DNA of 34,731 nt from a virus (Duplodnaviria; Caudoviricetes). How positions within the stretch are numbered: the first letter of the stretch is position 1; each line of letters begins with the position of its first letter. The translations under genes were made by a program, and so were the position numbers. Below, piece after piece: positions 1-34,731 of the stretch. The notes under the pieces were generated by a model, which saw only the letters and a program-made list of their open reading frames with translations, was not told the DNA's origin and made no database searches. The DNA lies in the IMG/VR virus record IMGVR_UViG_3300032296_003686, positions 1-34,731 of that record; one strand, given 5' to 3'.

Positions 1-123
1 AGGCTCAAAGCGCCGCCACTCGTGCCATCACCGTTCTGGCCGCGAGCACGCGAAACCTCGCCTTCACTCGCAATGCCATCCTGCTCGGCACCCGCCTCCC
101 CGCGCTGCCTGCGGAAGGTGACA
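1..123 (+). repeat. Terminal direct repeat, copy 1 (circular assembly overlap)
   Basis: Bases 1-123 are identical to 34609-34731 and lie in the middle of the capsid gene. Confidence 0.97.
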
Positions 124-278
124 TGGCTACGGATCGCGAAACCATCGTCGATGACCGCACCGGCCTTGCGTTTGAGGTCGCCTGCTACCCCGGCTTCCGC
201 ATGGTCACCTACCACGTCAGCCTCGCCTGGGGTGTCGCAGTGATGAAACCGGAGCACATTGCCACCATCATCGGCTAA
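3..278 (+). CDS. C-terminal part of major capsid protein, continuing from 33723 across the circular join
   Basis: Frame 3 reads AQSAATRAITVLAASTRNLAFTRNAILLGTRLPALP...VSLAWGVAVMKPEHIATIIG* and matches the end of the window. NLAF..NAI and WGVAV..PE are typical of P22 coat (gp5)-like C-termini. Confidence 0.9.
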   Translation, partial: AQSAATRAITVLAASTRNLAFTRNAILLGTRLPALPAEGDMATDRETIVDDRTGLAFEVACYPGFRMVTYHVSLAWGVAVMKPEHIATIIG

Positions 279-327
279 CCCTTCACCCTCAGCGGTTGCT
301 TCCTCTTCCGCTGTTGGTCTGCTAAAG

Positions 328-370
328 AACCCGTCGCGCACTTGGTTGGGGCGCGGCGGGTTTTTGCGTT
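328..370 (+). terminator. Rho-independent terminator after capsid gene
   Basis: Stem AACCCGTCGCGC / GCGCGGCGGGTT followed by a T run. Confidence 0.75.
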
Positions 371-371
371 T

Positions 372-391
372 GTTGTTCACGCTTCAGCGTG
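372..391 (+). repeat. REP-like 20-mer GTTGTTCACGCTTCAGCGTG (1 of 8)
   Basis: Exact motif with hairpin CACGCT-TC-AGCGTG. Other copies at 1543, 12126, 14293, 17203 (+) and 18201, 21162, 23469 (-). Confidence 0.85.
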
Positions 392-432
392 TCCGGCTCC
401 CCTCTCCCAGTCTTCCAGTTTCCCGGTCTGGC

Positions 433-453
433 TTTGACATCCGCCGCCCGGCA
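433..453 (+). promoter_or_regulatory. TTTGACA-N12-Y|R motif (candidate late promoter), 1 of about 12
   Basis: TTGACA at 434-439 with ATG 13 nt downstream. The same geometry recurs before many late genes. Confidence 0.6.
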
Positions 454-818
454 TGCCTGCCTTTCCCCCACGTGCCTCCATCCTCGCTGAAAAAGAGCGC
501 GCCCAGGCCGCTCGCGATGAGCGCGATGGCATGCGCGTCACACTCGGCGGCCGTTCCTATCCGCAGGCGGAGGTTTTCATCGGCGGCATCAAGATCGAGC
601 CGCATGCCGATGGCAGCGGCTTCCGCCTCGCGCAGCGCATCGTCGTGAAGATCCGCAAGTCCATCCTCAAAACCGCTCCGCCGCGCGATACCCTGCTCAG
701 CATCCTCCCCGCCGGATCCACCACCGCCATCGAGTTCACCGTCCTCGAAACCACCGCCCAAAGCACCAGCGAGGTCGTCCACGCCATCGAAGCCATCCGC
801 CTCCCGCCCGCTCCCTGA
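453..818 (+). CDS. Putative head-tail adaptor/closure protein
   Basis: 121 aa, phage-like codon usage, directly downstream of the capsid gene. Function from position only. Confidence 0.55.
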   Translation: MPAFPPRASILAEKERAQAARDERDGMRVTLGGRSYPQAEVFIGGIKIEPHADGSGFRLAQRIVVKIRKSILKTAPPRDTLLSILPAGSTTAIEFTVLETTAQSTSEVVHAIEAIRLPPAP

Positions 819-1025
<207 letters not shown>

Positions 1026-1538
1026 ATGCCCCGCTCCACCCCCAGCATCCTCGCCACCGATCTCATCCTCGGCTACCTGCAGCACGCGGACAGCATCACC
1101 GCCGGCGTCCCGAATGAGGACACGCTGCCGAAGTTCCGCATGGACAGCGGCAACACCCGCTCCGCGCCCTGCCTCAGCCTCAATGGCATGGAAAGCGAAG
1201 ACAGCAACGGAGCCCGCCGCACCGTCACCGTCGTCGGCCTCATGCCCTACCTGCTGCGCAACAGCGATGCCAACAAGCCCACCGATGCCGCCAGCCAGTC
1301 CCGCACCATCACCGCCGCCACCGCCTCCGGCTACATCGAGCAAATGGAGGCCCGCCTCCGCGATCGCGACGCCTTCTTCGCTTACTGCGGCGCCCTCAGC
1401 CAATCCGTCCGCGAAGGCTGGCAGATCATCTCCTACCGCACGCTCAAGCAACCCGAGATCCAACGCGCCGAAGGCCAGGCCCCCAATGAATGCACCCTCG
1501 CCCTCGCCGTCGAGCTAACCCTCGCCTGGGCCGTTTGA
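1026..1538 (+). CDS. Putative neck/tail terminator protein
   Basis: 170 aa with C3-rich codons, between head and tail tube genes. Function positional. Confidence 0.5.
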   Translation: MPRSTPSILATDLILGYLQHADSITAGVPNEDTLPKFRMDSGNTRSAPCLSLNGMESEDSNGARRTVTVVGLMPYLLRNSDANKPTDAASQSRTITAATASGYIEQMEARLRDRDAFFAYCGALSQSVREGWQIISYRTLKQPEIQRAEGQAPNECTLALAVELTLAWAV

Positions 1539-1626
1539 GTTCGTTGTTCACGCTTCAGCGTGCCCGCCTCTTTGACACCCGCTGCTCATCACGGACCCAA
1601 ACACTCCACCTCAACTCCACTCCTCC

Positions 1627-2115
1627 ATGAAGAAACTCCTCGCCCTCGTTTCCCTCGCCGCGCTCGTGATGCCGCTCACTGCGCCCGCCGCCGACGTCAC
1701 CGTCACCGCCGCCAACGTCATCCCCGGCCCCAATGCCGATCTCATCACCGGCGTCGCAGGTGCCACCATCACCGCCGGCCAGATCGTGTATCTCGACTCC
1801 ACGTCGAACACCTGGAAGCTCGCCGATGCCGATGCCAGCGCCGTCACCAGTGGCAGCGGTGGAGCCCTCGGCCTCGCCGCCGGTGGAGCTGCTGCCGGTC
1901 AGTCCTTCGTTGTCGTGCTCAGTGACGACAACCTCACCGTCGGCGGCACGCTCGTCATGACCGCGCCCATCTACGTCCTCAGCGGCACCGCCGGTGGCAT
2001 CGCCCCGCTCGCCGATCTCGCCGCCGGGGATTACCCCGTCGTCCTCCTCATCGCCCGCAGCAGCACCAAGGCAGTCTTCAAGCCCCTGCGCGGACCCGTC
2101 GTCGTCTCCTCGTAG
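1627..2115 (+). CDS. Capsid decoration/cement-like beta protein with N-terminal signal peptide
   Basis: MKKLLALVSLAALVMPLTAPA-ADV looks like a Sec signal. Mature part has AGATITAGQIVYLD...WKLADAD...ALGLA, resembling DUF2190/cement-like phage proteins. Confidence 0.6.
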   Translation: MKKLLALVSLAALVMPLTAPAADVTVTAANVIPGPNADLITGVAGATITAGQIVYLDSTSNTWKLADADASAVTSGSGGALGLAAGGAAAGQSFVVVLSDDNLTVGGTLVMTAPIYVLSGTAGGIAPLADLAAGDYPVVLLIARSSTKAVFKPLRGPVVVSS

Positions 2116-2166
2116 TTTCTGCCTCCGCCTCCGACTCCGCCTCTTACTCCTCCTCCCTCATTCCTT

Positions 2167-2646
2167 ATGCACAAGCCCACCATCTATCAAGGCAGCGTCG
2201 GTCCCTGGAATGTGGACGAGCTCGCCGAAACCGGCCTCCTCACGGACACGATCAAATTTTCCCTCGACAGCGACGTGCGCAAAACCAAGGCGCACCTCAG
2301 CCCCGAGGCTCTCGATCAATACGTCCGCACCCGCACCATCACGCGCAGCCTGCTCATCGACATCGAAGGTGAAACCATCCTCGACGCCAATGGCCAGATC
2401 ACCGGCATCGCCAAAGCCTACGCCGGTCAAAACCTCTCCGTCTGCGCCCACTTCGCCGCCGCCACCATCGATGACGACGGCACCGTCACCAAGGCCGCCG
2501 TTGAGCGCCTCGGTTTCACGCGCGATCCCGCCAAGCTCCTGCAGGTGGTGAAACCCGCCATCGATCTCAGCCCGGAGACCGCCGCGAAGTTCACCACGCA
2601 GCTCGAATACTTCCCCTACATCGCCCACACCGCCGCCGCCGCCTAA
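2167..2646 (+). CDS. Putative major tail tube protein
   Basis: 159 aa, beta-rich, upstream of the chaperone pair and tape measure. Confidence 0.5.
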   Translation: MHKPTIYQGSVGPWNVDELAETGLLTDTIKFSLDSDVRKTKAHLSPEALDQYVRTRTITRSLLIDIEGETILDANGQITGIAKAYAGQNLSVCAHFAAATIDDDGTVTKAAVERLGFTRDPAKLLQVVKPAIDLSPETAAKFTTQLEYFPYIAHTAAAA

Positions 2647-2781
2647 CCGCCGCCGACAGTCCCCTCAACACCCCACCCCATTCCCTCCCATGCGCCGCAT
2701 GTCACCCGCTCAACCCGCGATGACCTGCGGCGCATGCCTTTTGTCTGACTTCTGACTTCTGACTTCTGACCACTGCCTTCC

Positions 2782-3633
2782 ATGCCTTTAATTCTGACCG
2801 ATCTCCGCCTCGCCTCCAGCCTCCTGGGGCTCGGCTTTCCCGGCACCTTGCATGCCACCGTCATCGCCGCCACGCGGGAGTTGCGCGTCGAGGTTCACTT
2901 TGACGGCCCCAGCCCGCGTTTCCCGCAGTTGCACGCCCGCCAGCTCATCGCCCAGTGGCAGGATTCCCGCTTCCTGCGGCCTCTGCCGCTCGATGAGCAC
3001 GTCACGCTCCCCGCGCAGCCGCTGCACGTCTTCGCCGTCTCCATGCGCGCGCAGATGGCCTACGATGCCTATCAGAAAGTCCAGGCTGAAGGCGGCAGTA
3101 TCCTCGCCACGCCCGTCCTCTGGCGCACACGACCGGACACCCCGGAAATCATCGTCGCCTATGAGGCGAAGGTGGAAAAGCTCGCCTGCATGAGTCGTCC
3201 GCTGCTCACCCGCACGCTCGATGAGCTGCGCCTCGCCGCCGCGGTCCTCCCGCTCGGCTTTCCACCTTACCGCATCCACGGCAGCACCGGCGCGCATACC
3301 TACGAGCTGCCCTGCAGCGGCCTGCCCATCCACGACAGCGCCGAGCAAGTCGTCACCCATTCCCTCGCCCCGCTCATCGCCTGGGCCCCGCAGGGAGAAA
3401 AGCGCCTCGCCCTCTTCGACTCGCAGCCCCTGCATCCCGTCGTCACCGCCTACGATGCCCTCTTTGCCCGTGGCGAGCTCAAAAAAGAGATCCACCACGC
3501 CAAAGCCAACCTCCTCCTCCAAAGCCGCGCCCAGCTCGGCCTGCAGGCCCTCGTCACCCTCAACGCCAAGCCTCACGTCATGCGCCAGATCGAGCGCCAC
3601 TTCCACGCCCCGCCCGGCAGCATTGAAGCGTGA
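2782..3633 (+). CDS. Hypothetical protein with internal domain duplication
   Basis: TDLRLASSLLGLGFP resembles DELRLAAAVLPLGFP, and QPLHV...AYDA resembles QPLHP...AYDA. Confidence 0.7.
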   Translation: MPLILTDLRLASSLLGLGFPGTLHATVIAATRELRVEVHFDGPSPRFPQLHARQLIAQWQDSRFLRPLPLDEHVTLPAQPLHVFAVSMRAQMAYDAYQKVQAEGGSILATPVLWRTRPDTPEIIVAYEAKVEKLACMSRPLLTRTLDELRLAAAVLPLGFPPYRIHGSTGAHTYELPCSGLPIHDSAEQVVTHSLAPLIAWAPQGEKRLALFDSQPLHPVVTAYDALFARGELKKEIHHAKANLLLQSRAQLGLQALVTLNAKPHVMRQIERHFHAPPGSIEA

Positions 3634-3663
3634 GGAAGTTCAAAGTTCAAAGTTCCAAGTTTC

Positions 3664-4068
3664 ATGAGCAGCCTCGCCCAACTCATCGCCGATGAAAAAC
3701 GCATGACAGATGCGGAGCACCGCGAACTCATCAGCCGCGGCTACAAACCCAGCGTCGTCGAATTTCTGCACGATCGCGGCTTCCGCGAAGCGGGCGAGAT
3801 CCGCCACGATGACGGCACCACCTCGCCCACCTTCCTGCGCCAAACGCATTTCCCGCACCTGCACATCCCGGTGCATCCCGGCGACGATCTCGACAACGTC
3901 ATCACCGCCATCTACGACGCCGGCTACAGCGACGGCGGCGACCGCATCGCCACCCAGTGGCAATCCTTCCAGGCCGCCGTCAAACGCCCGCGCCGCCCCT
4001 CCGAAACTGAGCGCAGCATCGAGCAGCGCCTCAAAGCCCTCGAAGACAAACTGAGCACTGAGCACTGA
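3664..4068 (+). CDS. Hypothetical protein
   Basis: 134 aa with typical codon usage, flanked by heptamer arrays on both sides. Confidence 0.7.
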   Translation: MSSLAQLIADEKRMTDAEHRELISRGYKPSVVEFLHDRGFREAGEIRHDDGTTSPTFLRQTHFPHLHIPVHPGDDLDNVITAIYDAGYSDGGDRIATQWQSFQAAVKRPRRPSETERSIEQRLKALEDKLSTEH

Positions 4069-4107
4069 GCACTCATTCCGCATTCGTCATTCATCATTCC
4101 CCTTCCC

Positions 4108-4578
4108 ATGCTCCCTCACCTCTTCAACTCCCTCCCGCTTCAGCCCTGGTCCTCGCGCCGCGAGATGCTCTACCTCGCCCTCACCAGTCACCTCACCGAC
4201 GGCGGCGACTTCCTCGCCCAGGTCGAAAACCCCCTCGAATTCCTCCCCGTGCTGGAAAATGAACTCCGCGAGCAGCTCGCCAAGTCTCCGCGTCCCCAAG
4301 TCTCCGAGTCTCCCAGTCTGGATTCCCTCATCTCCTGGCCCCGCTTCCAGCGCGCCGCCGCGCGCGTCCTCTGGCTCGCGCAGCGCAGCAAAGAGGAGAT
4401 CCTCGGCCTGCGCAGCCTCCCGGAGATGCAGGCCGCCATCGATGCCTGGGCGGAGGAAAGCCTGCCCGATGAGCACTTGCGCGAAGCCGTCCGCCTAGCC
4501 CATCACATCCGCACCGAGCATCGCGACCGCATCGTCATCCCGCGACCGCAGAAAGGCGCGGACAACGCGGGAAACTAG
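4108..4578 (+). CDS. Tail assembly chaperone (gpG-like)
   Basis: Ends GCG GGA AAC TAG, with an in-phase G GGA AAC slippery heptamer before the stop. Lies between tube and tape measure. Confidence 0.75.
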   Translation: MLPHLFNSLPLQPWSSRREMLYLALTSHLTDGGDFLAQVENPLEFLPVLENELREQLAKSPRPQVSESPSLDSLISWPRFQRAAARVLWLAQRSKEEILGLRSLPEMQAAIDAWAEESLPDEHLREAVRLAHHIRTEHRDRIVIPRPQKGADNAGN

Positions 4579-4826
4579 CCTTGCCCGGCGAATGGGCGTG
4601 GTTTCACGCCCTCCTCGCGCGGGCCCTGCCCGGCACCACCCGCGAAGAGCGCGAGTGGCACACCTCCCTCACCGAAGCCCATGAAGCCATCCACGCCGCC
4701 GCCCTCCTCCATGCCGAGCCCGTCATCTGGCCCGATCCCGCCCGCTCCGAAATCGGCCGCGAACTCCGCGCCGCCGCCACCTACATCCGCCAGATCCAGA
4801 CCGAAGGCCTCCCGTGTGATTTGTGA
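4569..4826 (+). CDS. -1 frameshift extension (gpT-like part of gpGT), slippery site GGGAAAC at 4569-4575
   Basis: The -1 frame GGG AAA CTA GCC TTG CCC GGC GAA TGG... stays open to TGA at 4826 and has no ATG start of its own. Confidence 0.75.
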   Translation, partial: GKLALPGEWAWFHALLARALPGTTREEREWHTSLTEAHEAIHAAALLHAEPVIWPDPARSEIGRELRAAATYIRQIQTEGLPCDL

Positions 4827-4929
4827 GACGAACGTCCAAACTCTGCCGACCGAAGGGGCGGCCCAAAAGCAATGAATCAAGAAACGACTACATCCGCCCC
4901 GAAGGTTGGCAGCAGTGCCATGGTTCTGC
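4827..4929 (-). mobile_element. attC-like recombination site A
   Basis: GACGAAC..ACT-CTGCCGACC..GGGGCGG / CCGCCCC..GGTTGGCAG-C-AGT..GTTCTGC, with one extrahelical C at 4913. Confidence 0.75.
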
Positions 4930-5207
4930 CCACTTGTCCGAGCATCTTCCGCAATCACAGGCACGCAGCCGCATGGATGATCCGTATTGGTAGGGCATTG
5001 GATCAATCGAATGTGCCAATATCTCCGCACATCTCACGGCGAGACAACAACGATAACTTCGAGATTGCTCGAAAACTCATCGCCTGCGGAAAACGCATCG
5101 CAGAAAAGTATGGTGATGAAAGCAAGGAATCAAAGCTCCGAGCTAGGCTTCGTGCCGCACTCGCAAGGCAGAACGAAACAAGCCCATCTACGGGCGCAAC
5201 TGAATAA
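4872..5207 (+). CDS. Cassette ORF 1, hypothetical protein
   Basis: 111 aa with lower GC and atypical codons. ATG inside site A, stop inside site B. Confidence 0.65.
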   Translation: MNQETTTSAPKVGSSAMVLPTCPSIFRNHRHAAAWMIRIGRALDQSNVPISPHISRRDNNDNFEIARKLIACGKRIAEKYGDESKESKLRARLRAALARQNETSPSTGATE

Positions 5208-5321
5208 GCGAATGATAACCACTGAAGAATTCAACGCTGTCCTGCAAGAACTGGTCAGCAAGGCCGAAAGTCGCGCTAAAGATCAAGCTGAATGCCCGTT
5301 AGATGCGGCGGCGTGTTCTGT
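5168..5321 (-). mobile_element. attC-like recombination site B
   Basis: GCAGAAC..GCC-CATCTA-CGGGC / GCCCG-T-TAGATG-C-GGC..GTTCTGT, with two extrahelical bases (5299, 5306). Confidence 0.75.
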
Positions 5322-5517
5322 AACCCGTGTCCGCTACATGGTGGACGTGCAGGCCACTAGCGGTCGATGGGACAACGTAGAGGTCCGATACACGGAAACC
5401 GAGGCAAGGGACAAAGAACGCGAATGGAGGGCTTGGCTGAATGAAAACCGCAAAGCATGGAAAGACATTCGCATCGTCAAGGAGCTAACGATTGAGCGGG
5501 TTTTACAGAACGCCTAG
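5212..5517 (+). CDS. Cassette ORF 2, hypothetical protein
   Basis: MITTEEFNAVLQELV...VLQNA*, 101 aa. ATG inside site B, 4 nt after the ORF 1 stop. Confidence 0.65.
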   Translation: MITTEEFNAVLQELVSKAESRAKDQAECPLDAAACSVTRVRYMVDVQATSGRWDNVEVRYTETEARDKEREWRAWLNENRKAWKDIRIVKELTIERVLQNA

Positions 5518-5625
5518 CTCTGGCATCGCTGCCGAGAGTGCCACACCGAACCAACCAGATACCAATATGCCCAACGACATCGAAAACACAGCGGGCAGCG
5601 ATTGCCCAGAAGCGACTTGTTCGGG
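5505..5625 (-). mobile_element. attC-like recombination site C
   Basis: ACAGAAC..GCT-CTGG-CA-TCGCTGCC / GGCAGCGA-T-TG-C-CCAG-A-AGC..GTTCGGG. Confidence 0.75.
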
Positions 5626-5833
5626 GGATGCTCCCGACTTCATCACCGAGCTACGCGAACTCTTGAACCGCCGCAGCATGGAGAACGGCAGCGATACGCC
5701 CGACTTCATCCTCGCCCAATACCTCACTGACTGCCTGCGAGCGTGGAACCGCGCTACAAAACGGCGAGAGGATTGGTATGGGCGCACACCGCAGGAAGTT
5801 TCTTCCCCGAACAAAGAGCTCACCGACCAGTGA
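5567..5833 (+). CDS. Cassette ORF 3, small phage-type hypothetical protein
   Basis: 88 aa containing LLNRRSMENGSDTPDFILAQYL, a motif I recognise from uncharacterised phage proteins. ATG inside site C. Confidence 0.7.
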   Translation: MPNDIENTAGSDCPEATCSGDAPDFITELRELLNRRSMENGSDTPDFILAQYLTDCLRAWNRATKRREDWYGRTPQEVSSPNKELTDQ

Positions 5834-5871
5834 GCCTTAGCGAACGCCGTTCGGTGCAGCGCACGTTCGCC
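5806..5871 (-). mobile_element. attC-like recombination site D (short, terminal)
   Basis: Minus strand reads GGCGAAC GTGC GCT-G-CACCGA...TCGGTG-AGC TCTTT GTTCGGG, a textbook attC layout. Confidence 0.8.
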
Positions 5872-5950
5872 ATTCATTCCTCATTCCTCATTCCTCATTC
5901 TGGTTTCGTCATTCCCGCGCAGCGGGCTGCTTTGACTCCCGCCGCCTTGC

Positions 5951-6727
5951 GTGTCCACCGGCCTCATCACCATCGACAACGCCGCCTTCTCCGCGGCGCT
6001 CGCGCGCTTCGTGGCCACGTCCAAAAAGAGCAGCATCGAGCTCATGCGCCAGCAGGCGCGGCTCTTGTTTGTCGAGGTGGCCAACGTCACCCCGCCTGCT
6101 GGCGGCAAAACGGGTGCCACGCTCAAAGGCAAGGCCGCTGAAAAGGCCGGACAGCTCGCCATCGTGCGCGATTATCATCAGCTCTACGGCATGCCCGGCC
6201 GCGCGTATGGCGACATTCAAGCCAAGAGCCAACGCGCCGCCGATGCCTTCTGGTCGCACCACAAACAAGGCCGCGATCGTCAGGCCGGGCAGATCGTCAA
6301 ATCCGTGCTCGGCAAATCCTTCGTGCCCTTTGATGGCGGCAAGGCCGCGCGCGGCTTCCTCGGCAAAAAGCGCCGCAAGGAAGCGCTCTTCTACATCTCC
6401 AATCCCGCCGCGCTGCAGGAACATGTGCGCACCCTGCAGGAGCACGTTTGGTTCCTCGCCAGCGGCTGGGGGCATGCGCTACGCCAGCTCGGCGCGAGGC
6501 TCCCCTACGGCATCGACAAACACGCCGCCGCCCCCGGCTTCCTCCGCGTCAGCATCACTGAGCAGGCCATCGAGATCGCCATGGTCAACGACGTCCGCTA
6601 CGCCCGCCAGATCAAGCAATTCCAGGCGCAGATCGCCTTCGCCATGAAAGTCCGCGAAGGAGCCCTCACCCGCCGCTACGAAGCCTGGCTCGCCGCCCTC
6701 GCCAAACGCGGCCTCAAAAGTTCGTAG
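5951..6727 (+). CDS. Putative tail completion/neck protein (HK97 gp10-like position and basic composition)
   Basis: 258 aa, basic, GTG start 13 nt after TTGACT, with N(D)VRYA motif near the C-terminus. Confidence 0.55.
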   Translation: MSTGLITIDNAAFSAALARFVATSKKSSIELMRQQARLLFVEVANVTPPAGGKTGATLKGKAAEKAGQLAIVRDYHQLYGMPGRAYGDIQAKSQRAADAFWSHHKQGRDRQAGQIVKSVLGKSFVPFDGGKAARGFLGKKRRKEALFYISNPAALQEHVRTLQEHVWFLASGWGHALRQLGARLPYGIDKHAAAPGFLRVSITEQAIEIAMVNDVRYARQIKQFQAQIAFAMKVREGALTRRYEAWLAALAKRGLKSS

Positions 6728-6738
6728 TTTTTCGTTTT

Positions 6739-6758
6739 GTAGTCCCGGCTTCAGCCGG
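6739..6758 (+). repeat. GTAG-type REP-like element GTAGTCCCGGCTTCAGCCGG
   Basis: GTAG tetranucleotide plus hairpin CCGGCT-TC-AGCCGG, same architecture as the 8-copy 20-mer. Confidence 0.65.
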
Positions 6759-6847
6759 TCCGCCTTCATTCGTCTTTCCTCATTCTGGTTTCGTCATTCC
6801 CGCGCAGCGGTCCGCTTTGACACCCGGCGCTCCTCAAACGCCACCCC

Positions 6848-8764
6848 ATGTCCGCCGCCTCCATCGAAGCCGCCCTCCGTCTCGACATCGCCGAGCTTCA
6901 GCAAAAGCTCACGCTGGCCAACGCCGAAACGGACAAGTGGAAAACCAAAGTCGAAAACGGCAGCCGCGATGGAGCCCGCAGCGTGGACGGCCTCACCCGT
7001 GCCTACGGCCGCTTCAGCAGCGCCGCGCAATCCTCCGGCCGCATCATCAGCGGGAATACCGCCCTCTTCCTCCAGGCCGAAAAAGCCGCCACCGCCGCCG
7101 CGCGGGCCCAAAGTCGTGGTGGCGGTGGCATGCAGATCGGCGGCGCCGCCATGCAGATCCAGGACATCGCCGTCCAGATGCAGATGGGCACCAAGGCCAG
7201 CACCATCCTCGCGCAGCAGGGCTCGCAGCTCCTCAGCTACTTTGGGTCCGGTGGCATGATCGCGGGCGGCCTCATCGCCATCGGCGGCGCTTTCGTCACC
7301 GCCGGACAGACCGCCAAAGACAACCTCGCCAAAGCCACGCAGGAGGCCGCCGCACTCCACACCGAGCTCACCGGCATCGCCACCGTCGGCACGCTGGAGG
7401 AGGTCACCGCCGGCATGCAAAAGCTCGCCACCTTTGCCGCGCAGGCCCGCGCCTCCTTGCCCGCGCAGGCTGGCGTCGGCGAGCTGGGCAATGACATCCT
7501 CTCCGCCCTCGGCACCGGCCCCACGCGCGATGAACGTTTCACCGCCGGGCAGCAGCAGCTGATGATGAGCGCCGAAATGCGCGTCCAGCTCGAAGCCCGC
7601 GCCCTCGAAATCTCCGCGCAGGAGGCTGAAATCACCGCCCTGCGCGCCCAGGGCCGCGAAAAGGAGGCCGATGAAATGCAGCGCCAGGCCAATCTCGCCC
7701 GCGAGATCATCCGCATCCAAAGCAGCGGCTTCAGCGATCCCGCCAAAGCCCAGCTCACCGCCGATGCTGAGGCCCGCAGCGCCGCGAGTGCGACGGCCGC
7801 CGCCACCGCGCAGCGCGCCAAAGACGAGGCTACCGTGAAGCAGCTCCGCGAAAAACTCGCCGCCCAGGAGCTCGCGCAAATGTCCCCGGAGGCCCGCTTC
7901 AATGCTCTGCGCGGCCAGCAGGGAGCGCTCTTCGACAGCATGGACAGCAAGGGCGGCCTCGCCTTCGACAAATCGACGGAAGGCCTGCGCGAGTGGGCCA
8001 AATGGCTCGAAAAGATCAACCGCCCGGACACCATGGCCACCGTCCTCGGCATGCTCGATGAAGCCCTCCGGCTCGAAAAGGAAATGGCCGCCGCGTCCGC
8101 TGAAGTCACGGCCGGAGTCGAGCAGCAAGCCCGCGCGGCGCAAGAACAGTATGCCGCCGCCGAGGAAAAGCAGCGCGAACAAAAAAAGGCTGAGGAAAAA
8201 AAGAAAACCGAGCAGCAAGCCGCTCAGAACGACATTCGTGCGGAAGCCATGCTGCTGCAAATGACCGCCGCCGGGCGTGGAGAGGAAGTGGAGGTCCTCA
8301 AAGAGGCCATGCGGATCAAAGAGCAAACCGGCGTCACCGATCAACAGGCGCTCAGTGCAGCCCGGCAAATGGTCACCCTCCGCCGCGATGCCAAGGCGGC
8401 TGAAGGTGGGCAAAAAACGGAAGGGGGCGCGGCAGCTGAGTCTACTTCATCGCGTGCTGCCCGCATGTTTACGGAAGGTGATCGTCAAGCAGGCTGGCTG
8501 CATCCCTCCGTCCGCGCCGGTCGCGCGAAGCTCATGGGCAGCGCTGGCGGCGGCGGCCTCGACCAATTCCATCGCAATCAGCGGACTGATAGTGCGTGGG
8601 AGTTGGCGCAGAAACAGCCCAGCGCGTGGACGCAGCTCCAGCAACGCGCCGCCGGCAACGCCGCCGTCGCCCAACAAGAAGCCGCCTCCAAACCGCCAGC
8701 GGACATGACCGCTCTCTTCCAACAGCTCATCCAGATTACTCAGAAAGGCCTGTTGGGTGCGTGA
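6848..8764 (+). CDS. Tail tape measure protein
   Basis: 638 aa, Ala/Gln-rich coiled coil, with MQIQDIAVQMQMG...ILAQQGSQL motif typical of lambda-like TMPs. Confidence 0.9.
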   Translation: MSAASIEAALRLDIAELQQKLTLANAETDKWKTKVENGSRDGARSVDGLTRAYGRFSSAAQSSGRIISGNTALFLQAEKAATAAARAQSRGGGGMQIGGAAMQIQDIAVQMQMGTKASTILAQQGSQLLSYFGSGGMIAGGLIAIGGAFVTAGQTAKDNLAKATQEAAALHTELTGIATVGTLEEVTAGMQKLATFAAQARASLPAQAGVGELGNDILSALGTGPTRDERFTAGQQQLMMSAEMRVQLEARALEISAQEAEITALRAQGREKEADEMQRQANLAREIIRIQSSGFSDPAKAQLTADAEARSAASATAAATAQRAKDEATVKQLREKLAAQELAQMSPEARFNALRGQQGALFDSMDSKGGLAFDKSTEGLREWAKWLEKINRPDTMATVLGMLDEALRLEKEMAAASAEVTAGVEQQARAAQEQYAAAEEKQREQKKAEEKKKTEQQAAQNDIRAEAMLLQMTAAGRGEEVEVLKEAMRIKEQTGVTDQQALSAARQMVTLRRDAKAAEGGQKTEGGAAAESTSSRAARMFTEGDRQAGWLHPSVRAGRAKLMGSAGGGGLDQFHRNQRTDSAWELAQKQPSAWTQLQQRAAGNAAVAQQEAASKPPADMTALFQQLIQITQKGLLGA

Positions 8765-8824
8765 GCGCGCCCGCCTCGTCGTCACTCCGGTCAATCCCGT
8801 CACCAAGGTCCTCATTCCTCCTTC

Positions 8825-9949
8825 ATGAAATCCCTCGTTATCCAAGGCAAACGCGGCGTCTTCCAGGTTAGCGATCCGCGCCCCGTCCTCAACCGCACCG
8901 AGGGCGGGCCGGATCGTTACATGGACACTTTCAGCCTCGATTACGATGACGACCTCGCTCCCGGCCAGGTGCATCCGCTTTATCCCGGCCTCATCCTCCG
9001 CGAGGCCGCCATCACCTGCGATGTCCCCGCCGTCATCGCCGGTGACCAGCGCATCCCCGGCATCTACTACGCCGAATGCCAATGGGACGGCACCACCGAT
9101 GCCGACAAGCCCGAAAAAGTCCTCTCCCAAAGCGAGACCCGCCAGCTCCGCCCGCAGTGGGAATCCTTCACCGAGCAGCGTCTCACCTGGCATGCCATGC
9201 CCAAAGCCATCACCGGCACCGCCAGCACCGATGTCATCGCCTGCCCCGCGCACGGCCTCAGCGCCGGGCGCAAAGTCGCCCTCGTCGATCTCACCGGCGG
9301 CGCAGGCCTCACCTCGCAATCCAGCAGCGCCCTCGCCACCGTTTACTACGTCATCAATGCGAACGCCGATGACTTGCAGCTCAGCCTCACCGTAGGCGGC
9401 AGCGCGGTGAACTTCACCACCAACATCACCGCAGGCTCCCTGGTCCCGGTCGAGTATCTCCCCGGCTCCGCGCATCCCGAGCTCCCGCAGATGTATCTCG
9501 ACAGTGTCCAGCTCAAACGCGGTGGCAGCAGCGGCTTCCACATCGTCGATCTCGCCTACATCGGCAAGCGCACCCCGCGCCCGTATCACCGCATCACCAC
9601 CGTCAACGGCCAGCAGATGACCAGCAGCATCCCGCTCGCCATCGGCCTCAGCGGCGGCTGGGTGGATGAGCGCCGCACGAATTTCTCCCTGCCGCAGATC
9701 TCCGTCGTGGACACCTACGTCACCACGGACACGCCCGCCACCAGCAGCGTCCCCAGCATCAGCACCCCGCCCGATGCGCCCAGCGTCCCCACGCTCACCT
9801 TCAGCGGCCCCACCGATAACTTCATTTGGAATTACCCCTACGGCTGGAGCCTCATGGGTGCCCCTGTCATGGACAGCCTCAGCTCCGCCATCAGCCTCAC
9901 CCTCCAGCAAAAGCAATACAGCTACATCTGGCCCATGCTCTTCACCTGA
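8825..9949 (+). CDS. Tail tip/baseplate-region protein
   Basis: Follows TMP. Contains an AHGLSAG...VYYVIN..DDLQLSLT.GG beta module common in phage tail proteins. Confidence 0.65.
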   Translation: MKSLVIQGKRGVFQVSDPRPVLNRTEGGPDRYMDTFSLDYDDDLAPGQVHPLYPGLILREAAITCDVPAVIAGDQRIPGIYYAECQWDGTTDADKPEKVLSQSETRQLRPQWESFTEQRLTWHAMPKAITGTASTDVIACPAHGLSAGRKVALVDLTGGAGLTSQSSSALATVYYVINANADDLQLSLTVGGSAVNFTTNITAGSLVPVEYLPGSAHPELPQMYLDSVQLKRGGSSGFHIVDLAYIGKRTPRPYHRITTVNGQQMTSSIPLAIGLSGGWVDERRTNFSLPQISVVDTYVTTDTPATSSVPSISTPPDAPSVPTLTFSGPTDNFIWNYPYGWSLMGAPVMDSLSSAISLTLQQKQYSYIWPMLFT

Positions 9950-9954
9950 TCCCC

Positions 9955-10251
9955 ATGAAACGCTACGACTACCTCACCGCCTGGCAAAACCTCTGCGCCC
10001 CCATCCTCGCCAACGGCACCCTCAGCATCGAGCTCACGCACGTGCAGCCCGGCCAGATCACCGCCGAGCTGCGCTTTCAAGACACCGCGCCCGATGTCCT
10101 CACCGCCTTCCTCAAAGGCGAGATCCATCCCCGCATTCAACAACAATGGCCCACCGGCTGCATGCTCGTCATTGATCCCCGCCCCCGCGAACTCCCCACC
10201 GGAGCCCTCGCCATCACCGTCAAACAAGCCGGACTGACCCTGGTGGATTGA
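9955..10251 (+). CDS. Hypothetical protein (tail module)
   Basis: MKRYDYLTAW..., 98 aa, starts 5 nt after the previous stop. Confidence 0.6.
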   Translation: MKRYDYLTAWQNLCAPILANGTLSIELTHVQPGQITAELRFQDTAPDVLTAFLKGEIHPRIQQQWPTGCMLVIDPRPRELPTGALAITVKQAGLTLVD

Positions 10252-10303
10252 GAACCCGTCACTCCGGTCAAGCACGTCATCAAAGTCACGATCATTCCCT
10301 CTC

Positions 10304-10927
10304 ATGCCCGGCACCACCGACAAAAAAGAAGTCCGCCTCCCGCGCGAACCCTCTGATCTCTACAGTTGGCGCAAGTGGGTCGTCGCCGCGCTCAAAGCGC
10401 TGGCGGGTGCCGCGGGCGTCAACCTCAGCGTCCAGGGCGCCAGCCGCGTCCAGCGCCTCACCGACAACAACGTCCACATCGATCTCCCCGAGGCGGCTGC
10501 TGCCACCGAAGAGATCTGGAGCAATTTCCAGCCCACCTTCGTCGATGCCACGCACATCACCGTCAGCAACGGCAGCTTCAATCTCACCACACCCTTCATC
10601 GGCGGCACCGCCATCAATGCCACCACCCCGCCGCAGCTCACCGTCGATGCCTCCGCGCTGCAGATCGTTTACCTGGTCGTCGATACCACCATCCAGACGA
10701 ATGCGGACAACTACGTCACCGGATTCACGATCAAGAGCCCGACGAGCAGCAACCTCACCATTGAGGCCTTCAGCACCGCGCAGACCAGCACCAACACCAA
10801 GCGCTACATCGAGCTCTTCCGGTGGCAAGCAGGAGCGCTCGTGAACCGCAGCCGCTACAACAACATCGGTGCCCAGGTCCGCGACGACGGCACCGCCACC
10901 GGCGTCCCCGTCTGGCAAACCTGGTAA
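10304..10927 (+). CDS. Putative tail/baseplate protein
   Basis: 207 aa, Thr-rich beta composition, C3-rich codons. Confidence 0.6.
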   Translation: MPGTTDKKEVRLPREPSDLYSWRKWVVAALKALAGAAGVNLSVQGASRVQRLTDNNVHIDLPEAAAATEEIWSNFQPTFVDATHITVSNGSFNLTTPFIGGTAINATTPPQLTVDASALQIVYLVVDTTIQTNADNYVTGFTIKSPTSSNLTIEAFSTAQTSTNTKRYIELFRWQAGALVNRSRYNNIGAQVRDDGTATGVPVWQTW

Positions 10928-10968
10928 CGCCAGATCATTCGTCATTCTGCATTCGTCATTCGTCATTC

Positions 10969-11358
10969 ATGCGCCCCGCCGATCTCAACACCAACGACTG
11001 GCGCAACACGCCGCCCACGATCGAGCGCGTCCATGCCAAGATCGAATTCGCGCCCGTCACACCGGGCACCGTCGCGTGGTTCGCCATGGATCGCCATCCG
11101 CTCGGCACGGACAACCTCATCAGCACCCTCTTCGGCAACGACTTCAGCACCGAAAGCGCCGCCATCACGATCAACACGACGAAGAACGCCCCGCTCCGCA
11201 TCAAATACACCCGGCGAGCCTACAACCACGCCACCGGCGTCACCACCAGCACCGAGCTCACCGCACGAAACACCTACAGCCAGGCCAAGACCCCGCGCCC
11301 CACGCCCCTCGCTAGCTACACCTACTTCAACAATTTCCGCCTCGCGCAAATCGTCTAG
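10969..11358 (+). CDS. Putative tail protein
   Basis: MRPADLNTNDW..., 129 aa, starts right after a heptamer array. Confidence 0.6.
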   Translation: MRPADLNTNDWRNTPPTIERVHAKIEFAPVTPGTVAWFAMDRHPLGTDNLISTLFGNDFSTESAAITINTTKNAPLRIKYTRRAYNHATGVTTSTELTARNTYSQAKTPRPTPLASYTYFNNFRLAQIV

Positions 11359-11427
11359 CCGCCCGTCAATCCGGTCACTCAGGTCATCACGGTCCCTCCG
11401 CCTTTTTTTGACACGCGGCCGCTCTCG

Positions 11428-12069
11428 ATGGACTGGACCTACGACCTCGTCACCAACACGCTCGCCCCGGCCGAAACGCAGCCGAGCCAAATCCCGCTCA
11501 AATGGCGCAGCCGCGAGCTCATGCGTCTCCAGTTTGCCCGCGCGGGCACGCTTGAGCTGCTCCCCTCCGGAGCCTCCATCGCCCTCCGTCTCATCCTCGC
11601 CGATGGCACCATCGTCGCCGCTGTCACGAGCTGGACTGCGCCCGGCAGCGCCGCCGGTTACTACGAAGGTGATCTCATCCTCCACACCGACGAGCTCAGC
11701 AGCGCCTTCGAAGACGACGCCACCAAGCAAGTCCCTACCAGCATCGAGCTCCACTGGTGGCGCACCGGCCAGGCCGCCACGCCCTACATCAGCGACAACC
11801 TGCTCACCGCCGCGATGCAGCGCCCGCTCGCCCTCCCTGAAAGCGGCAGCCCCATCGTCCTCGAAGGAGCCGAAGCCTGGCTCACCGCCCGCGCCCTGCG
11901 CTTTGATGAAGCGCAGACCCTCACGAGCACGCAGATCGCGCAAGCCTTCGAGAACCTCGGCCTCGACATCAAAAGCGCCACCATCCTCCGCGGCTGCCTC
12001 CGCCTCGTCCTCGCCGACGACACCGTCACCCATCTCCCCCTCACCACCGGCGAGCCGCCCGCCCTCTGA
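11428..12069 (+). CDS. Putative upper-baseplate/fibre adaptor
   Basis: 213 aa. Beta N-terminus, then LRFDEAQTLTSTQIAQAFENLG, a fibre-type motif. Preceded by the TTGACA motif. Confidence 0.55.
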   Translation: MDWTYDLVTNTLAPAETQPSQIPLKWRSRELMRLQFARAGTLELLPSGASIALRLILADGTIVAAVTSWTAPGSAAGYYEGDLILHTDELSSAFEDDATKQVPTSIELHWWRTGQAATPYISDNLLTAAMQRPLALPESGSPIVLEGAEAWLTARALRFDEAQTLTSTQIAQAFENLGLDIKSATILRGCLRLVLADDTVTHLPLTTGEPPAL

Positions 12070-12098
12070 TCATTCTCCATTTTTCAATTTTCAGTCTC

Positions 12099-13769
12099 AT
12101 GAAACGCCTCGCCCTCACCCTGTTCGTTGTTCACGCTTTAGCGTGCCTCTCCACCGCCCAAGTCGCTGAAAACCAATGGCGCTTCAGCAAACGCAACGCC
12201 AACGGCACCTACACCGACTACGGCCTCACCGCCGTCAACGGCCAAGCCATCGGCTTCACCGGCGGCGTCCCCAGCATGCTCAGCATCGCCGGCGGAGCCT
12301 GGGGCAGCATCACTGGCACCCTCAGCAGCCAGATCGATCTGCAGACCGCGCTCGATGCCAAGCTCGCCACCAGCACCGCTGCCAGCACCTACCAGCCGCT
12401 CGACAGCGATCTCACCGCCATTGCCGCGCTCACCACCACCAGCTTTGGCCGTGAGCTGCTCACCCGTGCCGATGCCGCCGCCACGCGGAGCGCCCTCGGC
12501 CTCGGCACCCTCGCCACGCAAAGCGCCACCATCAGCGACTACCTCACCCTCGCCACCGCCGCCAGCACCTACCAGCCGCTCGCCTCCCGCCTCACCTCCA
12601 TCGCCAATCTCGCGGACGCCGCCGGAGTGCTCACCAACAACGGCAGCGGCACTTTCAGCTACACCGCCACCAGCACCGGCGGGAACACGCTCGGCCTCGA
12701 TGCGGGCAAAATCGCCGTTTATGGGAGCAATGGCGAGCTCAAAGCGGCGTCTGCGCTGCGACTTACCGCAGGCCCGAGTGTGATGGGAATTTTTTTCAAC
12801 GACGGCGGTAGCGTCCCCGGCCGACTCACCTCCGACACCAGTGGCTTTGGCTCCCGCCTTTGGACCTTGCCCAACGTCAGTGGCACCCTCATCACCACCG
12901 GCGACACCGGCACCGTCACCAACGCCATGCTCGCCGGCTCCATCGCGATCTCCAAGCTCGCCATCACCGGCACGCCCGACGGCACCAAATACCTCCGCGA
13001 CGACGGCACGTGGCAAACCGTGAGCAGTGGCGCGACACTCGGCGCGAACACTTTTACCGCACTGCAAACCGTCAACCTAACCGCTCTAGGCACCACGCCG
13101 TCTTCAGGCGCGACCTTGACCAACACAACGGCCGCAGCAGCTGGATCCCAGCAAGTCAGCCCATCCCTCACTTGGGCAGGCCAAGGGTGGAAAACCAACG
13201 CCACCGCCGCCAGTCAGCAGACGGAGTTCAGGGCGAATGTGCTGCCAGTCCAAGGCGCAGCTAATCCGACCGCCATTTGGCAACTACAGAAATCCATTAA
13301 CGGGGAAGCGTTTGCCAACATCCTCACAGCATCAGCAACCAACGCAAGCGGCGATACGGCGCTAGTGATCGGTAGCACGACGGCGGCGACGACAATCACC
13401 ACCGCAGTCGGGCTATATACAACATTTTCGATTTCTGGTGGCAGCTTCCGATTTGTTGAGGGGGGGGTTGTTGCTCAGAACATGGCTTTTAACCGTTTTT
13501 CACTCGGATCAGGGATTGCCTTCGAATGGTCCTCAACAACCGCTGCAACTGGGACAGGGGACTTAATCCTATCCCGCATCGGCGTCGGCATCCTCGGCAT
13601 CGAAGGCAGCAGCACCGGTGGAGCCATCCAGCTCCGCGAAATGACCGCCCCCAGCGCCCCCGCCGCCGATCGCGCCCGTCTTTGGATCGAAGACAATGGA
13701 TCCGGCAAAACCCGCCTCATGATCCAATTCGGCAGCGGCACCGCCCAGCAAATCGCCATCGAGCCCTAA
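12099..13769 (+). CDS. Tail fibre / receptor-binding protein with N-terminal signal-like peptide
   Basis: Motifs WGSITGTLSSQ.DLQTALDAK, YQPLDSDLTAIAAL, ATRSALGLGTLATQ, YLRDDGTW. Gly/Thr/Ser/Ala-rich, 556 aa. Confidence 0.85.
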   Translation: MKRLALTLFVVHALACLSTAQVAENQWRFSKRNANGTYTDYGLTAVNGQAIGFTGGVPSMLSIAGGAWGSITGTLSSQIDLQTALDAKLATSTAASTYQPLDSDLTAIAALTTTSFGRELLTRADAAATRSALGLGTLATQSATISDYLTLATAASTYQPLASRLTSIANLADAAGVLTNNGSGTFSYTATSTGGNTLGLDAGKIAVYGSNGELKAASALRLTAGPSVMGIFFNDGGSVPGRLTSDTSGFGSRLWTLPNVSGTLITTGDTGTVTNAMLAGSIAISKLAITGTPDGTKYLRDDGTWQTVSSGATLGANTFTALQTVNLTALGTTPSSGATLTNTTAAAAGSQQVSPSLTWAGQGWKTNATAASQQTEFRANVLPVQGAANPTAIWQLQKSINGEAFANILTASATNASGDTALVIGSTTAATTITTAVGLYTTFSISGGSFRFVEGGVVAQNMAFNRFSLGSGIAFEWSSTTAATGTGDLILSRIGVGILGIEGSSTGGAIQLREMTAPSAPAADRARLWIEDNGSGKTRLMIQFGSGTAQQIAIEP

Positions 13770-13797
13770 TAACAGAATTTGACTTAACCCATGCACT

Positions 13798-14283
13798 ATG
13801 GGCCATGACGCCGAAGAACACGAAACCCGCATCGCTCGCCTCGAGCGCACCGTCTATGGCGGTGACGACAGCCGCGATGGACTCTCCGCACGCATGCACC
13901 TGACCGAGACCACCCTCGAAAAAATCGACGCCACGCTCAGCAAGCTCAACTGGCTCATCATCGCCGGAGTCGTCGTTGGCATCCTCAATCTCATCCTCAG
14001 CAAACCCGGCTCCGGCCCCGCGCCCACACAATCCACCAGCGTCATCACCGGCGAAGCCGCCGCCGATCCCGCCAAAGCCGCACTCATCGGCACGCATCGC
14101 GAGTATTTGACCACCTCCGACGTCGCCCGCATCGAGCAAGTCAGCGTCCGCGAAGTGCAGGACATGATCGCCAACGGCGAAATCAACCCCGCCCCCGTCA
14201 AAGACGGCCGCGAATACCGAATCCTCGCCAGCTACCGCATCCAGCCGCAAACTGCCGCAGACTGCGGCGAACAGCCGCAGTGA
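13798..14283 (+). CDS. Single-TM coiled-coil protein fused to an excisionase-like HTH (lysis module)
   Basis: Coiled coil, then TM WLIIAGVVVGILNLIL, then YLTTSDVARIEQVSVREVQDMIANGEI...KDGREYRI. Confidence 0.7.
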   Translation: MGHDAEEHETRIARLERTVYGGDDSRDGLSARMHLTETTLEKIDATLSKLNWLIIAGVVVGILNLILSKPGSGPAPTQSTSVITGEAAADPAKAALIGTHREYLTTSDVARIEQVSVREVQDMIANGEINPAPVKDGREYRILASYRIQPQTAADCGEQPQ

Positions 14284-14359
14284 TCAAAGCACGTTGTTCA
14301 CGCTTCAGCGTGTGCTGATTTTTGACATCGCTCCGCCATCGCACTCCAAGCGCATCACC

Positions 14360-14830
14360 ATGAAAACCTTCCTCATCTTTTTCGCCCTCCTCGCCTGGCT
14401 CACCTCCTTCGCCAGCGCCCAAACCCTCGTCCCTGGCGGCGATCCCGCTGTCCAGCAAGTCATCACCGAGGCCCTGCCCGCCAAATACGCCTCCTACGGC
14501 TCCGCCATCGTCTTGGCCGCCATGATCCTCGGCCGACTCTTGAAGGCCCTCGCTGACGGCCGTGGCATCAAAGGCTGGCTCTCCGCCATCTGGCTCGGCA
14601 CCAACAGCAGCGCCAAGATCCTCATCGCCGCCCTTTGCCTGCTCAGCTTGCCCGCCTGCAGCAATCCCGCCGATACCCAGCGCGCCGTCGCCATCGGCAA
14701 GATCGGCCTCGATCTCCTCGTCCGCCGCGGCATCCTCACCGAGCAAGACGCCGCCGATGCCCACCAAGCCGGGCAGATCCTGATCACGCCCGCTGCCGCG
14801 CCTGCCATCGACACCGCGAGCGGGAAGTAA
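14360..14830 (+). CDS. Membrane protein, holin/spanin candidate
   Basis: Signal peptide MKTFLIFFALLAWLTSFASA-Q, hydrophobic segments, internal lipobox-like LLSLPAC. Confidence 0.65.
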   Translation: MKTFLIFFALLAWLTSFASAQTLVPGGDPAVQQVITEALPAKYASYGSAIVLAAMILGRLLKALADGRGIKGWLSAIWLGTNSSAKILIAALCLLSLPACSNPADTQRAVAIGKIGLDLLVRRGILTEQDAADAHQAGQILITPAAAPAIDTASGK

Positions 14831-14902
14831 CCACCTGCCCCATACCCGGACCATGTGCGGTGTGAGCCGCGCGACAAGTCACCCCACCATCCCGACGCTC
14901 AC

Positions 14903-14933
14903 ACGGCCGCTCCCTCACCGGAGCGGCCGTTTT
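14903..14933 (+). terminator. Probable intrinsic terminator
   Basis: 11-bp perfect stem ACGGCCGCTCC / GGAGCGGCCGT followed by TTT. Confidence 0.6.
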
Positions 14934-14982
14934 GCATTCCGCCTTCGTCATTCCCGCGCAGCTTTGACACCAGCGCGGCAGC

Positions 14983-15078
14983 ATGGCCACCGCCAGCAAC
15001 ATCCCCGAACTCATGGGCCTCATCTTTGCGGCCTGCGCGCTCATCATCTGGGGCCTCTGCTCACTCCTCCGTTCCTAA
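14983..15078 (+). CDS. 31-aa single-TM peptide (not in ORF track)
   Basis: MATASNIPELMGLIFAACALIIWGLCSLLRS*. ATG 13 nt after TTGACA, stop 4 nt before the endolysin ATG. Confidence 0.65.
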   Translation: MATASNIPELMGLIFAACALIIWGLCSLLRS

Positions 15079-15082
15079 TTTC

Positions 15083-15664
15083 ATGCCCGCTCCCACTCGC
15101 CCTCCTTACCAGCTTTCCATCGGCCAATTCATCCTCAACGTCGAAGCCCGCCGCGATGACAAAGGTCGCCTCGCCGTTTACAAGCTCCCCAAAGGCGACG
15201 GCGGTGGCACCTTCGAAGTCGCCGGCATCAATGATCGCTACCACCCGCACCAAGCGGAGCACCTGAAGGACCTTATCGAGCTCGGGCAACACGTCGCCGC
15301 CGAACAAAGCGCCGTCGAATACCTCCTGAGCTACACCGACCTCGTCGCAGGCTGGACCTCCATCACCGCCTTGGAGGCTTTCTTGCGCGACTGCGCCTTC
15401 AATCGCGGGGCCGGTGGCGCGGCCAAGATCCTGCAAATCGCCCTAGGAGTCACCTCCGATGGCCACGTCGGCCCCAAGACTCGCGCCGCCCTCTGCGCCA
15501 TCCCTCTCACCGCCCGCCGCGAGTTCCTCCAGCGCCTGCGCGACGCTCGCGAGCAATACGAGCGCCGCATCGCCCCGCCCGTCGGATCTCGCGCCAAATT
15601 CTGGAGAGGCCTCGTCAACCGCTGGAACCGCGCCCACCAATTTGCCCTCACCTTCTGCGCATAA
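15083..15664 (+). CDS. Endolysin, glycosyl hydrolase 108-like with peptidoglycan-binding domain
   Basis: E...DGGGTFEVAGI catalytic-like region, DCAFNRG.GGAAKILQIALGVTSDGHVGPKT, and C-terminal KFWRGLVNR. Confidence 0.85.
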   Translation: MPAPTRPPYQLSIGQFILNVEARRDDKGRLAVYKLPKGDGGGTFEVAGINDRYHPHQAEHLKDLIELGQHVAAEQSAVEYLLSYTDLVAGWTSITALEAFLRDCAFNRGAGGAAKILQIALGVTSDGHVGPKTRAALCAIPLTARREFLQRLRDAREQYERRIAPPVGSRAKFWRGLVNRWNRAHQFALTFCA

Positions 15665-15672
15665 TCGCGCCC

Positions 15673-15690
15673 GGTCGACACGTGTCGACC
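15673..15690. repeat. Palindrome GGTCGACACGTGTCGACC (parS-like)
   Basis: Perfect 18-bp palindrome. The same 16-bp core occurs at 20435 and 32405, with degenerate copies at 22968 and 25342. Confidence 0.85.
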
Positions 15691-15693
15691 CGG

Positions 15694-16731
15694 TTATTTC
15701 CACGCCGCGTTGATTTGATCGTCCTGCGGAATGAGGTGCCCGTAGGTGTCCTCGACCACCTCCAGCGTATCGCCGAGCCACTTGGCGACTTTGTAGATCG
15801 ACACGCCTTTGCTCACGAGCAGCGAGGCAAACGTGCGGCGCAGATCGTGAAACGTATACTCAGCCAGGCCGCAGCGATCGAGCAGGCTGTTGAACGACCG
15901 GATGAAATCCGTCCGGTAGCGGCTCTCCCCGTGCCTCTCCGCAGGCCGGAACATGAACGGAATGCCGAGCCCGAACTGCTCCACATACGCATGCAGCTCG
16001 TCGCTCATCGGAATCGTCCGGTTGTCGCGATCCTTGGGCGTGAACGTTTCCGTCGTCTGCACGTGAATGAGCTTGGCCTCCATGTCGAACCAGTTGGTCC
16101 GCGCCTCGATCACCTCATCTTTGCGCAGACCCGCGTGCGCGCCGCAGTAGATGGCGAACTTCAGCTCCGGATCGCTGCAGGCATCCAGGAGCCTGCGCAC
16201 CTGCTCCGGACGCATGAACAGCCGCCGCCGGCGCGGAGGCAGAATCGGCGTCCGGATCTCGGCCGCCAGATTCCGTGTCAGCTTTCCTTTTTCCACCAGC
16301 CACGTCATCCACCACTTCACCTGGTTCAGATAAGCCTCGGCCGTGTAGGCATTCACCTTCGCCGTCGCATCATACCACTGCTGAATCATCCGCTGGGAGA
16401 TGAGGCGCGGCGAGCTGGCGCTGATCGCCTTCGCAAAGGCATGCAGCACATAACCACGCGACTCCATGGTCGCGTGGGAAAGCCCGCGGCGGATCTCGGC
16501 GGCGACATACGCATCGACCTCCGCATCGCTTGCGTCGGCCGCCTCGCGCTTCGCAGGGCCATCCGTGCGACGAATACGCCCCGCCTCCTGGATCGCCTCC
16601 ACGAGGTCCGTGGTGCCGAGAGATTGGCGCACCTGGGCACCACCAGGCACCGGCGTCCACCGCAACCAGAACGACTGGCCACGACGATAGATCCCCTTCG
16701 GAATTTTCAGGCCTGTGCTTTTGGAGCCCAT
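15694..16731 (-). CDS. int: Tyrosine integrase
   Basis: HAGLRKDE (R), FHDLRRTFAS (HxxR), WLGD and TYGH (Y). Start taken at MGSKSTG (16731), downstream of attP. Confidence 0.95.
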   Translation of the reverse strand: MGSKSTGLKIPKGIYRRGQSFWLRWTPVPGGAQVRQSLGTTDLVEAIQEAGRIRRTDGPAKREAADASDAEVDAYVAAEIRRGLSHATMESRGYVLHAFAKAISASSPRLISQRMIQQWYDATAKVNAYTAEAYLNQVKWWMTWLVEKGKLTRNLAAEIRTPILPPRRRRLFMRPEQVRRLLDACSDPELKFAIYCGAHAGLRKDEVIEARTNWFDMEAKLIHVQTTETFTPKDRDNRTIPMSDELHAYVEQFGLGIPFMFRPAERHGESRYRTDFIRSFNSLLDRCGLAEYTFHDLRRTFASLLVSKGVSIYKVAKWLGDTLEVVEDTYGHLIPQDDQINAAWK

Positions 16732-16732
16732 G

Positions 16733-16927
<195 letters not shown>

Positions 16928-16973
16928 TAACGGCGGTGTTGACGGGGCGCGGTTGACAGGGAGGATGTGGGGT

Positions 16974-17180
16974 ATGAACTGGGATAATCCTTTTGCGACG
17001 CCGCTGAGCTTGCTCATCTGGTTTTTTGTTTTGCTGATCGCGATCGCGACGCTGCTGATGCCGCTGTATGTGATCTCGATGCATACGCAGCTGAAGAAGA
17101 TGGGGAAGCAGATGGAGAAGCTGCTGTGGCATGTGCAGAAGCACCACGAACGCGAGGAGCGCCGCTCAGAGCGTGAATGA
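16974..17180 (+). CDS. Small membrane protein
   Basis: MNWDNPFATPLSLLIWFFVLLIAIATLLMPLYVISM...*, 68 aa, long hydrophobic stretch with charged tail. Confidence 0.75.
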   Translation: MNWDNPFATPLSLLIWFFVLLIAIATLLMPLYVISMHTQLKKMGKQMEKLLWHVQKHHEREERRSERE

Positions 17181-17228
17181 AAAAGCCCGCTCGAAAAAGC
17201 ATGTTGTTCACGCTTTAGCGTGGGCATG

Positions 17229-17257
17229 AAAAAGCCCGCTCGATGAGCGGGCTTTTT
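17229..17257. terminator. Bidirectional intrinsic terminator
   Basis: AAAAAGCCCGCTC-GAT-GAGCGGGCTTTTT between convergent genes. Confidence 0.9.
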
Positions 17258-17293
17258 GCTGACAAGGATAACCTGATTGACCGGATTGACGGG

Positions 17294-17401
17294 CTACCAG
17301 CGGCGATTGCTCTTGGATGCGGCACCTGCGAGCACCATGCCTCCGATGACGACCAGGGCGATGAAAAAAATGCCGGCGGCGTTTTGGAGGAATTCCCACA
17401 T
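17294..17401 (-). CDS. 35-aa single-TM peptide downstream of repressor (not in ORF track)
   Basis: MWEFLQNAAGIFFIALVVIGGMVLAGAASKSNRRW*. Starts 8 nt after the repressor stop. Confidence 0.65.
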   Translation of the reverse strand: MWEFLQNAAGIFFIALVVIGGMVLAGAASKSNRRW

Positions 17402-17409
17402 GGCCTGAA

Positions 17410-17811
17410 TCAGGGTTCGTTGTTGTCTTTGTCGTGCTCTTCGGCGATGCGGCGCTCTGGAACGGTGCCGCCCATGCCGCTGGTGTATTGGACGGGTTTG
17501 CGGGCTGTTTCGCGTTGGCGGATGCGTTCCTGAATTTTGGGGCGAAGGGCGTCGGCCACGAGCTGGTGCATGCTGATGCCGAGTTCGCGGCAGATGTCGT
17601 AGAGTTCGCTGAGTTCATCGATGGTGAGCTCGATGGGCAACGTGCGATACATTTTTTCAGCAACCCAATCGGGGATGGAGCGAGAGCCCGGTTTGTTAGG
17701 ATCGGTTTCCCACTGAACGATGGCTCCGGCAGAGCAGCCTAGTTCCTTGGCGAGTTCTTCGCGAGTGAGGCCGCGATCTGCGCGGAGTTTTCGAAGGATG
17801 TCGTGTGTCAT
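17410..17811 (-). CDS. Immunity repressor, XRE-family HTH
   Basis: LRKLRADRGLTREELAKELGCSAGAIVQWET. Divergent from the early operon. No S24 peptidase domain. Confidence 0.88.
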   Translation of the reverse strand: MTHDILRKLRADRGLTREELAKELGCSAGAIVQWETDPNKPGSRSIPDWVAEKMYRTLPIELTIDELSELYDICRELGISMHQLVADALRPKIQERIRQRETARKPVQYTSGMGGTVPERRIAEEHDKDNNEP

Positions 17812-17834
17812 AAGGCCTTAAGGTGCCCCTTGTT

Positions 17835-17912
17835 TTATCAATGACAAACTTTTTTATTGACTCGGTTTTATCAGTGATTAAATAGCGGCGTAGCTTTTTC
17901 AATCACTGACAA
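17835..17912. promoter_or_regulatory. Three putative operators in the AT-rich divergent control region
   Basis: TTATCAaTGACAA (17835), TTATCAgTGATTA (17868), CAATCAcTGACAA (17900). A TTGACT at 17857 lies between the first two. Confidence 0.7.
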
Positions 17913-17913
17913 C

Positions 17914-18099
17914 ATGAAACTTACCGCCGATTTTACCGACGACCTTGAACCTGCCGAGCTGGAGGAGCTGGTGCTGATGAGCCGCGAGGAGCAGGTGCCT
18001 GTGGGCAAGCTGATCCTGAATGCGGCCCGCGCGCTGGTGGGCATGCGCCGCAACCGCGAACTGGGAACGGCGAACCAAGAACGGCCGAAGGCCGCCTGA
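17914..18099 (+). CDS. Small Cro-position regulator (ribbon-helix-helix-like)
   Basis: 61 aa, first gene divergent from the repressor, ends in KAA. Confidence 0.7.
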   Translation: MKLTADFTDDLEPAELEELVLMSREEQVPVGKLILNAARALVGMRRNRELGTANQERPKAA

Positions 18100-18247
18100 C
18101 ACCCCTTTCCCCGCCCGCTCGGCGCTCTGGGGGCTCGATGAGCCCTGCTCTGGGGAGAGCTGGAGCGCGGGGCGAGGCGGGGACTCAATGAACCGAAACG
18201 CACGCTGAAGCGTGAACAACGAACCAACAAACCATCGGAGGAAGACG

Positions 18248-18889
18248 ATGAACACGAACCCAGCAGAGAGCCGAGAGCAGAAAGCAGAGACGCAGAAGAG
18301 CCTGAGCAAAGGGCCGGGGCCGCTGTGGAAGCAGGCTTGGTTTCAGGTGCCTCATCAGGCGTTGGTGGATTTTGGGATTGCGCGTGAGCGTGCTCTTGAT
18401 GCCCGCCGCACTGCGCGGGAGTTGAAGCTGCCTTCTGTCATCGAGACAGCGCGCTGGTATGCGAAGGAGGCTCGGCGTTGCTGGGGGCTGGCGATGGTGG
18501 GATTCTCTCCGTCTCATAGTCTCCCGGTCTCCCAGTCTGGAAAGGGGCGTGGCGGCGTGAATCGCTTTGTTCCTACCCGTCCTTCGACGATTTTCCGCCA
18601 GGCGCTGATGCGGCTGGAGCTGCCGCCGATGACGCTGGCGCAGGCTCAGTGCCTGCGTGGCTTGGAGCGCGGGCCGATGACGGCGGTGCGCAGTGCGCAT
18701 CGTGGCTGGCGCGCGCCGGATACGGCGGTGGGGATGCTGATTGGCCGGGTGCTGGCGCATTATGTGCCGGCGGCGACGCCGGGCGAGGCTCCGAGCTACC
18801 AGATCACGCATCGTGGCCGCGAGGTGGTGGCGCGGCTGCTGGGGGATGAGGAGACGCGGGCGCTGGTGGACGTGACTTCGATGACCTGA
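18248..18889 (+). CDS. Hypothetical early protein, possible C-terminal winged helix
   Basis: G3-rich codons, with YQITHRGREVV near the end. Start uncertain (18212 or 18248). Confidence 0.6.
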   Translation: MNTNPAESREQKAETQKSLSKGPGPLWKQAWFQVPHQALVDFGIARERALDARRTARELKLPSVIETARWYAKEARRCWGLAMVGFSPSHSLPVSQSGKGRGGVNRFVPTRPSTIFRQALMRLELPPMTLAQAQCLRGLERGPMTAVRSAHRGWRAPDTAVGMLIGRVLAHYVPAATPGEAPSYQITHRGREVVARLLGDEETRALVDVTSMT

Positions 18890-18938
18890 CTGACCTGACT
18901 GACGGAACTTGGAACTTTGAACCTGAAACTTTGAACCT

Positions 18939-19748
18939 ATGACTTTGCATCGTGAACTGAGACCGTGTGAGTTGCTGCAGCTGGAGAAATTCCGGCCGCG
19001 CCGGGTGCGACGTAACTGGCGTGCGACGCTTTGGACGGCGCTGCGGATGCTGGTGCTTTCGGCGATCTGTGGCGCGGCGTGGAGTGCGGCGAAGGCTGCG
19101 GAGCCGGTGCCGCATGCGCAGCCGCTGACGCAGCGTGAGCGGGCGGAGGGAGTCTGGATCGTCGGCGGGCTGCTGCTGGGTCTGATGACGCTGGTGGCGC
19201 TGGCGGTGCGGAAGCAGGGGCGCGAGCGTCGGGGCCTGGGTGAGGTGTATGCGGAGGAAGATCCGTATGCGGGGCATTGGCCGAATGCGGAGGCGGAGCC
19301 CAAGCCATTGAAGATTGAAAAATCGAAAAACGAGATTGGAGAATCCTGGGATGTGGGGCCGCTGGAGTGCCTCTCCGAGGCGCTGATTGTCTCCCCGTCT
19401 CCCAGTCTCCCGGTCTCCGAGTCTGATCCGCTGGCTCTGCCGGCGGAGGGCCTGACGACGGAAGAAACGGCGCGGATTTTGAAGGCGGTCGCGGATGAGC
19501 TGAGGCTGACGCGGGAGCTGGTGCGTGGGGCGCTGCGGGCGTTTGGGGTCGAGGACTACGGCGATGCGCTGGATGGCGCGGAGCGCCGCCTGGGGCTGCT
19601 GCGGACGACGGTGCTGGAGCTGTGGGCGAAATTCAAACCTGACGTGGAAAGCGGGGTGGAGGGTGAGTGCATCCGCCAGCGGGCGGCTTCTGAACTCACT
19701 GATTCATCACGCTCTGATTCAAAACTGAACGCGGGAGGTGCTGTATGA
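18939..19748 (+). CDS. Hypothetical membrane-associated early protein
   Basis: Two hydrophobic segments and ATGA overlap with the next gene. Confidence 0.65.
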   Translation: MTLHRELRPCELLQLEKFRPRRVRRNWRATLWTALRMLVLSAICGAAWSAAKAAEPVPHAQPLTQRERAEGVWIVGGLLLGLMTLVALAVRKQGRERRGLGEVYAEEDPYAGHWPNAEAEPKPLKIEKSKNEIGESWDVGPLECLSEALIVSPSPSLPVSESDPLALPAEGLTTEETARILKAVADELRLTRELVRGALRAFGVEDYGDALDGAERRLGLLRTTVLELWAKFKPDVESGVEGECIRQRAASELTDSSRSDSKLNAGGAV

Positions 19749-19984
19749 GCACGAAGCGCCGACAGTTTTTCCCGACGCCTGCGCACATGACGCAGAGTGA
19801 GGCGATGGAGTTCCTCCGCCGGCAGGTCTTCGAAGATGCGGTTCAGGCCGGATGGCTGAAGCCGTGCGCGCGCAAGGAAGGCCGGGGCAAGGACACGATC
19901 TTCTATGCCTTTGTGAGCGTGCAGGATGTGAGTCTGCGGATCGCATCCGGAGAGTATCCCAAACCTGAGGAGGTGGAGCGATGA
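19745..19984 (+). CDS. Putative excisionase / MerR-like DNA-binding protein
   Basis: 79 aa, MTQSEAMEFL...AGWLKP...IFY pattern, ATGA-coupled on both sides. Confidence 0.55.
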   Translation: MSTKRRQFFPTPAHMTQSEAMEFLRRQVFEDAVQAGWLKPCARKEGRGKDTIFYAFVSVQDVSLRIASGEYPKPEEVER

Positions 19985-20298
19985 GTGCGGATGTGTATGA
20001 GCTGCGGCCGGAGCCGAAGTTTGAGCGGGCGCAGGATGCGCAGCGCGGGGTGATCGTGCGGGTGAAGGCGCTCCTCGATGGCGATGTGACGCCGGTGATG
20101 GGGCCGGATGAGCTGGAGATTTTGGCGCTGCAGTTTCAACTGGCGGCGGCAAATCTGCGCACGGCTGCGCGGGATCTGCGCGAGTGCGAGGAGGAGCGGC
20201 GCAGGCTGGCGGCGTGGCGTGAGCGTGAGGAGCGGCGCTTTGAGCGGGTGCCGGATGAGTATCCTGCTGAAGACATGGAAGGGAGGGCTGCTGCATGA
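19981..20298 (+). CDS. Hypothetical protein
   Basis: 105 aa, ATGA overlaps on both sides. Confidence 0.7.
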   Translation: MSADVYELRPEPKFERAQDAQRGVIVRVKALLDGDVTPVMGPDELEILALQFQLAAANLRTAARDLRECEEERRRLAAWREREERRFERVPDEYPAEDMEGRAAA

Positions 20299-21056
20299 GC
20301 CGGGCGCGTGAGGAGTATGAGGCGCAGGTGGGTGGGGTGCTTTCGCATGTGTGGAAGCGGGAGGGGGAGTTTCTCGTCGTGGATCCGGCGGATCTGCGGA
20401 CGCCGGTGACGGCGGTGCTGGAGGCTGAGGAAGGGTCGACACGTGTCGACCAAGACTTCACGCCGCTGGAGGTGGCGGATCTGGCGGAGGCGTCTGCGGA
20501 TGAGCTGCTGGAGGAGGTGCTGCGGCTGCGGGGCCAGTGCCTGGAGGCGGGGCTGCGGACGCAGCGGGTATTTTTTGATTTCTTGTTTGCGGAGGGTCCG
20601 GATCCGATCGCGGTGCTGGAGCGACTGTTTCTTTACGTGAGCGTGCGGAGCCGGCATCACGTGTGGGGGGCGCGCGATACGGAGATTTCGATGCTGTTCG
20701 GGCATTCGAAGCAGAACTGGCAGCACAAGGTGGAGCGGATCATCGAGGACCTGGTGACGCGGTTTAGTCGCTCGGAGTTTATTCATTCGGGCGGGAAGAG
20801 TCACTCGGCGCGGCTGGCGTATGCAAAGCGGAGCAAGGGGAACACGAGCCGCAAGGGCGGGCGTCGTTCCGGCGATGAGCTGCCGCCGCTGCCGGCGAAG
20901 CGGGATGAGGAGGAGACGCTGAGCAGCCAGGCGAAGCGCCGGGCGCGCGAGATGCGGGAGGATGCGCTGCGTAGGCAGTATGCGCGGGAGTTTAAGTGCC
21001 GGCCGGAGGAGATCGATCTGAGCCGGATCGATCCGGATTGGGAGGGGCCGGAGTGA
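20295..21056 (+). CDS. Hypothetical protein with HTH-like segment (candidate transcription regulator)
   Basis: GARDTEISMLFGHSKQNWQHKVERII followed by a basic region. Confidence 0.65.
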   Translation: MSRAREEYEAQVGGVLSHVWKREGEFLVVDPADLRTPVTAVLEAEEGSTRVDQDFTPLEVADLAEASADELLEEVLRLRGQCLEAGLRTQRVFFDFLFAEGPDPIAVLERLFLYVSVRSRHHVWGARDTEISMLFGHSKQNWQHKVERIIEDLVTRFSRSEFIHSGGKSHSARLAYAKRSKGNTSRKGGRRSGDELPPLPAKRDEEETLSSQAKRRAREMREDALRRQYAREFKCRPEEIDLSRIDPDWEGPE

Positions 21057-21132
21057 CGGGACTGACCTGAATGACCTGAATGACCGCAGTGACGATTTTT
21101 TCCTGAACCACAAACCAAACTGATGCACGACC

Positions 21133-23442
21133 ATGATTGCAGACCTCGAAAACCACACTGGCACGCTGAAGCGTGAACAACCGACGACGGAGATCCAACG
21201 CCTGAACCTGGGGATGCTGCATGCGTCTCCGACGAACCCGAGACAGCACTTTGATGCGGAGGCGCTGGCGGAGCTGGCGGAGAGCATCGAGCAGCACGGG
21301 GTGAAGATGCCGCTGCTGGCGCGGCCTTCGAAGGTGGAGCCGGGGAAGTTTGAGATCGTGGCGGGTGAGCGCCGTTTCCGCGCGAGCACGCTGCTGGTGA
21401 CGAATCTGCCGGAGCGCATGGGATTGGCGGCGGAGAATCCGGAGCTGCTGGAAAGGCTGGAGTCGCTGCATGCGGCGCGCGTGGATGTGCCGGTGATCGT
21501 GGAGGATCTGGATGATGCGACGGTGCTGGAGCTGCAGCTGATCGAGAACCTGCAACGGCGCGACCTGACGGCTCTGGAGGAGGCGCGGGGCTATCAGAGG
21601 CTGCTGGGTCTGAAGGACAAGGACTACACGCCGGCGAAGATCGCGCAGAAGATCGGGAAGTCGGTGGATACGGTGCTGAACAAGCTGAAGATGCTGAAGG
21701 CTCCGGTGAGCCTGCAGAAGGCGCTGGAGGAGGGGCTGGTGGGTGAGCGGCATTTGCTGCTGGTGGCGCGTGTGCCGAGTGCGAAGGCGCGTGAGGAGCT
21801 GGCGCTGCTGGTGATCGAGGGCGAGTATGATTACGATGCGGATGCGAAGGTGCCGCTGGGGGTGCGTGACCTGGGCATTTTGATCAAGCGTGATTATTGC
21901 GCGAGTTTGAAGGGGGTGCCGTGGAGGCTGGAGGATGGGGCTTTGGTGCCGGATGCGGGTGCGTGTGTGTCGTGCCCGCATTTTGCGCGCTTTGCGGCGG
22001 AGCAGGACAAAGACCTGGCGCAGGAGCTGGGGAATGGTCGCGGCCAGACGGATCCGCTGACGTGCATGAATCCGGGGTGTGCGAAGAAGAAGCATGCGGC
22101 GGTGTTTAAGCTGAAGAAGGAGGAGGCGAAGAAGCTGGGGACGGTGACGGTGCTGAGTCCGGATGAGGCTGCGAAGCTGGTGCATGATGGCGGGAGCCTG
22201 CGGACGACGGCGGTGGTGAATCTGGATGAGAGACCGGGGTGGGATCACACGGGCCATTATGACAATGACAAGCTGCCGACGTGGCGTGAGCTGGTGGAGG
22301 ATCGGCTGCCGGCGGGTGCGGTGAAGGTGGCGAACCTGAAGGAGGCGGGCGTGGTGGAGCTGGTGGATACGAAGCTGGCGCTGGCGGCGGCGCGTGAGCA
22401 TGCGAAGCATGGGAAGCGCCTGCTGAAGGCATCGACGGGGGCGAAGAAGCTGCTGACGGATGCGGAGAAGAAGGAAAAGGAGAGGAAGGCTTTTGAGGAG
22501 CAGGTGGCGTCGCGCTCGAAGCTGGTGCTGATGACGTATTTGTCCGACCGCGCGGCGGAGAAGGGGATGGATCGTGACGCGGGCCTGGCGGTGCTGGAGG
22601 CGGTGCTGCATGAGGCGGGGAAGGATGGCTGCCAGATGCTGGCGGAGACGCTCATGATCGCGCCGCGTGAGAAGCTGAAGAATGAGATGGGGGTGACGGC
22701 GGCGGCTTATCGTGAGCCGATCCTGGCGGCGCTGCGGATGCAGGATGCGGGGAAGCCGGTGATCGATGCGATGATCATGCTGGCGGTGATCGCGAAGTAT
22801 GTGCGGACGTGGGGGATTGATTTTGAGGCGCTGCGTCCGCTGCAGGCGCATTTTGGCTTTGATCGGAAGACGATCGAGGCGCTGGCGACGGCGGAGGTGA
22901 AGGCGGAGCTGGCTGAGAAGGCGGCGAAGAAGAAGCCGGAGTCGAAGCCGGTGAAGAACAGCGTGGATCCGACACGTGTCGACAGCGCGAAGGAGGCGAG
23001 CAAGACGAAGGCGGCTGATAAACGCCACAAGGAGAAGGTGGGGGGCGGAGAGCGGAGGGCTGAGGGCGAAGAGCCGAAGCCGTTTGTCCGCAAAGTGGAG
23101 GATTACTGCTGCGATGGCTGCAAGTGTCAGCTTTCGGTGCCTTTTGGCAAAGGTGATGAGGCGGCGCGGCTCGCTGAGGGCCAGATGGAATGCGTGGCCT
23201 GCGGTGGCGAATGGCAACCTTATGCCCCCGTTGAGGCGGGCATTGCTGAAGCGAAGCTGGGAAAGGCTACGGGCTGGACGCCGGCGGATATCGAGCAGGG
23301 CGCGCAACTGCTGAAGGATGAGAAGGTGAACATGGTCACGCTGATCGGCTCGAAGCCGGATCGGAAGAAGGACGCGATCGCTTACAAGAACTGGAACGGG
23401 CTGCGGATGAAGCTGCTGCGGAAGGCGGGGCTGCAGAAGTGA
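21133..23442 (+). CDS. parB: Large ParB-family protein
   Basis: SPTNPRQHFD..LAELAESI...FEIVAGERRFRA (CTPase box), LIENLQRRDL, HTH IAQKIGKS, and Cys clusters CVSCP/CMNPGC and CDGC/CVAC. Confidence 0.92.
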   Translation: MIADLENHTGTLKREQPTTEIQRLNLGMLHASPTNPRQHFDAEALAELAESIEQHGVKMPLLARPSKVEPGKFEIVAGERRFRASTLLVTNLPERMGLAAENPELLERLESLHAARVDVPVIVEDLDDATVLELQLIENLQRRDLTALEEARGYQRLLGLKDKDYTPAKIAQKIGKSVDTVLNKLKMLKAPVSLQKALEEGLVGERHLLLVARVPSAKAREELALLVIEGEYDYDADAKVPLGVRDLGILIKRDYCASLKGVPWRLEDGALVPDAGACVSCPHFARFAAEQDKDLAQELGNGRGQTDPLTCMNPGCAKKKHAAVFKLKKEEAKKLGTVTVLSPDEAAKLVHDGGSLRTTAVVNLDERPGWDHTGHYDNDKLPTWRELVEDRLPAGAVKVANLKEAGVVELVDTKLALAAAREHAKHGKRLLKASTGAKKLLTDAEKKEKERKAFEEQVASRSKLVLMTYLSDRAAEKGMDRDAGLAVLEAVLHEAGKDGCQMLAETLMIAPREKLKNEMGVTAAAYREPILAALRMQDAGKPVIDAMIMLAVIAKYVRTWGIDFEALRPLQAHFGFDRKTIEALATAEVKAELAEKAAKKKPESKPVKNSVDPTRVDSAKEASKTKAADKRHKEKVGGGERRAEGEEPKPFVRKVEDYCCDGCKCQLSVPFGKGDEAARLAEGQMECVACGGEWQPYAPVEAGIAEAKLGKATGWTPADIEQGAQLLKDEKVNMVTLIGSKPDRKKDAIAYKNWNGLRMKLLRKAGLQK

Positions 23443-23521
23443 CCGGAGTGACCTGAATGACGGGGAGGCACGCTGAAGCGTGAACAACGAACGAAGAACG
23501 AAGAACGAAGAACTGACTGCT

Positions 23522-24763
23522 ATGCCTGAGAATTCCAATGCGATGCCGATGCCGTCTCAGATCGAGATGGCGGAGCTGTGGGTGCGTGAGGAGGCGGAGG
23601 CGTCGATCAGCGGGAGCGGGGGGCATGATACGACCTTCAAGGTGTGCTGCACGCTGGTGCATGGCTTTGACCTGGGGGATGCGGATTTGTTTTCGGTGCT
23701 GTCGTCTTACAACGGTGCGAAGTGCAATCCTCCGTGGACGGAGTCGGAGCTGAATCATAAGCTGGCGGGGGCGCGGAGCTCATCGAGCCGGTATCCGAAG
23801 GGCTGGCTGTATCGGAAGCTGTGCCGGGCGCGGGGGATGTGGAAGCCGGGCGGGTGGAGACAGGGAGACCCTGAGACAAGGAGACAGGGAGACTTCAATT
23901 TGGAGGCTCAAGCGCCGAAGCATGAGGTGCGGTGGAAGCTGCCGTTTGATCTGGAGGCGCTGCGGGCGATGCAGCCGGCGGGCGTGACGATCGATGAGGA
24001 GTGGCTGGCGGCGCGTTCGCCAGTGGATGTGCGGACGACGGATACGGCGGGCTTTTTGAACGCGGTGTTTGATCGGGAGGATATGGTGCTGATTTTTACT
24101 AAGTTCGGGAGCCAGGGGCAGTTCATGTGGTGGCGGGGGCGGGCTTATTTGCTCGCGGCAAGGCCGGGGGTCGCGGCGCAGCGTGAGGTGAAGCTCTACG
24201 GGGGGAAGACGGAGCCGGTGCGGCTGCCGAAGGGCGGGCCGGATGGGGTGTGGTTCCTGTCGCAGCCTGTGAATGGGAAGTGGCTGCCGAATCCGCGTGA
24301 GATGGATCGTGTGACGAACGAGCCGAAGATGAGCCGTCGCTCGGAGGAATCGGTGGTGAGCTGGCGGCACCTGGTGCTGGAGGCGGACCCGGAGGAGTGG
24401 GTGAAGAAGGATAAGGCGCTGCTGGCGGAGTTTGAGCGCTGCTGGCTGGGCTTTCTGGCGATGCTGCCGCTGCCGATCAAGGCGATCTACACGAGCGGGG
24501 GGAAGAGCACGCATGCGCTGGTGAGTCTGCCGTGTGAGACGAAGGAGCGCTTTGATGCGCGGAAGCGGCTGCTGGGGCCGCTGTTTTCCAAGCTGGGGGC
24601 GGATGCGGCGGCGATGAAGGCGGTGCAGCTGACGCGGCTGCCGGGCTGTCTGCGCGGGGAGCGGCTGCAAAAGCTGCTGTATCTGAATCCGAGCCCGGAC
24701 CCGAGCGGTGTGCCGCTGATCGAATCGGGGGTGCCGGTGCGCGTGGAAGGGGGCGAGGCATGA
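23522..24763 (+). CDS. Primase-like protein (N-terminal PriCT-like domain, C-terminal AEP/RepB-like domain)
   Basis: GGHDTTF...YN..CNPPWTESEL (PriCT-like), HLVLEAD, YTSGGKSTHALV, QLTRLPG. Start uncertain (23480 or 23522). Confidence 0.75.
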   Translation: MPENSNAMPMPSQIEMAELWVREEAEASISGSGGHDTTFKVCCTLVHGFDLGDADLFSVLSSYNGAKCNPPWTESELNHKLAGARSSSSRYPKGWLYRKLCRARGMWKPGGWRQGDPETRRQGDFNLEAQAPKHEVRWKLPFDLEALRAMQPAGVTIDEEWLAARSPVDVRTTDTAGFLNAVFDREDMVLIFTKFGSQGQFMWWRGRAYLLAARPGVAAQREVKLYGGKTEPVRLPKGGPDGVWFLSQPVNGKWLPNPREMDRVTNEPKMSRRSEESVVSWRHLVLEADPEEWVKKDKALLAEFERCWLGFLAMLPLPIKAIYTSGGKSTHALVSLPCETKERFDARKRLLGPLFSKLGADAAAMKAVQLTRLPGCLRGERLQKLLYLNPSPDPSGVPLIESGVPVRVEGGEA

Positions 24764-26646
24764 GCGAGCCTTCTGCTACGATGCCGCCGCCAGCAAGCGT
24801 GCCGCCGACTGATCCTGCTCTGCGGGAGATGGCAGCGAAGCTGGGGACGATGTTTGACACGGCCGGTGTAACGAGGCCGGATGAGGCGGCGCAGATCGCG
24901 CCGGTGCTGAATTTGAAACTGCCGCCGGATGACCTGGCGAGGGAGGTGGCAAACTTGCTGGCGTCGAAGGACGGCCGGTGGGGGCTGTATCGGTGGCAGC
25001 GGGACATCGTGACGGTGGATGAGCAGGAGGGGGCACGTGAGGTGATGAAGCCGAAGCGCTTCCGGACGTGGCTGCCGACTTTCCGCGGGGTGTATCCGGT
25101 GGAGCGGTGGCAGAAGACGGAGGAGAAGGATGCGCAGGGCCGTGATGTGCTGAAGGCGGTGAAGGGCGGTCTGACGAAGGACCAGGCGGAGACGCTGCTG
25201 GAGAGCGATGTGCTGCGGCTGTCGCTGCCGGAGCTGCGCGGGGTGAATCCGATCAAGATGCCAGTGATGGATGGTGGACTGGATGATCGCGGTTTGCAGC
25301 GGCTGAGGCTGCTGCAGCCTGGCTTTGATGCGGCGAGCGGGATCTACACGTGTCGATCTGGCGTGACCTACGCGGAGGATATGTCTTTCGATGATGCGGT
25401 GAGCTACCTCTGGAACCTGTTTCGCTGGTTTGGATGGCGTGATGTGCAGCGGGATTTCTCGATTCATCTGGCGGCGATGGTGACGATGTTTGGCCGCGGG
25501 ATCTATGCGGGCAAGGCGCCGATGTTTTTCTACAACGCGAACATCCAGGAGAGCGGCAAGACGACGCTGGCGAGCTATGTGACGTGGCTGGTACATGGCT
25601 CGATGCGGACGCGGCCGCTGCTGCCGGATGCGGAGGATAAGCTGCAGGAGCTGCTGAACACGGCGGCGCTGCGGGGGAATCCGTATGTGTTTTTCGACAA
25701 CGTGGACTGGGATGGCCAGCAGGTGAAGACGGTGCTGCTGGATGAGTGGCTGACGAATGCGGAGAAGGAGTTCCGGAAGCTGGGTGGCAATGATGAAGGC
25801 CAGGTGGTGCTGCGAGCGATGACGCTGGGCACGGGGAACAATGTGACGCTGAGCGCTGACCTCCAACGCCGCACGCTGCTGGCGGATCTGCTGAATCGCA
25901 CGACGGGCAGGGATCGCGAGCTGCCTGACAGTGTGGAGAAGCTGGATGCGAAGTTTTTTGCGAACATCGAGAACCGCAAGAAGGGGCTGGCGGCGGTGTG
26001 GGCGCTGATCCGGCAGTGGGATGTGGATGGCCGGCCGAAGTGGCCTTTCCGTGAGCTGGGCTCGTTTAACCAGTGGAGTCTAGTCGTGCCAGCGATCGTG
26101 CTGCATGCGGGCCGCAAAGGGGCAGAGCAGGAGTGGAATTGTCTCCTGGAGCCGCAAAATGAGAATATCGGTGACAAGGAGAGCACGGAGATCCGGAAGC
26201 TGGTGGCTTTTGCGCTCGATGAGTTTGGCGCGAAGGACGATGGGGCGATGCGTGAGGCGTTTGAGATCACGGTGGCGCAGTTTGCGGGCGTGGCTCGTCG
26301 TCATGCGGTGGCGACGCACAAGCTGTGGCCGGAGAAGGACATCGAGTCGGTGATGCAGACGGAGGGCAAGGCGGGAGGCTGGAAATACAGCGCGCCGACG
26401 TCGAATGAGCCGCTGGATGATCTGGAGGACTTTGACCGGCCGCCGGCGATGTCGGCGGATGACCAGGCGAAGCGGGAGAGATCGGCGTCGGAGTGGCTGT
26501 CGCCGAAGACGCGGAGCTCGTTCGGGAACGAGCTGAAGACGCGGCTGCACGAGCTGGACTTCAAGAGCGGCTCCGGCCAGCTCTACCGGCTCACGCACCT
26601 GGCTGGCGTGTCGCCGGCGAGGTATTCTGTCGAGAAGGTGAAGTGA
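24760..26646 (+). CDS. Replicative helicase-like P-loop NTPase (SF3-type)
   Basis: Walker A QESGKTT, Walker B YVFFDNVD, motif C TGNN...DLQRR. ATGA-coupled to the primase. Confidence 0.8.
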   Translation: MSEPSATMPPPASVPPTDPALREMAAKLGTMFDTAGVTRPDEAAQIAPVLNLKLPPDDLAREVANLLASKDGRWGLYRWQRDIVTVDEQEGAREVMKPKRFRTWLPTFRGVYPVERWQKTEEKDAQGRDVLKAVKGGLTKDQAETLLESDVLRLSLPELRGVNPIKMPVMDGGLDDRGLQRLRLLQPGFDAASGIYTCRSGVTYAEDMSFDDAVSYLWNLFRWFGWRDVQRDFSIHLAAMVTMFGRGIYAGKAPMFFYNANIQESGKTTLASYVTWLVHGSMRTRPLLPDAEDKLQELLNTAALRGNPYVFFDNVDWDGQQVKTVLLDEWLTNAEKEFRKLGGNDEGQVVLRAMTLGTGNNVTLSADLQRRTLLADLLNRTTGRDRELPDSVEKLDAKFFANIENRKKGLAAVWALIRQWDVDGRPKWPFRELGSFNQWSLVVPAIVLHAGRKGAEQEWNCLLEPQNENIGDKESTEIRKLVAFALDEFGAKDDGAMREAFEITVAQFAGVARRHAVATHKLWPEKDIESVMQTEGKAGGWKYSAPTSNEPLDDLEDFDRPPAMSADDQAKRERSASEWLSPKTRSSFGNELKTRLHELDFKSGSGQLYRLTHLAGVSPARYSVEKVK

Positions 26647-27218
26647 GGCCCAAGGGGCTACACGTGAGCACGGCGGCGCTCTGTCGCAGCCGCTAACAAC
26701 TCGACAACACGGCCGCTGTGCGGTCGCTTCTGCTCTGCGCCTCGGCGAAGGCGAGAGCTCCGGCGCAAAGCGCCGCTCGATTCCTCTCCCGCGCCCTCTC
26801 CCGACCTCTCGAATTGCGAGAGGTTTAAGGAGCAACCTATCGGACCTCTGGCGAAGTGTCATCGCAATCGTGAGAAACGGGCGCTTTTTCGTCCATAGGT
26901 CTGGCGGGGCAAAGTGAGCAATGGAGAAACCTCTGTGCCGCTGCGAGGCTTGAAAAATAAGGGATTTGGAGAGGTAACAGAGCTAAGATAGGTTTTTGAG
27001 GACAGGTCTTTGTTCCAGTGTTTCGGTTCTGTGTCGCAAAAACCTCGCATAAGACACTACTCCTGACGATCCTCTGTTTTCGGCACGCCATCCCCCCCCG
27101 TTAAGGAGGCTTCCGGCACTACTGCCTCGCACCCCTGAGCAGCGCTCCCTCAGGCAATCGTTATAAACGGCACTGTTTTTGTTTGTGACACTGTTGGTTT
27201 TGACACTGGGGCGGGAAT
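26647..27218. other. Non-coding region: candidate replication origin and packaging (cos/pac) site
   Basis: Lower GC, eight ACCT(C/A)T copies in both orientations in 26804-26993, located between helicase and terS. Confidence 0.55.
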
Positions 27219-28085
27219 GTGGCTGCCGATGACAAGTTTGAGCTAAAAGCCCCCGCAGTGCCTCAAAGCGCTTCGGGGCCGCGCTATTTGCGGGCTGCGC
27301 ACGACTATGAGCATCTCGGCATCGGCCGCCGGACCTTTTTCCGGTGGAAGGACTATGGAGCGTCGCGCGGAGACTGGCCGCCGTTTGATGCGCCTGCGCA
27401 GCTTGAGGCCTGGTATCAGCGAATGCGGGAAGCTGGGCTGTTTAAGCACCAGTTTCCAGCAGATGTTCGAGAGGCCATCGCCGAGTTTCTGGCAAAAAAT
27501 GCCCCCAGCGGCCCCGGTGTGGCAACCTCACCGACGGCCCCGGTGTCCAGTTTTGCAGCTTCGCCGCCTGATTCTGCGCTTCCTCCGCCCTTGGTGGACG
27601 AAGAATTCCAGGGCCTCGAACACGAGCTGCACCAAAAACGCGCCCGCGTCGTGGCACTTCGTCAGGCTCGCGACGCCTTTTACGCCGCCGGAGACCGCGC
27701 GCAGGGCGATTTGCACGACGCTCGCTACAACGACGCCTATTCCGAGCTCACTATTGCCGAAAAGCGCACCCTCGAAGTCCTCGAACGCCGCAAGCTCCTC
27801 ATCTCCCGCTCCGGCGTCGAGCAGGATCTCGCGCCTCGCATCACCGGCATCGTTGTCGGTGGCATGCACTTCCTGGAGCGCATCGAGCCCCAGCTCGACG
27901 CCATCGTCGATCCCGCCGAGCGCCGGGCAAAGCGCCGCGCCCTCTGGGTCGAGCACTGCACCCAGCTCATGCAGGGGAAATTCGTTCCCGACTTCATCCG
28001 CCGCGCCCCGGCGGAGCTTTGGCAGGAATGCGCCGCCTGGCTCCAGTCCAAAGCGCCGCCGCCTCTGACTCTCGACGCTGCATGA
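27219..28085 (+). CDS. terS: Terminase small subunit (Nu1-like)
   Basis: N-terminal HTH LGIGRRTFFRWK, coiled coil, ATGA overlap with terL. Confidence 0.75.
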   Translation: MAADDKFELKAPAVPQSASGPRYLRAAHDYEHLGIGRRTFFRWKDYGASRGDWPPFDAPAQLEAWYQRMREAGLFKHQFPADVREAIAEFLAKNAPSGPGVATSPTAPVSSFAASPPDSALPPPLVDEEFQGLEHELHQKRARVVALRQARDAFYAAGDRAQGDLHDARYNDAYSELTIAEKRTLEVLERRKLLISRSGVEQDLAPRITGIVVGGMHFLERIEPQLDAIVDPAERRAKRRALWVEHCTQLMQGKFVPDFIRRAPAELWQECAAWLQSKAPPPLTLDAA

Positions 28086-30295
28086 TCACCACCGCGACCG
28101 ACACCGATGCGCCATCGGGAGCTGCCGCCCCGCGTCTCACCGTCCCCGCCGCCTACCTCCGCACCGCCTCGCGCTCCTACTTCGACCGCGACCGCGCCGA
28201 GGCCGCCTCGTTTCTCGATCGCATTTTCTCCACGCATGCCCGCATCGAGATCCCGCCGCCCATTCTCGACTGGGTCCGGCAAAACGTCATGCTGGAGGCC
28301 ACTGAGTCCAAACAGTTCCCCGGCTACTACGACCCCAATCTCTCGCCCATCTGCACCATCCTCTTCGACTTCATCCAAAGCGAGCACTGGCGCGAGTTCA
28401 TCTGCGTCAAGCCTTCGCAGATCGGCATGACGCTCGCCTTCCTCGGTGCCTTGATGCACAAGATCAAATTCGCGCCGCGAGACGTGGCCATGGTCATCAA
28501 CAACCGCGAGGAAATCCAGCGCATCGGCAACAACCGCCTCAAACCGATGATCCACGCTTGCGAGGCCATCCGCCAGCGCATCCCGGCAGACAAGGACAAG
28601 CTGCAAAACATGACGCTCTACCTCATCGGCCTCACCATCTACCTCCTCGGTGGCAACAGCGTCGGTGGCCTCGCCAACAAATCCCTCGACTGGTGCGAAC
28701 TCGACGAGGTCGATGAAACGCCCGAGGAAATGAAAGGCGGCGAATCCACCGCCGTCGATCTCGCCCGCGACCGCCTCAAGCGTCAAGACGGCTCCAAGCT
28801 CTTCGTCATCTCCAAGCCCCGCAACGAAGACGACATCATCTGGCCCGAATACTTGCACGGCTCCCGCCACAAAGTCTTCGTCCCCTGCCCGCATTGCTCC
28901 GGCACCCTCCCACCGCAGGCCACCGACGACTCCGCCCGCCTCTTCGATCACCTCCCGCAGCCGCTCCCGCCTGGCTATCAGATCCTCGTGCGCAGCGGCC
29001 TCCGCTATCAGCATTGCCGCCGCGAAAACTCCCGCCAGTGGGACCTCCAGCGCATGCTCATCGACACGCACTACGAGTGCCTCTGGTGCAAAGGCAAGAT
29101 CGAGGAAAAACACAAGTCATGGATGCTCCGCCATCGTCTCTACTTTCCCACGAATACCCCCGACGGCGCACTCCAAGACGACTGCACCACCTTCCGCACC
29201 GACCGCGATCCCACCGAGACCGATGCCGACTCCGGCCATCCCCAGCCCGTCCCGCGAAAGCTCAGTTTCCAGTGCTCCGACTTCTACGCCCTCCCCCATC
29301 AGCCCGATTCCACCTTCGGGCACCTCGCCGTCGAGATCGTCACCGCCACCAATCTCTCCAAACAGCGCAAATTCCGCCGCTCCCGCGAAGGCTTGCCTGT
29401 CCAGCGCCAAACCAGCGACAACGCCCGCACCCTCGCCCACATCCTCGCGCTTCAAGGCACCCACGCCCGCCGCCACTGCTCCCGCGTCCCTCGCATCGTC
29501 ATCATGGGCGTCGATACGCAGCACTACGGCCGCAAATGGGTCAAAGCCGCCTTCTACGACGACGATTCGAGCGAAATCATCGACTACGGCATCGTCTTCA
29601 AAGGCTTCGACGCCCTCGTTGACGAAGCCCTCAAGCCCATCATCGTCGATGACTGGGGTGACACGCCCGAGGAAGATCGCATCCCGCCCGTCGTCGAGAT
29701 CGCCCTCATCGACGAAGGCGACGGCGCATTCACGAAACGCGTCCTCGCCTTCTGCGCCTCCCCTCGCGCCCGTCGTCTATTCTGGCCCGCCAAAGGCCGC
29801 GGCGGCTCCCAGACCGCCAGCATGCCCGATCTCGTCACCAAACAGGCCAAAAACATCTACGACCGCCAAGCTCTCCCCCGCTACCTCTTCAATTCCGACG
29901 CCTTCCATGAAGAACTCTACGACGAGCGCATCGCCCGCGCCGCCGAGATCGCCACCGCCCTCGCCAATCACCTCACCCCGCCCGCCGGCCAGCTCCGCTT
30001 CTTCAAAAACCCGGATACCGACCTCTGCCTCGAATTCACCACCAAACGCCGCTGGACCGAAGAAGACGAAAAAGCCCGCGCCTCCGCCAAACGCAAGCCC
30101 ACCACCGGCCGCCGCCAGAAGCTCCTCAAAGTCGGCGACTGGTTCCGCGACGGCGGCCCCGAAGACTTCGCCGACGCCTTCATCGAATGCCTGGTGGCGT
30201 GGTATAAAGTCAAACCCCGCCAACAACCGCTCAATGAGGACAATGAGGCCGCCGAAGACGATGATTCTGAGGCGGATCAAGACCTCGCCGACTAA
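28082..30295 (+). CDS. terL: Terminase large subunit, lambda GpA family
   Basis: KPSQIGMT Walker A, ELDEVDE Walker B, ISKP, FVPCPHC...YECLWC zinc motif, IMGVDTQ nuclease. Confidence 0.93.
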   Translation: MITTATDTDAPSGAAAPRLTVPAAYLRTASRSYFDRDRAEAASFLDRIFSTHARIEIPPPILDWVRQNVMLEATESKQFPGYYDPNLSPICTILFDFIQSEHWREFICVKPSQIGMTLAFLGALMHKIKFAPRDVAMVINNREEIQRIGNNRLKPMIHACEAIRQRIPADKDKLQNMTLYLIGLTIYLLGGNSVGGLANKSLDWCELDEVDETPEEMKGGESTAVDLARDRLKRQDGSKLFVISKPRNEDDIIWPEYLHGSRHKVFVPCPHCSGTLPPQATDDSARLFDHLPQPLPPGYQILVRSGLRYQHCRRENSRQWDLQRMLIDTHYECLWCKGKIEEKHKSWMLRHRLYFPTNTPDGALQDDCTTFRTDRDPTETDADSGHPQPVPRKLSFQCSDFYALPHQPDSTFGHLAVEIVTATNLSKQRKFRRSREGLPVQRQTSDNARTLAHILALQGTHARRHCSRVPRIVIMGVDTQHYGRKWVKAAFYDDDSSEIIDYGIVFKGFDALVDEALKPIIVDDWGDTPEEDRIPPVVEIALIDEGDGAFTKRVLAFCASPRARRLFWPAKGRGGSQTASMPDLVTKQAKNIYDRQALPRYLFNSDAFHEELYDERIARAAEIATALANHLTPPAGQLRFFKNPDTDLCLEFTTKRRWTEEDEKARASAKRKPTTGRRQKLLKVGDWFRDGGPEDFADAFIECLVAWYKVKPRQQPLNEDNEAAEDDDSEADQDLAD

Positions 30296-30391
30296 GCCTC
30301 AGCCTCCGTTCGCCACCCGTCACTCCGGTCAATCCCGTCAATCCGGTCCCTCTCTGTCCTCGCGCGGGCTTTGACACCCCGCCGCCTTCGC

Positions 30392-30691
30392 ATGGCGGAC
30401 AACCGACTCAAAAACCTATGGCTGCTCGACGCGGAAGACGCCGTCGGCACCGATGCGACCGCGCAGATCACCTGGCTCAAGGCCAAACGCCGCGAATACA
30501 GCCCCGCCATCGCCGCCGGAGACTGGGAAACCCAAAGCGCCAGCGGCGAGGCCGGTTCCTCCAGCTCCAAGCGCGGCATTTCCGATCTCGACCAGCACGA
30601 CGCCATCCTCGCCGCCATCCGCTACCTCGGCGGCTCCGACATCGGCGGCGGCAGCCTCCTCCAAGTCCAATTCACCCCCGGCATCGGCTGA
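30392..30691 (+). CDS. gpW-like head completion protein
   Basis: 99 aa between terL and portal, as in lambda-like gene order. Confidence 0.6.
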   Translation: MADNRLKNLWLLDAEDAVGTDATAQITWLKAKRREYSPAIAAGDWETQSASGEAGSSSSKRGISDLDQHDAILAAIRYLGGSDIGGGSLLQVQFTPGIG

Positions 30692-30743
30692 TTCATCCTC
30701 CTCCGCCTCCGTCTCCTGCTCCGCCTCCCATGATTCGGCTCTC

Positions 30744-32393
30744 ATGACCACCTTCCGCACCCGCCTTTCCAACGCCATCGGCGCCCTCTTCGCCAAAGGC
30801 CCGCAAAACGCCGTCAGCGGCGATTCCAGCTCCGCCCCCGCCACACCCTGGGGCACTGGCGTCACCGGACGCGGCACCGATCCCACCGGCATGTCCACCC
30901 GCGCGCTGCAGGACATGAAGCCCATCGAGCGCCGCACCTCCATCACACGCTCCCGCTTCATCTGCAACCGCACCGGCCTCGGCCGCGCCATGGTCGAAGG
31001 CAGCGGCCGTTACGCCATCAATGAAGGCCTCGTCAGCTACGCCGCCACCGGCGATCAAGAATACGACGACTCCTGCAACCGCGTGCTCGATGCCCTCTTT
31101 GAAGCCAGCGGCGAAGAGACCTGCATGGACATCGCCGGCGGCCGGAATTGGTATGAGATGCAGGAAGTCGTCGCCCCGCAAATGATGATGGATGGCGACT
31201 GCGGTGCCGCCAAAATCCTCCGCCGCGATCTCAACGGCCGCGTCGTCGATACCCCCAAGCTCCAGCTCTTCGCCACCGATCAAATCAGCGACGGCTTCAC
31301 ACCCTGGAGCACGATGAATCCAGGGGCAAAACAGAACTGGAGCGAAGGCGTTCTGCGCGATGAATTCGGCAAAGCCATCAAATACCGCATCCAGCTCGAC
31401 GCCGCGCCCGGTTATCCCCGCAGCCCGATCTACGGTGCCGCCATGAATGGCAGTTTCGCCGAGTTCGACGCCCGCGATTTCATGCTCGTCCTCGATCCGA
31501 AGCGCATCGGCATCGGCCGCGGCCTCCCCTGGACGCATCACGGCCAAAGCAGCGCCATCACCATGATGGATCTCAAAACCCTCGAAGAATCCGCCGCCTA
31601 CCTCAACGCCTTCTTCGGAGCCGTCATCACCACCCCCGACGGCGAAATCCCCGAAGGCTTTGAGCGCGAAGTCATCAAAAACCGCGCCACCAAAACCAGC
31701 GAAAAGCGCGGCACCGGCACCGAGGAAACCGAGATCATGCGCAAATACGCCAACTTCATGGGCGGCGCGTTGATCCCCGTGCTGCGCGAGGGCGAAAAGC
31801 TCGAAATGGTCAAAAGCGAGCGCCCCTCCCTCACCTTCACCGGCTTCATGGACTGGCTCGTCAACGACATCGCCTGGGGCTTCGGCATCCCGCCCTCCTT
31901 CGTCTGGGCCATCGCCGGCCGCACCGGCCCCGAGACGCGTTTCACGCTCTCCCAGGCCGATTGGTTCTTCAAATTCATCATGCGCCGCATGATCTCCCGT
32001 TTCTGCAAACCCACGCGGGACTTCGTTATCCGCTGGGGACTCCTCACCGGCCGCATCAACAACGGCCGCCCGCCTAAAAACGGCGCATCCCCCTTCCTCT
32101 GCCGCTGGCACGGCCCGCGCAAAATCACCATCGACGAACGCTACTTCTACAAAACCTGGCTCGATCGACTCGACAAAGGCCTCGGCACTGAAGAGGAGTT
32201 CTACGCCGATCTCGGCCTCGAAGCCTCCGATGTCCGCCGCGCCCGCGTGCTGGAGGTCAAAGCCTGGCTCGACCTCTGCGAAGAGCACGGCGTCCCCTAC
32301 GAGCTCGTCCGCCAAAGCATGCCCGGCAGCACCCCCGCCGGCGTCAGCGCCCTCGACCTCGCCGATGCCATGCAGCAGGCGCAGCAAAACTGA
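30744..32393 (+). CDS. Portal protein, lambda family
   Basis: MMDGD, GVLRDEFGKAIKY, RGLPW, L.EGE, RPS..F..F....IAWGFGIP motifs. Confidence 0.92.
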   Translation: MTTFRTRLSNAIGALFAKGPQNAVSGDSSSAPATPWGTGVTGRGTDPTGMSTRALQDMKPIERRTSITRSRFICNRTGLGRAMVEGSGRYAINEGLVSYAATGDQEYDDSCNRVLDALFEASGEETCMDIAGGRNWYEMQEVVAPQMMMDGDCGAAKILRRDLNGRVVDTPKLQLFATDQISDGFTPWSTMNPGAKQNWSEGVLRDEFGKAIKYRIQLDAAPGYPRSPIYGAAMNGSFAEFDARDFMLVLDPKRIGIGRGLPWTHHGQSSAITMMDLKTLEESAAYLNAFFGAVITTPDGEIPEGFEREVIKNRATKTSEKRGTGTEETEIMRKYANFMGGALIPVLREGEKLEMVKSERPSLTFTGFMDWLVNDIAWGFGIPPSFVWAIAGRTGPETRFTLSQADWFFKFIMRRMISRFCKPTRDFVIRWGLLTGRINNGRPPKNGASPFLCRWHGPRKITIDERYFYKTWLDRLDKGLGTEEEFYADLGLEASDVRRARVLEVKAWLDLCEEHGVPYELVRQSMPGSTPAGVSALDLADAMQQAQQN

Positions 32394-32402
32394 ACGGCAT
32401 GA

Positions 32403-32451
32403 GGGTCGACACGTGTCGACCCCGCTCCAGCCTCCGGAATTCCGGAGGCTG
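32403..32451. repeat. Two adjacent perfect palindromes (20 bp parS-like, and 24 bp CAGCCTCCGGAATTCCGGAGGCTG)
   Basis: 32403-32422 and 32428-32451. Confidence 0.9.
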
Positions 32452-32482
32452 AACCCGTCCGCTTTGACACCCGCCGCGCATC

Positions 32483-33673
32483 ATGCGCCGCGATCAACGC
32501 TCCAAAGCCACCCTCGTCACCAATCGTGCCCTCACGCCCGCCCCGGCCACTTCAGCCGCCCCGCGCTGGTTTGAGATCACCAACCTCGCCGAAACCGGCG
32601 TCGCCGAAATCAAACTCCGCGGTTACATCGGCATGCCAAAGACCGAGCGCGACTACTGGACCGGCGAACTCGTCAACACCGGCGGCGCCGGCACCCTGCA
32701 GGAATTCGAAGCCGAACTCGAAGCGCTGGGCCCCGTGAAGAAAATCCAGCTCTCCATTTTCAGCGAGGGCGGCGACGTCTTCACCGGCATGGCCATTCAC
32801 AACCTCCTCGTCCGCCATCCCGCCAAGAAGACCTGCGTCATCGATGGCATCTGCGCCAGCGCCGCCACCTATCCTGCCCTCGCCTGCCAGGAGATCCAGA
32901 TCCCCAGCAACGCCTGGATGATGATCCACGGCTCCGAGGGCTGCTGCTGCGGCAATGCGCAGGAGATGCGCGACTACGCCGATCTCCTGGACAGCGTCAA
33001 CGCCTCCATCGTTAACCTCTACGCCACCCGCACCGGCAAAACCGCCGCTGAGATCACCACCATGATCGAAGACGAAACGTGGATGGACGGAGCCAAGGCC
33101 GTCGAAATGGGCTTTGCCGATACCATCATCGAGCCCCTCCAAAACCTCGCCGCCCGCGCCGCCACCATTCAGCCCACGAATGTCGCCGTGCTGCGCCACG
33201 CCCCCGCCGAGGTCCTCGCGTTGTTTGACATGTCCCGCATCTCGAACACCGCCCGCGTCCCACTCCCATCCCTGCTCATGCAAACCACACCCGCTGCCCC
33301 TCAGAATGCCGCCACTCCGACGACTGCCCCCGCAGTGAGTGCGGCCCCCGCTCCTCAACCTGCTGCTGCTCCCGCCGCCCCGGTCAATGCCGCCGCGCCT
33401 GCTGCCCCGGCAGCCGCCGCGCCGCCCGCTGATCTCGCCACGCAGATCACCAACGCCGTCAACGCCGCCGTCGCCCCGCTGCAGGCGGAGGTAAAGCGCC
33501 TCACCGATCTCAGCAATCACGGCATCACCCCCACCAATCTCGGCGGTGCGCAGCCCGTCGCCGCCACAACCACCCCGGCCGTCGAAAACACTCTCACCCG
33601 CGCAGAATGGTCGAAGCTCTCCCCGCACAACCGCGCCGAGTTCCACCGCAAAGGCGGCAAGCTCATCGACTGA
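32483..33673 (+). CDS. clpP: ClpP-type head maturation protease fused to scaffold-like C-terminus
   Basis: FSEGGDVFTGMAIHN, IDGICASAAT (Ser), MMIH (His), ETWMDG..AVEMGFAD, then Ala/Pro linker and helical tail. Confidence 0.92.
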   Translation: MRRDQRSKATLVTNRALTPAPATSAAPRWFEITNLAETGVAEIKLRGYIGMPKTERDYWTGELVNTGGAGTLQEFEAELEALGPVKKIQLSIFSEGGDVFTGMAIHNLLVRHPAKKTCVIDGICASAATYPALACQEIQIPSNAWMMIHGSEGCCCGNAQEMRDYADLLDSVNASIVNLYATRTGKTAAEITTMIEDETWMDGAKAVEMGFADTIIEPLQNLAARAATIQPTNVAVLRHAPAEVLALFDMSRISNTARVPLPSLLMQTTPAAPQNAATPTTAPAVSAAPAPQPAAAPAAPVNAAAPAAPAAAAPPADLATQITNAVNAAVAPLQAEVKRLTDLSNHGITPTNLGGAQPVAATTTPAVENTLTRAEWSKLSPHNRAEFHRKGGKLID

Positions 33674-33722
33674 TCCACCCGCCTCAATCCACTCATCACA
33701 TCCACCTCAGATTTAAATCATT

Positions 33723-34731
33723 ATGCCCAACACCCTCACCAATCTCATCCCGGACTTCTACGCCGCCCTCGATGTCGTCAGCCGCGAGCTTACCGGCTTC
33801 ATCCCCGCTGTTCAGCGTGACCCCCGCGCGGATCGTTGTGCCTTGAATGCCACCATGCGCAGCATCGTCGCTCCGGCGAATGCAGCAGCAGGCAACATCA
33901 CGCCCGCAATGTCCATCCCCTCCGCGGCGGATCAAAGCATCGGCAACCGCTCCTTCACCATCCAGAAAAGTCGCTTCGCGCCATTCTCCTGGACGGGTGA
34001 GGAACAAGGCAGCGTGAACGCCGGACCTGGCTACCTCACCATCAAACAGGACCAGATCGCGCAGGCCATCCGCTCCCTCGTCAATGAAGTCGAGGCCGAT
34101 TGCGCGACTTACGGTTATCTCGGTGCCTCCCGCGCCTTCGGAGCCACTGCTGGCACGGCTCCCGTCCTCGCGGATTTCGCCCAGGCGAAGAAAATCCTCG
34201 ACGATAACGGCGCTCCCATGTCCGACCGTCACGTCGTTATGGACACCACCGCCGGCGTCGCCCTGCGTGGCACCAGCAACCTCTTCAAGGTCAATGAAGC
34301 TGGCGACAACGGCTCCCTCATTCGTCAGGGCGTGCTAGGCAATCTCTACGGCTTTGATCTCCGTGAATCCGCCCAGGTGCAGACTCCCACAGCAGGGGCC
34401 ATGGCATCCGCCACCTCCACCAATGCGGCTTTCACCGTCGGCCAGACCGTGATCCCACTCGCCACAGCAGGCACCGGCGTCGTCGCTGCCGGTGACATCA
34501 TCACCTTCGCCAACGACACGAACAAATACGTTGTCGCCTCCGTCTCCTTCGCGGGTGCCAATCCTGCCTCTGGTGATAGCATCACACTGGCTGCTCCAGG
34601 CCTTCGCAAGGCTCAAAGCGCCGCCACTCGTGCCATCACCGTTCTGGCCGCGAGCACGCGAAACCTCGCCTTCACTCGCAATGCCATCCTGCTCGGCACC
34701 CGCCTCCCCGCGCTGCCTGCGGAAGGTGACA
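33723..34731 (+). CDS. Major capsid protein, P22 coat (gp5)-like. Continues to 278 across the join and is missing from the ORF track
   Basis: MPNTLTNLIPDFYAALDVVSRELTGFIPAV...KILDDNGAP.SDR...IRQGVLGNLYGFDLRESAQV...AGDIITFA. Open to the window end. Confidence 0.92.
   Translation, partial: MPNTLTNLIPDFYAALDVVSRELTGFIPAVQRDPRADRCALNATMRSIVAPANAAAGNITPAMSIPSAADQSIGNRSFTIQKSRFAPFSWTGEEQGSVNAGPGYLTIKQDQIAQAIRSLVNEVEADCATYGYLGASRAFGATAGTAPVLADFAQAKKILDDNGAPMSDRHVVMDTTAGVALRGTSNLFKVNEAGDNGSLIRQGVLGNLYGFDLRESAQVQTPTAGAMASATSTNAAFTVGQTVIPLATAGTGVVAAGDIITFANDTNKYVVASVSFAGANPASGDSITLAAPGLRKAQSAATRAITVLAASTRNLAFTRNAILLGTRLPALPAEGD
34609..34731 (+). repeat. Terminal direct repeat, copy 2
   Basis: Identical to 1-123. 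Confidence 0.97.

Follow-up and report, generated by a model that had tools for sequence, protein, structure and literature searches.

An integrase-less, reversed integron cassette array at a resident attC-type site of a temperate phage, likely moved by the integron integrase of its likely Verrucomicrobiaceae host

Introduction

Clusters of attC sites on phage genomes are already known. Qi et al. (2023; PMC9892861) described 17 phage CALINs, reported that IntI1 recombined five of six phage sites and suggested off-target or illegitimate capture as the origin, and published phage attC clusters have been read mainly as captured bacterial fragments. By the rule of Cury (2016; 10.1101/030866), a CALIN consists of at least two attC sites on the same strand within 4 kb and no IntI nearby. 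With respect to the sites themselves, AAC is the only stretch conserved in all attC sites, the crossover takes place between bases A and C of the bottom-strand AAC, and the first unpaired base of the bottom strand is usually G (Nivina, 2016; PMC5027507).

The locus analysed here is an array of three cassettes with four attC-type sites, A to D, the last of which is short and gene-less. Like the phage CALINs of Qi et al. (2023), it holds several attC sites and small genes without a phage IntI, and its relatives carry DNA methyltransferase cargo as well; however, empty and filled alleles, a resident dock and a host IntI, all three of which are features here, do not figure in the available text of that paper. 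Checked on sequence, the TJE1 array of the same study has the usual orientation, unlike the window array, while the ctTUS972 array is reversed like the window array, a point on which the available text is silent and which the figures may show. The reversed layout of a phage CALIN from that study is seen at L145:2069-3738 (MW202573), with ORFs that end across AAC. The sedentary chromosomal integrons of Verrucomicrobiaceae share with the phage array the attC family, the GTTC/GTTA cores, the side of the unpaired base and the box complement across cassettes, but the phage array possesses neither intI nor attI, has a solo attC at the attI position and carries bottom-strand genes that overlap the sites. 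In the case of attG insertion (Loot et al., 2024, via PMC12901181), cassettes likewise reside outside the integron platform and IntI acts in trans, as it probably does here, whereas the phage acceptor, a complete attC that pairs with itself, is conserved from phage to phage and reused with different cassettes. A full-text literature search, with most subscription papers outside its reach, found neither reversed phage cassettes nor a solo-attC dock described. What is new, with phage attC clusters as such already described, are the exact pairs of empty and filled alleles and the solo-attC dock.

Results

The window, that is the whole stretch of 34,731 nucleotides that was analysed, is an entire 34.7-kb freshwater virus record bounded by direct terminal repeats, with genes for gpA terminase, portal, ClpP protease, capsid, tape measure protein, endolysin and repressor. 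The array is located just upstream of the tape-measure gene, which agrees with the tail operon of the original prediction, but the two genes flanking the array, without a match in Pfam or PHROG, lend that label no family support. The cassette bodies are indeed of lower GC content, 52-60% versus 65-67% in the adjoining genes, and an Rfam search over 3500-7500 returned no relevant family. The statement that an integron integrase is missing is right in that the phage encodes none, but it passed over an ordinary phage integrase (Table 1), the sole tyrosine recombinase of the window contig, which scores 26.6 bits against the IntI profile cut-off of 265 and is without the IntI insertion. The window phage is temperate. 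The genome G001, titled Verrucomicrobiaceae bacterium, provides the tRNA gene matched by the likely attP core, and its bin also contains a circularly permuted copy of the window phage; judged by binning and the 47-bp tRNA match, this bacterium is likely the host.

Table 1. Coordinates of the array and associated features. Positions refer to the window unless a locus is named; spacers are given as 5'/3'.
Feature	Position	Strand	Details
attC site A	4827..4929	+ (bottom, recombinogenic strand)	called by structure detector; covariance model 51 bits; spacers 6/6
Cassette 1 (attC A + body)	4833..5173	+	341 bp
ORF1	4872..5207	+	111 aa; phrog_23588; start in site A loop, end in site B arm
attC site B	5168..5321	+	long loop; spacers 7/5; covariance model 27 bits
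Cassette 2	5174..5510	+	337 bp; boxes 7/7
ORF2	5212..5517	+	101 aa; ATG in site B loop, stop in site C arm; no family match
attC site C	5505..5625	+	spacers 5/5; covariance model 48.5 bits
Cassette 3	5511..5811	+	301 bp; boxes 7/7
ORF3, common small phage protein	5567..5833	+	88 aa; phrog_31227 and others; start in site C loop, stop codon supplied by site D
Site D, short gene-less attC-type	5806..5871	+	spacers 5/4; covariance model 28.5 bits
TCATTC-rich intergenic repeat	5871..5945		91% copy at 6766-6830; often adjoins D sites
Ordinary phage integrase	15694..16851	-	phrog_1 at 147 bits
Likely attP core	16811..16857		47 bp; identical to 3' half of tRNA-Pro(GGG) gene, genome G001
AAC-N5-TT ends (bottom-strand coordinates)	L103:3170, L104:2566, L105:2362, L107:2668, L110:2269		other phage arrays
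AAC-N5-TT ends (bottom-strand coordinates)	L111:2308, L112:2391, L115:2677, L119:2317, L121:2280		other phage arrays

The four imperfect inverted repeats of the original prediction are all in place (Table 1). A structure detector, written after sites A-D had been seen, called only these four on both strands of the 34.7 kb, compared with six scattered hits in ten shuffles. A covariance model from 28 aligned of 41 attC sites beside true intI genes of the likely host family placed A, C, D and B at ranks one to four in the window, all on the + strand, with the best unrelated hit at 12.9 bits. On folding as single-stranded DNA, the energy of A-C is unremarkable (z 0.0 to -1.6) and does not by itself single these sites out, and that of D is better than shuffles (z -2.5 and -3.1). 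The minimum-energy fold of D consists of two small hairpins instead of the attC stem, and for D-type sites the covariance-model score on the opposite strand is almost as high. In the lineage of the window and L001, a small alternative hairpin inside D (5819-5834) changes together with the main stem, at three positions at once, and this hairpin may act as a folding switch.

Each site has the anticipated unpaired base after a 3-bp stem (C, C, A and C in A-D), and in all four it is the 3' arm of the + strand that carries it; in attC sites the extrahelical base lies on the L''-R'' arm and so defines the bottom strand. The same side is seen in host sites, the strand of which is fixed by intI and where the side of the unpaired base is the bottom strand. 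The side of the unpaired base, the strand called by the model and the natural junctions agree that the + strand is the bottom strand of sites A-D. In contrast to the usual G, the first unpaired bottom-strand base is C or A in these sites and likewise in host sites. The spacers of A and C are within the usual 5-6 bases and those of B and D one base off, values that also occur in host arrays. Sites A-D present paired AAC/GTT boxes on an imperfect hairpin, as attC sites do, while every box reads GAAC/GTTC and so departs from the extended consensus RYYYAAC/GTTRRRY. The suggestion that the GTTC/GAAC core is a phage variant did not survive comparison, being shared by 34 of 43 host and 30 of 50 phage cassettes and mixing with GTTA within arrays; as GTTC is the commonest core in hosts and phages alike, it marks the lineage, and a phage-specific core is rejected. 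Sites A-D belong to the attC class of the likely host family.

The outer boxes complement each other across each cassette body at 7/7 and the outermost pair matches at 6/7, both as initially described. The crossover at site A would fall between 4832 and 4833 (GACGAA^C), and the first six bases of this site stay in the empty allele with the remainder being part of cassette 1. The predicted units of the three cassettes sum to 979 bp, and D is predicted to stay. Three small ORFs are present as claimed, but they are not simply separated by the repeats, since each starts in the loop of its own site and ends in the arm of the next. ORF1 and ORF3 have non-cassette homologues, and the family matches begin past the attC-coded first 26-28 residues; a second ATG of ORF1 is located directly before the GTT box and aligned with the start of the non-cassette homologues. 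No detector-called pair of sites surrounds the gene at any of 35 loci with ORF3 homologues, the exceptions nearby being one weak upstream site in L009 and a degenerate site seen by eye in L008. Lower-GC divergent or multi-gene cassette bodies were observed in L064 (about 1250-3060, - strand), L065 (about 2080-3060, - strand) and L048 (17619-18240), with HTH-like small genes and degenerate sites missed by the detector.

What the original prediction overlooked is that sites and genes run in opposite directions. Of 18 phage cassettes, which take in the two from L071, 17 have their longer ORF on the bottom strand and one is a tie, versus 8 of 45 host cassette intervals (p 1.6e-8, rows not independent), another 37 of which have a longer top-strand ORF. 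The boxes of these phage cassettes complement at 7/7 in 16 and at 6/7 in two; sites without a next site within 1.6 kb, three pairs with box matches of 3/7, 3/7 and 5/7, and a single host row had been excluded beforehand. PHROG families matched seven of the 18 bottom-strand ORFs (two DNA methyltransferases) versus none of the 18 top-strand frames. A separate motif scan of viral contigs, with 27 loci and five D loci, gave 34 cassettes with the bottom strand, seven with the top strand and six ties out of 47. An ATG within the site that reads through the body is found in 29 of 50 phage but 1 of 43 host cassettes, and one immediately preceding the GTT box in 12 of the 50 versus 1 of the 43.

The empty site foreseen by the original prediction, GACGAAC joined to D, exists in nature. 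It was found in L073, a 99.9% identical phage copy with seven differences in 8059 bases and a clean 979-bp gap at GAAC, in L001, a relative about 80% identical, and in contigs of three other studies (runs X2, X3 and X4), where 4828 is joined to 5808, while run X1, which may be the source run, carries the filled form; four of the 20 runs containing the stretch were compared, as contigs. The joint of the empty allele has five shared bases. The natural junctions lie inside a 5-base stretch ending in the bottom-strand AAC, within which the sequence cannot fix the exact bond. Two low-depth contigs of X2 with cassette 2 contain 5171-5243 and 5215-5511 without differences, followed by other DNA.

Relatives differ by whole cassettes with breakpoints at GAAC, again in agreement with the original prediction. 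In addition to L073, another phage (L006) carries cassette 1, 94% identical, alone before its D site with both ends at GAAC and unrelated neighbour genes; L061 is empty and L072 has one cassette at the same junction, the pair being 85-88% alike; and L063 and L065, about 90% alike, have different cassettes at one junction. Whole cassettes at the GAA^C box set the phage alleles apart, and the same cassette occurs at D sites of different phages and loci. The direction of change is unreadable, since one A x D excision fits the empty/filled pair as well as three insertions. That new cassettes always enter next to D was considered and is not shown, as the alleles give no order. A joint of an excised circle was not seen in contigs of the four runs, nor a rearranged array in contigs of X1, the run with the filled allele; contigs drop rare forms. 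L071 is without a 1.76-kb core-gene block that lies between two D sites of L069 (L069:2997-3056 and a second about 1.76 kb on) and has two cassettes instead. This difference may stem from recombination between the two D copies or else from a chimeric assembly and, because of the latter, is not counted as an allele pair.

Among viral contigs the D pattern matched 14 loci, spread over 11 contigs of which two belong to one phage; it also matched eight metagenome loci, partly of the same phages, and a single locus in the genome collection, this hit being the window phage itself. A high-copy host repeat is ruled out as the nature of D, as the single hit of the genome collection lies on the phage contig. 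A D-like site was not found in 21 host integron regions. A single phage can possess up to three D copies, and L048 has another D variant. D closes arrays at several loci, last on the + strand and thus in the place that attI takes in an integron, and is oriented along the C-rich coding strand in 14 of its 15 contexts, with skew as the proxy. In 13 sequences of this small and related set, chosen by a pattern built from the first seven, all 182 cells pair in the attC fold versus 20-40% in slid controls; three of 14 pairs have changed on both sides, a count that alone is no better than shuffles (187 of 500). Empty alleles keep the near-complementary ends of D.

In the AAC frame, all 14 D variants carry a stop within 1-9 codons, placed at several different positions, compared with 2 of 14 that have one as close in another frame. 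Of the 37 cassettes with any open frame (53 examined), 32 keep the AAC frame open through the junction. No partner box occurs within 600 bp downstream of D in 16 of 16 contexts, which rules out D as a cassette with a body of its own; lacking such a box, D would not be excised as a cassette. In a near-identical phage copy, L142:2304-2650 (G001:C158) compared with window 11348-13767, the tail module is swapped for one with a D-type site and one cassette, and D seems to travel with module swaps.

Other phage arrays, without D, end in AAC-N5-TT (Table 1) at 10 of 16 terminal boxes versus 55 of 1546 in the background, often as AAC-AGTGA-TTA. Such an end is tentatively an attI-like simple site, the label being tentative because only 2 of the 14 host boxes listed show AAC-N5-TT. 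The TCATTC-rich repeat next to D has further intergenic occurrences at window 4070-4099 and 6756-6830, and in L004 and L006 its reverse complement is located upstream of the array, so that D stands between inverted copies. This repeat is present in many contigs of runs X1-X4 but has only three matches in G001, two of them on the phage contig.

Two IntI genes of G001 exceed the cut-off, and one of them stands at the head of an array whose sites are of the same kind; across the family, 36 of 81 genomes possess an IntI gene above the cut-off. The candidate enzyme of G001 is the IntI at L079:12724-13692, with the host attI beside L079:12559. The second IntI-like gene of G001 (L081:11904-13223) specifies a protein of 439 aa, extended by a long N-terminal stretch, and no attC is called nearby; similar long IntI forms occur in other genomes of the family. 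In a host integron, near-identical short hairpin sites in opposite orientation (L079:7752-7815 and 10633-10694) flank a block containing a transposase-like ORF (9338-10393), which, going by its motif, is putatively IS91-like.

Discussion

The array is real and mobile. With its attC sites called by covariance model, it is a CALIN by definition and not a complete integron, as no intI stands beside it, the attI position is occupied by D, which pairs as an attC, and the genes are on the bottom strand, where those of a complete integron are on the top strand and read from Pc. The main reading, to which we give a probability of about 0.83, is that of an integrase-less integron cassette array in which whole cassettes, in reversed orientation, occupy the GAA^C of the resident gene-less site D and are likely moved by the IntI of the likely Verrucomicrobiaceae host. 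The host IntI would bind the folded + strand with exchange between bases A and C of AAC, cassettes would be excised and inserted by attC x attC recombination with the enzyme supplied in trans, and D would stand in place of attI. A late phage transcript would read the cassettes, each starting in its own attC loop and stopping in the arm of the next site or in D; as the genes are on the bottom strand and D points along the phage sense strand, any inserted gene would be read by this transcript.

The same cassettes and the same enzyme could be at work with D being only what remains of the attC of an eroded cassette, hitchhiking on phage modules, and the array arising from a chance, attG-like secondary insertion. 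The D carried within the swapped tail module of L142, the many other phage arrays that end without D, and the insertion by IntI at non-classical attG sites cited in PMC12901181 are in line with this proposal. We nevertheless consider it unlikely, given that two-sided changes keep the fold of D, that the stop in the AAC frame is kept at different positions, that D occurs up to three times per phage and that empty alleles retain near-complementary ends, unlike a target-derived box.

While a host integron integrase is the preferred mover, another tyrosine recombinase, either the phage integrase or the host XerC/D, might move the cassettes, the former being encoded in the window and the latter being able to recombine single-stranded substrates (Nivina, 2016; PMC5027507). 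This seems improbable: the enzyme of the phage falls in phrog_1, has its own attP adjoining, is far below the IntI cut-off (26.6 vs 265 bits) and is without the IntI insertion, sites A-D match those beside host IntI, and a PF00589 match is absent in 7 of 12 related phage records, several of which are fragments but one of which, rated as 100% complete, carries D together with a cassette. Deletion without a recombinase, or phage homologous recombination between short GAAC matches at the bases of hairpins, would agree with the five bases shared at the joint, and integrase-independent loss of small cassettes is known (Loot, 2017; PMC5371416); yet such loss does not explain how one cassette came to be gained at unrelated loci with GAA^C at either end, nor the 7/7 box complement across the bodies, and we regard this account as very improbable. 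That the alleles are an artefact of assembly is hardly credible with even depth over the filled allele in X1 and the empty joint recovered in three other studies and a separate genome assembly, even though the L069/L071 pair could be a chimera via two D copies.

Building on movement of the cassettes by host IntI, a more far-reaching picture is that of a mirror-image integron, which we put forward tentatively and at somewhat less than even odds. One host IntI would serve two polarity-separated pools of cassettes, one readable solely in host arrays and the other solely in phage operons, D would be a phage-evolved replacement of attI, and cassettes would be made from phage genes at the start codon. 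As part of the same tentative picture, D would be an attC unable to leave, stationed behind core genes at several loci and donating a stop to incoming genes. A host-type cassette in D would be antisense, as would a phage-type cassette in attI relative to Pc; wrong-polarity cassettes being antisense in either array, the two pools would be separated. If true, the ATG before the GTT box would give a direct handle on the making of cassettes. ORF1 and ORF3 are also ordinary phage genes, so that states before and after can be compared for the question of cassette origin.

With respect to applicability, the 66-bp D, the three cassettes and a candidate IntI make up a system directly testable in E. coli. 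At the conserved dock, phages that are nearly identical differ by exact, entire cassettes, the cargo is of phage type, with small proteins and, in relatives, DNA methyltransferases, and it is oriented such that only a phage transcript would read it. If IntI moves these cassettes, phages would have a site-specific route for the trade of accessory genes that is powered by a host enzyme; phages thus likely borrow the cassette-swapping enzyme of their host to trade accessory genes of their own.

Follow-up and report, generated by a model that had tools for sequence, protein, structure and literature searches.

Three probably mobile cassettes with bottom-strand genes, and a resident attC-type end site, in a temperate phage

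Cassette arrays that lack an integron integrase gene have been described in phages as CALINs (Qi et al. 2023, PMC9892861; this and the other papers cited are drawn on for the portions covered). The locus studied here shares with them an attC array without intI and small accessory genes, which in the published arrays are often methyltransferases. Bottom-strand genes, starts in the hairpin loop and borrowed stops are not described in the portion of PMC9892861 covered. Its array from phage TJE1 is canonical, unlike that of the window, by which we mean the whole 34,731-nt stretch of DNA analysed; its ctTUS972 array looks inverted by eye, has a methyltransferase that ends Asn-Val-stop and was not called by our detector. 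The annotated methyltransferase start of ctTUS972 (L318 2280-3740, MW202573) is placed behind the GTT box, and the open frame crosses the box. Sedentary chromosomal integron cassettes of Verrucomicrobiota and Planctomycetota have the same site family and unit geometry, but intI is present there, the genes lie on the top strand (43/51), stops are not in excess in the AAC frame and few ATG-initiated ORFs run through the arm. The nearest known frame that appears to borrow a stop across the crossover is ORF-11 of attI1 in class 1 integrons, as presented in the part of PMC8876359 covered: it runs across the crossover point, depends on the following cassette for a stop in phase and couples translation to that cassette. 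ORF-11 differs in being one short peptide in a fixed attI, whereas here each cassette has a cargo gene, the junctions are those of attC sites and the genes run on the opposite strand. SALINs and cassette insertion at GWT (attG) sites (bioRxiv 10.1101/2022.09.11.507474, portion covered) would offer a route to a first attC such as our end site D without attI, although they concern ordinary cassettes in bacterial chromosomes and not inverted phage arrays. No published description of the inverted phage layout was found in a literature search that covered mainly open-access papers. What this window adds is an empty allele of the same phage, an ORF-less resident end site, and apparent leader exchange at the GTT side.

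The ends of the contig share a 123-nt terminal repeat. Terminase, lambda-type portal, head protease, tape measure, ParB-like protein and repressor genes were recognised among the 50 of 196 ORFs scanned; a major capsid protein was not recognised among these 50. Given terminal repeats despite a CheckV completeness estimate of 43%, the circle may miss a part, or the capsid may be divergent. The array is flanked by + strand genes, with the tape measure gene downstream, and its G+C is 0.55 against 0.64 in the remainder of the window. With four attC sites and, as its only tyrosine recombinase match, a protein that is not an IntI, the record, possibly incomplete at 43%, classes as a CALIN; intI is absent from the record, which sets it apart from complete integrons. 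Elsewhere, a tandem 7-nt repeat tract of about 270 nt lies between genes (780-1053), and three families of short intergenic repeats were noted (363, 1534, 12117, 14284, 17196, 18201 and 23447; 17260, 18873, 21045 and 23431; 395, 4277, 18504 and 19374), some copies of which occur in both orientations. The features of the locus are collected in Table 1.

Table 1. Features of the cassette locus and the phage integrase gene; positions are counted from the first nucleotide of the window.
Feature	Position	Strand	Description
Left junction	4827..4833	+	CGAAC in common with 5808-5812, the 5-nt overlap of the empty allele
Site A	4827..4929	+	AAC 4831-33, GTT 4923-25 (4831-4925, 95 nt); unpaired C4913; contains TGA 4873-75 and ATG 4872
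ORF A	4872..5207	+	111 aa: 17-aa leader from site A, then core and Asn at 5172; site B supplies 11-aa tail and TAA; PHROG 23588
Site B	5168..5321	+	AAC 5172-74, GTT 5315-17 (5172-5317, 146 nt); unpaired C5306 and T5300; contains TAA 5205-07 and ATG 5212
ORF B	5212..5517	+	101 aa: 34-aa leader from site B, then core and Asn at 5509; site C supplies tail NA and TAG; no family match
Site C	5505..5625	+	AAC 5509-11, GTT 5619-21 (5509-5621, 113 nt); unpaired A5610, C5605 and T5602; contains TAG 5515-17 and ATG 5567
ORF C	5567..5833	+	88 aa: 17-aa leader from site C, then core and Asn at 5810; site D supplies 7-aa tail and TGA; PHROG 31227
Site D	5806..5871	+	AAC 5810-12, GTT 5865-67 (5810-5867, 58 nt); unpaired C5857; short, ORF-less, without ATG; supplies the last stop (TGA 5831-33)
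Intergenic repeat	5881..5940	+	behind D, followed by GC hairpin and TTTGAC
Phage tyrosine integrase	15694..16851	-	26.6 bits against the IntI cut-off of 265; IntI insertion missing

In all four sites the AAC and GTT triplets close an imperfect hairpin with unpaired spacers of 5-8 nt, and it is the right arm of the + strand that carries the unpaired bases. Since the extrahelical bases of an attC bottom strand stand opposite AAC (PMC5027507, portion covered), the coding strand is by this rule the bottom strand. The original prediction had put the extrahelical bases on the right arm of the + strand and the ORFs on that same strand, which is true for A to D, and its coordinates for the hairpins, the three ATGs, the three Asn codons and the four stops were all reproduced. 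According to the same source, the first extrahelical base of attC is usually a G, the last a T six pairs away, and attC sites measure 57-141 bp. The first unpaired bases of A to D (C, C, A, C) are unlike the usual G, a T occurs only in B and C and at different spacing, and site B slightly exceeds the length range. Detector scores were 10.0 for A, 11.9 for B and 14.4 for C but only 8.5 for D, against a background of two calls with a score of at least 10 in 438 kb of shuffled DNA. As a control, the detector called the bottom strand of two TJE1 sites on minus, the annotated genes being on plus, i.e. canonical. The whole-site folding energies of A, B and C are unremarkable (z of −1.6, −0.4 and −0.5); D has a z of −3.0, but its lowest-energy fold lacks the attC shape. 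The case for attC identity rests on arm geometry and on the junctions described below, not on energy. Beyond AAC, GTT and shape the four sites have little in common, and none of the 20 largest repeat families covers them; a near-identical copy of site A stands first in another array (L036).

ORF-less sites of D type, 51-58 nt long, are found at several loci per genome (the window; L141 339, 9771 and 16049; L036 2801; L163). They always stand last in an array, shortly upstream of TTTGAC. In the five D copies compared there is no common AAC behind D. As a general feature, ORF-less end sites found no support in the survey: 5/18 'last' sites lack an ATG-ORF against 23/86 internal ones, in calls from a detector that misses sites. 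The repeat behind D has further copies at 4074, 6781, 10943 and 14935, none of them with a D. This dispersed intergenic repeat (5896 for the copy behind D; also in the relatives L143-L146) often precedes a GC hairpin and TTTGAC before late genes, and an inverted copy of it forms the left junction of three arrays in the related genomes G001 and G002. Its identification as a host REP element was dropped, with one match, in 1/401 genomes of the phylum.

The three ATGs were proposed to lie inside the site loops, and all three are found between the hairpin arms; likewise each ORF (3/3) runs in frame into the next AAC, which it reads as Asn. Every site does hold a stop in the frame of its AAC, but that of site A is idle here because the preceding gene (4581-4826) ends 4 nt upstream of the AAC. 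The TGA of site A overlaps the ATG as ATGA, and the TAA of site B lies 4 nt upstream of the next ATG. The ATG of ORF C is 49 nt downstream of the TAG, so that only A and B look coupled; at these two sites translational coupling may be supposed from the spacing. The reading phase at GTT is not conserved, in line with the prediction (phase 0 for A, 1 for B and C). In a classical cassette the top strand carries the ORF, which ends ahead of its attC or within it; the layout differs from this, as had been claimed, since the ORFs are on the bottom strand with their predicted starts in their own site. ORFs A, B and C have no Pfam or NCBIfam match. The family of ORF C is a common small phage protein, and a pattern search of viral contigs gave no relative of ORF B.

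An empty allele of the locus was found in runs X2, X3 and X4, from three other studies. In it, position 4828 is joined to 5808, and the 979 nt skipped are the sum of three AAC-to-AAC units (341+337+301). The joints of X3 and X4 have 113 nt on the short side, with no extra letters and with both flanks matching without difference; that of X2 has only 27 nt on the short side. The 5-nt overlap locates the cut only to within CGAAC, and loss and gain both fit. This joint was absent from a further four runs examined (including X6, X7 and X9). Cassette B (5171-5511) occurs with one difference in two other contexts, in X6 and X9, and in X6 it then runs into a different tail. In X7 the left flank is kept up to 4833 and followed by another site; X7 is an RNA run, used for its contigs only and without bearing on expression. 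The relative G002, whose neighbour gene is 93% identical, has D alone at the same locus and two further arrays ending in a D-type site, and in G001, at a different locus, cassette A runs directly into a D-type site and its ORF changes tail behind the Asn. These AAC-to-AAC junctions in contigs and relatives mean that the site travels with the gene behind it and that D stays. As read from the alleles compared, the unit of exchange extends from AAC to the next AAC, i.e. a site plus the DNA behind it, and D remains when A-C are gone. The proposed crossover at the AAC side agrees with the junctions, which fall within CGAAC or at GAAC/AAC, the exact bond not being readable from sequence.

The same boundary is seen in the proteins. 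Searches returned 9 (A), 16 (B) and 76 (C) proteins overall, and homologues were counted only with at least 6/10 identities directly before the Asn. The Asn was present in 8/9 homologues of ORF A, with 8 different tails, in 15/15 of ORF B, with 15 tails, and in 12/18 of ORF C, with 12 tails, one of them the window's own protein; alignment offsets or truncation account for several of the six ORF C misses, and these were left in the count as misses. Among 102 survey ORFs, pairs such as L163/L221 (93% identical) and L173/L218 (92%) differ solely behind the Asn. A C-terminal tail that stays constant whatever the neighbour, which would have spoken against borrowed stops, is thus not what we found: similarity stops at the terminal Asn and the tail follows the neighbour. 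At the other end, ORF C cores 94-97% identical to that of the window (P0030, P0032-P0036) bear unrelated leaders, as do ORF B cores of one subfamily. Such near-identical cores with unrelated leaders indicate that the start module is not fixed to its gene. Two contigs depart from the window sequence just past GTT, at 4926 (X1) and 5624 (X5). The exchanged leaders and these breaks hint at a possible exchange at the second R box; recombination of top-strand attC is a known rare reaction (PMC5027507, portion covered).

To see how far the layout extends, viral and bacterial sites were surveyed. A two-arm pattern yielded 123 of an estimated 150 viral stretches, and a stricter pattern 32 genome loci, 26 of them titled Verrucomicrobiota or Planctomycetota. 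Sites were called at a score of at least 10; nine calls fitting both strands, sites less than 200 nt from a locus end and duplicates were excluded. One IMG/VR contig with a uniform canonical array of 21 sites, L292 with six inverted sites in a bacterial bin, and one metagenome site were set apart. The viral set then comprised 135 sites in 53 loci, window A-C included, and the bacterial set 82 sites; seeding with one pattern and the relatedness of the phages mean that the counts below are not independent events. A stop inside the site was present in 128/135 viral sites in the AAC frame and in 54 and 59 in the other two frames; in bacterial sites the corresponding figures were 33, 40 and 33 of 82. 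The upstream frame was open for 50 codons in 104 (AAC frame), 21 and 32 of the 135 viral sites. An ATG-ORF ran through the right arm in 93/135 viral sites (45 on the other strand) vs 13/82 bacterial ones, and ATGA overlaps occurred in 43/135 vs 2/82.

The strand of each cassette was assigned from amino-acid log-odds. The score had 14 genes of the window as its training set and may favour proteins of phage type. By this score 83/85 viral cassettes are inverted against 8/51 bacterial ones, 43/51 being canonical, without the two set-apart groups; with all rows included the figures are 85/103 and 12/56. The survey of phage contigs that the original prediction had called for thus finds the inverted architecture in nearly all of the viral cassettes so counted. 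Strand calls from the longest ORF (61/103 viral inverted) were abandoned as confounded by antisense shadow frames. Of the 100 loci from a left-arm pattern scan, only L074, L082, L097, L103, L107 and L118 were real; nearly all were fortuitous hits in coding sequence, and the frame counts of that scan were therefore discarded. Among the 85 viral cassettes, 60 enter the next site through Asn and stop there, 19 (about a quarter) have their own stop, five enter out of frame and one is without ORF; in all, 25/85 do not borrow a stop in frame. The idea that each cassette carries its own start and takes its stop from the next attC therefore stands for the majority as regards the stop, but 19 cassettes bring their own and the start module is not gene-fixed. 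In the set-apart canonical array, 17/21 sites have a stop in the AAC frame, indicating that the stop can pre-exist, unused, in host-type sites. That array (L223, L224, L236 and L237, IMGVR_UViG_2836862175_000001) is long and uniform on a contig classed viral, and its sites bear a loop ATGA on the bottom strand, possibly a precursor state. L292 (JADKCY010000019.1), an inverted array of phage type that was binned with Lysobacterales, is likely a prophage or else a phage contig in the wrong bin. L146 (16711-14969, - strand) holds a methyltransferase-like cassette and a multi-gene insert, partly reversed, with a D-type site last.

The same cassettes could be moved by a phage-encoded or other non-IntI recombinase, either the tyrosine integrase of this phage or a distinct hairpin recombinase with a preference for unpaired C. 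A tyrosine recombinase is encoded by the window and by G002 (2/5 records), and unpaired C prevails in viral sites: it is the first unpaired base in 103/135 viral and 51/82 bacterial sites, G being found in three sites beside intI genes. We nevertheless regard this explanation as rather unlikely. The window's integrase falls far short of the IntI cut-off (Table 1) and is missing the insertion that four true IntI proteins show; no PF00589 match was obtained in G004 (75 kb, with a long array) and G001, both incomplete records; and the same site family adjoins host intI. IntI above the cut-off is present in 4/5 genomes with same-family sites, and such a site adjoins intI in 3/4 loci. IntI1 recombined 5/6 phage attC sites tested (PMC9892861, section 3.4). 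As the phage integrase is not an IntI, a host IntI, acting through attC x attC recombination, is most likely the catalyst. Since other samples contain this phage lacking all three units, and contain its cassette genes with different tails, the phage likely reshuffles its accessory genes by means of the host integron enzyme.

It is also conceivable that the cassettes are mobile but the loop starts and borrowed stops incidental, the true starts being at or behind the GTT box. ORF A has a second in-frame ATG at 4920, directly upstream of GTT, where three free homologues begin, and 2/16 ORF B homologues are called from a Met two codons upstream of the box; in addition, the leaders are variable and low in information. 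In contrast, the captured ORF A homologues P0020 and P0021 have Ile or Leu at the position of Met 4920, the Met within the ORF B core is Arg in half of the family, and ATGA overlaps are far more frequent in viral than in bacterial sites. We consider incidental starts unlikely; where neither the GTT box nor the sequence past it offers a Met, the homologues have an open leader upstream, and the starts are likely inside the loops. The three free ORF A homologues end a few codons past the AAC position, and in viral contigs ORF C, too, has many homologues that are ordinary genes; the cargo thus corresponds to a native phage gene from its start almost to its end.

Recombination at short homologies occurs in phages. 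Exchange between similar hairpins by homologous or short-repeat recombination, with no site-specific enzyme involved, would be compatible with the 5-nt overlap seen at the empty allele, but A to D share so little besides AAC, GTT and shape, and the independent junctions fall so uniformly on the same triplet, that we think this very improbable. A misread canonical polarity, with each ORF followed by its own top-strand attC and crossover at the right-hand GTT, is scarcely credible and, on the alleles compared, refuted as the main route by the AAC-to-AAC units: the + strand order of gene, AAC, hairpin and GTT resembles a classical cassette and the X1 and X5 contigs diverge just past GTT, but sites travel with the gene behind them, tails change at AAC, and the same geometry in bacterial arrays and TJE1 has its genes on the opposite strand.

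Taken together, these results make it probable, in our judgement with good confidence, that the array consists of three mobile cassettes and a resident end site in a temperate phage, with AAC junctions and bottom-strand genes, a host IntI as the likely enzyme and starts likely within the hairpins. From established integron biochemistry, the folded coding strand would be cut between A and C of AAC. Cassettes would be excised and inserted in circular form through attC x attC recombination. Any site, D among them, could receive them, so that neither attI nor a phage IntI would be needed. In the alleles and homologues compared, genes cross the next AAC as Asn and receive their tail and stop from whichever site follows. 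The cassettes would be read from the phage late transcript through the tail genes; an AAC-frame stop being present in almost all sites, any cassette order should yield a terminated protein. Where the stop overlaps or lies near the next ATG, a ribosome reading the left arm may unfold the hairpin and reinitiate at the following gene. In a host integron a phage cassette would be antisense to the cassette promoter, and in a phage array a host cassette would be silent, a mismatch that would keep the phage and host gene pools apart.

To our knowledge, how cassettes are born is an open question in integron biology. We tentatively suggest, as a possibility that we still doubt, a cassette pool of the phages' own, in which a hairpin is joined to a native start at the GTT side and a second AAC near the gene end completes the unit; both ends of a site would recombine, leaders and tails would be modular, and cassette birth would be visible in free versus captured copies. 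Free and captured copies of the same gene make cassette origin testable. If our preferred reading of three mobile, bottom-strand cassettes is correct, phages have a working reversed integron cassette system, of which exact filled and empty alleles of one phage stand in public data. The layout would make any cassette order translatable and would account for the oddly variable ends, N- as well as C-terminal, seen in many small phage proteins. It also predicts that phage genomes are edited through the activity of host IntI.
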